59,550 bases of DNA, from positions 1 through 59,550 of the forward strand of contig JBDRCO010000026.1 of NCBI GenBank assembly GCA_043821645.1, read 5' to 3'. Made by a program: the position numbers and the translations under genes. The notes beneath the pieces are model-generated. The model was not told where the DNA came from. It searched no databases and saw nothing but the letters and a program-made list of their open reading frames with translations. This DNA is from Pseudomonadota bacterium (GTDB lineage: Bacteria; Myxococcota; JACRCW01; JAFGSX01). Shown here one piece after another: positions 1 through 59,550 of this stretch (position 1 is its first letter; each line of letters opens with the position of its first letter).

Positions 1-74
1 TCGTGATGAACTCCTGTCGCGGCTCCCGTCGACGGGAAGGTCGCGCTTTTTGGTGTGCGATGCAGGGGCCGGGG

Positions 75-413
75 TCAGGCCGCAGGAGGTCCGCGCGGCG
101 GCGCCACGACGACCAGCCAGGCATCCTGGATGTGTTCGCTGGCCACGGGCCGGGGTAGGATCGAGGTGCAGATCTCGCGCTGTTGAAGCAGAGTCCAGGT
201 GGCAAGGACGAGGCCAAGATCGGGGCCATCGCTGAAAGAAAAATCGTCGTCGCCCTGGGACTCGGGCACGGCCGTGGGCCCTTCGCTGCCCGGACCAGGC
301 TGTTGCGATCGGCGCAGGTTGCGCTGGCCTGTGGCAGGCGCCAGCCACAGCAAGACGCCCAGGGTGCTGACCACCACCAGGATCTGCCAGCTCGCTGTTC
401 GCACCTGCCGCAT
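75..413 (-). CDS. Small exported leader protein with C-terminal RGPP motif (putative ribosome-arrest/monitoring peptide)
   Basis: GGGAGG RBS upstream of ATG 413; N-terminal hydrophobic signal (WQILVVVSTLGVLLWLAPA); low-complexity linker; ends ...VVVAPPRGPPAA*. Confidence 0.65.
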   Translation of the reverse strand: MRQVRTASWQILVVVSTLGVLLWLAPATGQRNLRRSQQPGPGSEGPTAVPESQGDDDFSFSDGPDLGLVLATWTLLQQREICTSILPRPVASEHIQDAWLVVVAPPRGPPAA

Positions 414-484
414 CCGCACCTCCCAGGCACAACCCGCGGTCGTCGAAGACTATTCCCGGGGCGCCCGACGCCCGCAGACATGGA

Positions 485-520
485 ATTATATCAGTGTTAT
501 CGGTGTGTTATATTTTGTTG
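485..520 (-). promoter_or_regulatory. Extended -10 promoter (TGATATAAT) with tandem direct repeats over the -35 region
   Basis: Reverse complement of 485-493 is TGATATAAT; TGTTAT at 495-500 and 506-511 (11-bp period), TGTTG at 516-520; AT-rich island in a GC-rich genome. Confidence 0.55.
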
Positions 521-582
521 GGCGATAACCAGGGGGGGCCGTCGAAGCGCGCCGCGCTGGTGGCGAAGCGCTCCACGCCGAC

Positions 583-2034
583 TCACAGCGGCACGTGCAC
601 CTCGACGCGGTCGCCAGGCCGCGGCAGGTAAGCTCCGCTGAAACCCAGGCAGTGCCCGCTATCGAGCAGGGTCCAGCCACCCTCGCTGCTGCTGCTGGCA
701 CGCGGCACGATGTCCTCGCTGCCATCGGCGTGCACGAGCTTGACCACAGCCTCGGCAGGCGGCGCCTCGGGCAGGCAGACCACATCGGTGCGGTTGGCCA
801 GGTCCGCGATCTCCATCATGGTGTCGCGGTAGCTGTCCGAGCACAGAGTGTCGCGTACGCTCAGCGGCATGGCCTCGGCCAGGGCCTGGTAGCGCCGCGC
901 CGGGTCGGCCTGGCAGCAGTGGGTCGCGGGCTGCTCGACACCCTGGCAGCGCTCGGCCGGGATGGCCGGGTGGCAGGAGCACACCGGCTCGCCGTTGATG
1001 CAGATGTCGCAGGTGGCCACGCTGTTGCCCTGGGCCGGGTCGCAGACGTTGCTGTGCACGCCCTCGTCGAGCCGGCAGCCCATGGCCTCGAGTCCGTTGC
1101 CCGCGTCCGAGAAGCCCGCGATGGCCGCCACCCTGACCAGTTCGGGCCGCGTCTTGAGCCGTGTCAAGAAGCGCGCGTGTTCGGCCACCGGCGTCAGCAG
1201 CTCGGGTCGGCTGTAGCACAGGATGCTGGAGCCAGACTGGGCCTCGTCGATGGTCCCGTCGTTGGAGCAATCGTCCTCGTCGGTGACGTAGATGACCACC
1301 AGCTTGGTCTCGACCCTGTCGCCGCAAGCGTTGACCTCATCGCGGCGCCAGAACAGCGCGCGGTCGTCGCTGCAGTCGCGGGCGAGCATGCAGGTCCCTG
1401 CCGCCGGTGTGTCGTGATCCGGCGTCAGGAAGTGCTGCGCGGCCTGCATGCCTTTTTCCAGGGCCGAACCCCAGACGCCCAGATTGCGCACGATGCCACC
1501 AAAGCGTGCGGCCAGGTCCGGCGTCTCGGGGGTGAGCACGGTCAGGGCGGGAGCGTCCGGGGCGGTCTGCAGGCAGCCACGCTGGGGCACCGAGCCCCGC
1601 CCGGCGGCGCTGTAGGGGGAGTCACAGTCATGCATGTCGGTGCTGATCACGCCGATGTGAAACTTGTTGTCCAGCAGCATGAGGCGCTCGATGAAACCAC
1701 ATTCGGCATAGGTGGCCTGGTGATCCGGCGGCCACTGCGCCGGCCCCAGCTGTGCATTCTCGTCGACGTACTGGCGCAGGCGGTTAAAACCCTGGGCGTT
1801 GCACAGGCTCAGCGGGTCCGCGCTGGACGAGGCATTGCGCGCGAGATTGTCCTGCTCCTCTGCCATGGATCCCGAGTTGTCGATGACGAACAGGATGTCC
1901 GCGGCGCGCTCCACCTCGACCCGGGACATCAGCCGGGTCTCGCCACCGGCGGCGGTCAAGGGGACATCGAAGCCGTGATCCACGCAGGCGCTCGCGAGCA
2001 CCACCAGGCTCAGTGCTGCCGTGCATCGTCGCAT
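583..2034 (-). CDS. vWA-domain Cys-rich lipoprotein (myxobacterial CglB-like family)
   Basis: GGAGG RBS; lipobox LASAC; ADILFVIDNSGSM MIDAS motif; FHIGVISTD; VIYVTDEDDCS; many Cys. Confidence 0.8.
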   Translation of the reverse strand: MRRCTAALSLVVLASACVDHGFDVPLTAAGGETRLMSRVEVERAADILFVIDNSGSMAEEQDNLARNASSSADPLSLCNAQGFNRLRQYVDENAQLGPAQWPPDHQATYAECGFIERLMLLDNKFHIGVISTDMHDCDSPYSAAGRGSVPQRGCLQTAPDAPALTVLTPETPDLAARFGGIVRNLGVWGSALEKGMQAAQHFLTPDHDTPAAGTCMLARDCSDDRALFWRRDEVNACGDRVETKLVVIYVTDEDDCSNDGTIDEAQSGSSILCYSRPELLTPVAEHARFLTRLKTRPELVRVAAIAGFSDAGNGLEAMGCRLDEGVHSNVCDPAQGNSVATCDICINGEPVCSCHPAIPAERCQGVEQPATHCCQADPARRYQALAEAMPLSVRDTLCSDSYRDTMMEIADLANRTDVVCLPEAPPAEAVVKLVHADGSEDIVPRASSSSEGGWTLLDSGHCLGFSGAYLPRPGDRVEVHVPL

Positions 2035-2157
2035 GGGACCTCCATCGTGGGGTGCAACTCCTCCTTCCCTCCCTCGCGCTGAACCTTCAGTCGAAAGCGA
2101 GATCTGGCACAAATGGGTGAGCGGCGATCGCAGGTGTGCAGCCCGCCTGGTTCGGTT

Positions 2158-4599
2158 TCAGGTCGTGGGCGGACCGGGCTGGCGCCGCTGGCGCCGACGC
2201 TGCAGGGCTCCCGCGAGCAGGAACAGTGGCCACAGCATGGCGGCGCCCAGGGCCAGGCCCAGGTTGCCCGCCACGTCGAGACCCAGGGCGCTGCGGAAGG
2301 GATCGTCGTCCACCAGGTAGGTCCAGGTCGCAGAAGGCCCACGCAGCTCGGCCTGATCCAGGTCGACCTCGCCTCCGCGGAGGGTCACCCGATCCAGCGC
2401 GCGCTCGAGCTCGCGATCAAAGCTCTCGAGCATGGCCTGAAAGGCCTGATCGGCGCGGCGCAGGAACTCGGTGTGGGGTTGGGTCGTGCCCAGCCGCAGC
2501 AGGGGCAAGGACTCGCGCAGGTCGGCGATGACGCACAGGTGGTTGGCCCAGGCCCGGTCCAGCTGCACCAGGCCGAGCTGCCGCTCCACCGCGTCCAGGG
2601 CAGGCGCTCCGAGCGCCTTTGCGAGCTGCGCATGCGAGCCCGGCACGCGCTGCGCGAACACCGCCTGGGGTGCCGCCAGCAGCTCCTCGCGCAGGTGACG
2701 CAGCATCAAGCGCTGCTGCTCGACGATGCCGGAGTAGCGGCTCAGGGTGTGGCGGATCTCGGTGTTGTGCCCGTCCACCACGCGCTGGGCCCAGTGAATG
2801 CGGCTGCGCACGACGGGGTGCGCGATGCTCTCGCTGCGGCGCGCGCGGTGCTTGTCGGGGATCATCTCCGCCACGCCGTGGCGACGGACCAGGGGATCCT
2901 CGAGGCTGACGAAACAGCAACTCAGCCCCGGATCGCCCTGGCGGCCGGCGCGACCGCGCAGCTGGTTGTCGATGCGCCGGCTGTCGTGACGGTTGAGGCC
3001 GATGACGTACAGCCCACCGGCGGCCACGACATGGTCGCGCGCTGCTCCATCGGCGCCACCGAGGCAGATGTCGATGCCACGCCCCGCCATGTTGGTCGAG
3101 ATGGTCAGGGCCCCGGGGGCGCCCGCCTCGGCGATGATCTGCGCCTCGAGCTCGTCGGTGCGCGCATTGAGTACCTGGCAGTGCAGACCTCGGGCCTCGA
3201 GCCGGGCAGCCAGCTCCTCGCTCTCCGCCACCGAGGCTGTTCCGACGAGCACGGGCTGTCCCTGCGCGTGGGCGTGCACGATCTCGTCCTCGACCGCGGC
3301 GAGCTTGGCCTCGCGATGGCTGAACACGCGATCCTCGAGGTCACGACGGATGCACGGGCAATGCGAGGGTACCGGCACCGTGACCAGCCCGTAGTGCTCG
3401 AACAGCTCGACCTCGCTGGGACGTGCGGTGGCGGTCATGCCCGCGAGCCCCGGGTAGAGCGCGAAGTAGTGCTGCAAGGTCAGGCTGCCCAGCACGATGC
3501 CACTGCGGGTGATGGGCAGGCCCTCGCGCGCCTCGATGGCGGCCTGCAGGCCATCGGGCCAGTGCCTGTCGCTGGCGACGCGGCCGGTGAGCTCGTCGAC
3601 CAGCTCGACCCGCTGCGCGCGCACGATGTAGTCGACGTCGCGGCGCAGGATGGCGCGGGCGTGCAGGGCCTGGTTGAGCAGGGTGTAGGGGAGCTGGTTG
3701 TGCGCGTGCTCGAGGTTACCGCAGCCCAGCGCGGCTTCGGCCCGGGCCTGGCCCTGCTCGGTGAGGCAGGTGCTGCGCCGCGTCTCATCGACCTCGTAGT
3801 CGACCCCGGCCTGTAACTGCGCCGCCAGCGCCGCCATCTGCACCGCGTCCGGGAGACTCTCGCCGCCGTGGCCCGCCAGCACCAGCGGGATGCGCGCCTC
3901 GTCGATGAGGATGGAGTCGGCCTCGTCGACGATGCCGAAGTGCAGGGGCCGCTGCACGCGATCCTCGCTGCGGTACACCAGGCCATCGCGCAGGTGATCG
4001 AAGCCGGCTTCCTTGGCCGTGAGGTAGGTGATGTCTGCGGCGTAGGCGGTGCGCCGGTCGTCGGCGTGCTGGCCCGACTGCACACAGCCCACGCTCAGGC
4101 CGAGCCGGCGGTACACCTCGCCCATCCAGGCCGCGTCGCGGCGCGCCAGGTAGTCGTTGAATGTGAGCACGTGCACGCCGTCACCGCCCAGGGCGTGCAG
4201 GGTGGCCGCGGGCACTGCCGCCAGGGTCTTGCCCTCGCCGGTGGGCAGCTCGGCCAGCTTGCCCTGATGCAGGGCGAGGGCGCCGACGATCTGCTCGTCG
4301 AACAGGCGCTGTCCCAGTACGCGGCGCGCGATCTCGCGCACCAGGGCGAAGGTCTCGACCAGCATCGCGTCGAGGGTGGCCCCGCCGCGTCCTCGCTCGC
4401 GCAGGGTCGCCGCCGAGGCCGAGAGCGCTGCATCGTCGAGGTCACGGACTGTTTGTTCGGCCTGGTTGATCTGCGCCAGGATCTCCAGGTAGGGCGTCAG
4501 CTGGTAGTCCACGGGCTGGTTGCGCAGGCGCGCGAGCAGACGTCCTGTCAGTCCGGGATCGTCCTGGATGTCGCGCCAGTGACGGGTCACATCCACCAA
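2158..4599 (-). CDS. secA2: Accessory preprotein translocase ATPase, SecA2-like
   Basis: Walker A TGEGKT; NDYLARRDA; IVDEADSILIDEARIPL; GMTATA; STNMAGRGIDI; RRIDNQLRGRAGRQGDPG; 813 aa; no C-terminal Zn-binding tail. Confidence 0.85.
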   Translation of the reverse strand: MVDVTRHWRDIQDDPGLTGRLLARLRNQPVDYQLTPYLEILAQINQAEQTVRDLDDAALSASAATLRERGRGGATLDAMLVETFALVREIARRVLGQRLFDEQIVGALALHQGKLAELPTGEGKTLAAVPAATLHALGGDGVHVLTFNDYLARRDAAWMGEVYRRLGLSVGCVQSGQHADDRRTAYAADITYLTAKEAGFDHLRDGLVYRSEDRVQRPLHFGIVDEADSILIDEARIPLVLAGHGGESLPDAVQMAALAAQLQAGVDYEVDETRRSTCLTEQGQARAEAALGCGNLEHAHNQLPYTLLNQALHARAILRRDVDYIVRAQRVELVDELTGRVASDRHWPDGLQAAIEAREGLPITRSGIVLGSLTLQHYFALYPGLAGMTATARPSEVELFEHYGLVTVPVPSHCPCIRRDLEDRVFSHREAKLAAVEDEIVHAHAQGQPVLVGTASVAESEELAARLEARGLHCQVLNARTDELEAQIIAEAGAPGALTISTNMAGRGIDICLGGADGAARDHVVAAGGLYVIGLNRHDSRRIDNQLRGRAGRQGDPGLSCCFVSLEDPLVRRHGVAEMIPDKHRARRSESIAHPVVRSRIHWAQRVVDGHNTEIRHTLSRYSGIVEQQRLMLRHLREELLAAPQAVFAQRVPGSHAQLAKALGAPALDAVERQLGLVQLDRAWANHLCVIADLRESLPLLRLGTTQPHTEFLRRADQAFQAMLESFDRELERALDRVTLRGGEVDLDQAELRGPSATWTYLVDDDPFRSALGLDVAGNLGLALGAAMLWPLFLLAGALQRRRQRRQPGPPTT

Positions 4600-4735
4600 C
4601 AGTGCTCCGCGTCGCGACGCCGGGATGGGCGTGCGGTTGAAGGACAGGCCAGCCCGCGGTCAAGCTAGGCACCTGCGGCAGACAGACAAGGGGAAGGGGC
4701 AGGAGCGTCGCCACCTCGCAGCGGAACCGCGGGTC

Positions 4736-5488
4736 CTAGCTCGGTCGCGCGGATCGCGCGCTGCGATCGCGTCGACGCCTCGTGGCGGCGAGCAGCCCGC
4801 ACAGCAGCCATCCGATGGGGGCTGCTGGTGTGCTCGCACTGCCGCAGGAGCAGCCCGCTGCGGCATTTTGCGCATCGGCGCCGGCGTCGATGACGGCGGA
4901 GCTGCACACCCCGGACGCGCAGGTCTGGCCCGACGGGCAGGGCACGATCACGTGCTGGCCCTGCTGGTTGCAGTCGTACAGACGATCGCGGTCGAGGCAG
5001 ACGGGCTCGCAGGTGGGCCCCGCATCGACGCGGGCGTCGGCGCGGCTTGCCCCGTCGCTGCTCACGCTGACATCGGCGCGCGCAGCGTCCTGGCCAGGCG
5101 AGATCCCGGCATCGGTCGGCGGCGGTGTGCAGGCCGGCAGATCCGGCGTCGTCGAGGTGCTGCTGCTGTCGCCGGGATTGCTGATGTTGGTGGTGCGCCC
5201 GGCTGTCTGCCCGGAAGCCCAGTCGCCGCAGGGATCTCCCAGCTCCTGGCCATTGCTCTGGCCATCGAGGTCACAGTCGATGTCCCACAGGCTGTTCCAG
5301 TTGTGGCTGGAGCCATAGGCCTGGCCAAAAGCATTGCGCGTGCCGCCGCCTGCAGGGTTGACGTGGCAGGTCTCGCAGGAGAACACCGAGCCGTTGGGGA
5401 TGGTGCCCGGGAAACTCGATCGCGCGCGCGCGCCGGGCGCAGCCAGCAGCACGCCGGCGCTCATCACCGCCAGCAGCGTTCGTGACAT
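4736..5488 (-). CDS. Secreted temptin-like/CxxCH domain protein with MYXO-CTERM tail
   Basis: Signal peptide ending ARA; IPNG..CETCHVNPAGGGTRNAFG..W..DCDLDGQSNGQELGDP; tail GCSC-hydrophobic-RRRR. Confidence 0.8.
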   Translation of the reverse strand: MSRTLLAVMSAGVLLAAPGARARSSFPGTIPNGSVFSCETCHVNPAGGGTRNAFGQAYGSSHNWNSLWDIDCDLDGQSNGQELGDPCGDWASGQTAGRTTNISNPGDSSSTSTTPDLPACTPPPTDAGISPGQDAARADVSVSSDGASRADARVDAGPTCEPVCLDRDRLYDCNQQGQHVIVPCPSGQTCASGVCSSAVIDAGADAQNAAAGCSCGSASTPAAPIGWLLCGLLAATRRRRDRSARSARPS

Positions 5489-5680
5489 GAACTCTCCCCT
5501 CTGCACCACCGCACAGGTGCACTGGTGACAACCTGTGCTGGAGCATAGCGCAGCCGCTGCCTGAAGCGCGCGTCGTGTGCGTCGGGGCGGAGCTTGGGTG
5601 GATCGCTGTCTGGGTTGGTGGGGGCTTTGGCGAATCACGACCGCCGGATGCTGCTGCGGGGGCGACGTCGACGGGATTGC

Positions 5681-6739
5681 TTAGCGTCGACGAAGGCGGC
5701 GCAGCGGCAGGGCACACAGGCCCAGCATCAAGACCAGGGCACTCACGCCGGCGCCATCCTGGCCCAGCGAGGCGCAGTCGATGTCGACGTCGTGCCTGTA
5801 GTCGTTCCACGGGCAACTCGGACCGCGGCAGTCCTGGCAGCTCTCCTGGTAGCGGCATTCACCCGCGAAGGTGCAGCTCTGCTCGCCGCAGGAGTCCTCG
5901 ACGCAGGTGACGGTGCAGGACGAGCAGGTCTGCATGCAGTAAGCCCAGTCGCCATCGTGTTCGCAGATCCACTCGCACTCGCCGCAGTAGGGTTCCGCGC
6001 GGCAGCTCTGTCCCTGGTCCGCGAAGGGGCACACCGGGTCCTCGGGGGTGGGCTGGTCGCAGTCCGGCGCGTCCGGGCAGGTGGGCTCGACCGGTGGATC
6101 CACAGGCGGGTCCTCGCCGCAGCTGACGCCCGCGTCGCAGACCGGCGGGTCCTGGGGAGCCGGGGCGCCCGGGTAGTCGCTGCCGTTGGCCGGATCGGTG
6201 CCCGCGGCCACCTCATCGGCATTGCTGAAGCCGTCGCCGTCGGGGTCCTCGTCGCCATCCAGGATGCCGTCGCCATCGGTGTCGGCGTTGTTGGGGTTGG
6301 TGTTGCAGCTACCCTCGACCGCGTCGATCAGGCCATCACCATCGGTGTCCGGCGGCGGAGGAGGCGGAGGGGGCGGAGGAGGCTCGCTGCCAGGTGCATC
6401 GCTGCCGTCGGCGGGGTCGGTACCCGCGGCGATCTCTTCGCTGTTGGTGGCGCCATCGCCGTCGGGATCTTCGTCGCCGTCGAGGATGCCGTCGCCGTCG
6501 GTGTCGGCCACGCCAGGATTGGTGTTGCAGGCGGCCTCATCGTCATCGGCCAGGCCGTCGCCATCGCTGTCGATCGCACCGGGATCTTGCGCGCCCGGGT
6601 CCGAGGTGCACTGCGCCATGCAGGCGTTGTCACCTCCGCACTTGGGGCGGCAGGTCTCCTCGTCGTAGCCGTAGTACTCGTAGACGCAGCCCGTCCCCAC
6701 CAGCAGCGTCAGTCCTGCAAGCCAACTCCATTTCATCAT
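5681..6739 (-). CDS. Lipoprotein with thrombospondin type-3-like Ca-binding repeats, Cys-rich region and MYXO-CTERM-like tail
   Basis: Lipobox VGTGC; two repeats of about 58 aa containing DxDGDG, separated by poly-Pro; tail DCAS-hydrophobic-RRLRRR. Confidence 0.8.
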   Translation of the reverse strand: MMKWSWLAGLTLLVGTGCVYEYYGYDEETCRPKCGGDNACMAQCTSDPGAQDPGAIDSDGDGLADDDEAACNTNPGVADTDGDGILDGDEDPDGDGATNSEEIAAGTDPADGSDAPGSEPPPPPPPPPPPDTDGDGLIDAVEGSCNTNPNNADTDGDGILDGDEDPDGDGFSNADEVAAGTDPANGSDYPGAPAPQDPPVCDAGVSCGEDPPVDPPVEPTCPDAPDCDQPTPEDPVCPFADQGQSCRAEPYCGECEWICEHDGDWAYCMQTCSSCTVTCVEDSCGEQSCTFAGECRYQESCQDCRGPSCPWNDYRHDVDIDCASLGQDGAGVSALVLMLGLCALPLRRLRRR

Positions 6740-6966
6740 GACGCACCTCTCCCGGCCCCCGCCTCACCGGGGGGTTAAGCAGCCCGGTCGTGTACCGGCG
6801 CTGGCGCAATGGCGGTCTCGGCGTGTTGGACGCGGAGTGTGAAGCCTGTTGTGATATTTTTTTGAACGTTCTGGTCTGCGCACGACCCGGGAAATATCGT
6901 CTGCAGCTCGGCACAGGCAGGATCCCACTCTTTTTTTTAACAGCTTCGCCCCATCGAGCGTCCAAC

Positions 6967-7569
6967 ATGACGGACAGCGAACGCGGAGTGGAGCCGGCAC
7001 GGATGCGCAACCAGGAGCTTGTCGAGCGCGTGCAGGCCCAGCTTCCGGGAGCGTTCGAGGAGTTTTACTACGCCTATGTGGACCGCGTGCACCGACACCT
7101 GTTCTCCATCGTGGGCCCGGATTCGGACCTCGACGACCTCGTGCAGCAGACCTTCGTGCTGGTTCACCAGCGAATTCATACCTTTCGCGGAGAATCGAGC
7201 GTCTCGACCTGGCTGCACCGCGTCACCGTCAACGTCGCCCTGGATCACCTGCGACGGCGGCGGCGCTGGTTCCGGCTGGACAGCGTGCGCGACATGCTCC
7301 CCATGCCGTCCGAGCCCGAGCAGCCTGATGCCATGGCCGACCGCGGCCAGCAAATCCGTGTCCTGCACCAGGTCCTCGACAGGCTCAAGCCCAAGAAAAG
7401 ATTGGTGTTCGTGATGTACGAGATCGAGGGCCACACGCTGGAGGAAATCGCCGAGGTGGTGGATTCGTCGGTCAACACGGTGGCGGCCCGGCTGCGCGCG
7501 GCCCGCCAGGAAGTACGACAGGCCATGGAGCGACGCCTCAAGCAGGTGCCACTCAAGGCCGTGGGATGA
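6967..7569 (+). CDS. ECF RNA polymerase sigma factor
   Basis: DDLVQQTF; FRGESSVSTWLHRVTVNVALD; region 4 EGHTLEEIAEV..VNTVAARLRAAR. Confidence 0.92.
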   Translation: MTDSERGVEPARMRNQELVERVQAQLPGAFEEFYYAYVDRVHRHLFSIVGPDSDLDDLVQQTFVLVHQRIHTFRGESSVSTWLHRVTVNVALDHLRRRRRWFRLDSVRDMLPMPSEPEQPDAMADRGQQIRVLHQVLDRLKPKKRLVFVMYEIEGHTLEEIAEVVDSSVNTVAARLRAARQEVRQAMERRLKQVPLKAVG

Positions 7570-8711
7570 CGGACATGGACGAGGTGCGCTGCCAGCAGAT
7601 CCGCGACCAGCTCCACGCCTTCAGGGGTGGTGAGGGCACGCCGCTGTGGCGGCAGTCGGTGGAAGTGCACGTGGCAGGCTGTGCGTCCTGCCGAAGCGAG
7701 CTGTGGCTGCAGGCCGAGCTCGAGAGCGCCGCCAAGCAGGGACCGCCTCCCCTGAGCGATGCCCGCAAGCGAGTGATCCTCGAGGGCGTGCTCGAGGATA
7801 TCGAGGACCAGCCCAGCGTGGTGGCGCGGGTGCGCCGTCTGGGCTGGCCGCGCCTGGCCGTGCCAGCCGTGGCCATGGCGGCGGCCGCAGCCATGATGCT
7901 GTGGCTGCACCAGCCCGAGCCCCAGCCCGAGCTCAGCGGCTGGGTGCAGGCAGGCTTGGGGGTCGAGGCCTTCGCGCCGGAGGCTGCGGCACTGCGCTAC
8001 GAGGCCACGCCGGATCGACCCATCCTGGTGCTGGAGCGGCAGACCGTGATGGTGCGCTTCACGCGGCCCGAGGGCGTGCAGCCGCTGGAGGTGCGCACCC
8101 CCCACGCCACCGTGTACGTGCGGGGTACCGTGTTCTTCGTCGAGGTGCGCGAGGACCAGACAGTGATCGGCGTGCAGCACGGCCTGGTTGAAGTGATGGA
8201 TGCCGAAGGCCGCAGCGTGATGGTCGGCTCGCAGCAGCAGGCGGCCACCACCGTCGACGGCTTTGCCCGCGAGGAGCCCAGGAGTCCGCACTTTGCCATG
8301 CTGGACGCCCTGTTCCCCGAAGAGGAACCGCCGCCCCTCGACGAGCCCCGGCCCCTGCCCGCCGATCCCAAGCCGCGGCCGAGACCGCCCCGCGTCCGCG
8401 CCACGCCCCCGGACCCTGACGCCATCGCGGCGGTGGTCGCGCGCAACAGGTACCTGATCCGCGAGTGCTACGAAAGTGCGCTCAAGAAGGACAGCAGCCT
8501 GGCCGGAACCGTCGAGGTCGAGATCGTGTACGGCGCCGAGGGCCAGGTGCTGGAGGCGCGTCTGCTGGACCAGGGCATAGGCGTCGACGAGGTGCACGAC
8601 TGCATGCTGCAGCGCATCAGCAGCTGGCGCTTCCCCACCAGCGACGCCGGCGCGGTCACCGTGCGCGTCCCCTTCGTGCTCACCCTGGCCCCGAACAAGA
8701 TCGGCAAGTAG
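7566..8711 (+). CDS. Anti-sigma factor: ZAS zinc finger + TM + FecR + Pro-rich linker + TonB/AgmX-type C-terminal domain
   Basis: ATGA overlap with the sigma gene; HVAGCASC; TM; VRTPHATVYVRGTVFFV (FecR); IRECYESALK..LAGTVEV..WRFP..VRVPF. Confidence 0.8.
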   Translation: MTDMDEVRCQQIRDQLHAFRGGEGTPLWRQSVEVHVAGCASCRSELWLQAELESAAKQGPPPLSDARKRVILEGVLEDIEDQPSVVARVRRLGWPRLAVPAVAMAAAAAMMLWLHQPEPQPELSGWVQAGLGVEAFAPEAAALRYEATPDRPILVLERQTVMVRFTRPEGVQPLEVRTPHATVYVRGTVFFVEVREDQTVIGVQHGLVEVMDAEGRSVMVGSQQQAATTVDGFAREEPRSPHFAMLDALFPEEEPPPLDEPRPLPADPKPRPRPPRVRATPPDPDAIAAVVARNRYLIRECYESALKKDSSLAGTVEVEIVYGAEGQVLEARLLDQGIGVDEVHDCMLQRISSWRFPTSDAGAVTVRVPFVLTLAPNKIGK

Positions 8712-8778
8712 GCACCCCGCGAGAGCTTTCTCGTGACTTGCCATGGCGCACTCGCGGGCCCTGCACTAGAACCTGTGG

Positions 8779-9831
8779 ATGATCTGCCCTCTCCTTCGAG
8801 CTGCCCGTGCTCGGCGCGCACACCTCGGGCTCCTGATGATCTGCGCGCAGCTGGTGGCTCCCGCTGCCTCCGCGCGCGACCAGGCCTCGGGCCAGGTCCT
8901 CAAGATCGGCACCATGGCGCCGGAGAACACCCTGCCGCATCGGGCCCTGCTGAAGATGGCGCAGATCTTCGACGAGGAGACCCAGGGTCAGGTGCAGCTC
9001 AAGATCTATCCCGGGACCGTGGGCGACGAGCCCACCATCGTGCGCAAGCTGCGCGTGGGTCAGCTGCAAGGTGCGCTGCTGTCGAGCAAGGGCCTGGGCA
9101 ATGTCAGCACCGAACCCATCGCCATGCAGCTGCCCATGATGTTCGACAGCACGGCCGAGATCGACGCCGTGCTGGCGCAGATGCAGCCCACCTTCGACCG
9201 CGCGCTCGAGGCGGACGGCCTGGTGCCTCTGGCCTGGAGCGATGGTGGCTGGATCTACCTGTTCGCGTCGGAGCCTGCGGTCTCGGTGGTGGACATGGCG
9301 CGGCGCAAGATGTGGATGTGGCCCCATGACGACGGCGCCGTGGCCAGCTTTGCCTCCATCGGGCTGCAGCCGGTGATCCTGTCCGACGTGGACATCCTGC
9401 CAGCGCTGCGCACGGGCATGGTCGAGGTCTTCCCGGGCACGCCGATGACCGCCCTGGCCTTGCAGACCTTTCCGTCGACGCCGCACATGGTCGACGTGCC
9501 CATCGCCTTCATGCTCGCCGCGGTGGTGGTGGACCGCAGCGCCTGGCAGCGCATCCCGCCACAGCAGCGCGCACGCATCCTCGCCCGCTGCCAGCAGGGT
9601 GGCGCAGAGATGAGCGCCGAGGTACGCCGCAGCAATGTCGAGGCCCTGGCCATCCTCAAGACGCGCGGGGTGGTGGTACACAGCCCCAGCCCGGCCCAGC
9701 GTGAAGCCTGGCGAACCGCGGGCGCCAGGGCGCTCGAGCTGGCGCGCGGTCGCAGTGTCGACGCGGCGCTGGTCGACGAGGTGTTACGACGCCGGGATGC
9801 CTTTCGCGCCAGCCACAGATCGCAGCCCTAG
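8779..9831 (+). CDS. dctP: TRAP transporter substrate-binding protein (DctP family)
   Basis: LKIGTMAPENT; LKIYPGTVGDE..KLRVGQLQGA; ALRTGMVE; signal peptide; start codon uncertain. Confidence 0.8.
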   Translation: MICPLLRAARARRAHLGLLMICAQLVAPAASARDQASGQVLKIGTMAPENTLPHRALLKMAQIFDEETQGQVQLKIYPGTVGDEPTIVRKLRVGQLQGALLSSKGLGNVSTEPIAMQLPMMFDSTAEIDAVLAQMQPTFDRALEADGLVPLAWSDGGWIYLFASEPAVSVVDMARRKMWMWPHDDGAVASFASIGLQPVILSDVDILPALRTGMVEVFPGTPMTALALQTFPSTPHMVDVPIAFMLAAVVVDRSAWQRIPPQQRARILARCQQGGAEMSAEVRRSNVEALAILKTRGVVVHSPSPAQREAWRTAGARALELARGRSVDAALVDEVLRRRDAFRASHRSQP

Positions 9832-9969
9832 ATCGCCCGCGCACGCTGCACGTTGACAGCTCGAGGCCAGAGGTGTGCTCGCAGTCCGCGCTTGCTCGCG
9901 ATCGTCGCCTTGAGCGCGATCCGGGGCGCTGCTACGCTGCGCTCACTCTCGCTCCACAAGGAGTGCTCG

Positions 9970-12432
9970 ATGAAGACGCACGCTCGCCTGCTCGCGCTCG
10001 TCGTGTGCCTGCTCGCCGCCCGCGGCAACGCGGCGGAGACCGGCACCGTGACCCTTCCCCTGTCGCGCTACCAGACCATGATCGATCAGGTCGAGAAGCT
10101 GGGAGAGAAGCCACAGCCACCGGTCGCCGTCGCGGCGCAGAGCCGTCTGGTCGAAGGGCGTTTTCGCAAGGGCCTGTTCAGTGCGACCCTCGAGGCGCGC
10201 TTCGTGGTGCTCGCCGACAAGGGCCACGTGCGCGTGCCCGTCCTCGACAGCAGTGCGGCGATCCAGGACGTCACCCTGGACGGCGTGCGGACCTCGCTGC
10301 AGCGCGAGGGATCGCTGTACACCGTCGGCGTGGACAGGGCCGGGCCGCACCTATTGCGCGCGCGTTTTCTGTGGGGCCAGGAGCAGGATCGCTTCGCACG
10401 TCGCCTGCGCTTCTCGTTGCCCGCCGCCGGTGCCAGCGAGGTGCGGGTGCAGGTACCCGAGACCGACATCGAGGCCGAGCTGGGCCAGGGCGCCCTGGAC
10501 CCTCCGCGCCGCCTCGACGGCAACACGCAGCTGGTGGCGCACCTCGACGCCCAGGGCCTGTTCGACCTGGGGTGGCGCCGCAAGGCCATGCACCGGGAAG
10601 ACATCAGCGTGCGCAGCGAGGCCCGGCTCTCGGTGCTGTACACCGTGGGCGAGGCCCTGATCACGGGGCTGTGCGCCATGGACATCGATGTGCTCGAGGG
10701 CGAGACCGATCGCCTCGAGCTGCGCGTGCCCGAGGGCGTCGAGGTGGTCTCGGTCGAGGGGCCGGCGGTCCTGCAGTGGCACGGCGACCCCGACAAGCCG
10801 GGCCAGCTGAGCGTGCTCCTGCGCTACCTGGTGGACAGGCGCACGCGCATCGCGGTGCGCTTCCAGTACCCCGTCGAGGACGTCACCAAGCCGGTGGCCC
10901 TGCGCACCCCCCTGCCGGCCGAGGGCGTGCCCCTGAGCGGACACCTCGGTGTGCTCGCCGCGGCCGGGCTGCAGGTCGAGACGGCCAGCGTGCAGAAGGC
11001 CACCGAACAGACCCTGCGCGACCTGCCCGCGGAGCTCACCGAACTCACCCAGAGCCCGTTGCTCTTCGGCTACGCCTTTGGCGAACCGCCGGAACTGGCC
11101 ATCACCTTGTCGCGCCTGGCCGAGGTGGCGCTGACCACCACCGTCGTCGACGAGCTGCAGGCCTCGAGCGTGCTCAACGAGGACGGTGCCGAGATCACCA
11201 AGCTCAAGCTGCGCGTGCGCAACAACACGCGCCAGTACTTGCGGGTGACGCTTCCCGCCGGCGCCCTGCTCACCCACGCCCTCATCGACGGCACCCCGGT
11301 GCGTCCGGCCCTGGGTGGTCAGGACGGCCAGGCCGAGGTGTTGTTGCTGCCCCTGCGACAAAGCGAGCGCCTGGCCCAGGGCAAGAGTCGCCAGCACCAG
11401 GTGCAGCTCGGCGAGACCCTCAGCGACATCGCCAATTTTTACTTCGGCAGTCCGGGAAGCTGGGAGCGCATCGTCGAGGCCAACCCGGATCAGCTCGGCG
11501 GACCCCACGACATCTACGAGGGACAGCGCCTGCGCGTCCCCCTGGCCGCGGGCAACGCCGTCGAGGAGAGCAGCTTCGTGGTCGAGCTGGCCTACAGCCT
11601 CGGTCACCCACCCCTGGGAGCGCTGGGCCGGTGCAGCTTGCAGCTTCCGGCGCTCGACGTCGACACCGTGAGCGTGCTGTGGCACCTGTACCTGCCGCGC
11701 GCGCTGTCGCCCCTGCGCTTCGACGGCAACCTGTCCCAGTACTCGGCCATCCGCTACGACCCCTTCCGCCGCGTGCAGCAGTTCTTGCAGCGCGCCATGT
11801 GGGTCAAGAACGCCTGGGCCGGCGAGCGCTACCAGAGCATCCTGCTGCAGCGAAAATCCATCTGGCAGATCGAGAACCGCCACAAGGGAAGCAGCCGCGG
11901 CGTGCTCGCAGCCTTCCCGCTGGTCGGCGAGCGCTATCGCTTCAAGCGCCTGCTCCCTGGCGCCGCGCAGCCCCAGCTGGGCGTCACCTACATCGCGAAC
12001 CGCGGACTGCCGGCCGTGCGCTGGCTCGCCCTGGGCCTCGCCCTGGCTCTGGTGCTGTGGGTGCTGGGACGCCCCCGGGAGCGCGGGCGCTGGGTCGTGC
12101 TCGGGCTGGGTGCGCTGCTGCTTCTGGTGCTGGGCCACTACGTGCTCGGGGTCCATCGCCGCGTGCTGTGGGGCGTTGACCTGGCGCTGCTCATCACCTG
12201 GGTGCGGTGGCGCGGACCGAGTCTGTGGCGCGGACTGTGGGCCTCCCTCGCCACACCCTGGACCTGGTGGCAGGCGCTGCGGCTGCGCACGGTGCTGGCG
12301 AGCTTCGGCTGGTTGCTGCTGCTGCTGTTCGTGGTGAGCATGCCCCTGCTGCTGTCGTCGGTGGCCTTGCTGCTGCTGCTGGTCCTGGTCTGGCGCGCGC
12401 GGCCAGCGGGCGAGGAGGTGCGTCATGCGTAA
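9970..12432 (+). CDS. Large exported beta-rich protein with inserted LysM domain and C-terminal multi-TM region
   Basis: AAGGAG RBS; signal peptide; LysM HQVQLGETLSDIANFYFG..IVEANP..IYEGQRLRVP; about 4-5 C-terminal TM helices. Confidence 0.8.
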   Translation: MKTHARLLALVVCLLAARGNAAETGTVTLPLSRYQTMIDQVEKLGEKPQPPVAVAAQSRLVEGRFRKGLFSATLEARFVVLADKGHVRVPVLDSSAAIQDVTLDGVRTSLQREGSLYTVGVDRAGPHLLRARFLWGQEQDRFARRLRFSLPAAGASEVRVQVPETDIEAELGQGALDPPRRLDGNTQLVAHLDAQGLFDLGWRRKAMHREDISVRSEARLSVLYTVGEALITGLCAMDIDVLEGETDRLELRVPEGVEVVSVEGPAVLQWHGDPDKPGQLSVLLRYLVDRRTRIAVRFQYPVEDVTKPVALRTPLPAEGVPLSGHLGVLAAAGLQVETASVQKATEQTLRDLPAELTELTQSPLLFGYAFGEPPELAITLSRLAEVALTTTVVDELQASSVLNEDGAEITKLKLRVRNNTRQYLRVTLPAGALLTHALIDGTPVRPALGGQDGQAEVLLLPLRQSERLAQGKSRQHQVQLGETLSDIANFYFGSPGSWERIVEANPDQLGGPHDIYEGQRLRVPLAAGNAVEESSFVVELAYSLGHPPLGALGRCSLQLPALDVDTVSVLWHLYLPRALSPLRFDGNLSQYSAIRYDPFRRVQQFLQRAMWVKNAWAGERYQSILLQRKSIWQIENRHKGSSRGVLAAFPLVGERYRFKRLLPGAAQPQLGVTYIANRGLPAVRWLALGLALALVLWVLGRPRERGRWVVLGLGALLLLVLGHYVLGVHRRVLWGVDLALLITWVRWRGPSLWRGLWASLATPWTWWQALRLRTVLASFGWLLLLLFVVSMPLLLSSVALLLLLVLVWRARPAGEEVRHA

Positions 12433-15061
12433 CATCCTCGAACCGCGTGGCGTGCTCCGGCTGTGTCTGATCGTGCTGGTGCTTCTCGCGACGCGGGCGC
12501 ACGCCAGCTACGCCCAGTCCGAATTTCTCGACGACAACGTGAGGTCCAACGGCCTGGGCAACGCCTTCGGGCTGACCCAGGATGGCGAGGTCGAGCAGCA
12601 GGTCGACAGTGAATATGCAGCTGAAGACGCTGATGGCGAAGAGGACACGGACCAGAACCCCTTCGCCGACGACGAGAGCGGGCTCCTTGGCGGGGAGGCA
12701 CGAGCGGGCAAGGCGGCGCCCCCCCGACCCTCGGCCAAGCGCAAGGCGGCCGAACAGAACTTCGACGCCCTCATGTCCAAGAACGCTGCCGTGCAGCAGG
12801 CCGTGAGTGCGTTCGGCAACGACATGAACGCCCCCGTGCTCAATGCCCTGGGCGCGATGGGGACGCTGACGCCACCGACCGCCGAGGAGGCCAAGGCCGA
12901 GATCCCGACCACACGCTTTGATGCCCTGCGCACGGCCATCGCCGACGATGTCGACAAGCGCGGTCGGTTGCAGGCCCCCCTGGTGGTGCTGGGCGCCGCG
13001 CGCTTCCGCGGCGAGGCCAGACAGGGGGCCCTGGCCCTGCGACTGGAGCTCGACGTCACCCTGGGCGCGGTGGACCAGTGGAAGCTGGTCCCTGTCATCG
13101 GCGACTCGGTGGTGGTGGTCTCGGCGACCAGCCAGGGTGCCGCGCTTCCCCTCTCCGCCCAGGATGGCTACCACGTGTGGGTCACCCGCGAGAGCGGCGA
13201 GCGAACCCTCGTCGTCGACGTGCTGGTGCCCGCCCGGGGCCCGCGCGGCTCCATCGAGTACGACTTCCTGGTCGCCCGCACTCCGGCCACCGAGTTCACC
13301 TGCCGCTTTCCGGTGCCCGGACTGCAACCCAAGCTCGACGCGGCGGTGCGCGCGGACAGCCGTACCGAGGGCGCAAGTACGGTGCTCGTGGCCTCGCTGC
13401 AGCCCACGGCACGCATTCACCTGGTGGGCTTCCGCGACCTCGGAGAGGCCGAGACACGCCAGGCCAAGCTCTACGCCGAGAGCCTGAACCTGCTCAGCGT
13501 CGACGAGGGTGCCCTCGACCTGTTCACGGTCATTCGCTACAGCATCCTGTACGCCGGGGCGCGGTCATTTCCGATCCGCATCCCCGAAGGCTGGAACGTG
13601 GTCGGGGCCGACGGCGAAGGTGCCTTCCGCTACGACCTCGACGAGAGTGACGGCAAGACCGTGCTGCGCGGCGAGACGGCGTTCCCCATCCGCAACAGCT
13701 ACGAGATCTCGCTGCGCCTGCACCGGGAGATCGCCCGCCAGGGCGAGACCGTCGAGATCCAGCGCCCCACCGCCCAGGGCGTGGAGCGCGAGCATGGCTG
13801 GCTGGCGGTGGAGGTGACGGGCAAGCTGCGCCTCGAGGAGGCCCAGGCCGCGGCCGTGCTTCCGGTCGACGTGCGGCAACTTCCACCCGAGATGCTGGAG
13901 AGCGCGGTCAGCCCCATCCTGCGCGCCTATCGCTACCACGGCCCCGACGCCCGGGTGGCGCTCAAGATCGAACGCCTGCCCGAGAAGGAACCCGCCTCGG
14001 CTTCCGTCGACAGCGTGCGCGCCCTGAGCGTGCTCTCCGACGAGGGTGTGCTGCTCACGGAGCTTCGCATCACTCTGCGTAACCGACTGCGCCACAGTCT
14101 CGCCCTGAAGCTTGCCGAGGGCGTGCAGGTACGCTCCACCCTGCTCGACGGACAGCCGGTCAAGCCCAGCCGCGATGCGAGCGGAGCCTTGCAGCTACCG
14201 CTGCAACGCAGCGAAGGTGGTGAGCAGCTCAAGCCCTTCACCCTGCAGGTGGTGCTGGAACAGGCGACACCGGGCCTCGGCCTCTGGGGCTGGCCCGAGA
14301 TCGAGCTGCCCGCCATCGAGCTGCCGGTCTCGACCCTGGCCTGGAGCCTGTACGCACCGGCCAAGAACCGCTACAGCCGCCTGCGCGGTGACGTCGAGCC
14401 CCAGCTCTATGCCGGGACCGCGCGCTGGCACCAGCCTGGCTATCAGGCGCCCGCGCCAGCCAGCACGGAGACCCTGGCCACCACCACCCTTGACGCCGAG
14501 AACGCCGCGGCTGGTGGCGCCATGCCCGTGCGCATCCAGATTCCCAAGACCGGTGTGCGGCTGGAGCACACGCGCTACTGGCTCGAGGCACAGCACCGCA
14601 CACGCGTGTCCTTTTCCTACCTGCGCGGCTGGCTGCGGACTCCCATCGTCCTGCTCCTGCTGGCCCTGCTGATCTTCGCCACGGCCCTGCTGGTGGACGG
14701 CCTGTGGCCTGGCTCCCGTCGCTGGCACACGCCTCGGGGCGCTACCGCAGTGGCCACCCTGGTCGTGTCCTGGCCCCTGTTCCTGGCCGGAGGTGGCCCC
14801 CCCCTGGTGCTGGGTCTTCTGCTGGGCGCTGCCGTGGCACTGTGGCTGCGCGGGTCGCTGTCGCAGCAGGCGCAGGCGTTTGGCGACTGGTGGCGGCAGC
14901 TGCCCGGTGCCTGGCGCGACGCGCGGGCGACGGAAACCGGCGGCGCAACCATGCTTCGCACGCTGTGGCGCCTCGTGGTGCTCGGCTTCCTGTTGCTGGT
15001 CGGCCTGGGATTGCTGGTCAACGGGCTGCAGCTGGTGTGGGTGCTGTTCAATCCCTTCTAA
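12425..15061 (+). CDS. Large exported protein with C-terminal TM region, paralog of the upstream gene
   Basis: Overlaps the upstream stop; signal peptide; shared blocks (RQLPPE/RDLPAE, LRNRLR/VRNNTR, LLDGQPVKP/LIDGTPVRP, LPAIE..LAWSLYAP/LPALD..VLWHLYLP). Confidence 0.8.
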   Translation: MRNILEPRGVLRLCLIVLVLLATRAHASYAQSEFLDDNVRSNGLGNAFGLTQDGEVEQQVDSEYAAEDADGEEDTDQNPFADDESGLLGGEARAGKAAPPRPSAKRKAAEQNFDALMSKNAAVQQAVSAFGNDMNAPVLNALGAMGTLTPPTAEEAKAEIPTTRFDALRTAIADDVDKRGRLQAPLVVLGAARFRGEARQGALALRLELDVTLGAVDQWKLVPVIGDSVVVVSATSQGAALPLSAQDGYHVWVTRESGERTLVVDVLVPARGPRGSIEYDFLVARTPATEFTCRFPVPGLQPKLDAAVRADSRTEGASTVLVASLQPTARIHLVGFRDLGEAETRQAKLYAESLNLLSVDEGALDLFTVIRYSILYAGARSFPIRIPEGWNVVGADGEGAFRYDLDESDGKTVLRGETAFPIRNSYEISLRLHREIARQGETVEIQRPTAQGVEREHGWLAVEVTGKLRLEEAQAAAVLPVDVRQLPPEMLESAVSPILRAYRYHGPDARVALKIERLPEKEPASASVDSVRALSVLSDEGVLLTELRITLRNRLRHSLALKLAEGVQVRSTLLDGQPVKPSRDASGALQLPLQRSEGGEQLKPFTLQVVLEQATPGLGLWGWPEIELPAIELPVSTLAWSLYAPAKNRYSRLRGDVEPQLYAGTARWHQPGYQAPAPASTETLATTTLDAENAAAGGAMPVRIQIPKTGVRLEHTRYWLEAQHRTRVSFSYLRGWLRTPIVLLLLALLIFATALLVDGLWPGSRRWHTPRGATAVATLVVSWPLFLAGGGPPLVLGLLLGAAVALWLRGSLSQQAQAFGDWWRQLPGAWRDARATETGGATMLRTLWRLVVLGFLLLVGLGLLVNGLQLVWVLFNPF

Positions 15062-15185
15062 AAGGTGTCGCGCCCCCCCCGCGTTCATCACATCCGTTGC
15101 GCTGCCCGGCACCGACGGGCATGTGGGCCTCGTGATGCAGCCATGCCGTCGAGATCTGAACGGCGCCTGACGCCGGGCGTGAGAT

Positions 15186-17354
15186 TCAGGCGGGCGGTGC
15201 CTCGTCCAGCAGCTCGCGCGCCGAGGTGATGCCGAGCATCAGCACCAGATCGCGCACCTCGCCTGGCTTCATGCACAGTTCGAACACCGGGTGCAGGGCC
15301 ACACCCTGGAAGACCTCGCCAAAGCCCACGTCCGAGCGATTGCGCGTGATCACCGGGTAGTGCCAAAAGCGCACGGCCTCGTCGGCAGAAAGCACCGCCG
15401 CGAGATCGAGGTGCCCGTCGACCACGCAGATCTCGCCAATGCCCTCGACGGTGCCGCTGAGACCCGGCGCCAGGCGCTGGCGGCCTGCCAGCACGAAGCG
15501 TTCGGGATCGTCGTCGGACAGCAGCGACAGGTTGACCTCGGGCGCGAACAGGCAGGTCAGCGGTGCACCTTGTTCGTGGGTCAAGGTGTACACCACCTGC
15601 ACGGCCGCGGCGTCGCGTGCCACCAGGTAGCGCTTGACCAGGCGCACCCTGGCGTCGCCATGCCGGTCGCGCACCCAGCCATCTCCACGCAGCACCGCCT
15701 CGACGCTGCCGTCCAGATCGTCGCAGGCGCCGACCTCGACCAGGCTGTACACACTGGTGGCCAGACCTCCGATGTCCGGGCTGGTGCGATCCCGAACCGA
15801 CACCGGGTCGGCGTCACTCCGGTAGAAGCGATCCAGGAATCCCAGCCGCGCCGCGTCGTCAAAAACCAGGTGGGCGTCGGCACCCAGCTGGTCGTGATAG
15901 CCCTCGCGCCGTCGCGCCATCACGTTGAGCAGGGGATAGGCCCGGGCGCGATCATCCACCGCACTCAGCGCTCCACCCTCTGTGGGCCGGGCAATGATCC
16001 GGATCGCGGCATTCCCCAGCACCGCCTCGTCCGCCAGATCACCGTCGAAGTCCAGGCGTTCGGCCTGGGCGATCGGCTGGTCGCCGAGCAGGACCTGATC
16101 GAGCAAGGTCTCGGCCTGGAGCAGGTGCTCGATCACGGCGTGCCGCAGGTGCGGCTGGTAGATGCCACCGTACCAGCCATGCCAGTAGGCGCAGGCACAC
16201 TGGCCCGCGTACAGGGCCCGCTGTGCCGTCGCCAGGCGATCGGCCGCCTCGTCGGCGTCGCCGTACAGCGCGCCCGCGCGTTGCGCCACGAAGCCCTCGC
16301 GCAGCTTGGACGAGACATGCAGCATGCGCTTGTGCATGCGGTTGGCTTCGGGATAGCGCGCCAGGAAATTGGACCACACGCCTCCCCGCAAGAAGGGCAG
16401 GGCTTGCGCCAGCGCGCTGTCTGGTGGGGCATTGCGAGCGGCGGCGCGCACACGCTGCAGCTGGTTGCAGGCCTCGGGTGGCAACACCCAGGCGTCCATC
16501 TCCTCGTAGGCCGAGGTGGGCAGGTACACCCTGCCGCTCGACGGATGGCGAACCAGCACGGTGGTGGGCGTGGTGGTGTGGATGCGATCGGCGTTATCCT
16601 CGAGCGTTTTGAAGAAACTCTCGAGCCAACCTTCTGCCACCAGCTGCTCGGTGCCGGGCCACAAACCCAGCTTCTCTCCGTCGTCACCGTAGGTCAGCAC
16701 GGTCGAGCGCCCTGCCGCAGCCAGGCGCGCCCCCATGGATGCGATGCCCTCGACCACCTCGGCCACGGGGCGAAAGGGGATGGCGTAGCGCAGGCGGCGA
16801 GAGATGGGGAAGATCGCCATCGAGGCGCCAGCCTTCTCGGTGACGTAGAAGCCAGACACGTCCAGCGATTCGTCGGGCAACAGCCCGGCGCCCATCAGGT
16901 GGCTGTCGTCGAGCAGGGTGTACTGGACCCCGGCAGGGGCCAGGGCACGCGGCAGGTCGGGATCCCAGACCCGCTCCGCCAGCCACAAGCCGCGCGGCAA
17001 CGTGCCAAGGTGGCGGTCGACGAAGGCATTCATCATGTCGATCTGCCCCCGCACGTCGTCGTCGGTGAGCAGGGCCAGCATGGGTTCGTAGAATCCGCCT
17101 CCCACCACCTCGACCTGCTGGCGCTCGACCAGGGCGCGCAGATCCGGGAGATAGGACGGTTCCTCCCGGGCCAGCCACTCGAACAGGGATCCCGAATGGT
17201 GCATGGCAACGCGCACCTCGGGATGGCGGATGATCACGTCGAGCAGGGGGCGGTAGCAGCGATCGTGGGCCGCGCGAAATACCGCGTCGAAGTTGCCCAC
17301 GGGCTGGTGGTTATGAAAAACCAGGACCAGATCGGTACGGGTCGCTGGCGTCAC
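15186..17354 (-). CDS. GH57 alpha-amylase / 4-alpha-glucanotransferase
   Basis: GTG start with GGGAG RBS; FHNHQPVGNF; GGGFYEP; GLWLAERVW; GDDGEKLG; YWHGWYGGIY. Confidence 0.9.
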   Translation of the reverse strand: MTPATRTDLVLVFHNHQPVGNFDAVFRAAHDRCYRPLLDVIIRHPEVRVAMHHSGSLFEWLAREEPSYLPDLRALVERQQVEVVGGGFYEPMLALLTDDDVRGQIDMMNAFVDRHLGTLPRGLWLAERVWDPDLPRALAPAGVQYTLLDDSHLMGAGLLPDESLDVSGFYVTEKAGASMAIFPISRRLRYAIPFRPVAEVVEGIASMGARLAAAGRSTVLTYGDDGEKLGLWPGTEQLVAEGWLESFFKTLEDNADRIHTTTPTTVLVRHPSSGRVYLPTSAYEEMDAWVLPPEACNQLQRVRAAARNAPPDSALAQALPFLRGGVWSNFLARYPEANRMHKRMLHVSSKLREGFVAQRAGALYGDADEAADRLATAQRALYAGQCACAYWHGWYGGIYQPHLRHAVIEHLLQAETLLDQVLLGDQPIAQAERLDFDGDLADEAVLGNAAIRIIARPTEGGALSAVDDRARAYPLLNVMARRREGYHDQLGADAHLVFDDAARLGFLDRFYRSDADPVSVRDRTSPDIGGLATSVYSLVEVGACDDLDGSVEAVLRGDGWVRDRHGDARVRLVKRYLVARDAAAVQVVYTLTHEQGAPLTCLFAPEVNLSLLSDDDPERFVLAGRQRLAPGLSGTVEGIGEICVVDGHLDLAAVLSADEAVRFWHYPVITRNRSDVGFGEVFQGVALHPVFELCMKPGEVRDLVLMLGITSARELLDEAPPA

Positions 17355-17377
17355 GTGGCTCCCTCGCGATCCCCCGC

Positions 17378-18772
17378 CTAGGGCGAGGTCCGCGTGTCCC
17401 CGCCGCTGCGTGCGGCATTGCGATCGCCGAGTTGTGTGAAGCACATGCTCAGAGCCGCCCGCGCGGCGGCATCGTCGGGTCTGAACAGCAGGACACGGCG
17501 GTAATGCACGATGGCTATGCCCAGCGCACCCTTGGCCTGAGCGGCCTGGGCCTGCGATCGGGCATCCTGCACCTGTTTCTCCACGTCCTGATCCTGGGGC
17601 GCCAGCGGAGAGTGGAGCCCGGTCACCCTCGACACCATCCTGGACAGAGCCGGATCGAGCGGGAGCACCTCGAATTGCCACAGCGCGTAACCCGCGCCGA
17701 GCACGAGGAAGACCGCGGCCAGCAGGACAGCGAGCCAGCTCAGCAGCGATGTGGTCTCGCCGTTCGACTCCGTCACGGGTACCCGCGGCGGCGGTGGAAA
17801 ACTCTCGCCGGCCAGTCCGCGCCTGTCGAACTGGAGACCCCGCATGTGGGGCGAGCGCACCACCGGCTCGTAGGGGGCATCGTCGACGGAGATCTCGAGC
17901 CCGTCGGGATCGGCGTGGTGTGTGGCCCAGGTCCGCGCCTTGCCCCATTCGAGAAAATCCCGCGTTGCACCGGAGCGGTCGCGGAAGCGGATGCTGGCCT
18001 GCGACGCAACCGTCGACAGGGTCGAAGACGCAGGAATCGTCGGGCCCGCCACGTATGCCGGTGCCTCGGCAGCACCGTCCGAGCCCGCAACCGGGGCGGC
18101 GGCCGGAGCCACCAGGCTGATGTTGGCGAAGGGATCGCTGGTCTCCCCTGGGTAACTCGGCGCCACCGTGGGCGTGGCGGCGGCCACGACTGGCGGCACC
18201 GACCTGCGCGGCTGGAGGGTCCCGAAGGGATCTCGAGATGGGGTCGGGACGGGATTCGCCGCGGGCGCGGTCGCGCCAGGCACGGTGGCGAAGCCGGCCA
18301 TGGCGGGCTGCGAGGCGTAGCCCATGCGCGGCGCCTGCTGCGGTGCATCCGCAGGCGGCTTCTCCACCACCAGCGGGTTGGCCTCGTAGAACGGATCGCG
18401 CGCCTGGCTGCCGGCCCGCCCATCGACCGCGCCGTCCGCGGTGGGGGGCGCCGCCATCGACGGCAGGGGAGGCAAGATGTCCGCGAGCAGGTCGTCCGCG
18501 GGCAGAGCGGCGGGAACGCTTTCCAGCGGCCCGGTGACCTTGGAATCCCACTCGCGGCCCACAGGATCCGACACCGTGCGCGCCGCGGGCGCGGCGTCAA
18601 AGGGAACAGGTGCGGGTGTCGCTCCGGTGGATGGAACCGTGGCAGTGCCGACCGGCGGCGGCGTCGCAGCACCGAAGATCAAGCCGCACTTGGTGCACTT
18701 CAGCCTGGAGCCCGCCGAGCCGCCATCGGGCGCTCTGTAGCGGCTGTTGCAGTTGGGACAGGCGACGATCAT
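17378..18772 (-). CDS. MJ0042-type zinc-ribbon membrane protein with C-terminal TPR
   Basis: MIVACPNC..LKCTKCG; Pro/Ala linker; TM; TPR-like AIVHYRRVLLFRPDDAAARAAL. Confidence 0.8.
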   Translation of the reverse strand: MIVACPNCNSRYRAPDGGSAGSRLKCTKCGLIFGAATPPPVGTATVPSTGATPAPVPFDAAPAARTVSDPVGREWDSKVTGPLESVPAALPADDLLADILPPLPSMAAPPTADGAVDGRAGSQARDPFYEANPLVVEKPPADAPQQAPRMGYASQPAMAGFATVPGATAPAANPVPTPSRDPFGTLQPRRSVPPVVAAATPTVAPSYPGETSDPFANISLVAPAAAPVAGSDGAAEAPAYVAGPTIPASSTLSTVASQASIRFRDRSGATRDFLEWGKARTWATHHADPDGLEISVDDAPYEPVVRSPHMRGLQFDRRGLAGESFPPPPRVPVTESNGETTSLLSWLAVLLAAVFLVLGAGYALWQFEVLPLDPALSRMVSRVTGLHSPLAPQDQDVEKQVQDARSQAQAAQAKGALGIAIVHYRRVLLFRPDDAAARAALSMCFTQLGDRNAARSGGDTRTSP

Positions 18773-21045
18773 GACCCGAATTCCTTGGCCAGGGTCACGT
18801 ACCTGGCCACCACGCGCTTGATACTGGCCCCGAACTGGATGACCAGCCGCCCCTGGGGACCCTGGCCTTCGAGGGCCTGCACCACACCCTCCCCAAAGGT
18901 GGCGTGGTGCACCCGCGAACCGACCCGAGGTCCCTCCACCACGAGGTCCCGCACGATCTCATCGTCGATGAATTCAGCACCGAAGTCCATATCGATGTCG
19001 ACGTCACGTCGGGTCGCAGGGGGCCCTGTCGGCCGCTGCCCGCGCGGCGACGACGGGCGCCGGGGCGGAGCGTCGCGATACCCCGACTCGCCCCGCACGA
19101 CCAGCTGGGCCGGGATGTCATCGAGAAACCGCGAACGCTTGCCTGGCCGCGTCTCGCCGAAGGTCTGGCGACGGCGTGCCCAGGTCAGGGTCAGATGCTG
19201 GCGTGCCCGGGTGATGCCGACGTAGCACAGCCGGCGTTCCTCACCGAGGCGGTCGGGATCGTCGAGCCCGCCGTCTCGCCCTTGCGGAAACAACCCCTCT
19301 TCCAGTCCACACAGGATCACGGCGTCAAATTCGAGGCCCTTGGCTGCGTGCAGGGTCATCAAGGTCACGGCCTCGCCGTCCGCCTGTACCTGCGAGGATT
19401 CCACATCGGTGGCCAGGGCCGCCTCTTCCAGGAAGGCGACAAGATTCGCGGCCTGACCCTGGGCCATGGCCTCGAGCGAAAAGTCGTGGGCTGCGCTGAC
19501 CAGGGCACCGATGTTGTCCAGACGCTCGGCGGCTTCCATGCCGCGTGCCCCACCCTGTGCCGCCTCCTGCTGAAAAGCCTCGACCAGGCCGCACTGCATG
19601 GCCACGACGCGCACGGCTTGCTCCGCGCCCAGGTCCACCACCTGGTGCCCCAGCGACGCGATGAGCTCGGCCAGGGCGCGCAGGCGGCTGGCGGCAGCGC
19701 TCTTGACCTGCAACGCGGCCAGGGCCTCGGTATCGCCCATGACCTCGTGGAGGGGTTTGCCCTGTCGCGCCCCGGCCTGCACCAGGCGCTGGCGCGTGGT
19801 GTCTCCCAGGCCGCGCGCGGGGACGTTGAGCACGCGCAGCAGATCCACGTCGGAGCGGGGATTGACCGCCAGCCGCAGGTACGCCACCAGGTCCTTGACC
19901 TCGCGCCTATCGTAGAAGTGCACACCTCCCACCACGCGATAGGGCACGCGGCGGCGGCGCATCACGTCCTCGATCACTCTCGACTGGGCGTTGGTGCGGT
20001 ACAGCACCGCGACCTGATCCGCGCGCAGGCCCCCTCGCAGATGCTGGGCCACGCAGTCCACGATGCGATGCGCCTCGTTCCGATCGTCGTCACAGCCCAG
20101 GATGCGCAGCGGCGAGCCGCCCGGGCCGGCGGTGAACAGCTTCTTCTCCAGGCGCCCCGGGTTGTGCGCGATCACCGCGTTGGCCGCCTCGAGAATGGTG
20201 GCGGTGGAGCGGTAGTTCTGCTCCAGGCGCACGGTGTGCGCGCCAGGAAAGCCGTGCAGGAAGTCGAGCAGGTTATCTGCGCTGGCGCCGCGCCAGGCGT
20301 AGATGGACTGGTCGTCATCGCCCACCACGGTCACGCTCTGGGCCGGGCGTCCCAGGGCGTACACCAGGCGGGCCTGCACCGCATTGGTGTCCTGGTACTC
20401 GTCGACCAGAAGGTGGCGATAACGCGCCTGCAGTGCCCGCGCCTCGGGGCCATCGGCCTCGAGCAGGCGCACCACGTCGAGCAGCAGTCCGGCAAAGTCC
20501 GTGGCGTCGGCCTGGCGCAGCGCAGCCTGGTAGGCGTCGATCAGCTCGCGGGCGCGGCGACCCGGCACGTCGAAGTCGCTGACCTCCATGCTGCGTGCAT
20601 CCTGCCCTGCATTGCGCGCACGTTCGATCTCCCGGGCGACCAGCCGCGCGTCCTGGCGCGAGGTGCTGCGGCCGTCGAGCAGCTGCTGCACCAGGCGCGC
20701 GCTCTCTTCGTCGTCATAGATGGTGAAGTGTGGGCTCAGGCCGACGCTCTCGCCGTGTTCTCGCAGGATGCGGGCACAGGCACTGTGAAAGGTCGCCACC
20801 GTGAGCGCGCGGCCGCGGCCGGGAAGCAACCGCTCCACGCGCTCGCGCATCTCGCGGGCTGCCTTGTTGGTGAAGGTGACGGCGAGCACGCTCGACGCCT
20901 GGGCAGAGCGGCGCTGCACCAGATCGACGATGCGGTGGGTGATGACACGAGTCTTGCCGCTCCCGGCGCCGGCGAGGATGCACAGGGCGTGTCCGTCGTA
21001 TTGGACCGCCTCGTCCTGTTGCGGGTTGAGCGGGGGCAGAGACAT
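18769..21045 (-). CDS. uvrD: ATP-dependent DNA helicase, UvrD/PcrA family
   Basis: LAGAGSGKT; TFTNKAA; LVDEYQD; LEQNYRS; LMTLHAAKGLEF; EERRLCYVGITRA. Confidence 0.95.
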   Translation of the reverse strand: MSLPPLNPQQDEAVQYDGHALCILAGAGSGKTRVITHRIVDLVQRRSAQASSVLAVTFTNKAAREMRERVERLLPGRGRALTVATFHSACARILREHGESVGLSPHFTIYDDEESARLVQQLLDGRSTSRQDARLVAREIERARNAGQDARSMEVSDFDVPGRRARELIDAYQAALRQADATDFAGLLLDVVRLLEADGPEARALQARYRHLLVDEYQDTNAVQARLVYALGRPAQSVTVVGDDDQSIYAWRGASADNLLDFLHGFPGAHTVRLEQNYRSTATILEAANAVIAHNPGRLEKKLFTAGPGGSPLRILGCDDDRNEAHRIVDCVAQHLRGGLRADQVAVLYRTNAQSRVIEDVMRRRRVPYRVVGGVHFYDRREVKDLVAYLRLAVNPRSDVDLLRVLNVPARGLGDTTRQRLVQAGARQGKPLHEVMGDTEALAALQVKSAAASRLRALAELIASLGHQVVDLGAEQAVRVVAMQCGLVEAFQQEAAQGGARGMEAAERLDNIGALVSAAHDFSLEAMAQGQAANLVAFLEEAALATDVESSQVQADGEAVTLMTLHAAKGLEFDAVILCGLEEGLFPQGRDGGLDDPDRLGEERRLCYVGITRARQHLTLTWARRRQTFGETRPGKRSRFLDDIPAQLVVRGESGYRDAPPRRPSSPRGQRPTGPPATRRDVDIDMDFGAEFIDDEIVRDLVVEGPRVGSRVHHATFGEGVVQALEGQGPQGRLVIQFGASIKRVVARYVTLAKEFGS

Positions 21046-21170
21046 GCTTCGTCGTCACGCTCCGGTTAGGTCCCGCAGCTTTAACAGCCACCGCCCACCC
21101 CTGCAACGCGGGCGCAGATTGGCGCGTTTCAGTCGCATCGCGTATCCTGGATTCTCAGGTGGAGCCCATC

Positions 21171-21746
21171 ATGCAGCCTCTCGATTTCGTTCCGTACAAG
21201 GTACACATCATCACCAACGACGCCTACCTCACGGGGAGCCTGCTCCTCCCGCAGCGCACGGGTGCACCCGGCGCCAAGCTGCCGCGCTTTCTCGACGTCC
21301 TCAACGCCCCGGCCACCTTTCTCAAGAACCCTGGCGAGGTCGGCAGCACCACCACCGTCATCCTGGTCGCTGGCGTCCGCCACTCGTTTCATGGCGAGCC
21401 CCCGCGCGCTTTTCAGCGCATGTTCCTGCGCCTCGACTCCGTGCTCCTGGGTTCTGACGAGTCGCCACCGGGCCCCGTCGGCACCGGCATCGACGCCATG
21501 CAGACGGGCCCCCCGTCCGAGCTCGACATCATCCTCAAGGGTGGGCTGCACATCGTGGGAATGGTGCGGGGCGGCGCCAAGGCCGCCATGTACCCGCGCG
21601 CGGACCACCCCTTCTTGGCAGCCACCCGCGTGCGCTACACCACGCCGCTGACCCCGGGCGAGACCCTCGAGTTGCCCTTCGCCGCCATCAACAACAAGGC
21701 CATCGAGTCCGTGGTGGTTCTCGGCGACGAGGCGCCGGTCAGCTGA
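21171..21746 (+). CDS. Hypothetical protein with two similar small beta-domains
   Basis: GGAG RBS; GC3-rich codon usage; both halves show I..G.(L/V) and FL..T patterns. Confidence 0.7.
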   Translation: MQPLDFVPYKVHIITNDAYLTGSLLLPQRTGAPGAKLPRFLDVLNAPATFLKNPGEVGSTTTVILVAGVRHSFHGEPPRAFQRMFLRLDSVLLGSDESPPGPVGTGIDAMQTGPPSELDIILKGGLHIVGMVRGGAKAAMYPRADHPFLAATRVRYTTPLTPGETLELPFAAINNKAIESVVVLGDEAPVS

Positions 21747-21751
21747 GCGCA

Positions 21752-22234
21752 TCAGTCCGGATCGCCACCCTGTCGCTCGCCGTCGACCACGCCCAGCCAT
21801 AGCCGGGCCGGGCCGTGGGCCGGCACCACCAGCACCTTCTCGATGTCCGCGGTGCGGCTCGGACCCGTGATCAGCGTCAGATGGCTCCCCAGCTCGCGGT
21901 GCAGCTGCTGCGGATCGCGGGCCGCGAGATAGGTGTGCAGATCGCCGTGCACCCGTGACGCGTCGACCAGCACGATCAGGTTTCGTACGCACAGCGATGC
22001 GCGCCTGGTGTCGCCCGGGCCACCGTGCAGCACGATGCTACCGGTCTCCGCGATGACGGCGGCAGCGCGAAGCACCCGCACCGCCTCGAAGCCTTCGCCG
22101 TCGACGTCCTCCGCCCAGCGCTGGCGCAGCGCGCTGGCCCAGGCCTGCGCTGCCGCCGCGCCGGGCAGGATCGCGAGCTGCGTGTCGCTGCGCTGGCACT
22201 CCCGCAGCAGACGCTCGAGGTGAGGCACGCTCAC
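21752..22234 (-). CDS. lutC: Lactate utilization protein C (LUD domain)
   Basis: IAETGSIV; LITGPSRTADIE..AHGP; last gene of the lut operon. Confidence 0.88.
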   Translation of the reverse strand: MSVPHLERLLRECQRSDTQLAILPGAAAAQAWASALRQRWAEDVDGEGFEAVRVLRAAAVIAETGSIVLHGGPGDTRRASLCVRNLIVLVDASRVHGDLHTYLAARDPQQLHRELGSHLTLITGPSRTADIEKVLVVPAHGPARLWLGVVDGERQGGDPD

Positions 22235-23610
22235 TTGTGCCTTCCGCGCAGGCGCGAACGAAGGCCGGCACCGCGGGGTCGAGGCAGCGCTCGCAGGTCA
22301 CTGAAGCGGCCACCCCAGGGCCCGCTCCACGACGAGGGCCAGTGTGCGAGCAGGGGCCGGCCCAGCGTGGCCAGGGTCTCGAACAGCCGCGGGCGGGTGG
22401 CCAGGGTAGCAAAGGCCGCGTGGCCGAGGCTCTCGACGCTGGGACCCGCGGCCTGCTGGCAGCGCCGTCGGATCTCGAGGATGCCGCGCGTCAGCGGGAC
22501 CTGCACCGGGCAGATCTCGTCGCAGGCTCCGCACAGCGCGCAGGCGAAAGCATGCGCACTGTCGCTGTCGCCGAGCAGGGCGCGGGACAGCATCACGCCG
22601 ATGGGGCCGGGGTAGACCGAACCAAAGCCGTGCCCACCTAGGCGCTGGAACACCGGACACACGTTGAGGCAGGCGCCACAACGAATGCAGCGCAGGGTCG
22701 ATCGAAGCTGGGGATCGGAGAGCAGCCGCATCCGTCCGTTGTCGACGAGGATCCAGTGCACCTCGCGAGGACCATCGGTCTCGCCGGTCTGGCGTGGTCC
22801 GCCGAGCAGCGACACCGCGGCGGGCATCTTCTGCCCCGTGGCGGAGACCGGCAGCAGTTCGAGCAGCACCGCCAGATCGTGCAGACGGGGTACCAGCTTC
22901 TCGATGCCCGTGATGGCGATGTGCAGGGGCGGCAGCGAGGTGGCCAGGCGGATGTTGCTCTCGTTCTCGACCAGCACCAGGCTGCCCGAATCCACCACCA
23001 CGAAGTTTCCGCCGGTGATACCGGCCTCGGCGGTGAGGAACTTCTGGCGCAGGAAGCGGCGCGCGTGCCCGGTGAGCTCGACCGGGTCCTCGGTGTAGGC
23101 GATGCCCAGGTGCTCGACAAACAGGCGGCCCACCTGGCGCCGGTTGAGGTGCAGGGCGGGTGCCGTGATGTGCGAGGGCGCCTGCCCGGCCAGCTGCACG
23201 ATGAGCTCACCGAGATCGGCCTCCAGGACCTCGATGCCCTGCGCCTCGAGCGCCGGGTTGAGAGCGATCTCCTCGCTGACCATGCTCTTGCCCTTGACCA
23301 CGTGGCGTACACCGCGCGCGGTCAGGATGCCGAGACAGAGAGAGCGCGCCTGTGCAGCATCGCGAGCCAGGTGCACCGTCACCCCTCGCTCCTGCATGCG
23401 CGCGATCAATGCGTCCTGCAGGGCTGGCAGGGTGTTCAGGGCCTCGTCCCGGATGGCGGCAGCGCGTTCACGCAGCAGGGGCCAGCGGGGGTTGGCCGCC
23501 ACCAGGTCCGCGCGCCGCTGCAGGCTGTGCTGCAGGGCATGGTGCAGGTTCTGCTGCAGCTCGGGGTCGCGCAGCATGGCGACGGACCGATCGCGGATCC
23601 CGGGCTTCAC
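22231..23610 (-). CDS. lutB: Lactate utilization Fe-S protein B
   Basis: GTG start overlapping the lutA stop; VKGKSMVSEEI; PSHITAPALH; CIRCGACLNVCP; CALCGACDEICP. Confidence 0.93.
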   Translation of the reverse strand: MKPGIRDRSVAMLRDPELQQNLHHALQHSLQRRADLVAANPRWPLLRERAAAIRDEALNTLPALQDALIARMQERGVTVHLARDAAQARSLCLGILTARGVRHVVKGKSMVSEEIALNPALEAQGIEVLEADLGELIVQLAGQAPSHITAPALHLNRRQVGRLFVEHLGIAYTEDPVELTGHARRFLRQKFLTAEAGITGGNFVVVDSGSLVLVENESNIRLATSLPPLHIAITGIEKLVPRLHDLAVLLELLPVSATGQKMPAAVSLLGGPRQTGETDGPREVHWILVDNGRMRLLSDPQLRSTLRCIRCGACLNVCPVFQRLGGHGFGSVYPGPIGVMLSRALLGDSDSAHAFACALCGACDEICPVQVPLTRGILEIRRRCQQAAGPSVESLGHAAFATLATRPRLFETLATLGRPLLAHWPSSWSGPWGGRFSDLRALPRPRGAGLRSRLRGRHK

Positions 23611-24335
23611 GCTGCCACCTCGGGGACCAGCACATCGAGCACGTGCAGACCGACGAAGGGCACCCCGCGACGACGCGCTCGCGACTCCAGGTGCAACAGG
23701 CAGGACAGGTCGGCCGAGACCAGGGTGTCGGTGCCACAGCGCGCCAGCAACGCCAGCTTGTGGTCGGCCATGTCGACGGAGATCTCGGGATACTTGATCG
23801 AGAAGGTGCCGCCAAAGCCGCAGCACACAGGGACCCCGGCCAGCTCGCACAGCTCGAGACCACGCACCTTGCGCAGCAACAGCCGAGGCTCGTCGCGCAG
23901 CCCGAGTTCGCGCAGGCCATGGCAGCCGTCGTGGTAGGCGACCCGGCCCGCCCGCGTGACCTCGAGATCCTCGACGCCCAGGTCCTGCACCAAGAAACGG
24001 CAGACCTCTGTGGTACGCCGGGCGATCTGCTCCACCTCGTTGCGCAAGGCTGGGTCCAGCTCCGGGATCTCCGGGTAGCGCTGCACCATGGCGGCACAGC
24101 TTGCCGAGGGCACCACCACCTGCTCGACCCCGGCAAACGCGCGGACCAGCTTTTCGGCGCAGCAGGCCGCCTCGCTCCACAGGCCCGCGTTGTAGGACGG
24201 TTGCCCACAACAGACCGGGGCCTCCTCGGGCAACACCAGGTCCACGCCCAGGCGCTGCAGCAACACGATGAGGCGCTCGGCCGTGGCGGGCCGCAGCTGG
24301 GATACGAAGCAGGGGATGAAGACGCCGACGCGCAT
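23607..24335 (-). CDS. lutA: Lactate utilization protein A (CCG domains)
   Basis: FIPCFV; CCGQP; YHDGCH; CCGFGGTFS; DLSCLLH. Confidence 0.93.
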   Translation of the reverse strand: MRVGVFIPCFVSQLRPATAERLIVLLQRLGVDLVLPEEAPVCCGQPSYNAGLWSEAACCAEKLVRAFAGVEQVVVPSASCAAMVQRYPEIPELDPALRNEVEQIARRTTEVCRFLVQDLGVEDLEVTRAGRVAYHDGCHGLRELGLRDEPRLLLRKVRGLELCELAGVPVCCGFGGTFSIKYPEISVDMADHKLALLARCGTDTLVSADLSCLLHLESRARRRGVPFVGLHVLDVLVPEVAA

Positions 24336-24457
24336 GGCCGGTCACCGACTCCCTGGAGCCGTTCGATCTGCCTGGACGCGAACCGCGGGCGCCACGGTCG
24401 ACGTCGGGAACCGGGGCCCGCACCCTGGCCGTGTCAGGTCGAACGGCACATCGTCGT

Positions 24458-25639
24458 TCACAACTTCTCCAGCCGCTCGCGAATCTCCAGCCCGCGTGCT
24501 CGCGTCGCTGCCAGCAGGGGCTCGGCCGGCACCTCGGTCTCCAGCCTGCGCGCCCCCGGCGCCACACCGCCCGAGGCCTGCAGGTGGGTCACCGCGGCGG
24601 CCGGGAAGGAGGTGCAGCGCTCCATGGCCGACAGCCCCGTGGCCTCGTCGTGACGGTCCACCATCTCGAACACCACCCGCGCGCGGCTGCCGTCGGCGAG
24701 AACCCCCTCGCAGGTGACGCGCACCAGGATCAGGTCGCGACTGTCCGCGAAGCTCAAGCGCGGTCCCATCACTGCCTCGAGCAGACGGCGCGGCACCACC
24801 TGCTGCGCCTCGACCTCGACGGGTTGCAGCGAGAACAGGCCCAGCGCGTCGAGCAAGCGCAGCTTTTGACAGTGACCCCGGTAGCGCATGGTCTTGTAGT
24901 CGTAATCGCGCACGGTGCCAGCGAAGGACTCGGGGGCGGTCGAGGCGCCACCCGTCGTCACGAAGGCCTCCAGCGGCGGCAGTCCGTCGAAGTGGATGTC
25001 CTCGAGTTCGGCGAGCGCGGGCACCGTGACCAGCGCGCCGTCGCGCAGCACAAAGGCCTGGCCCGTGTACTCGTTGGTGAGGCCCGTGATCGAGAAGCTC
25101 AGGGCGTAGTCCAGGGGGCCCCGCGGCTGCTGCGGTAACCCACCACAGCGCAGCGCCACACGTTCGCAGCGCGCCAGTCGACCCATACCGGCCGCCGCCA
25201 GGGTGTTGACCAGACCCGGCGCCAGGCCGCAATCGGGGACGATGCTGACCCCGGCGGCGCGCGCCCTGGCGTCGAGAGCCAGCTCGCGCTGGACCACCTC
25301 GGTGTTGCCACCCAGGTCGTTGAAGTGCGCCTTCTGGGCGATGGCCACGGCGGCGAGGTCGGCATTGAGCCAGTAGGCCGAGCAGGACATCACGGCGTCG
25401 CTTCCGGCGATGGCCCGGGCCGTGGCGTCGAGGTCCGCGGCATCCAGCGGCGCTGCTGTGATCTCGGGGGGCTGCGCCAGGGTCGCAAGCAGGGGCCGGA
25501 GCTCGTCGGCCACGGCGCGGGCGCGGCCGCCGTCGATGTCGAACAGGCGAATGGCGCGAGCCTGGCCATGGCGCGCGAGGTCATAGGCCGCAGCCTTGCC
25601 GGTACGACCCGCTCCGATGATGGCGTACATGTGGGACAT
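24458..25639 (-). CDS. Saccharopine dehydrogenase / lysine 6-dehydrogenase family protein
   Basis: GAGRTG Rossmann motif; DLGGN; PDCGLAPG; CGGLP; YKTMRYRGH; AMERCTSFPA. Confidence 0.88.
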   Translation of the reverse strand: MSHMYAIIGAGRTGKAAAYDLARHGQARAIRLFDIDGGRARAVADELRPLLATLAQPPEITAAPLDAADLDATARAIAGSDAVMSCSAYWLNADLAAVAIAQKAHFNDLGGNTEVVQRELALDARARAAGVSIVPDCGLAPGLVNTLAAAGMGRLARCERVALRCGGLPQQPRGPLDYALSFSITGLTNEYTGQAFVLRDGALVTVPALAELEDIHFDGLPPLEAFVTTGGASTAPESFAGTVRDYDYKTMRYRGHCQKLRLLDALGLFSLQPVEVEAQQVVPRRLLEAVMGPRLSFADSRDLILVRVTCEGVLADGSRARVVFEMVDRHDEATGLSAMERCTSFPAAAVTHLQASGGVAPGARRLETEVPAEPLLAATRARGLEIRERLEKL

Positions 25640-25679
25640 GGACTTCTCGTCTGATGAAGGTGCACCGGCACGGGCCGGC

Positions 25680-26675
25680 TCAGGGTGCGTAGTACAGCTC
25701 GATGAACTCGACGAAGTAGTCCGAGTCGCGGTCTGACCACTCGGAGATGATGAGCCCGACGCCACTCTGCGGCAATGAAGTGACGCCGGGAGTTCCCGCG
25801 GTGTCCGCGGTCTCGAGCCAGCTGGACGAGTACCCTGCGCTCTCCGTCGAAACGCGCTGGTAGGACTTCTTCTTGACGCCGGTGATGGTGATGCCGTCGA
25901 TGATGGTGCCACTGGGCGAGATCAGCGCCCAGCGCTCGCCGCCATTGATGATGGGGACCCCGGCGTTCTCCAGTCCGTTGTTCAAGAACAGCACGCGGCT
26001 GCCCAGGGTCACGCCCCATTCCGTCTGAAAATGTGCCTTGTCCGAGAACCTCGCGACCACCAGCAGGCCGCCCGGCAACAGCCTGGTGTTCGGAGGAAAC
26101 TCGATGAGCTGGGTGACGGGAGAGTGCTCCCGGTTCTCGATCCGGTAGCCCCCCAGATCAATCCCCGGCGGTGGACCGGCATCGAACGTGACGTTGGTGT
26201 CGCGGCTGGTCAGGTCGGTGGCGATGGCATCCGGGCGCGGTCCCGCGTCGACCACCGTGAGCGGCACGCAGCGGCCATCCGGCAGGCAGTTGCAGCCGTT
26301 CTCGCAGCCAGGCTCGAGCGCACAGTCAAAAGACGTGCGGCAGCCGCTAGGCGAGGGATCGATGCAGGTGCGGGAGAAACCCTCACACACCCAGTCACCA
26401 GGACAGTCCTCGGGGGTGGTGCAATCCGCCGGCGGGTCGCCACACCAGCCATCGCGGCAGACCTTGCCCGCCGGACAGGTCGCCTTGGTCTCGCATTCGC
26501 GGTCCGAGCACACGCCGCCCAGGCAGGTCCAGCCTTCCGGGCATTGCTCGTTGACCGAGCAGAAGATGGTGGCACCGCCGTCGGGATCCTGCACCCCGAT
26601 ATCGGGGGGATCTTGCCCGGGCAGGCAGGCCGCGGCGGTCAGGGTCACCAGTGCGAAGATCAAACGACAGGTCAT
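25680..26675 (-). CDS. Cys-rich lipoprotein with C-terminal lamin-tail-like domain
   Basis: Lipobox AAAC; Cx5Cx5Cx4C repeats; IDLGGYRI..FP..L.PG..LVVA; GTPG; IISE..EFIELY. Confidence 0.75.
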   Translation of the reverse strand: MTCRLIFALVTLTAAACLPGQDPPDIGVQDPDGGATIFCSVNEQCPEGWTCLGGVCSDRECETKATCPAGKVCRDGWCGDPPADCTTPEDCPGDWVCEGFSRTCIDPSPSGCRTSFDCALEPGCENGCNCLPDGRCVPLTVVDAGPRPDAIATDLTSRDTNVTFDAGPPPGIDLGGYRIENREHSPVTQLIEFPPNTRLLPGGLLVVARFSDKAHFQTEWGVTLGSRVLFLNNGLENAGVPIINGGERWALISPSGTIIDGITITGVKKKSYQRVSTESAGYSSSWLETADTAGTPGVTSLPQSGVGLIISEWSDRDSDYFVEFIELYYAP

Positions 26676-26737
26676 GCGCACAACCTCGTCCCCCAGAGCG
26701 CACGGAGTCTAGCGCGAGGAGTGCAGGTTGGCGAGGG

Positions 26738-26950
26738 GGGCCGACCGCCCACCCGAGCGTGGTGCAGATATCTCAGGTGCTGCCAGGGGTGAATGCCGCT
26801 GAAAGCGACCTTGCCCAGGGGCTGTCGGGCAGCCCCTCTGACGGCCGGCGCAGGTCCGACCGTCATTCACCCGACCAGCACGACGGCAGGTGCTGCCGGG
26901 GTGAATGCCGTCGAATTCACTTCGACGGCAGGGGCGCGGGCCGACCGCCC
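26738..26950. repeat. Structured intergenic repeat element (REP/BIME- or MITE-like)
   Basis: 13-bp direct repeat GGGCCGACCGCCC at 26738 and 26938; unit CAGGTGCTGCC(A)GGGGTGAATGCCG at 26774-26798 and 26887-26910; inverted copy at 26861-26881; several hairpins. Confidence 0.6.
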
Positions 26951-26959
26951 CCAAGGAAA

Positions 26960-28549
26960 TCAGTAGCCTCTGCGCATCTTCACGGCCAGGCGCTTGAGGT
27001 CCTCGTTGACCTTGATGTAGGTGGCCTTGCCGTACTCGTCGTCGAGGATCTTCTCGACCTTGTCCGCGCCGTCCTTGGGCAGCAGCCGCAGCAGGGCCAC
27101 CGCGATGGCGAAGCGCGCCTCGAGGTCGGGGTCCTGCAGCGCGTCGAGCAGGGCCGGGGCCGTCTTGGGATCGGCCAGGTAGCTCAGCTCGAAGCCAGCC
27201 TTGTCGCGAATCCGCGCGGCCTGCGCGACCAGATCCTTGTTGGCACCCTCGGCGGCAAAGGTCTTGAGCTTGCCCACCCAGCAGTCGGCCTTGTCAGTGC
27301 ACTCCTTGGCTGCATCGAGGCGCGCCATGTCGACCTCGAGCATGCGCTTGACCCTCTCCTCCTTCTCACCGTCGAGCATCTGCTTGAACTTGTCGGTGTA
27401 GCTCTGGTCGCACAGCCGGCTGAGCCACTCGCTGGACAGCTGGCGCACTTCCCACTCGCTGTTCTTGCAGGCCTCGTCGTCGTAGCCGGCCTTCTTGCAG
27501 TCGGTCCAGTAGGGCTCGTGGCTGGCGGCCTTGAACAGGTCGGGGCACACGCCGCGGTCGCCCACCAGGCCCAGGGCCTCGGTGGGGAACTCGCGCATCG
27601 ACACGTCGATCTCGAACAGGCCGTTCTTCAGGATGGCCACGGCGCCCTTGTCGCCGATGAGACCCAGGGCACGCATGGCGTTGGCGCGGGCCAAGGGACC
27701 CATGCCCATGGGGCTCTGCTCGTCGTCAAAGGTGGCGATCTTGCGGATCACGGGCAGGCCGCGCGGGTCGCCAATGTCGCCCAGCACCACCGCGACCTTG
27801 GCCGGCGCCACTGCCGGGTCCAGCTTCAGACTGGCGACCTGCTCGTTCTTGCCCTCGTAGGCATCGAGCAAGGCCGGCACCGCGTCGCGACCGAACTGGA
27901 ACAGGGCGTAGCTCGACTCGCGATAGAAGCTGACTCCGCGCTCGAAGAACATCATCTTGATCAACAGCGGGATGGCCTTGGCATCGCCAATGTCGCCCAG
28001 CGACATGATGGCGTTCTTGATCATGAAGTTGTTCTCGTTGTTCTCGGTGATGTCCATGAGCGGCTCGACGGCCTGCGGCGCCTTGAGCACACCCAGGGCG
28101 CGCACCGCCGCGAGCTGCACGTACTGATCGCGGCTCTTGAGCATCTTGATCAGCGGCTCGGCAGCGGTCATGTCACCGATCTTGCCCAGGGCCTCGGCGA
28201 TCTTGGTGTTGGCGCTGTTCTTGGATTTGCTCTCCTTGTCACGACCCGCGCCCACGGCGTAGTCGATGCCCGCAACCAGGGCCGGCACCGCGCTCTTGTC
28301 CTTGAGCTCGCCGAGCAAGAAGGCCACGTCACCACGGTGATCGCCGTCGATCTTGAGCGCCGCGATGAGGTCGGGGACGCAGGCCGGGTCCTTGAGCTTC
28401 TTGAGCTCGCTCACCGCCTGCTCGCGCAGCTTGGGGTCCTTGATCAGCTTGCTGCCCCAGTACTTGGCGTCCTTGGGGCCGTTGTCGGTACAGGCCGTGC
28501 CACCCACCAGACAGCACGAAACGGCGAGAGCGATCAAAAATCGAGCCAT
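26960..28549 (-). CDS. HEAT-repeat lipoprotein
   Basis: GGAGG RBS; lipobox GTAC; repeated A..ALG.IGD..A...L motifs. Confidence 0.88.
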   Translation of the reverse strand: MARFLIALAVSCCLVGGTACTDNGPKDAKYWGSKLIKDPKLREQAVSELKKLKDPACVPDLIAALKIDGDHRGDVAFLLGELKDKSAVPALVAGIDYAVGAGRDKESKSKNSANTKIAEALGKIGDMTAAEPLIKMLKSRDQYVQLAAVRALGVLKAPQAVEPLMDITENNENNFMIKNAIMSLGDIGDAKAIPLLIKMMFFERGVSFYRESSYALFQFGRDAVPALLDAYEGKNEQVASLKLDPAVAPAKVAVVLGDIGDPRGLPVIRKIATFDDEQSPMGMGPLARANAMRALGLIGDKGAVAILKNGLFEIDVSMREFPTEALGLVGDRGVCPDLFKAASHEPYWTDCKKAGYDDEACKNSEWEVRQLSSEWLSRLCDQSYTDKFKQMLDGEKEERVKRMLEVDMARLDAAKECTDKADCWVGKLKTFAAEGANKDLVAQAARIRDKAGFELSYLADPKTAPALLDALQDPDLEARFAIAVALLRLLPKDGADKVEKILDDEYGKATYIKVNEDLKRLAVKMRRGY

Positions 28550-28830
28550 GTGGTCCTCCCGGGCGCGGCGTTGCTCATGCGACCGCGCCCCTCCTCTGCA
28601 TCGAACCGGGGCCTCCCCCAGCTGACACGCCCCCTCAGCGTGTCGACGACACAACGTGAATGTGCGGCATGTCAGCATCGGGCGCTGCGCCGGTCAACCG
28701 TTGATTGCGCTACGCGTCATCATCCGAGGGTGCAAGAGTTCCTGCCGCGCCGTGTTGACAAGGTGCGCGCGCGGGCTCGAAGATGCGGCCGCCTGGGCCG
28801 GATCACACCGGGTCCAGCGGGGAGCTGTGC

Positions 28831-29043
28831 ATGGACAAAGAACTCCTGGTCAGCGATGACCCTGACAAGATCCGCGCGGCGATCGATCAGCTCAAGACCG
28901 AGCACGCCGAGTTGAAGCGTCGCGTGGATCACCTGCACGACCGCCCCTACCTGAGCCCGGACGAACAGCTCGAAGCCAAGACCCTGCAACGCATGAAGCT
29001 TCTCAAAAAAGACGCCATCGCGGTGCTGGAAGCCAAGCTGTAG
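28831..29043 (+). CDS. DUF465/YdcH family small protein
   Basis: LKTEHAELKRRV..YLSPDEQLE..LQRMKLLKKDAI. Confidence 0.85.
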   Translation: MDKELLVSDDPDKIRAAIDQLKTEHAELKRRVDHLHDRPYLSPDEQLEAKTLQRMKLLKKDAIAVLEAKL

Positions 29044-29151
29044 GCAGCCTGCCCGGTTTGAAGCCCTGCCCGCCACATGTTACATGCTTGGAGTCGGGTT
29101 CGCGGCTCCCTGCTGCGCATTCGATCCTGTGTGTGTCGTCCGGAGGAAGAC

Positions 29152-32100
29152 ATGGCTTTCATGCGCGCTGTGCTGGGACTGGGGGTGCTGGCCCTGTGCG
29201 CGTGCCCCTCGCCCGACATCACCGATCTGTTGCCCGATGCCACGCCCTCGCTGACCGATGCCGGGCTGGCGGACAACGCCCTGCGCTTCGACGCCTCGGC
29301 GGGCGAACTGGGGCCGCTGGATGCCGGCGGTGAGATCTTCCTGGAGGACATTTCCCCGCGCTCGGGCGTGATCACGGGTGGCTACCGCATTCGCCTCACC
29401 GGTGACGGCTTCACCACGGGCCTGCGCGTGCTGTTTGGGGACCGACCTGCCGACAACCTGTTGCTGCAGAACTCGCGCTCGGTCACGGTGCGGGTGCCGG
29501 CGGCAGCGGTGGCAGGACCGGTCGATGTCACCGTCGACAACGGCGCGCACAGCGCCACACTCGAGGCCGGCTTCGTGTACTTCGACGGTCTGGTCATCGA
29601 CCAGCTGCAGCCAGACGTGGTGCCCAGCACCGGCGGCAGCCTCGTCACCGTCGACGGCGCCGGCTTCGTGGGCGAGCTGCTGGTGCTGGTGGGCGGCCGC
29701 GCCGCTGCCGGGGTCGAGATCCTGAGCGAGCACCAGCTGCGCCTGATCACGCCGCCGGGACCTGCAGGCCGCGTCCACGTCGAGATCCTGAGCACCTACG
29801 GTCGCGTCGAGGCGCCCCTGGCGCTGCGCTACATGGCGCCGCTGCAGCTTCATCACGCCGAGCCCGCAGTCGGCCCGCTGTCCGGTGGCACGGTGGTGAC
29901 CCTGCACGGTGACGGCTTCACCGAGTTCACCACCCTGCGCGTGGGCAATCTGCCCGTCGCTGCGCTGCTGCTCATCGACGGAGGGCGCCTGCGCTTCACC
30001 ACCCCCGCCGTCACTCTGGGTGGCGCCGTGGATCTGGTGGTGCAGGACAGCCTGAGCAGCGCCACCCTGCACGGCGGTTTTGCCTACCAGCCCGCCGCCT
30101 CGAGCAGCCTGCGCCTGGATGCCGTGGTGCCGTCCCGCGGTGACACGGCGGGCGGTCAAGTGCTGCACCTGTACGGCGCCGGCTTCGATCTGGCCACACC
30201 CGACGTCACCTTCGACGGCCTCGCCGCCGAGCTGGTGGCCGTGGACAGCGCGACCGCGCTGCGCGTGCGTTCTCCCGCGCATGCCGAGGGCGCGGTGGAT
30301 GTGCGCATCAGCGCGGCCAGCCAGAGTTCGACCCTGCCCCAGGGCTTTCGCTACCAGGGCGCGCTCGGCCTGAGCCAGGTGGCACCGGGCAGCGGCCCGG
30401 CCAGCGGCAGCACCGCCATCACCGTGAGCGGCCACGGCTTCACCGTCGACACCACCCTGCGCATCGGCGGTCAGGCGGCGCTCGACCTGGTGTTCGTCGA
30501 CGACAGCACGCTGACGGCGAACACGCCGCCGGGGAGCGCCGGCGCGGCCGAGGTTCTGCTCGAGGATCCCCAGCGCGGCCTCGCGCGGCTGAGCGACGGC
30601 TTCGTCTACCAGGCGGAGCTGGGTCTGGTGGCGGTGCGCCCGGTGCGCGGCGGCATGGCCGGAGACACCTTCGTGCACCTCTATGGCCGCGGCTTCGCGA
30701 CGGGCAGCGCGCCGAATGTGTTGTTTGGCCAGACGGTCGCCAGCGACGTGCAGGTGCTGGCCGACAACCTGCTCAGCGCTCGCACGCCGGCCCATGCACC
30801 AGGGGTCGTCGACGTCAGCGTCGGCCGTGGCGAGGAGCTGGCCACGGTGCCGCGGGCCTTCACCTTTTACGATCCGGGCTCGCTGGTCGGTGGCACCCGC
30901 GGCGGCGAGATCGACGGTGCGATCTATGTCAGCTGCTTCCACGCCATGACCGGCCTGCCCCTCGAGGGCATCACGGTCAAGCTGGGCACCGGCCAGGGGT
31001 CCCCCTACATCGCGCTCACCGACGTTTATGGCCAGGCCACCCTCAGCGGGCCCGATCTGCACGGCCCGCAGACCATCTCGGCCGCGGCCGCGGGCTACGA
31101 GTCCATCACCCTGGTCGAGGTCAACGCCGCCGAGATCTCGCTGTTCCTGTACCCCACCACCATGACGCCCTCGTCGGGCCAGCCGCCACCGCTGCCGCCG
31201 CCACCGGTGATCAGCGGTCGCGTGTATGGATTCGCCAAGGAGCTGTTCGACCCGGCCGCCCTGGGTCCGGGCGAGAGCGCGCTGGCCATCGTCGAGACCA
31301 CCATTCGCTCGATCTTCAGCCAGCCCTCGTCGCCGCAGCAGAGCCAGTACGTGGTCTCCAATGGCGGCACCTACACCATCCCGGCGGCGCGCCCCGGACG
31401 CCTGGCCGTGGTGGCAGTGGCCGGCATCTACAACGTCACCACCCAGAGCTTCCGGCCGCGCCAGGTGGGTTTCGCGCGCGGCGTGCAGGCGGGCTATGGC
31501 GACGTGCTCGAGAACATCGACGTCGAGCTGACCGTGCCCCTCAACAGCGAGCTCGAGGTGACGCTACCCGCCATGCCCTACGGCGACCCGGACCCCGAGA
31601 GCGGCCTGGTCATGCCCTTCATCAACCTCGGCGGCGAGGGCGTCTACCCCCTGCCCGAGCAGCAGGTGGGGCAGCAGACCCAGGTCACCTTCATCGATTT
31701 CCCGGATCTCCCCGGCGAGATGCTGACCTTCCTCGCCGGCGCCTTCGTGCTCGACGCCTACCGCCCCTGCCAGGCCGCGGGCAGCTGTCCAATATCGGTG
31801 GTGGTGCGCGACGGCGTGGGCGACCTGTCCGCAGGCATCACCCTGGATCCCATCCTGGGCTTCCCCGAGATGATCGAGCCCCAGCCCAACGGCGTGATGA
31901 CGGGCAACCGCATGCGCTGGAAGCCCGCACCCGGCACCCTGCCCTCGTACTACGAGGTCTACATCGCCGGCCTCGACGGCACGGCCTGGGACTTTTACGT
32001 GCCTGGAAATCTGAGCAAGCTGGTGGTGCCGACCTTCCCACCTCTCGACGTCGACAACCCGCCCGGGAACACCGGCCTCGGCGCCTACCAGGCGTGGATG

Positions 32101-32220
32101 ATCGCGGTGTACGTGCCCAACTTCCGCTTCGACAACTTCAGCTACCTGGACCTGTCCGGCACCGCCAGACGCGCCTGGACCCAGGCCACCTTCAAGTTCG
32201 TCAATGCCAACACGCCCTGA
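29152..32220 (+). CDS. Multi-IPT/TIG-domain lipoprotein
   Basis: GGAGG RBS; lipobox-like LCAC; six P..G...GG...(T/H)..G.GF..FG...TP..G.VDV repeats; beta-rich C-terminal half. Confidence 0.88.
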   Translation: MAFMRAVLGLGVLALCACPSPDITDLLPDATPSLTDAGLADNALRFDASAGELGPLDAGGEIFLEDISPRSGVITGGYRIRLTGDGFTTGLRVLFGDRPADNLLLQNSRSVTVRVPAAAVAGPVDVTVDNGAHSATLEAGFVYFDGLVIDQLQPDVVPSTGGSLVTVDGAGFVGELLVLVGGRAAAGVEILSEHQLRLITPPGPAGRVHVEILSTYGRVEAPLALRYMAPLQLHHAEPAVGPLSGGTVVTLHGDGFTEFTTLRVGNLPVAALLLIDGGRLRFTTPAVTLGGAVDLVVQDSLSSATLHGGFAYQPAASSSLRLDAVVPSRGDTAGGQVLHLYGAGFDLATPDVTFDGLAAELVAVDSATALRVRSPAHAEGAVDVRISAASQSSTLPQGFRYQGALGLSQVAPGSGPASGSTAITVSGHGFTVDTTLRIGGQAALDLVFVDDSTLTANTPPGSAGAAEVLLEDPQRGLARLSDGFVYQAELGLVAVRPVRGGMAGDTFVHLYGRGFATGSAPNVLFGQTVASDVQVLADNLLSARTPAHAPGVVDVSVGRGEELATVPRAFTFYDPGSLVGGTRGGEIDGAIYVSCFHAMTGLPLEGITVKLGTGQGSPYIALTDVYGQATLSGPDLHGPQTISAAAAGYESITLVEVNAAEISLFLYPTTMTPSSGQPPPLPPPPVISGRVYGFAKELFDPAALGPGESALAIVETTIRSIFSQPSSPQQSQYVVSNGGTYTIPAARPGRLAVVAVAGIYNVTTQSFRPRQVGFARGVQAGYGDVLENIDVELTVPLNSELEVTLPAMPYGDPDPESGLVMPFINLGGEGVYPLPEQQVGQQTQVTFIDFPDLPGEMLTFLAGAFVLDAYRPCQAAGSCPISVVVRDGVGDLSAGITLDPILGFPEMIEPQPNGVMTGNRMRWKPAPGTLPSYYEVYIAGLDGTAWDFYVPGNLSKLVVPTFPPLDVDNPPGNTGLGAYQAWMIAVYVPNFRFDNFSYLDLSGTARRAWTQATFKFVNANTP

Positions 32221-32262
32221 CCGGCGTTCGCCGCACAACCAGCACCCGAAAGACCCGCGAGC

Positions 32263-32445
32263 CCCGGCAGGCCGAGCTGTCTCCCCGACGAGGAGGAGGA
32301 AGCCCGAGCGGGGCACACCATTCCAAAACGGTTGGCGCACCAAGCGCGGGAAAAACGCGCGCACCCCTGACAACGCGTGAACGGGTTGCCCTCTCGACCG
32401 CGAGCTGGCGACCGACGAGGAGGGGAGACAGCTCGGCCTGCCGGG
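32263..32445. ncRNA. Candidate structured ncRNA or miniature inverted-repeat element (183 nt)
   Basis: Perfect 24-bp inverted repeat at 32263-32286 and 32422-32445 enclosing a bubble and a further irregular hairpin. Confidence 0.45.
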
Positions 32446-32563
32446 CGTCCACCGAAAGACCACCACCCGAAACACCCCGCCCACCGCGCAGGGTTCTTGA
32501 ACAAATCCAGCGCAGATGAAGTAACCTCAGCGCCTCGACCACGCCCCCACTGCGGAGTTCTGG

Positions 32564-33520
32564 ATGAAGCGTGTCATCGCCTACCACGGCCGCTGCCTCG
32601 ACGGCATGGCCTCGGCCGCCCTGGCCGCGAAGCTGCTCGAGCAGGTCGACGGCCCCGCGGATCAGGTCGTGTTCAAGCCCCAGGTGCACCGACAGGGCAA
32701 CCGCTTCGACGACGCCGCGCTCGACGGAGACAGCAATGCCATCGTCGACTTCAAGTACAGCGCGAGCCCGCGCCTGCACTGGTGGTTCGATCACCACAAG
32801 AGCGCCTTTGTCGACGACGCCGCGCGCGCCCACCACGCCACGCGCCCGCCCGAGCGCTTCGTGCTCGATCTCGCCGCGCCTTCCTGTGCCCATGTCCTCG
32901 ACGCGGTGGCGCGCACGCAGCACGGCCTGCAGCTCATCGCCGACGACACCCTGGCCTGGGTCGACCGCGTCGACAGCGCGCGCTTCCGTTCCGCCGCCGA
33001 GGCGGTGGAGCTGGCGCATCCCGCACTGCAGCTCATGACCTGGGTCGAGACCGCGCCCCATGACGAGGTCAGCGCTCTCATCCCGCGCTTCCTCGAGCAG
33101 CCCATCGCCGAGCTGGTGGCGCAGCAGCCAGTGCGCAGCGCCCTCGCGGCGCAGCTCGCCCAGCACCGCGCCAACATCGAGCTGTTCCGGCGCCACGCCC
33201 GGCTCCAGGGACCGGTCCTGCTGTGCGATCTGGGGTCCGTCGAGGTCGATGGCTTCAACAAGTTCATTGGCTATTATCTTTTTCCCGAAGCGGTCTATAG
33301 TGTGGTGGTGACTCAGGGATCCGAGCGCAGCAAGGTCTCGGTCGGGTCCAATCCGTGGCGCGCCGACGAGCGGCGACACGACATCGCGGCGCTGTGCGAG
33401 GCACACGGTGGCGGAGGCCACCCCGCGGTGGGGGCGGTGACCTTGCCGCCCGGTCAGGTCGCGCGCGCGCGCGATATCGCGCAGCAGATCGTGCAACAGC
33501 TGGCAGGACACCCTTCATGA
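32564..33520 (+). CDS. DHH/DHHA1 family phosphoesterase
   Basis: YHGRCLDG; VDF; WFDHHKS; C-terminal GGGGHPAVG. Confidence 0.85.
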   Translation: MKRVIAYHGRCLDGMASAALAAKLLEQVDGPADQVVFKPQVHRQGNRFDDAALDGDSNAIVDFKYSASPRLHWWFDHHKSAFVDDAARAHHATRPPERFVLDLAAPSCAHVLDAVARTQHGLQLIADDTLAWVDRVDSARFRSAAEAVELAHPALQLMTWVETAPHDEVSALIPRFLEQPIAELVAQQPVRSALAAQLAQHRANIELFRRHARLQGPVLLCDLGSVEVDGFNKFIGYYLFPEAVYSVVVTQGSERSKVSVGSNPWRADERRHDIAALCEAHGGGGHPAVGAVTLPPGQVARARDIAQQIVQQLAGHPS

Positions 33521-34128
33521 ACGCCAAGAAGACCCCGACCCTCGACGATGGCCCCGAGCTGGTCGCCGCCTTCCTCGAGCGGCCCATCCGCAACGACTTG
33601 CGCAAGCTGTCCCGCTTTGGCTCCATCGACCGGCCACGCTTCAAGGTGCGCGAGGGCGTGTCCAGCCCCGACGAGATCGCCCAGGCCTGGTGCGACGGCT
33701 TCAACGGCCGCGCGGTGAGCGACGCCTTCTTTCGTCTGCTCGAGAGCGACCCGGGGTCGTGGCCGCAGCGCAAGGAGCCCAAGGCCCCCGCGGCGCGCAA
33801 GCTCGAGCTGTTCGAGGAGCTGCCCGAGATCTCCCAGGCCATCCGCGCGGCCTGCGATTCCGGCGAAGCCATTCACCACATCCGCTCCTACGTCACGGCC
33901 ATGAAGAAGCTGTGGACGGACCTCAACCGAGCGCGGCCCATGGGGTGGACCGCCGACAGCGTGGTGGCCGTGTTGCGGCGTCGCCACGTCATCGGCGTGG
34001 GCTCGGTGCAGTATCCCCTGGCTGGCGTGCGCTATCTGTGGCTGGGCCAGAAGCGCGGCAAGTTCGCCAAGGGTGAACTCGAGCGCTTCATGGAATTGAT
34101 CCGCTTCGGCGCGAGCTTGAATCGCTAG
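33517..34128 (+). CDS. Hypothetical protein
   Basis: ATGA overlap with the DHH gene; strong GC3 codon bias; no recognised motif. Confidence 0.7.
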   Translation: MNAKKTPTLDDGPELVAAFLERPIRNDLRKLSRFGSIDRPRFKVREGVSSPDEIAQAWCDGFNGRAVSDAFFRLLESDPGSWPQRKEPKAPAARKLELFEELPEISQAIRAACDSGEAIHHIRSYVTAMKKLWTDLNRARPMGWTADSVVAVLRRRHVIGVGSVQYPLAGVRYLWLGQKRGKFAKGELERFMELIRFGASLNR

Positions 34129-34132
34129 AGCG

Positions 34133-34915
34133 TCAGTCCTGCTTGCTCGGATCGCGCAGCGGGTCGGCAGCCTCGACGGCCTGCTCGGAGGCCGCCTGCG
34201 GTGACTTGCTGAAGGCGCGCGACAGCTGACCCATCTTGGCAGCGGATTCGGCCTCGCTCTTCTCCTGAGCCTGCAAGGTCTGACCGGCTGCCGTGGCGCT
34301 CGTCGTCACTGCACCCTGCAGGGCGGTGATGGCATGCGAGGCGTGGCTGCCCAGGGCCTGCAGGGCCTGCGCCTGGGCGCTCACCGTGGCCGCGGTGGTG
34401 ACAGCGCCACCCACCAGGGACATGACGTCGGTGACGGTGTTGCTGTTGCTGGCAGCCTGCGCAGCCTGCTCCGCCTCCTTGTCGCCGGCGGTGCTGGTGG
34501 CCTGCGACGACCTGGCACCCGGCGGGGGCGCCACGTAGGTCTGGGTGGCCTCGAGCCCGGCACGCGTGCTGGCCGCGGCATCCACGATCTGCGCCTGCGG
34601 GCTGTGCTGGGAGCGCAGCACGGCCTGGGTCTGCAGCGCATTGCTGAAGGCCTCGGGGTTCTTGACCCCGTGCAGGAAGTCGCGGCCCTCGATACCGCGC
34701 GTCATCTGCGCGAAGGCCACGTCGTAGCCCTTCTCCTGCGCCTGGTAGGGATCCTGCGCCTTCTCGGGCTCGACGTGCTCCTGGTAGGGGAGCGTGGTAT
34801 CGAGCGCCTTCTGGACGCGAAAGTAGGGATTGGCCCGGTCCAGGGAGTAGTCCGGGTCGTGCCACAGGTGGCTGGTGCCGTACAGCGCTCCACCCCCAAC
34901 GCGTCCGACCTGCAT
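34133..34915 (-). CDS. Hypothetical Ala/Gln/Ser-rich protein
   Basis: AAGGAG RBS; coding-like codon bias; convergent with the neighbouring gene. Confidence 0.7.
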   Translation of the reverse strand: MQVGRVGGGALYGTSHLWHDPDYSLDRANPYFRVQKALDTTLPYQEHVEPEKAQDPYQAQEKGYDVAFAQMTRGIEGRDFLHGVKNPEAFSNALQTQAVLRSQHSPQAQIVDAAASTRAGLEATQTYVAPPPGARSSQATSTAGDKEAEQAAQAASNSNTVTDVMSLVGGAVTTAATVSAQAQALQALGSHASHAITALQGAVTTSATAAGQTLQAQEKSEAESAAKMGQLSRAFSKSPQAASEQAVEAADPLRDPSKQD

Positions 34916-35016
34916 GGCACCACTCCTTGGCGGCTTGGGCAGCCGAGATCAACATGATACAAGCTCACCTCTCATTATCGGCTACAAATGCCAAATGACC
35001 ACCCGGCAGGCGACCG

Positions 35017-35820
35017 ATGCGACAACATGAGCCAGCGATAGGTGTTTTTGACTCGGGAGTGGGTGGGCTCACGGTGCTGCGCGCGGTGGTCGACCTGCTG
35101 CCTGGCGAGCACACCGTGTACCTCGGCGATACCGCGCGCTTGCCCTACGGCAGCAAGAGCGCCGCCGTGGTCACCCGCTACGCGCTCAACGTCGTTGAAT
35201 TGTTGACCCGCAGCCCTCTCAAAGCCCTGGTGGTGGCCTGCAACACGGCCTCCGCGGTGGCCCTGCCCGCCCTGCACGAGCGCTTTGGCCTGCCCACCCT
35301 GGGTGTGATCGCGCCCGGTGCCCGCGCGGCCCTGGACGGCTCGCACCCCGCGCAGCGCGTCGCGGTGCTGGCCACCGAGGGCACGATTCGCTCCGGCGCC
35401 TACGATCGCGCCCTGCACGAGATCCGGGCGGAGGTCGAGGTGCGGGATCAAGCCTGCCCGCTGTTCGTGCCCCTGGCCGAGGAGGGCCTGTGCGAGGGTC
35501 CCATCGTCGAGCTGGTGTGCCAGCGCTACCTGGACAGCCTGCGCGGCCAGGTCGACACCGCCATCCTCGGGTGCACCCACTATCCCTTGCTCAAGCAGAC
35601 CATCGCGCACAGCCTCGGCCCCGAGGTGCGGGTGGTCGACAGCGCCCATGCCACCGCGCTCGAACTGCGCACGCTGCTCGACGATCGCGGGCTGCGCCGC
35701 GAGGGCGGCGATGGCACCACGCACCGCTTCCTGTTCACCGATCAGAACCCGCGCACCGACGAGATGTGCGCGCGCTTCTTTGGCCAGAAAGTCGACGCGA
35801 TCGAGGTGGTGGACCTGTGA
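35017..35820 (+). CDS. murI: Glutamate racemase
   Basis: IGVFDSGVGGLTV; GDTARLPYG; VVACNTAS; ILGCTHYP. Confidence 0.97.
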   Translation: MRQHEPAIGVFDSGVGGLTVLRAVVDLLPGEHTVYLGDTARLPYGSKSAAVVTRYALNVVELLTRSPLKALVVACNTASAVALPALHERFGLPTLGVIAPGARAALDGSHPAQRVAVLATEGTIRSGAYDRALHEIRAEVEVRDQACPLFVPLAEEGLCEGPIVELVCQRYLDSLRGQVDTAILGCTHYPLLKQTIAHSLGPEVRVVDSAHATALELRTLLDDRGLRREGGDGTTHRFLFTDQNPRTDEMCARFFGQKVDAIEVVDL

Positions 35821-36821
35821 GAGCAGTCGCCTGGGCGCTGATATTGATGAGCCTCGCCGCCTGCTCCCTGAGCGAGGTGCAGCAGAAGCTCGACGCGCCC
35901 TACCGCCAGGCGCCCTTCATCCCGGATGGCCTGGCGCGGGTGGTGGTGGACGATCAGCGCGTGCGCTGGCAGGTGTCCGAGCGCCGCGTCTACGCCGGTG
36001 TAGGCGACTCGGTGGACCTGTGGCTGCAGCGCGCCGAGCCCGACGCGCCCTTTGGCGAGGCCGTGTTCACGGGCCTGGTGCCCTCGTGCTTCGGCCGCGC
36101 CTTGTGGATCACCAACCAGAAGACGGGGGCGCAGGAAGGCGCCTGCTACCTGCGGCGCTTCACCGTGCAGGGCGGCGAGGCCCTGTTCCAGCTGCGCCTG
36201 GGCGGCGACTGGGTGACCGCGCTGGCCGTGCCGCTGGCCGAGATCTACGGCGATGACGACGGTGACGGCCTGAGCAATGCCCTCGAGCGCACCCTGGGCA
36301 CGCGCCTGGATACCCCGGACAGCGACGGCGACGGACGTCCCGATGACCAGGATGGCAACCCCCTGGTGGTCGACACGGCCCCCCTGGACCAGAGCAATGA
36401 CGTCGAGGGCGCGCTGGTGCTGGCGGCACTGTCAACCAGCAAGGCCTGCGTGCCGGACAAGCCCCTGTTCGTGGTCGGTCCCGACAGGTTGCGGCGCTCT
36501 TTTCCGGGCCTGCCCTGCCGCATCCTGTGGCGCGCGCCCACCGAGCTGAGCACCGCCGCGCGCACCGCGGCCAGCGGTGTCAGCGACACCGAGCGCAACA
36601 ACAGTGGCAGCGGCAAGCTCGCCATCGATCTGGCCGCGCGCGAGGGCGGAATTGGCCGCGTGCTCGTCGACACCGACCTGAGCACGCGCGAGCAGCCCGT
36701 GGTGGTGCTCGGCCACCTGCTGGGCGAGGAGCGCGTGGTGTTCAGCCACGGCGATGACGGCTGGGTGCCCCTCAAGCACCTGTTCAGCGTGCGCGGAACG
36801 ACCCCGGCCACGACCGACTGA
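35817..36821 (+). CDS. Lipoprotein with DxDGDG Ca-binding repeat
   Basis: GTGA overlap with murI; lipobox LAAC; DDDGDGLSNALE..DSDGDG. Confidence 0.75.
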   Translation: MRAVAWALILMSLAACSLSEVQQKLDAPYRQAPFIPDGLARVVVDDQRVRWQVSERRVYAGVGDSVDLWLQRAEPDAPFGEAVFTGLVPSCFGRALWITNQKTGAQEGACYLRRFTVQGGEALFQLRLGGDWVTALAVPLAEIYGDDDGDGLSNALERTLGTRLDTPDSDGDGRPDDQDGNPLVVDTAPLDQSNDVEGALVLAALSTSKACVPDKPLFVVGPDRLRRSFPGLPCRILWRAPTELSTAARTAASGVSDTERNNSGSGKLAIDLAAREGGIGRVLVDTDLSTREQPVVVLGHLLGEERVVFSHGDDGWVPLKHLFSVRGTTPATTD

Positions 36822-37055
36822 GGCCTGCACCCGGCCGCACCGTGCAGCCTGGCCACGGCTCCTGGATCTGGGCAGCCGGATCAAATGAACCACCCGTGGC
36901 CCAGGAGATCCAGCCATACGCCCCCTCAGTGCACAAAAAGTGCAGCAATGGCGGGTATATGAGGTGCTCCCATGTAGGTATGGACCTTGCTGCACGAAAG
37001 CGCCAGATTCACCCCTTCCGCGAGCCCCTCCATCGCCGCGGATCACGAGGCCATC

Positions 37056-39962
37056 ATGCTCCTGTCTCGCTCCCTCGTCGCCCTGCCCCTGTGCTGCGCC
37101 CTGAGTGCAGCCCCGGTCCTGGCCGCGCAACCCGACCTGGCGAGCCGCTTCGAGGCGCGCTGGTATTCCGTCCAGGGCCGGCCCGTGGTGGTGATGGCCG
37201 CTGCGGACAGACTGGCCCTGCGCACCGTGCCGGCCCTGCCTGCCCACGAGGTCGCGCGCCTGGTCGAGCGCAGCCTGTTCGAGGTGCTGGACCGCGAGCT
37301 CGACGGCGGCTCGCGCGTTCCCACACTGCTGGAGCCGGCGCGCGTGCTGCGCCGCGACGGCCTGTACGAGCTCGAACTGGATCGCGCGTTATCACCGAAC
37401 CAGCGCCTGGTTCTGGCGCAGCGCCTGGTCGCCGACCCGCGCGTGCTGCAGGTCTACCCGGTGCTGAGCCGCCTGGGCCATCGCGCCTACGCCGACGATC
37501 ACCTGGTGGTGAGCGCCGCGCCCGGCCAGCTCGACGCCGTGCTCGACGTGGTGTTGCCCAAGATCGCCGGCAGCCTCGAGCGCCGCTCACGGGTGCACGA
37601 CACTGCCCTGGTGCGGGTCGGCGCGGCCTTCGCCTTTGATGCGGTCGAGGCCTCGCGCGCCCTGAGCCAGGCCAACATCCCGGGGCTGCGCGCGGCCGAG
37701 CCCGACCTGTACCGCCGCCTGGTGCCGACCGCCGTGGTCAACGACCCCATGTACGGCCAGCAGTGGCACCTGTCGCACACCGATACCAGCGTGCCGGGCA
37801 GCGGCGAGATTCACGTCACCGGCGCCTGGGACGTCACCAAGGGCGATCCCTCGGTGGTGGTGGCGGTGTTCGACACCGGCGTGGACCTGCAGCACGAGGA
37901 CCTGACCCCCAACTTCGTTCCCGGCTTCGACGCCGCGGACGACGACGAGAACCCCAGTGCCGAGTGCTCGGCCAGCTACGACGGCCGCCAGGAGTCTGCC
38001 ACCTGCCCTGCCAGCGAGCCCTACCGCGAGTCCCACAGCACCTCGGTGTGCGGCACCGCCGCCGGTCGTGGCGACAACAGCCAGGGCACCAGTGGTGTGT
38101 GCCCGCTGTGCAGCATCCTGCCCGTGCGCCTGCTCGGCGGCTCGGACATGCTCAGCGGCCTGAGCACGGCCGAGGCCTTCATTCGCGCGGTGGACGACGG
38201 CGCCTGGGTCATCAACAACAGCTGGGGCATCGGCTTCTCGCGCTACTTCCCGCTCAGCCAGGCCGAGGCAGACGCCCTGCTCTACACCCGCTACCAGGGC
38301 CGCGGCGGCAAGGGCGCGGTGGTGGTCTTCGCCTCGGGCAACGACACCGCCGACGTGTCCGGCGACTGCTACGCCCGGGATCGCAATGTGCTGGCGGTGT
38401 CCGGCACCACCAACCTCGACGACTGGGCCTACTACTCGAACTACGGCTGGGAGATAGACCTGGTGGCCCCGACCAGCGGCGGCGCCGTCCAGAATCAGGA
38501 CGATTTCGGCATCGTCACCACCGACGTGTCCGGCGACGACGGCTACGCCGCGGGCAACTACGCCACCGACTTCGGCGGCACCTCGGCCTCGTCACCGGTG
38601 GTGGCCGGCCTGGCCGGTCTGCTGCTGAGCGCCAACCCCGGCCTCACCGCGGACCAGGTGCGCGTGATCCTGACCGCCACCGCGGACAAGGTGCGCGCCG
38701 ACAAGGTCGACTGGCAGTCCATCTTCGGCCAGGACATCGAGACCTTGTTCGAGTACGACGCCATCGGCCACTCGATAGGCTTTGGCTGGGGCCGCGTCAA
38801 CGCGACCTCGGCCATGCAGGCTGCGCTGCACCCGAGCCTGCAGGGGGCCCTGTGCTCGGCCCCGGGTTGCCCGGTGTGCGGGCCCAACGACCGCTGCATG
38901 CTGCGATGCAAGTACCAGGGCGATTGCCCCGACGGCACGCGTTGCGACGGCGGTGTGTGCGAGGAGGTGGCGCCGCGCCCCACGGACATCGGCGAGCGCT
39001 GCGTCGATGCCTGCACCTACTGCGTGCCCGCCCTCGACATCGAGTTCGAGCCCACCCAGCTGTGCACCGAGCTGTGCGCCAGCGACGAGGACTGCCCCAC
39101 CGGCTGGGACTGCCGCCGTCTGGGTGCAGGTGGCCCCAAGGTCTGCGCCGTGGGCTCACCTTCTGCCGGCGAGCCGGCCTCCCGCTTTGCCTGCGTCAAT
39201 GACATGGTGGGTGCCGACGTCACCGTGCTCGGCTCCGACGGTCAGCCCTACTGCAGCGACCTGTGCTTCGACGACCAGCCTGGCGCCTGCCCCACGAACT
39301 TCCACTGCGGCTTTGCCACCTGCACCTGCACCGGGTCCTGGGGTGGAAGCTGGTGCTACGCGTATGAATGCTCCGAGGTGGCCACCGAGCGCGAGAGCGA
39401 CTGGTACTTCCCGCAGTGCTTCCCGGACACAGAGTTCGGGGTCACCTGCAGCGGTGACGAGGGCTGCAAGCTGGGCGACTACTGTCAGGCCGACGGCAGC
39501 TGCCATCGCGACGATCGCCAGGGCTGTGCCGAGGTCTGCGCCACCTGCACCGAGGATGCGGACTGCGGCCCCCGCGGCCGCTGCTACGACCGCGACGACG
39601 GCATGGGCCAGCGCTGTCTGATCTCCTGCGACGCCGACGGCAGCTGCCCGGGCGACTCGGTGTGCCGCGAGATCAGCCTGCGCCGTGGCACCGGCCAGTT
39701 CTGCCTCGGCGCCGGTGAAGGCGCCACCCTGGGCTGCGACGCCAGCTATTCCTGCCAGGTGCCCTGCCGCGAGGATGTGCCCTGTGGCGAGGGCCTGGTG
39801 TGCGACAGCGGCGCCTGCGTCACCCCGCCGGACCCGCCCACGCCGCCCGAGAAGAAGAAAGACGACGACGGCGGCTGTGGCTGCGCCAGCTCGAACGCGA
39901 GCCCCGTGGCCTGGGTGCTGCTGACCCCGGCCCTGCTGCTGTGGCGTCGACGTCGGCGCTGA
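37056..39962 (+). CDS. S8 subtilisin-like serine protease with Cys-rich repeats and MYXO-CTERM
   Basis: Catalytic triad D (VAVFDTG), H (SHSTSVCG), S (FGGTSASSP); oxyanion ASGN; tail GCGC-hydrophobic-RRRRR. Confidence 0.92.
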   Translation: MLLSRSLVALPLCCALSAAPVLAAQPDLASRFEARWYSVQGRPVVVMAAADRLALRTVPALPAHEVARLVERSLFEVLDRELDGGSRVPTLLEPARVLRRDGLYELELDRALSPNQRLVLAQRLVADPRVLQVYPVLSRLGHRAYADDHLVVSAAPGQLDAVLDVVLPKIAGSLERRSRVHDTALVRVGAAFAFDAVEASRALSQANIPGLRAAEPDLYRRLVPTAVVNDPMYGQQWHLSHTDTSVPGSGEIHVTGAWDVTKGDPSVVVAVFDTGVDLQHEDLTPNFVPGFDAADDDENPSAECSASYDGRQESATCPASEPYRESHSTSVCGTAAGRGDNSQGTSGVCPLCSILPVRLLGGSDMLSGLSTAEAFIRAVDDGAWVINNSWGIGFSRYFPLSQAEADALLYTRYQGRGGKGAVVVFASGNDTADVSGDCYARDRNVLAVSGTTNLDDWAYYSNYGWEIDLVAPTSGGAVQNQDDFGIVTTDVSGDDGYAAGNYATDFGGTSASSPVVAGLAGLLLSANPGLTADQVRVILTATADKVRADKVDWQSIFGQDIETLFEYDAIGHSIGFGWGRVNATSAMQAALHPSLQGALCSAPGCPVCGPNDRCMLRCKYQGDCPDGTRCDGGVCEEVAPRPTDIGERCVDACTYCVPALDIEFEPTQLCTELCASDEDCPTGWDCRRLGAGGPKVCAVGSPSAGEPASRFACVNDMVGADVTVLGSDGQPYCSDLCFDDQPGACPTNFHCGFATCTCTGSWGGSWCYAYECSEVATERESDWYFPQCFPDTEFGVTCSGDEGCKLGDYCQADGSCHRDDRQGCAEVCATCTEDADCGPRGRCYDRDDGMGQRCLISCDADGSCPGDSVCREISLRRGTGQFCLGAGEGATLGCDASYSCQVPCREDVPCGEGLVCDSGACVTPPDPPTPPEKKKDDDGGCGCASSNASPVAWVLLTPALLLWRRRRR

Positions 39963-40058
39963 GGCGCGACTCCGGTCCACGTACAAGGTTCCACATCGAA
40001 GGCGGACGCGATGGCCACCACGCCATCGGCACTCGCCGTGCAGACCAGTGCCGCGATG

Positions 40059-40100
40059 GGGAACTGGGAACTGGGAACTGGGAACCGGGAACCTGGAACG
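40059..40100. repeat. Heptamer tandem repeat (GGGAACY-like x6)
   Basis: GGGAACT x3, GGGAACC x2, TGGAACG; lies between convergent genes. Confidence 0.85.
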
Positions 40101-40116
40101 GGGAGCCCGCGAGGTC

Positions 40117-41271
40117 CTATTCCGACGGTGGTGGAACAAACAGCAGGGTGCTGCCGCTGAGCGCGAGCAGCGCGCCCACGCCGGCACTCACCAGGGACGC
40201 GATGTACAGAGCATCCGAGGTTTCCTTGGCCTCGGCGTACTGCACCTGGGTCATGCTCGTCACCGTCTGGGTATCCTTGAACTCGGCCTCCGCCTTGAGC
40301 AGGGGCTGCGCCGTGAACTGGTGCGCACCGTACAGCGCGCCACCACCGACCATCACCAGGGCACCAACGCCCACCCCGGTCCAGGCGACGATGGAATCCC
40401 AGTGCGGGTACGGGGCCCTTTCGATGGGAGGCGGCGGGGACTCATCGGTCTCCACCGCCACGGTGTCCCCGCTGTCCTCCTCGGTCGTCGTCGCCACCAT
40501 GCTGTTGGTTCCCGAGCTGGTCGGGGCAGCTGTGTCAGGAACGGGGGGGGGGACGGCCACAGCCACGACCATGGGCTTGAGGGCAACCCGCACCAGCAGC
40601 GCCTGGCCCTTCTGGACCACCACCTGTTGCTCCTGGGGCTCGTACCCCTCGCGGGTGAAGTACAGGGCGTGCGAGCCGGCCGAGAAGCCCTCGATGCGAG
40701 CCAGGGGGGCCGCGCCGATCATCTTGCCGTCGAGGGTGACCACCACCCCGGGCGGCTCGCTGCGCACCGCCAGGGTTGTCACCGCGAGGCCCTGGATGGT
40801 GCCACGCACGTGCGCCTTGGCCAGGGCCTGGCCCGTGGCGTCCAGATCGGGCAGCTCGATGCGTCGCAGCTTTGCCTTGTCGGAATGCTTGACGTCGACA
40901 TCCAGCACCTGCAGCACAGGCACCGTATCGTTGATGACCAGCTCCACGTACAGGGCGCGGCCAGCACCCAGGGTCTCGCCGATCTGCGCGACGCAGGCCG
41001 CATCCCAGGCAGGGCACCCCAGCAGCATGCGCGTCTCTTCGAGGCTGACCTGCGGGGGCGGCATCCATTGAAGGTTGGGTCTCTGCGCGGCCGCTGCCAG
41101 TGCCGTGCTCTGCAGCTCGGCCTCCCACAGCTCGGGCACGCTCTTGTCCAAGCGCAGGAGCACGACGAAGGGCGTGGTGGTGGTGGCGGTCTTGCGGCGC
41201 TTGGCGTCGGCGGGATGCACCAGGGCCAGGGTCAGCAGGGCGACCAGAAATCCGCTCGTCAGACTACGCAT
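40117..41271 (-). CDS. PEGA-domain membrane protein
   Basis: Signal peptide; VRSEPPGVVVTLDG..IG.APL..GSH...REGY; C-terminal hydrophobic hairpin. Confidence 0.85.
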   Translation of the reverse strand: MRSLTSGFLVALLTLALVHPADAKRRKTATTTTPFVVLLRLDKSVPELWEAELQSTALAAAAQRPNLQWMPPPQVSLEETRMLLGCPAWDAACVAQIGETLGAGRALYVELVINDTVPVLQVLDVDVKHSDKAKLRRIELPDLDATGQALAKAHVRGTIQGLAVTTLAVRSEPPGVVVTLDGKMIGAAPLARIEGFSAGSHALYFTREGYEPQEQQVVVQKGQALLVRVALKPMVVAVAVPPPVPDTAAPTSSGTNSMVATTTEEDSGDTVAVETDESPPPPIERAPYPHWDSIVAWTGVGVGALVMVGGGALYGAHQFTAQPLLKAEAEFKDTQTVTSMTQVQYAEAKETSDALYIASLVSAGVGALLALSGSTLLFVPPPSE

Positions 41272-41421
41272 GATCCTCACCCCGTGCTGTCACCTGCGCC
41301 CCGTCCCGCTGTGCGGACGGAACGGGCAGGTCTATCCGCGCTCGCGATACCGTCCTGTCCCTGCTTATACCACGCGCATCTCCGCCACTGACAACGGACT
41401 CCCCACGGTGTGGGGCACGCG

Positions 41422-42843
41422 TCATGGCTGTGCCGCCCAGCACAGCTCCGCGTCGCTGCGCACGCCGTTCCAGATGCGGATCTGGTCCAGGCGACCGTTC
41501 CAGTTGTTGTCGTTGCCTGGGCTGTTGGCGCCCAGGGCCATGTGGGTGGTGTCGGTCGTCCCTGGCGCCGACGCCGCACCGACCTGCACCACGTTGCCGT
41601 CGATGAGCAGGCGACGCTCGGCGGCGTCCTGATCGTCCACGCAGGCCACGTGCACCCAGCTGCGCAGCGCCGGCACGGGCCCGTCGAGCAGGGTGGCGCC
41701 CGCCGAGCAGCGCAAAAACGGCGGCGTGCCCGGGTACACGAACAGGCCGTACTGGCCGTTGTTGTCGAGAATGGTGACGCGATCCACGCCCGGTGCGTCC
41801 TGCAGCCACACCCAGGCCTCGAGGGTGAAGGAGCCAGCAATGTCGAGGCTGGCGCTGTCCGCGACCTCCACCTGGCCACTCGCGGCAAAGGACGCCGCCT
41901 GACCCTGGTGCCCCGTGACGTAGCTGTAGCCGCTGCCCTGGCCGTGGTTGCCCTCGCCCGAGCTGTCCATCACCGTCCAGCTGCCATTGCCGTTGTCGAC
42001 GTCGCTGTCAAAGGTGTAGCAGGCCACCAGCAGCGGATCCGTGCCGTCGCAGAAGGGTCCCGCTGGCTGCGAGCCCGGGCAGGGCGGTGGTGCAGCATCA
42101 ACGGCAACGGCAGAGTCGGGAAGGGCCGCATCCACCCCGGGCGCCGTATCCGGTTGTGCGGCATCGACGGCAACGACGCTGTCGGGCACGGCCGCATCCA
42201 CGTCGGGCGCCGTGTCCGGTTGAGCGGCGTCGACAGCCGGGGCGTTGTCGGCAAGCGCAGCGTCGACGGGAGGCGCCGAATCGGGCTGGGTCTGGTCGCC
42301 CAGGGCCGCGTCCAGGGGCTGAAGATCCGACGTCGTCGCATCCTGGTCACTCTGATCGGCGGCCGCCGCGTCTGTGGGGAGCGACACATCCTGTACGCCA
42401 CCGTCGCCCGCCGCGGCGTCCGCGGCGGTTGAGGCATCGCCGCCGGCATCCAGCACACGGTCCACACCCGCCCCGTCCAGCCCTGTCCCGTCGTCGACAC
42501 GGCCATCCGGGGTCGACCTGTCGCCCTGGGTGCTGTCCGCCGCGCTTCTATCCAGCTCCAGGAGATCGTGGTGACCAGCCTCGATGCCCACAGTGTCCAG
42601 CAGCGTCGCGTCGCTGGCGCCGGCGTCGGTCCGCAGCCTTCCTCCGTCCAGCGAGGTCGACACCGGTCGGCAGCGATTGTCCATGCAGCGGTAGCCCGGA
42701 GAGCAGTCGAAGTCGTGCTGGCACTCGAAGGCGAGCTGGTCTTGATCCAGCACCGCGGCCGGACAGCCCACCTGCAGCACCAGCAGCAGGGTGGCCGACA
42801 GGGCTGCGTGCCGGCGGGCGGACAGCGCTCGCGTCGCGATCAT
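41422..42843 (-). CDS. LamG-like jellyroll lipoprotein with acidic repeat stalk
   Basis: LQVGC; DAA/PD repeats; LVACYTFD..DSSGEGNHG; FTLEAWV; WVHVA; GRLDQIRIWN. Confidence 0.8.
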   Translation of the reverse strand: MIATRALSARRHAALSATLLLVLQVGCPAAVLDQDQLAFECQHDFDCSPGYRCMDNRCRPVSTSLDGGRLRTDAGASDATLLDTVGIEAGHHDLLELDRSAADSTQGDRSTPDGRVDDGTGLDGAGVDRVLDAGGDASTAADAAAGDGGVQDVSLPTDAAAADQSDQDATTSDLQPLDAALGDQTQPDSAPPVDAALADNAPAVDAAQPDTAPDVDAAVPDSVVAVDAAQPDTAPGVDAALPDSAVAVDAAPPPCPGSQPAGPFCDGTDPLLVACYTFDSDVDNGNGSWTVMDSSGEGNHGQGSGYSYVTGHQGQAASFAASGQVEVADSASLDIAGSFTLEAWVWLQDAPGVDRVTILDNNGQYGLFVYPGTPPFLRCSAGATLLDGPVPALRSWVHVACVDDQDAAERRLLIDGNVVQVGAASAPGTTDTTHMALGANSPGNDNNWNGRLDQIRIWNGVRSDAELCWAAQP

Positions 42844-42893
42844 GGCCACAGTGTACCACGCCGCGGCGCAGGCTCCCCGCGCTCGGGCCCTGC

Positions 42894-45659
42894 TCAGGGC
42901 AGCGCGGGAAAGGGATGCTGGCGCAGGGTCTGGCTGTCGGCGAGCCACGGCGTCCAGCCCCCGCCATCGACGTCGACGTACAGGGGCGCGCTGACGCAGA
43001 AGGGCGAGCCCTCACCGCTTGGCCACAGCCCGCTGCTTCCCCGGGCGATGGCCGTGATCACGAGGTCGCGGTCCCGGGGGAGATTGCGCAGCGCGGCGTC
43101 GAGGCGTCGCACCTCGTCGACAGCGAGGTCGGTCAGGGGCAAGCGCAGGCTGCCTGCTGCGTCGACGCGGATCACACCGTCCTGCACCCGTAGCCGCTGG
43201 CTCTCACCGTTGAGGTAGAGCTCCAGTCGGTCCAGCCGCACGAAGGGAGGTGCCTGCACGCGAACACGCAGCAGCTCCAGTCCCCGGCGGTCTATGGCCT
43301 CGGGCAAGCCCATGGGGCGAGCGTCACCGACGAAGATCTCGATGAGGCAGCCGTTACCCTCGGCGGTACGCTGGCTGCGCATGGTGCGGCGAAGGCTGTC
43401 CTCGTCGACGCCGGGCGGGTCATCGCGGTCCACCCGCAGGAAGGTGCGTGGGTAGCCCACCCCGGCGTTGCGCTCGTGGCTGTCGCTGACGCCGGTGAAT
43501 CCAACGGTCAGGCCCGCGCCGAGCAGGGCGAAGTAGTCTGCCAGCACGGGCACGTCGCCGTAGTGGTCGCGCGCCAGCTCGAACAGCTGCTGCCGCGCCT
43601 CTGGCGCGAAGAGCTCGGGCGAGCCCAGGCTGCCATTGATCTCGATGACGTCGAAGTTGTCGCTCCAGTCCTGGAACACCGTCGGTGGCAGCGTCGGCAG
43701 CGTGGCCAGGGGCTGCGGGAACAACGTGCCGTGCACCGGGTCGATGCCGAAGGTGGTGAACAGGCCGCCGCCCGTACTGCGCGGGTGGTTGATCTGGATG
43801 ATGGGATCGCCGGCCAGCTGGCGCAGGTGGCCGAACAGCTCGGGGATGGTGCGGCCCCACCAGATGCGCGTGCCCACGTCGCGATAGGGGTCCAGGGGAT
43901 CGATGGTCCAGGGATAGGTATTGAAGTGGCCGAGGCCCTGGTAGGTGACCTCGTTGCCCGGCACCACGGTCAGGAAGGGCTGCAGACCGAGGGCCTCGAC
44001 CCAGGGCTGAAAGTCGACGATGTTGTCGTGGTCGGTCGAGGCGGCGAACTCGATGCCCTCGGCGGCGTTCTCGAGCACCTTGACCTCGACCGGGACGGCG
44101 GCGTCGACCGAGCCCAGGGTGTGCTGGTGAAACTCACCGGCGATCCAGCCCGTGCTGTCGACGACGTGCTGCAGCTCGGCCTGCACCTGCACGCTGTCGC
44201 CGTCGACCAGCTGCACGGCCTCGCTGGAGCGGGTGAACTCGAAGCCGCGCGATACCACCAGCTCGTAGCGCCCCGGCGGCAGCATCACGTCAAATTCGCC
44301 GTCGACGCTGAGCGCGTAGCTGTACAGGCTGTTCTGCACGAACTCGCCCAGGGTGCGGCTGGGACGCGGCGTATCGTCCAGAGGAACCACGCTGAGCTTG
44401 CACGGGTGTGGCGGCAGCGCCAGACCGCCGCGGTCGAGAAAGCTCGTGTGCACCTGCACCCTGGCCTGACCCCCCAGCTCGAGGTCCTGAGCGCTCTCGC
44501 TCTCGACCTGCACCTGCACAGGCTGCACCGCCGAGCGGCCTCTGTCCTCGATGTGAGCGAGGAGGTGATAGCTGCCCGGGGGCAGCGTCATCCGGTAGCT
44601 GCCGTCGTCGGCGCTGCGCGCCTGGTTGACGACCACCGTGGCCGCGTCGTCGAGGTCCGCCGCACTCAGCGCCGAGATCCACACCCGGCTGGCGGCGCCG
44701 CCGCCAGGCACCGAGACCTGCCCGCGCACCGTGCCCGTGGCGATGCCGCGCAGCGCCCAGGCCTGGCTCGCCACGCTGTCAATGCTGCCGTCGCCCACCA
44801 GCAGGTAGCGCGAGAAGCTGTCCGCGGCACCGACGTAGAAGTTGTCGGTGCAGATGGGCAGGGTGATGCCGGACTCGATGAGCGGGATGGTGAGATCGCC
44901 GTCCTTGCAGGCATAGCCATAGGACACCTGATCGCCGCGACCGTTCACCAAAAAGGGGACGCGGGCGAAGGGCTCGAGCCCGCCGAAGCCGGTGCGTGGA
45001 TTGTGGGGCCGCGTCGAGCGCCCCGGGGCCCAGAAGTCGGCGATGGTGAGCGGGCCCAGGGCGTCGTCGGACTCGTTGTGAATGGTGCTGCGAATCTCGA
45101 TCACCGCGCTGTCCGGACGCAGGACAAAGTCGTGCTCGATGCGGCCAGGGATCTCCTGGCTGAGCACCACCGCCGCGGGCATCAGGCTCGGTGGCGCCGG
45201 CCATCCCGCCACCCGCACCGCGGCCTGTCCACCGTGCCGACCGTCGTCGAGGACACGCACCTCGTCGACCACGATCTCGTTGAAACCCGCCGCCGCCACC
45301 AGCTCGCGAAAGCTGTCCTCTCCGGGCTGGGTCTCGTCGGCACGAACGAGATCGACGTCGATCAAGGTACCGCCGCGGCTGGAGTTTCCCACCGGGCGCG
45401 AGCCATCCTGCACGATGAAGCGGATGCGGCTGTTGTAGCAGCGCAGGCTGCGCCCGACCTGGGCGTAGGCGCCCACGCCGCCAATGAGCTCGCTGGGGCG
45501 GGTCACGAAACCACAGCGCACCTGGCCGGGTCCCAGCACCTCGTCGAGAGGCGCAGGGGGAGGCGGTGCTTGAGCCTCGGTGCGACCGGGGCAGGCGCTT
45601 TCCAGGACCAGCAGCAGGACCAGTGCCCCGCACGACAGAACCTTCGTGACGCTGTGCAT
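42894..45659 (-). CDS. Exported PHP-type metallohydrolase (CehA/McbA-like) with carboxypeptidase-regulatory-like domains
   Basis: GEFHQHT..SVD; STDHD; GNEVT; GHFN; INHPR; SDSH; lipobox-like LESAC. Confidence 0.8.
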   Translation of the reverse strand: MHSVTKVLSCGALVLLLVLESACPGRTEAQAPPPPAPLDEVLGPGQVRCGFVTRPSELIGGVGAYAQVGRSLRCYNSRIRFIVQDGSRPVGNSSRGGTLIDVDLVRADETQPGEDSFRELVAAAGFNEIVVDEVRVLDDGRHGGQAAVRVAGWPAPPSLMPAAVVLSQEIPGRIEHDFVLRPDSAVIEIRSTIHNESDDALGPLTIADFWAPGRSTRPHNPRTGFGGLEPFARVPFLVNGRGDQVSYGYACKDGDLTIPLIESGITLPICTDNFYVGAADSFSRYLLVGDGSIDSVASQAWALRGIATGTVRGQVSVPGGGAASRVWISALSAADLDDAATVVVNQARSADDGSYRMTLPPGSYHLLAHIEDRGRSAVQPVQVQVESESAQDLELGGQARVQVHTSFLDRGGLALPPHPCKLSVVPLDDTPRPSRTLGEFVQNSLYSYALSVDGEFDVMLPPGRYELVVSRGFEFTRSSEAVQLVDGDSVQVQAELQHVVDSTGWIAGEFHQHTLGSVDAAVPVEVKVLENAAEGIEFAASTDHDNIVDFQPWVEALGLQPFLTVVPGNEVTYQGLGHFNTYPWTIDPLDPYRDVGTRIWWGRTIPELFGHLRQLAGDPIIQINHPRSTGGGLFTTFGIDPVHGTLFPQPLATLPTLPPTVFQDWSDNFDVIEINGSLGSPELFAPEARQQLFELARDHYGDVPVLADYFALLGAGLTVGFTGVSDSHERNAGVGYPRTFLRVDRDDPPGVDEDSLRRTMRSQRTAEGNGCLIEIFVGDARPMGLPEAIDRRGLELLRVRVQAPPFVRLDRLELYLNGESQRLRVQDGVIRVDAAGSLRLPLTDLAVDEVRRLDAALRNLPRDRDLVITAIARGSSGLWPSGEGSPFCVSAPLYVDVDGGGWTPWLADSQTLRQHPFPALP

Positions 45660-45708
45660 GCGATCAATGTAGCGGGCGCAGCGTGCGGAGGAAAGCACCG
45701 GACTGCCG

Positions 45709-46407
45709 TCAGGCCAGGTCGAAGATCAAAAGCTCGCTGTCCTCGGTGCCCTGGATCTCGATGCGGTGATAGCCATTGAGACCGCCACCGTCACCCCGCG
45801 ACAGCGGCTGGCCATTGACCTCGACCCCGCCGCGCACCACCTGAAGCCACAGGTAGCGCTCCGGCGCCCCGTTGACCTCGACGGTCTGCCCGGGCCGCAG
45901 CAGCGTGGCGTAGAGCTTGACGTCCTGTTGCACCTGCAGCGAGCCCTGGGCTCCGTCACCCGACGCCAGCAAGCACAGGCGCCCCTGCTTGTCCTGTGCG
46001 CTGAAGCAGTGCTGCTGGTAGCGAGGTGGCGTGTCGAGCGTCGAGGGCCTGAGCCAGATCTGCAAGAAATGCAGCTTGCTGTTGGTCGAGCTGTTGTATT
46101 CGCTGTGCACCACGCCACTGCCGGCGCTCAGGCACTGCATGGACCCGGCCTCGAGCGTGGCCTGGTTGCCGACGCTGTCCCGATGCGACAGCTCGCCTGC
46201 GAGCACGTAGCTCAGCACCTCGACGTTGCGATGCGGATAGTCCAGGAAGCCCTGACCGGGCTGCAGCTTGTTCTCGTTGATCACGCGCAAGGCGCGGAAG
46301 TTCATGTGATCGAGATCGGTGTAGGGTCCAAACGAGAAGGTATGGGCGGTCTCGAGCCAGCCGTAGTTGAACTGGCCGCGCTCGTCTGCATGACGGATCT
46401 CGAACAC
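45709..46407 (-). CDS. Pirin family protein (YhhW-like)
   Basis: AGGAGG RBS; GWL..HTFSF; LRVINE; HRDSVGN; AGSGVVHSEYN; FLQIW. Confidence 0.92.
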   Translation of the reverse strand: MFEIRHADERGQFNYGWLETAHTFSFGPYTDLDHMNFRALRVINENKLQPGQGFLDYPHRNVEVLSYVLAGELSHRDSVGNQATLEAGSMQCLSAGSGVVHSEYNSSTNSKLHFLQIWLRPSTLDTPPRYQQHCFSAQDKQGRLCLLASGDGAQGSLQVQQDVKLYATLLRPGQTVEVNGAPERYLWLQVVRGGVEVNGQPLSRGDGGGLNGYHRIEIQGTEDSELLIFDLA

Positions 46408-46500
46408 GTTGCCTCCTACCCGAAGACCTGGCCTCGCCAGCCCCCACCTCGGGAACGCACTATTATCATACTGCTACGCTAGGTGTTGTTGCCCTGTGTC

Positions 46501-46749
46501 ATGGTTTTACATGCCCCACTGGCGCGGCCGTGTCGCGATCCTGGGCCGCCGCGTCACCCTCGATCTCCCCTGCCACTCACACGACGCTTCATCCCCCGAA
46601 CAGAGCCCTGGACACCCGTGCTCTGCGTGTGGGAACCATGTAGCGCTGAGTTTGTGAACAGCACGCGTGTGACATGGATCGTGTGCGAACTGTGCGGACG
46701 CTGGGTCAGATACCCGTCGAGGCTGGGGTTTGGTGAGTCCTTCGCTTGA
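46501..46749 (+). CDS. Possible small zinc-ribbon protein
   Basis: CVWEPC...CELC Cys pairs; weak codon bias; overlaps the next start. Confidence 0.3.
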   Translation: MVLHAPLARPCRDPGPPRHPRSPLPLTRRFIPRTEPWTPVLCVWEPCSAEFVNSTRVTWIVCELCGRWVRYPSRLGFGESFA

Positions 46750-47758
46750 ATTTCACGCGACCCTGGGCCCTGCCGCGGCGAGCGGCCAGGCCCGCCACGC
46801 GCTCCTGTGCGCGGGCACCACGGCGCTGCGGGTCAACCTCTCGCATGCTCCAGGCGAGCAGGCCGCGGCGCTGCTGGGAGAGCTCCGCGGGCAGGCGCGC
46901 GCGCAGGGATTCGCCGTTGCACTGGGCGCGGACCTGCGCGGACGCAAGCTGCGCACCGGCACCCTGCAGCACGGCCAGGTGCTGCTCCAGGCCGGTCAGG
47001 ACTTCGAGCTATGCCCGCTGCCTGTCGACGAGGAGGGGGTGGGTGATGGCGCCCGGGCGACGGTGAACTGCCCGCAGCTTGGGGCGCTGGTGCGCCCCGG
47101 CACCCGCATTCTTCTGGACGATGGAGCCCTCGAGCTGCAGGTGGTCGACGCCGCGCCCGCGCGCGTGCGCTGCGTGGTGCTGACGGGTGGCCCCCTGCTT
47201 GAGCGCGTCGGCGTCAACCTGCCAGGCACAGCGCTGACCTTGCCTGCGCTCACCCCGCGCGACCTGGCGGACCTCGATGCGCTGCGCGCCCAGCCACCGG
47301 ATCATCTCTATCTGTCCTTTGTCGAGCGCGCCGAGGACCTGGTTCTGTTGCGCCGCGAGCTCGACGCGCGGGGCATGAACTGCCGCCTCATCGCCAAGAT
47401 CGAGCGCGCTGCCGCCCTGCAGGAACTCCCGGCCATTGCGGCCGAGGCCGATGCCCTGTGCCTGGCGCGCGGCGACCTGGGGGTGGAGATAGGTCTGGCT
47501 CGCGTCCCCAGGGCGCAGCGCCTGGTCGCGACCGCCGCCCAGCACGCCCATACGCCCTGGCTGCTGGCCGGTGAGGTGCTGCTGACGACCCTGCACCGGC
47601 CCCAGCCCTCGCGCGCCGAGCTCACCGATCTGCAGACGGCGCTGGATCAGCAGGTCTCGGGTTTCGTGCTTTCTGACGAGACCGCCGTGGGACCGGATCC
47701 GGCCTCGGCCGTGCGCTGGCTGGCGAGCCTGTGCCGGGAGATGGCCGAAGCGCTGTGA
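46733..47758 (+). CDS. Pyruvate kinase-like protein lacking the C-terminal domain
   Basis: ATLGP; RVNLSH; ILLDDG; AKIE; ARGDLGVE; PSRAE; LSDETAVG. Confidence 0.85.
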   Translation: MSPSLEFHATLGPAAASGQARHALLCAGTTALRVNLSHAPGEQAAALLGELRGQARAQGFAVALGADLRGRKLRTGTLQHGQVLLQAGQDFELCPLPVDEEGVGDGARATVNCPQLGALVRPGTRILLDDGALELQVVDAAPARVRCVVLTGGPLLERVGVNLPGTALTLPALTPRDLADLDALRAQPPDHLYLSFVERAEDLVLLRRELDARGMNCRLIAKIERAAALQELPAIAAEADALCLARGDLGVEIGLARVPRAQRLVATAAQHAHTPWLLAGEVLLTTLHRPQPSRAELTDLQTALDQQVSGFVLSDETAVGPDPASAVRWLASLCREMAEAL

Positions 47759-47999
47759 TCCTGCGCACAAAGCGTCCGCTTGGGTGCTGCGCCCAGCTCT
47801 CGAAAAATGGTGGAGTGATAATCGCAGGCATCAGCAGGCGGGGGGGACACAGACCCACCCCTGCGGGCGGTGCATTTGCGACTCAGCCTGATCTTCCGGG
47901 CAGTTATGGAGACAAGGTGGGAGCGGGTAGGACCTGGCCTGCCTCGTGCACATGTCCCCTCCAAACCCGTTCACAACTCCCTTTCCGGAGGAGATGGCC

Positions 48000-50159
48000 A
48001 TGAGCAAGAAACTGACACAGACCCTGGTGACCTTGTGCATCTGTACCGGGCTGATCGCGGCGCTTGGCGCCCGCGGTGGCTGCGTCCCGACCCCATGCCC
48101 TGATCTCTACATTGCCTGCCCCGCGCTCGAATGCCCCGACGGCTTCAAGGTCGACAAGAATGGCTGCGCCATCTGCGAGTGCATCGGCGAGCCGGCCCCG
48201 GTCAAGTGCATGGGCGACGCCGACTGCGCCGACGCTCAGTTCTGCTCCTTCGAGACCTGCCAGACGCCTCCGGACTGTGAGGACGGCATGGATTGCATGG
48301 CCGTGTGCTTCGGCCTGTGCAAGGACCGCGGCGGGGAGCCCTGCGCTGCCGACATCGACTGCGCCCGCGGCGAGGTCTGCATCAACGGCGTGTGCATGGG
48401 CGGTGGCATGAGCTGCTGGTCCGACGCCGAGTGCCCCGCGGGTCTGGTCTGTGACACGGTCAATTACTGCGAGGCCGCTCCCGGCTGCGAAGATGGTATG
48501 GCCTGCCCCGCGGTGTGCTACGGCCGCTGCGTCGAGCCCAACCACGGCGAGTGCTACAGCGACGCCGACTGCGGCCGCGGCTACTTCTGCGCCTTCCTCG
48601 ACGGCTTCACCAACTGCGACGACGGCAGCAACTGCGGCGGCGACGTGGCCATGGGCCAGTGCCTGCCTTACCCTTGCCCGGAGTACGCGCCGCCCTACTG
48701 CCCCAGCGGCGAGATCGTGGGCCAGGGCTACGACGAGTACGGCTGCCCGCTGCCCCCCATCTGCCTGGATGACTGCGCGAACCTGAGCCCCGAGGAGTGC
48801 GAACGCCACGAGCAATGCATGTTGATCGAGATGCAGCTGGGCATGCCCTGCCGCTGCGATTGCCCGGCCGGCGACGCGAACTGCGCCTGCGAGTGCCCGC
48901 CGCCAGTCCTGGCCTGCGTTCCCCGCGAGCCCCTGAACTGCGGCCAGCTCGACGAGCAGCAGTGCCTGATGCGCGCCGACTGCGAGCCCATCTTCGGCGG
49001 TGTCGGCTGCGCCTGCCCCGCGTGCCTGCCTGGCGAGGAGTGCTACCCCTGCGATTGCATGCCCCCCATCGACGACGTGTTCATGGGCTGCACCGAGCGC
49101 CGCCCCCAGGGTTGCGAGGGCCTGAGCATGGACCAGTGCCTGGCGCATCCCGAGTGCGAGCTGCTCGAGGTGCCCATGGGCCGCCCCTGCGCCTGCGACT
49201 GCCCGCCCGACGCCACCGACTGCATCTGCGAGGACTGCCATGACATGGGCTGGATGTGCGTGCCGCGCCAGCCTCCCCCGCCGCCGCAGTGCCGCGCCGA
49301 CGCCGACTGCCCGGCTGGCTTCTTCTGCGCCCTGATGGACTGCGCCAACGACGGCACCGATTGCATGGGCGGCGGCATCTGCCTGCCGGTCGAGCCCCCG
49401 CGCTGCGGCGACGGCACCGAGCTGCTGTGCGACATGGTCGCCCCCGACTGCCGTGACGACCAGGAACTGGCCGTGATCAATCACTGCTGGGCCTGCGTGC
49501 CTGCCGGCCAGTGCCAGCCCTTCCCGACCTGCGACACCGTGCGCTGCGCCGGTGGCACCCACTGCGAGATGGTGCAGGTACAGTGCTTCACCGAGCCCTG
49601 CTACCCCATCGCCATGTGCGTTCCCGACGCTGCCGCGTGCCAGAATGACGCGGACTGCCGCGACGGCTTCTTCTGCAACACCTGCCCCAGCGACCCCAAC
49701 TGCCCCATGTGCGACGTGTGCGGCCCGGCAGTGTGCCAGCCGGTGGAGCCCCTGCGCTGCCAGAGCGACCGCGACTGTGACAACGGCTACTGCGACATCT
49801 GCGAGGAGTGCATGGGCCCCCAGACCGTCGGCGTGTGCGTTGTCCCCAACTGTGACGACGGCAGCGAGCCCCTGTGCGACCGCATCCCGCCGGTGTGCCA
49901 GCCGGGTCAGACCCTGGCCGTGCGCAACAACTGCTACGAGTGCGTCGACGCCCGCAGCTGCGGCGAGCCCACCCTGACCTGCGCCAACGTGCGCTGCCAG
50001 GCCGGCTTCCACTGCGAGATGGTGCAGGTGCAGTGCTTCACCGAGCCTTGCCCGCCCATGCCCGAGTGCCTGCCCGACGAGACCGATCCGCCGGTGTGCG
50101 AAGACAACACCGCGTGCTCCGATGGCAGCGTCTGCATCAACGGCCGCTGCGGCGGCTGA
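48000..50159 (+). CDS. Very Cys-rich secreted repeat protein (antistasin-like and follistatin-N-like modules)
   Basis: GGAGGAG RBS; signal; CPALECPDGFKVDKNGCAICEC; duplicated C..VRC..G.HCEMVQVQCFTEPC. Confidence 0.85.
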   Translation: MSKKLTQTLVTLCICTGLIAALGARGGCVPTPCPDLYIACPALECPDGFKVDKNGCAICECIGEPAPVKCMGDADCADAQFCSFETCQTPPDCEDGMDCMAVCFGLCKDRGGEPCAADIDCARGEVCINGVCMGGGMSCWSDAECPAGLVCDTVNYCEAAPGCEDGMACPAVCYGRCVEPNHGECYSDADCGRGYFCAFLDGFTNCDDGSNCGGDVAMGQCLPYPCPEYAPPYCPSGEIVGQGYDEYGCPLPPICLDDCANLSPEECERHEQCMLIEMQLGMPCRCDCPAGDANCACECPPPVLACVPREPLNCGQLDEQQCLMRADCEPIFGGVGCACPACLPGEECYPCDCMPPIDDVFMGCTERRPQGCEGLSMDQCLAHPECELLEVPMGRPCACDCPPDATDCICEDCHDMGWMCVPRQPPPPPQCRADADCPAGFFCALMDCANDGTDCMGGGICLPVEPPRCGDGTELLCDMVAPDCRDDQELAVINHCWACVPAGQCQPFPTCDTVRCAGGTHCEMVQVQCFTEPCYPIAMCVPDAAACQNDADCRDGFFCNTCPSDPNCPMCDVCGPAVCQPVEPLRCQSDRDCDNGYCDICEECMGPQTVGVCVVPNCDDGSEPLCDRIPPVCQPGQTLAVRNNCYECVDARSCGEPTLTCANVRCQAGFHCEMVQVQCFTEPCPPMPECLPDETDPPVCEDNTACSDGSVCINGRCGG

Positions 50160-50352
50160 GACCTCTGTCTGCCCTCCTGACCTGAATCCCTGACTTCATG
50201 ACATGGTGACGCCGCGCGAGTTGGGTGCGCGGCGTCCCTCTTTTGCAGCCCCTGGGGACGCTGTGTTCTGGCCACGCTGCAGGCGCCAGAATCCTGCCCC
50301 CCCTCGATCCGTCGCGCTGGCCCAGGCCAAGGTGGTGTGGCACCTTTGAAGG

Positions 50353-51720
50353 GTGGCACGACGGACAGCACCAGAGCCCCCGCAGGCCCCGTGGCGGGTG
50401 ACCCGGCGCGAGCTGCTCAAGGTGGGCGGTGTGGCCACCGCGGGTCTGCTGGTGGGCTGTCCGGATGCGCCACCGACCGCGCGCACCTTCGGCGACTGCT
50501 GCCAGCAGCCAGCGGACGCGGGCGTGGACGCAGGTTCGCTCGACGGCAGCGACGAGGATCGCAGGCGGGCCGAGGACGCGGCCGCCCAGGACGGGAACGC
50601 GGACGGGGCGCAGGAGGATGCCCGCATCGACGCGGGCAGCGCGGTGGATCCGCCCCCGCCCGTGGTCCTGCTGCAGCTCTCCGATGTCCACATCGGCGCC
50701 CAACCCTATGCCCTCAGCGCCTTCACCGTGGCGCTGGGCGGCATTCTGCCCACGCTGCAACCAGCCCTGACCCTGATCACGGGCGATCTGGTGGACGACG
50801 GCGAGCAGGACAGCCAGTGGCAGGCCTATCGCGACGCCCTGGACGCCGCGGGCGTCGTCGCCACAGGCGTGCTCGAGGTTCCGGGCAACCACGACGCCAA
50901 GGGCGATGCCGACCTGGTGCGCTACCTGGCGCAGAGCCTCACCGGCCAGGCCTGCGGCGGAGCCTTTGGCCTGCGCGACCTGGTCGTCAACGGGCGCAGG
51001 ATTCGTCTCATCGCCGTCAACACCGCCGCGGGCGGTAGCTGGGCGCGCAACCTCACCGGCTATCTGCCCACCGAGCAGGTGGACGCCGTGCTGGCAGACC
51101 TGGCCCTCGCCCCCGTTGCCGATCACACCCTGATCGTGGGCCACCATCCGCTCGAGGGCGCCACCGGCCTGGCCATCCTCAACACCGACGTCGAGCTGCG
51201 CCGCCTCATCGCCGCCACCGACGCCGAGGCCTACCTGTTCGGCCACACCCACCAGCCGAGGATGAGCTGGGACGGACGCTGCCTCGCGGGCCAGGCCAGC
51301 ACCCTGGGCAATCCCACGCTGATCAACAACGCCCCTGGGTTTGGCCTGCTCAGCCTCGACGACGGCGTCAACCTGCGCCATGTGCCGCTGCTCAAGAACG
51401 GCGATGTGGCCGAGGCGGACTGGCCCCTGGTGCTGATCACGCGCCCGGCGCACGCCGAGCTGGGTGGTTTCAACCCGCGCGCCAGAACCCTGCCGCGGGG
51501 TGCCAGCCAGCAGTTGCTCAGGGCGCTGGTGGTGTCGCCCCAGGTTCCGGACGAAGTCTCCTGGCAAATCGATGGCGGGTCGTGGTCGGCCATGGCGCGG
51601 CTGGGCGACCACTACCAGGCGCGCTTTGACTGCCCCGACGCAGCAGGCTGCACGGTCACGGTCCGCGTGCGCGCGGTCGGTCACACCCGGCAGGATTCGG
51701 TGCGGATTCGATTGGCTTGA
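50353..51720 (+). CDS. Tat-exported calcineurin-like metallophosphoesterase lipoprotein
   Basis: TRRELLK twin-arginine motif; LVGC; SDVH; TGDLVD; PGNHD; GHH; FGHTH. Confidence 0.88.
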   Translation: MARRTAPEPPQAPWRVTRRELLKVGGVATAGLLVGCPDAPPTARTFGDCCQQPADAGVDAGSLDGSDEDRRRAEDAAAQDGNADGAQEDARIDAGSAVDPPPPVVLLQLSDVHIGAQPYALSAFTVALGGILPTLQPALTLITGDLVDDGEQDSQWQAYRDALDAAGVVATGVLEVPGNHDAKGDADLVRYLAQSLTGQACGGAFGLRDLVVNGRRIRLIAVNTAAGGSWARNLTGYLPTEQVDAVLADLALAPVADHTLIVGHHPLEGATGLAILNTDVELRRLIAATDAEAYLFGHTHQPRMSWDGRCLAGQASTLGNPTLINNAPGFGLLSLDDGVNLRHVPLLKNGDVAEADWPLVLITRPAHAELGGFNPRARTLPRGASQQLLRALVVSPQVPDEVSWQIDGGSWSAMARLGDHYQARFDCPDAAGCTVTVRVRAVGHTRQDSVRIRLA

Positions 51721-51787
51721 ACACCGGCCTTCGCGGCAGCGTCGGGTCAGGCAGGACGGCGCAGGCTGTTGCGACTGCGCCCACGCC

Positions 51788-52273
51788 TCATGCGGCCTGC
51801 GTGCGCAGGCCCACGAGCGCGAGGCAGACGGCAAAAGGGGGCGGCTGCTCCGCGCAGATGCCCAGGGCGCCGAGCCACAGCATCAGGCGCTCGTAGATCG
51901 CCCGCTCCTCGAAGTGCGCGAAGTCGTCGAGCAGCAGGGCGTTCTCGGCGAGGATCTCGCTGCATCGACTGAGCGCCGCCGGACTCTGCAGGGCGCCCTC
52001 GAGCGCGCTGCGGGTCTCGCCCTCGTGCAGCTGCTGCACGAAGCCCCGGAGCACGGCCCGCGCCTCCTCGCAGCGGTAGCCCGGCACGCGCAGGTAGCGC
52101 TCGGGCTGGCGCCGCACCAGACCCCATTCGGGCTGGTCACGGTCAAAGACGGTGACCACCTCGCCGGTCTCGCGATCGAGGAAGCTCTCGATGCCGGTGG
52201 TGCTGTCGCGGTAGGCGATCTCCAGATCCGCCCAGTCGATCTCGAGGGTCTTGAGTGGTATTGCGCTGGCCAT
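51788..52273 (-). CDS. UPF0158 family protein
   Basis: IDWADLEIA..FLDRETGEV..PERYLRVP. Confidence 0.75.
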   Translation of the reverse strand: MASAIPLKTLEIDWADLEIAYRDSTTGIESFLDRETGEVVTVFDRDQPEWGLVRRQPERYLRVPGYRCEEARAVLRGFVQQLHEGETRSALEGALQSPAALSRCSEILAENALLLDDFAHFEERAIYERLMLWLGALGICAEQPPPFAVCLALVGLRTQAA

Positions 52274-52480
52274 GTGGCCAAGGTACGCGCAGGTCATACT
52301 CGGGTCAAAAAATCGGCCGCTGCGGCGCGCTGGGTGACCGCCACGAGGCCGTTGCTCCCGTCGACAGGCGGCGGTCCAACCAGGCGACCCCCACCCTTCC
52401 TGCCATCGATGGTGCACCCGCCAGCAGCCGTGACCGTCGCGCCGCCCGCGTCGCAACAGGCTCGGAAAAAGGCCGCTTGT

Positions 52481-52510
52481 TTGACAGGGGTGGTGCCCAC
52501 ACCGTACATT
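52481..52510 (+). promoter_or_regulatory. Sigma70-like promoter
   Basis: TTGACA-N18-TACATT upstream of the Cys-rich lipoprotein/kinase pair. Confidence 0.5.
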
Positions 52511-52617
52511 TCCAAGTGCACCCCGTCGACGACGAGGCGGCTGCGGCGTGCCTGCGGCGCGTTGCGCGGAGCCCTGGATCGGTCGCCCCCGGGCGGCGGC
52601 CCCTGATGAGGATGATC

Positions 52618-53940
52618 ATGATGTGCCCTCGACGATATCTGCACAACCTGCGTTCGCTGCTCCTTGCGCTCCCCTTGCTGCTGGTCGTCGGCGGTGGCGC
52701 CTGCCCGGATGAGCAAAACAAGGACGCGGGCCCCACGCCCCCCAACAACAGCTGCATCAGCGACTCGCAGTGCCAGAGCGGCGAGAGCTGCGTGGTCGGC
52801 CTGTGCCTGCGCAAGTGCTCGGTGCACGACGTCTGTGACGTGGGCCAGTTCTGCTCGTCCAACGGCTTTTGCGAGGTCGGCTGCCGCAGCAAGGCCGACT
52901 GCGCCGAGGGCAAGCTGTGTGCGCGCGGTTCCTGCATCGACTCCAGCGGCGCGTGCACCACCAAGGCCGACTGCCCGTCGGGTCTGGTGTGCATCAACCA
53001 GATCTGCGACGACCCGCCCACGGTGTGTGCCGGCCCCGAGGACTGTCCCGACAACCAGCTGTGCAACGGCTTCACCCAGGTCTGTTTCGACCCCGCCCCG
53101 GCGGGATGCAACAACGCCACCGACTGCGTGGGACGGCAGGGCTGCGAGAGCGGCTGCACCTGCAATGCCCAGCACGAGTGCGTCACCGGCGTGGCCTGCA
53201 CCCTGGGCACCGAGTTACAGGACTGCGGCATCGGCGGCATCTGCAACCAGACCACCTGCATCGCGCAGCCAGGCTGCACCGCGCAAGCTGACTGCGACGC
53301 CTATGGCCTGTACTGCAACACCCAGAACCGTATCTGCGAGCGCACCTCGCAGTGCACCACCAGCACCGATTGCGCGAGCCAGGCACCCGCCACCTTCTGC
53401 AACCTGACGGCCAACCCGCATCGCTGCGAGGTGCCGACCTGCCTCAACGGCGGCGTGACCTGCACCCCGCCCGACGAGTGCAGTACCCAGGGTCGCTGTG
53501 TGCCGCCGGCCGGCCAGAGCTGTGCCAGCAACCTCGAATGTTGCCCCGACGACGTCGACAACAACCAGACCTGTGCTGTTGGCCTGTCCGAATACTGCGA
53601 CATCCCCTCGGGACAGCTCTCCGGCGCCTGCCGCCAGGGTTGCCGCGACGACAGCGACTGCAACATCGGCGCGGGGGAGAGCTGCAACGCCCTGCACCAG
53701 TGCTCGACCTCGAGCAGCGGCACGGGTGGCGACGGAGAACCGTGCCAGGATCAGGCCGAGTGCCGCGCCAACTACTTCTGCGGCGTGTTCACCCGGGTTT
53801 GCTACGAGATGTGCGAGACCGAGGGCACCGTGTGCCCGGAGACCGGCAAGACCTGCACCGTCATCATCGGTGTGCCGCTGTGCGCGGGCACGGGCGGACT
53901 GCCCAGCTTCGACGCGGGCATGGGCTTCGACGTCAACTAG
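52618..53940 (+). CDS. Cys-rich repeat lipoprotein
   Basis: Signal with GGAC lipobox; many Cx5Cx5Cx4-6C repeats; several possible ATG starts at 52606-52621. Confidence 0.82.
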   Translation: MMCPRRYLHNLRSLLLALPLLLVVGGGACPDEQNKDAGPTPPNNSCISDSQCQSGESCVVGLCLRKCSVHDVCDVGQFCSSNGFCEVGCRSKADCAEGKLCARGSCIDSSGACTTKADCPSGLVCINQICDDPPTVCAGPEDCPDNQLCNGFTQVCFDPAPAGCNNATDCVGRQGCESGCTCNAQHECVTGVACTLGTELQDCGIGGICNQTTCIAQPGCTAQADCDAYGLYCNTQNRICERTSQCTTSTDCASQAPATFCNLTANPHRCEVPTCLNGGVTCTPPDECSTQGRCVPPAGQSCASNLECCPDDVDNNQTCAVGLSEYCDIPSGQLSGACRQGCRDDSDCNIGAGESCNALHQCSTSSSGTGGDGEPCQDQAECRANYFCGVFTRVCYEMCETEGTVCPETGKTCTVIIGVPLCAGTGGLPSFDAGMGFDVN

Positions 53941-53958
53941 CCTGGTGCGGGGGACGAC

Positions 53959-55425
53959 ATGCAGCCCCCGACCCTGAGCACGGATCGCATCGGCCACCTG
54001 CGCCTCGAAGGCGTGGTGGGCCGGGGCGGCATGGGTGTGGTCTACCGCGCCGTCGACGAGGTGCTCGGGCGCGCGGTGGCCGTCAAGGTGCTGTTCGACC
54101 TCGACGACGAGGAGAACGTGGCGCGCTTCGTGCGCGAAGCCCGGGCCCTGGCCCGGCTCACCCATCCCAACGTGGTGCAGGTGTACGGGCTGGGCGAAGT
54201 CGAGGGCCTTCCCTACTTTTCCATGGAATGGGTCGACGGCCCGAGCCTGTTCGAGATCGTACAGCAGCGCGGTGCCCTGGTCGTCGACGAGGCCGTGGCC
54301 TATGCGGTGCAGGCCGCCCGAGGCCTGGCCGCCGCGGCCGCTGCCGGGGTCATTCATCGGGACGTCAAGCCGCACAACCTGCTGCTGCAGGACGACGGCG
54401 GCATCAAGATCGTCGACTTTGGCCTGGCGCGCATCGGCGACAAACCAGGGCCTCACACAGCCCAGGGCGTGGCCATGGGAACGCCCCACTACATGGCACC
54501 GGAGCAGGCGCGGGGTGACGCCATCGACCACCGCGCCGACCAGTACGCGCTCGCCGCCAGCCTGTACCATCTGCTGTGCGGGCAGCCGCCTTTCGACGCC
54601 GACAGCGACGTGGCGCTGCTGCTCAAGCATCAGCAAGAGGCGCCGCAGCCCCTGCCGGCGATCGCCCCCGAGGTGACGCCGGCGCTGTGGGAGGTGATCG
54701 CGAAGGCCCTGGGCAAGGACCCCGAGCAGCGTTTTGCAGACCACGACAGCTTCGTCGACGCCTTGCTCGACGCCGTGGAGCCCGCCTCGAACTGGCGCAC
54801 TGGCGTGAGGCTCGGGGCAGCCCTGGTGGGGGCCGCAGCCCTGGCCGGCGTGCTGGTGGTGGGCGCGCCGTGGTGGATGGCACGACAGAGCCCCGCGCGG
54901 GATCCTGCGATGCCAGGCGCCCAGGATGGTGGAGTCTCCTCGACGACGGGAGTGGCCACTTCTGCCGACGCGACGATGCTGGTGGCGCCGCAAGGCGGGG
55001 ACGCGAGCACCGCAGAAGACGCGGGCCTGGACAGGGTGGCGCGGGCTCTGGCCAGGGTCGGTGCGCTGGAGGCGGCAGCGCGGGGTCCGGCTCTCCAGGA
55101 ACTGTCAACCCTGCGCGACCCCCGGGTCCTGGCCTACCTCGTGCGCAGGCTGCACGAGGGCGAGGACGGTGAACGCGTGGCCGCCGCACGGGCGCTGGGC
55201 CAGCTGGGCGATCAATCCGCCACCGACGCGCTGCTGCCAGCCCTGCAGTCCGGGAAGCTCGAACTGGTCCTGGTCACCATCGAGACCCTGGCCACGCTGG
55301 CGGATCTTCGCGCCCTGGAGCCCCTGCAGACCCTGGCCCGGACGCACCCGGATCGCGAGGTTCGCCGCCGTGCCCAGGCCGCCCACCAGAAGCTGTTTTC
55401 CGTCGAGGACAGCCCCGCGCACTGA
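53959..55425 (+). CDS. Ser/Thr protein kinase with TM and C-terminal HEAT repeats
   Basis: GRGGMGVV; VAVK; HRDVKPHN; DFG; GTPHYMAPE; TM; AARALGQLGD. Confidence 0.93.
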   Translation: MQPPTLSTDRIGHLRLEGVVGRGGMGVVYRAVDEVLGRAVAVKVLFDLDDEENVARFVREARALARLTHPNVVQVYGLGEVEGLPYFSMEWVDGPSLFEIVQQRGALVVDEAVAYAVQAARGLAAAAAAGVIHRDVKPHNLLLQDDGGIKIVDFGLARIGDKPGPHTAQGVAMGTPHYMAPEQARGDAIDHRADQYALAASLYHLLCGQPPFDADSDVALLLKHQQEAPQPLPAIAPEVTPALWEVIAKALGKDPEQRFADHDSFVDALLDAVEPASNWRTGVRLGAALVGAAALAGVLVVGAPWWMARQSPARDPAMPGAQDGGVSSTTGVATSADATMLVAPQGGDASTAEDAGLDRVARALARVGALEAAARGPALQELSTLRDPRVLAYLVRRLHEGEDGERVAAARALGQLGDQSATDALLPALQSGKLELVLVTIETLATLADLRALEPLQTLARTHPDREVRRRAQAAHQKLFSVEDSPAH

Positions 55426-55438
55426 GCCGGTGCGGGCG

Positions 55439-55467
55439 TTGACAGGGGCCCACCCCGTCCCTATAAA
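55439..55467 (+). promoter_or_regulatory. Sigma70 promoter of gyrA
   Basis: TTGACA-N17-TATAAA. Confidence 0.7.
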
Positions 55468-55523
55468 CAAGCGACGATTTCGAGCCTTTCCGTCGTCGCC
55501 TGGCGATGAACGTGGAGCCCATC

Positions 55524-58181
55524 ATGGCAGAGAGCATGGACGGCGGAGCCCGCCCCGCGCTTCCGGTCAATATCGAAGACGAGATGCGCTCGGCCTATCT
55601 CGATTACTCGATGAGCGTCATCGTGGGCCGCGCCCTGCCCGACGTGCGCGACGGCATGAAGCCGGTGCTCCGGCGCATCCTGTTCGCGATGTACGACGAG
55701 GGCCTGCTACACAGCAAGAAGCACTCGAAATGCGCTGGCGTCGTCGGCGAGGTGCTCAAGAAGTACCACCCCCACGGTGACTCCGCGGTGTACGACGCGC
55801 TGGTGCGCCTGGCCCAGCCGTGGAACCTGCGCTACCCGCTCATCGACGGCCAGGGCAACTTCGGCAGCGTCGACGGCGACCCGGCCGCGGCCTACCGCTA
55901 CACCGAGGCCCGGCTCAAGGCCATCGCCGAAGAGATGCTGGCAGACATTGACGAGGAGACCGTCGACTTTTTGTCGAACTACGACGACAGCACCCAGGAG
56001 CCCGCGGTGTTGCCGGCCAAGCTGCCCAACCTGCTGGTGAACGGCAGCGAGGGCATCGCTGTGGGCATGGCCACCAAGATGCCCCCTCACAACCTCGGCG
56101 AGATCATCGACGGTTGTCTGATGCTCCTGGACAGGCCGCAGACCACGGTGCGTGAACTGATGCAGGTGATCCCCGGTCCGGACTTCCCGACCGGCGCCTT
56201 CATCTGCGGCACGGCCGGCATCCGCCAGGCCTACGAGAGCGGTCGCGGCACGGTCAAGATGCGCGCCAAGTGTCGCATCGAGGAGACCGCCAAGGGTCGT
56301 GAGCAGATCATCATCGACGAGATCCCTTTTCAGGTGAACAAGGCGCGCCTGGTCGAGCGCATCGCCGAGCTGGTGCACGACAAGCGCATCGAGGGCATCA
56401 GCGATGTGCGCGACGAGAGCGACCGCGAGGGCATGCGCGTCGTCATCGAGCTCAAGCGGGACGCCATCTCCGAGGTGGTGCTCAACGGCCTGTACAAGCA
56501 CACGGCGCTGCAGAGTTCCTTTGGTATCATCAACCTCGCCATCGTGGGTGGGCAGCCACGCGTGATGACGCTCGCCGAACTGATCAGCCTGTTCCTCGAC
56601 CACAGGCGCGAGGTGGTGACCCGGCGCAGCCGCTTCCGCCTGCGCAAGGCCCAGGAGCGCTTTCACCTGCTGGCAGGCCTGGTGGTGGCCGTCGACGCCA
56701 TTGACCGCGTCATCGAGATCATTCGCTCGTCGCCGGATTCCGACACCGCGCGCGTGCGCCTGTGCGCCGAGAAGTTTTCCGGCGTGGCGCAGATCGGCCT
56801 GTTCACCTCGTCGCCGACGCCCCAGATCGAGGGCTGGCTGGTCCAGGGTTTTGCCAACCTCGACGAGGATCAGGCCAAGGCCATCCTGGAAATGCGCCTG
56901 AGCCGCCTCACCGGCCTCGAGCGCGAGAAGCTGCTGAGCGAGGGCGAGGATCTCAAGGTCGTGATCGCCGAGCTGCAGGCCATCCTCGACGACCCGACCC
57001 GGCTCAAGACCGTGATCCGCGAGGAACTCACCACCATTCGCGCCACCTACAACGACCCACGGCGCACCGTCATCACCACGGATGTCGAGGAATTCGTCGA
57101 CGAGGATCTGATCGCCGAAGAAGAGATGGTGGTCACCTTCACCCACGCCGGCTACCTCAAGCGCACGCCGCTGACCGCGTATCGCGCGCAGCGACGCGGC
57201 GGACGCGGCAGGGGGGCCGCGCGGCCCCGCGAGGAGGACTTCGTCAGCCACCTGTTCGTGGCCTCGACCCACGCCTTCTTGCTGTGCTTCAGCGACCTAG
57301 GCAAGGTGTACTGGCTCAAGGTGCACGCGCTGCCAGAGGCCAGCCCGCAGGCCCGCGGCAAGGCCATCGTCAACCTGCTGCAACTCAGCGCGGGCGAGAA
57401 CGTGCGCGCGGTGCTGCCGGTGCGCGAGTTCGAGGAAGGCAAGTACATCCTGACCTGTACCCGGGGCGGCACCGTCAAGAAGACCTCCCTCATGGAATAT
57501 GCGAACCCGCGCAGCGTCGGCCTCATCGCCTGCGGCATCAACGAGGGTGACGCTCTGATCGGCGCCTACCTGACCTCCGGTGACGACGACATCGTGCTCG
57601 CCACACGCACCGGCATGGCCATCCGATTCAACGAGAGCGAGGTGCGCTCCATGGGGCGCGCCGCGGTTGGTGTGCGCGGCATCGCTCTCGAGGACCAGGA
57701 TGCGGTGGTGGGCAGCATGGTGTTGCAGGAGGCCTGCCCCATCCTCACCGTCACCGAGAATGGCTACGGCAAGCGCACCCGCTCCGATGAGTACCGGGTG
57801 CAGGGCCGCGGCGGCAAGGGCATCATCACCATCAAGGCCAACGACCGAAATGGTTCGGTGGTCGGCGTGGTGCCGGTGCTCGAAGGTGACGAGGTCATGG
57901 TGGTCACCGATCGCGGCCGCTTGATTCGCACCAAGGCCGACAACATCTCCATCATCGGCCGCAACACCCAGGGTGTGCGCATCATGCCCGTCGACGAGGG
58001 TGAGCGCGTTGTCAGCGTGGCGCGCATCGAGGAGCAAGAAGACGTGGACGGCGATGCCGACGCTTTGGACGCTGCGGTCCTCGAGAATGCAGGTCCCGAG
58101 GATGCAGACAGCGAGCCCCAGACCTCTGACCTCGACGCCAGCGCCGCATCCGACGACGGCGAGGATGATTCCGACACCTGA
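55524..58181 (+). CDS. gyrA: DNA gyrase subunit A
   Basis: [33 protein letters not shown] catalytic Tyr; GyrA box QRRGGRG; acidic tail; alternative start at 55506. Confidence 0.98.
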
Positions 58182-58229
58182 GCCCGTTTACCGAAACTGG
58201 CGACAGCATCATCGACCGGAGCGGCGCCC

Positions 58230-59228
58230 TCAGGCCTCGACGCTGCGAAGAAACGCAGCCGCCTTCTCGGGCAGCACGGTGTTGATGAACATGCCACTGC
58301 CGAGTTCGAAGCCCGCCGAGGTCGAGACCCGCGGCACCAGGCTCAGGTACCAGTGAAAGTAGGGACTCTGGCAGGGCGTTCCCGGGATCGAGCGAATCAC
58401 GAAGTTGTAGTCCGGGTCATCGAGACCCTTGTGAATCTTGCGCAGCACCGACCGCAGGATCAGCGCCAGATCCCCCATCTCCGCGTTGGACAGCTCGGGG
58501 AAGGCCGAGTGATGGCGCTTGGGCAGGATCCAGATGTGAAAGGGCGATAGCGCGGCGTACAGCACGAAGGCCGCGAAATACTCTGTCTCGGCCACCATGC
58601 GCTCGTCCTCGCGCAACTCCTCGGCCAGCATGGCGCAGTACACACAGGTACGATGGTCGTCGTAGTAGCGCACCGCCAGCTGCACGCGCTGTCGCACCTG
58701 GGCCGGCACCACGGGGGTGGCGATCATCTGCGAGTGCGGATGCTCGAGCGAGGTTCCGGCCGTCACACCGTGGTTCTTGAACAGGGTGACCAGCTCCACC
58801 CGTGGGTCTGACACCGCGGTCAGATACGAGGTGCGGTACACGTCCAGAACCCGGGTCAGTTGCTCCACCTCGAGCTGGGCCAGCCCGAGGTCATGCCGCG
58901 GGGCCTCGACGATGACGTCGTGCAAGCCCACCCCACTCATCCAGCGTCGCGTGCCCTGCTCCTGGTACATGAGCTCGCCGCCGCGCGACACCGCCGGATA
59001 CTTGTTGGACACCACGCGCACCAGCCACTGCCCCTCGGCGTCGCGCAGCACGCACTGCTCATCCGGAGAAAGGTGCTCGTTCCCCGGACAGAAGGGGCAG
59101 CTCTCGCTGTGGCGGACGGGTGTTCCGCCGGTCTCCCGCGGCCGGATGAAGTCCTCGGGCCGGTTGCTGCGCTCGGGCGCGATGATGACCCACTCCTTGG
59201 TCGCGATGTTCTGCCTGAGCTCGGACAT
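58230..59228 (-). CDS. galT: Galactose-1-phosphate uridylyltransferase family protein
   Basis: MSELRQ..WVIIAPER..RP; CPFCPGNE; FKNHG..AGTSLEHPHSQ; AGFELGSG. Confidence 0.92.
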   Translation of the reverse strand: MSELRQNIATKEWVIIAPERSNRPEDFIRPRETGGTPVRHSESCPFCPGNEHLSPDEQCVLRDAEGQWLVRVVSNKYPAVSRGGELMYQEQGTRRWMSGVGLHDVIVEAPRHDLGLAQLEVEQLTRVLDVYRTSYLTAVSDPRVELVTLFKNHGVTAGTSLEHPHSQMIATPVVPAQVRQRVQLAVRYYDDHRTCVYCAMLAEELREDERMVAETEYFAAFVLYAALSPFHIWILPKRHHSAFPELSNAEMGDLALILRSVLRKIHKGLDDPDYNFVIRSIPGTPCQSPYFHWYLSLVPRVSTSAGFELGSGMFINTVLPEKAAAFLRSVEA

Positions 59229-59288
59229 GGATGACTCGCTGGTCGGAGGAAGGCGTCGGCACCCGATGGTGGCTGCCACCGTGAGGGA

Positions 59289-59550
59289 TCAGTGGAAAGT
59301 ATACCCCGCGCGCAGGGTCTCGCTGAACACGTTGGACAGGCCGTGGTACAGCACGCAGCCCAGGATGGATCCGGAGCGCGCGCGCATGGCCGAGAATAGC
59401 AGGGCCGGAAAGAAGGGCCCCAGCCGCGCCGGATTGCCCCACTCGCCCGCATAGTGCCCCAGGGCAAACAGGCCGCTGGTCACCACGATGGCCCAGCCCA
59501 GGGGTACGCCGAAGCGCACCAGCCAGGGCGGCCAGGCCTTGACCAGTCGC
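59289..59550 (-). CDS. CPBP-family intramembrane glutamic protease, myxosortase-like (partial; 5' end outside window)
   Basis: TSGLFALGH; RLGPFFPALLF..MRARSGSI..VLYHGLSN. Confidence 0.75.
   Translation of the reverse strand, partial: RLVKAWPPWLVRFGVPLGWAIVVTSGLFALGHYAGEWGNPARLGPFFPALLFSAMRARSGSILGCVLYHGLSNVFSETLRAGYTFH

Follow-up and report, generated by a model that had tools for sequence, protein, structure and literature searches.

A lineage-restricted small gene with a C-terminal RGPP motif, downstream of a SecA2-type gene at a contig end: a candidate orphan arrest peptide

The window analysed here (59,550 bases) opens contig C26, which belongs to an assembly of 7.07 Mb in 140 contigs; position 1 is thus the end of the contig. 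An ORF at 78-413 on the minus strand, with its ATG at 413-411 and its TGA stop codon at 77-75, encodes a protein of 112 amino acids (P0001); an alternative GTG start at 419 would make it 114 amino acids long. Upstream of the ATG, at a distance of 5 nt, lies the ORF's own Shine-Dalgarno (SD) sequence, GGGAGG (419-424, minus strand), and 5 nt is also the spacing at which GGAGG-to-start distances peak genome-wide (283 counts). The N-terminus, MRQVRTASWQILVVVSTLGVLLWLAPATGQ, resembles a signal peptide over residues 1-27 (333-413, minus strand): it has two arginines (R2 and R5), a hydrophobic core of 17 residues (9-25) and then A-P-A, the call being made by hydropathy only, with a Kyte-Doolittle mean of 1.85 across residues 9-27. 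A low-complexity linker rich in P, G, S, Q, D and E occupies residues ~29-64, and the tail, VVVAPPRGPPAA, brings the protein to its C-terminus, PPRGPPAA, whose last codons are CGC (95-93), GGA (92-90), CCT (89-87), CCT (86-84), GCG and GCC, followed by TGA. A first-pass annotation of this DNA had described an ORF of ~112 amino acids with a signal-like N-terminus, a linker and this same C-terminus, and all of these can be read in the letters. No domain is annotated in the protein, and its structure model (Atlas) has a pLDDT of 0.61, with no confident fold. The spacer upstream of the ORF (420-582, 163 nt) has a GC content of 62.6%, compared with 69% for the window, and holds at 485-529 (minus strand) a TATAAT (490-485) and an inverted repeat, GTTATCG/CGATAAC (496-502 and 523-529), which form a possible promoter and operator. 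To judge from these elements, the ORF may have its own promoter and an operator in this AT-richer spacer; a scan for the sigma-70 consensus found no site, and a scan of 1-600 for consensus promoters and terminators returned nothing.

Two genes upstream of the ORF and on the same strand is a SecA paralogue of 813 amino acids (2158-4599, minus strand). It is of the SecA2 type: its product passes the NCBIfam model TIGR04221 (accessory SecA2, mycobacterial type) with 743.6 bits against a cut-off of 725, while the canonical SecA models score it below their own cut-offs, and its tail is hydrophobic, Arg-rich and membrane-anchor-like. The canonical secA gene is found elsewhere in the genome (C118:156466-159444), where the gene upstream is divergent and where no RAPP-like uORF precedes secA. 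Between the SecA2-type gene and the ORF lies a gene for a lipoprotein-like product of 509 amino acids with a DxSxS motif and a faint match to VWA_2 only (E 0.27); it has three paralogues in the genome (on C20, C1 and C130), and of 301 genomes examined in the phylum 105 contain a match, the unpublished genome G195, used for no other result here, accounting for one of them. At the loci of this gene in six relatives there is neither an adjacent SecA paralogue nor a homologue of the small ORF. Full-length orthologues of the SecA2-type protein, with 46-51% identity, are encoded in three relatives (G002, G005 and G038), and in the first two of these the gene that follows is convergent. A comparable small ORF was absent both from the paralogue loci of the 509-aa gene and from the relatives' SecA2 orthologue loci examined.

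On the other side of the ORF, the contig stops 74 nt after the stop codon, and no coding signal was detected in any frame of positions 1-75. On the minus strand this short segment carries GCCGC-GAC-AGGAG (11-23), i.e. an SD-like pentamer with an adjacent arm that could enter a helix. Next to it is a perfect 14-nt palindrome, TCCCGTCGACGGGA (24-37), which had been pointed out before and is indeed present; its sequence is unique in the genome, where perfect palindromes of this length number 1073 in 7.07 Mb (0.15 per kb). The palindrome extends to a bulged stem of 11 bp (18-45), which, followed after 1 nt by a run of five T (47-51), makes a terminator-like hairpin on the plus strand (18-51). It escaped the consensus terminator scan and was picked up by the hairpin+T5 criterion that we applied genome-wide. 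The RNA is predicted to be more stable when read from the plus than from the minus strand, at -16.3 versus -14.0 kcal/mol for 16-46 and -23.1 versus -14.6 kcal/mol for 1-56. At the very end, the plus strand reads TCG TGA TGA (1-9), with in-frame tandem stop codons at 4-9 that are possibly the end of a convergent gene located past the contig end. Attempts at extending the sequence downstream brought little: by k-mers, the first 15-127 nt overlap none of the other contigs of the 140-contig assembly, and scans of metagenome and genome contig collections with exact 34-nt DNA probes gave no match. Among the contigs of individual sequencing runs, one of X1 and one of X3 run past position 1, by 17 and 39 nt respectively. 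A similarity of 18-36 to the ends of contigs C5 and C20 was set aside as due to chance, being located inside a coding region common to these two contigs.

Searches for relatives of the small protein found none. No homologue was found in 60 related genomes; among 5.8 billion clustered proteins the protein matches itself only, and a search of 1.84 billion representatives, carried out without a word index, added one marginal match of 35 residues (E 1.9e-4). Protein-guided scans of metagenome and genome contigs yielded 451 and 384 pattern matches, respectively, none of which was confirmed. No Pfam or NCBIfam family was assigned, for Pfam even at E values up to 10, and with Rfam nothing scored above threshold, the best hit being Mu-gpT-DE with 16.8 bits for a gathering score of 49. 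The nearest neighbours according to a protein language model are unnamed clusters of ~100-116 amino acids (scores 0.96 and 0.95), and the nearest named ones are a cluster labelled DUF2946 (0.93) and CzcI (0.92), which we take as a lead only. As judged by these searches, the gene is restricted to this lineage, with no homologue in any of the collections searched.

What the protein does share with a described group of peptides is its overall architecture. In the survey of Fujiwara et al. (EMBO J 2025, PMC12992588), RGPP ranks with the tetrapeptides that show the strongest depletion in bacteria, and an enrichment of RAPP and RGPP is described close to the C-termini of small proteins of the secretory or membrane type, whose genes lie upstream of sec, TonB-receptor, copper-related and other genes. 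The same paper reports motif-dependent translation arrest for all seven proteins of this kind assayed from Streptomyces lividans; with E. coli ribosomes six of the seven yield mainly full-length product, arrest by members of the class being dependent on the species of ribosome. Orphan RAPP/RGPP uORFs are a category stated as such by Fujiwara et al. (Nat Commun 2024, PMC10987492). In the present case, the RGPP core is near the C-terminus of a small protein (<300 amino acids), being followed by AA and the stop codon; the N-terminus carries what by hydropathy looks like a secretion signal; and the spacer exceeds 30 residues, with ~80 residues from residue 27 to P109. The motif is also rare in this genome: in 2195 confident genes RGPP was observed 10 times for 29.4 expected and RAPP 19 times for 38.2, in agreement with the depletion published in PMC12992588. 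When 53,966 ORFs of 35-300 amino acids were considered, the 15 C-terminal residues contained R[AG]PP, RAGP or RAPG in 438 cases, and only nine of these had a positive coding score. Five of the nine share a similar RAPP tail ([DA]P[AP]RAPPQA...), four of the five ending in C (PC or LC), and the protein studied here is the sole one of the nine that is both shorter than 150 amino acids and strongly hydrophobic at its N-terminus. On the basis of these sequence features, the ORF is a plausible orphan candidate of the published RAPP/RGPP ribosome-arrest peptides. Against this reading stand the lack of homologues that could show RGPP to be conserved, the presence of RGPP in 10 long proteins of the genome, which evidently tolerate it, and a 217-aa ORF on contig C87 that has RGPP near its C-terminus but no hydrophobic N-terminus; so do the weak coding signal of the last 25 codons, the dependence of arrest on the species of ribosome, the absence of a visible co-directional gene, and the features near the contig end that fit a convergent one.

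Comparison with individual systems gives a mixed picture. With the RAPP/RGPP peptides as a whole (the RQH family and the orphan uORFs, as presented in PMC10987492 and PMC12992588) the protein has in common its small size, the signal, the spacer of more than 30 residues, the C-terminal R-G-P-P and the lack of an annotated domain and of a confident fold, and its orphan status also corresponds to a described category. It differs from family members in having no homologues, and hence no C-terminal motif that could be compared. Moreover, a co-directional downstream gene is a defining feature of the class in these sources, and here the contig end intervenes; the ORF is located downstream of a SecA paralogue and not upstream. 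Like the DUF2946/CruR leaders, the protein is small and predicted to be exported, and it has a C-terminal RAPP-like motif; unlike them, it matches no Pfam DUF and has RGPP instead of RAPP. Perhaps closer in taxonomic terms is uA_RQH_Myxococcales, an arrest peptide of a RAPP-like family, with QAPP, which PMC10987492 places upstream of the canonical secA in the phylum proposed for this genome. The present ORF differs by its RGPP, and the canonical secA of this genome is not accompanied by such a uORF. A further case is SecM of E. coli, in which, again according to PMC10987492, arrest occurs at RAGP: a stem-loop sequesters the SD of secA, and the stalled ribosome melts the helix. The protein resembles SecM in being the product of a signal-bearing leader with a C-terminal core of the R-x-x-P type. 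It does not resemble it in sequence, nor in the other respects considered below, namely a helix that is not above chance and an SD with the wrong spacing, and the sec gene is upstream of the ORF.

The reading that we favour, tentatively and with somewhat less than even confidence, is that this is a real, lineage-restricted gene for a small Sec-exported protein whose RGPP tail makes it a candidate orphan arrest (or 'monitoring') peptide of the RAPP/RGPP kind. The main rival, which we hold to be less likely, is that the gene encodes an ordinary secreted protein of small size whose RGPP is incidental or merely tolerated, and that the transcription unit ends with this gene: beyond the contig end, a convergent gene on the plus strand would end at the TGA at 4-6, with the hairpin 18-45 and its T5 terminating the transcript, in which case AGGAG would be the mere complement of a CTCCT situated beside the stop codon of that gene. 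The occurrence of RGPP in 10 long genes fits an incidental motif. However, the combination of a small size, a signal-like N-terminus and an RGPP placed two residues from the C-terminus is less easily attributed to chance: simple arithmetic predicts ~0.4 genes per genome with RGPP in the last 15 residues, and we estimate that those also small and signal-bearing would be far fewer, i.e. well under one per genome. Besides, the S. lividans proteins with such a signature arrested translation in seven cases out of seven (PMC12992588).

As for the convergent neighbour, it would account for the tandem stop codons at 4-9, for the absence of coding signal in 1-75, for an AGGAG lying outside the SD spacing peak and for a hairpin whose plus-strand RNA is the more stable by 2.3 to 8.5 kcal/mol, with U5 beginning one nucleotide beyond it. 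The value of the hairpin as an argument can be gauged from the distribution of such sites in the genome. Hairpin+T5 sites were found 16 times in 408 convergent gaps (both orientations counted), and in the 1444 co-directional gaps 25 times in the sense and 13 times in the antisense orientation. This gives a likelihood ratio of ~2.2 in favour of a convergent neighbour; combined with a prior that leans the other way, 703 co-directional neighbours for 408 convergent, it leaves the two arrangements about equally likely. However, divergent gaps hold such sites at almost the same rate (13 in 440), which makes the criterion a weak predictor of terminators in this genome, and the site was not reported by the consensus terminator scan.

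It could also be argued that the ORF is not translated, being a chance frame in GC-rich non-coding DNA, and that RGPP simply reflects a high content of Arg, Gly and Pro. The orphan status of the protein in every collection searched is what one would expect in that case. The third-position GC of 0.77, below the 0.86 of the neighbouring gene, is also compatible with it, and so is the lack of a positive coding score in 429 of the 438 ORFs whose 15 C-terminal residues hold a RAPP-like motif. To evaluate the coding potential we used codon models trained on 2195 long, GC3-typical confident ORFs from the same genome. The in-frame log-likelihood is -429.9, versus -443.2 for the background and -454.0 for the best of the five other frames, so that the in-frame model is ahead by 13 nat and 24 nat, respectively. 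Expressed per codon, the score of 0.119 nat is modest, near the 5th percentile of 112-codon pieces from the 2195 true genes; it is, however, reached by 0.06% only of 5117 shadow ORFs and by 4.9% of 4544 other ORFs of 90-140 amino acids. Along the ORF, the signal amounts to +10.4 nat for 413-150 and is weak, +2.9 nat, for the last 25 codons (150-76). A base composition by codon position with GC of 0.73/0.54/0.77, a strong SD at optimal spacing, a coherent signal-like N-terminus and the fact that RGPP is found in the last 10 residues of just one of the 5117 shadow ORFs also speak against a chance frame. All this considered, we believe that the ORF at 78-413 is very probably a real gene and that a chance frame is an improbable explanation. 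Identical DNA, with no difference, was observed in a second, older sample (103-368 in run X2, 1-157 and 222-395 in run X3), which shows that the organism recurs and says nothing about expression of the ORF.

The first-pass annotation had gone further and proposed a complete export-sensing switch. According to that model, the next gene, starting at the edge of the window, would have AGGAG (15-11) as its SD, held in a helix by the arrest codons themselves, and a ribosome stalled by RGPP at codons 109/110, on CUCCUGCGGC, would free it; the idea of a stalled ribosome melting an SD-containing helix derives from the SecM-secA system. Some of its elements do exist. The segment CUCCUGCGGC (79-88, minus strand) finds its complement in GCCGC (23-19) and AGGAG (15-11) taken together, if a bulge of 3 nt is allowed; the stalled ribosome, with P109 in its P site, would cover about 101-74 and would in this way occlude the anti-SD segment; and the SecA2-type gene is two genes upstream. 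The codons GGA CCT CCT are minority codons as well, in the 2195 confident genes: GGA stands at 9.1%, CCT at 9.2% of Pro codons, and CCTCCT makes up 97 of 5091 Pro-Pro pairs (1.9%). The claim that the T-ending proline codons are unusual thus holds at the level of the genome, but it loses weight within the ORF, which uses CCT for 4 of its 12 prolines anyway.

The complementarity, however, does not exceed what this GC-rich sequence offers by chance. The most stable duplex that the SD segment can form with the 86 nt upstream, at -17.3 kcal/mol, is different from the helix that had been proposed, and it is equalled by 27% of 1000 dinucleotide shuffles and, when 614 pieces from elsewhere in the window are taken, by 17% of them. 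Folding of the terminal 120 nt of the minus strand gives a z-score of +0.53, with 142 of 200 shuffles folding at least as well. The outcome for the two halves of the proposed helix is uneven: CUCCU:AGGAG is the dominant pairing of the SD, with a probability of ~0.77, in two of four folding contexts (100 and 150 nt) but drops to 0.17 with 120 nt and to 0.001 with 200 nt, and GCGGC:GCCGC does not exceed 0.07 in any of the four. Nor does the stall appear to liberate the SD. When it was mimicked by leaving only the last 74-71 nt free, a local hairpin (38-11) kept GGAG paired; the cost of opening the SD was 1.5-2.3 kcal/mol in that situation, for 2.9-6.3 kcal/mol with 90-100 nt and 0.7-2.6 kcal/mol with 110-150 nt. 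As the cost is not lower in the stall mimic than with 110-150 nt, there is no consistent on/off switch.

The position of AGGAG raises a further difficulty. No ATG, GTG or TTG is present in the ten positions that follow it (10-1, UUCAUCACGA), and for it to act as an SD a start codon would have to open on the first base beyond the contig, the spacing being at least 10 nt in any case. In this genome AGGAG-to-start spacings peak at 5-9 nt (122, 304, 131, 120 and 96 counts) and then drop, with 44 counts for a spacing of 10 nt and 27 for one of 11 nt, into a background of about 20-60, so that we estimate at ~3% the share of the excess signal found at 10 nt or more; the SD is thus not the well-placed one that had been supposed. 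In short, neither fold, duplex, pairing nor spacing reveals a SecM-type stem-loop that includes a downstream SD and is disrupted by the stall, and homologues that might display covariation are lacking. What survives of the proposed RGPP leader is the class signature and the depletion of the motif in the genome; the SD-sequestering part is unsupported. Pairing of the arrest codons with AGGAG as the SD of the next gene is an unlikely mechanism, and the full switch, with a helix not above chance, an SD at the wrong distance and no downstream gene visible because of the contig end, is very improbable.

We return therefore to the arrest-peptide candidate without its RNA switch. If the protein does act in this way, its core would be R107-G108-P109-P110 (CGC GGA CCT CCT, 84-95, minus strand), and ribosomes would stall once the nascent chain on the P-site tRNA has reached P109 and the Pro-tRNA for P110 occupies the A site, an assignment modelled on the toeprint of CruR as described in PMC12992588. 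The ~80 residues that separate the signal from the stall site would put the signal outside the ribosome and within reach of the translocon, and a translocon pulling on it would then release the stall. Arrest peptides of this kind are already known, and the interest of the present one rests mainly on its SecA2 neighbourhood. One may imagine that the RGPP peptide is the monitoring substrate of an accessory secretion locus, that the SecA2-type ATPase assists in its export and that prolonged stalling switches on a co-directional gene located past the contig end. We consider this extended scenario very improbable. Among the papers listed by literature searches we found no link between SecA2 and arrest peptides, those combining SecA2 with Myxococc being judged by titles and the beginnings of abstracts; what looks like 'SecA2' in PMC10987492 is 'secA' run together with a reference number. 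If true, the scenario would provide the first arrest peptide tied to the SecA2 pathway, and in a lineage of the Gram-negative type.

At present, the value of these results is mainly negative, in that the link between the arrest codons and an anti-SD is no better than expected by chance in GC-rich sequence, and a regulatory claim cannot rest on the 74 nt that the contig offers downstream of the stop codon. Should the ORF prove to stall ribosomes, it would be an orphan, lineage-specific example of the RAPP/RGPP peptides, located beside a SecA2-type gene in a poorly sampled environmental lineage, and it would lend support to the view, put forward in the literature, that the emergence of such sensors is recurrent and local.

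A SecA paralogue is encoded two genes upstream of the candidate arrest-peptide ORF, at 2158-4599 on the minus strand. The protein scores 743.6 bits against TIGR04221, the NCBIfam model for mycobacterial-type SecA2 (cut-off, 725 bits). The Zn-finger tail is present in the canonical SecA of the same genome (contig C118) and absent from the paralogue, in which the C-terminus is first hydrophobic and then rich in Arg, resembling a membrane anchor. Two relatives, G002 and G005, have orthologues of full length (loci L037, 6925-9360, and L038, 6656-9106), with 51% and 48% identity and with tails that are likewise hydrophobic and basic.

Between this gene and the small ORF lies a gene for a lipoprotein-like protein of 509 amino acids (583-2112, minus strand), with an LVVLASA stretch followed by Cys and a DNSGS motif of the DxSxS type. 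Its sole domain match, to VWA_2, is faint (E 0.27), and a search for a relative of solved structure found none. The genome holds four copies, the others being at C20:8951-10459, C1:89819-91075 and C130:12-974, and there are matches in 105 of the 301 genomes of the phylum. As the last ∼130 nt of C20 are the same sequence as the first ∼130 nt of C5, these two contigs are probably neighbours in the genome. On the other side of the SecA2-type gene, the minus strand encodes two secreted-looking proteins (4736-5638 and 5681-6739); a Temptin_C domain is present in one of them and TSP3 repeats in the other. At the C-terminus of each, a hydrophobic segment precedes a cluster of Arg residues, an arrangement reminiscent of MYXO-CTERM-type sorting tags. 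Divergent from this secretion-related cluster, a zf-HC2/FecR-type anti-sigma gene comes directly after an ECF sigma factor gene on the plus strand (6790-8711), overlapping it by 4 nt.

Upstream of the small ORF, the relatively AT-rich spacer contains TATAAT on the minus strand (490-485). It also holds an inverted repeat without mismatches, of 7 bp per arm: GTTATCG at 496-502 and CGATAAC at 523-529, spaced 20 nt apart. The region 485-529 may comprise a promoter and an operator. A contig from a second sample (X3, record 13) matches window positions 343-456 with 9 differences in 114 nt, a match that spans the 5′ leader and first 23 codons of the small ORF, and upstream of 456 its sequence is wholly unlike the window. 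A related strain may thus carry the small ORF in a different upstream context.

Elsewhere in the same genome, two plus-strand ORFs with good coding scores and hydrophobic N-termini have RAPP-like motifs near their C-termini: one of 247 amino acids ending in ...DDDDRAPPGGWVH (C123:13417-14160) and one of 256 amino acids ending in ...RVRAGP (C35:340-1110). The genes downstream of both are visible in the assembly. The two ORFs are possible further arrest-peptide candidates in this organism.
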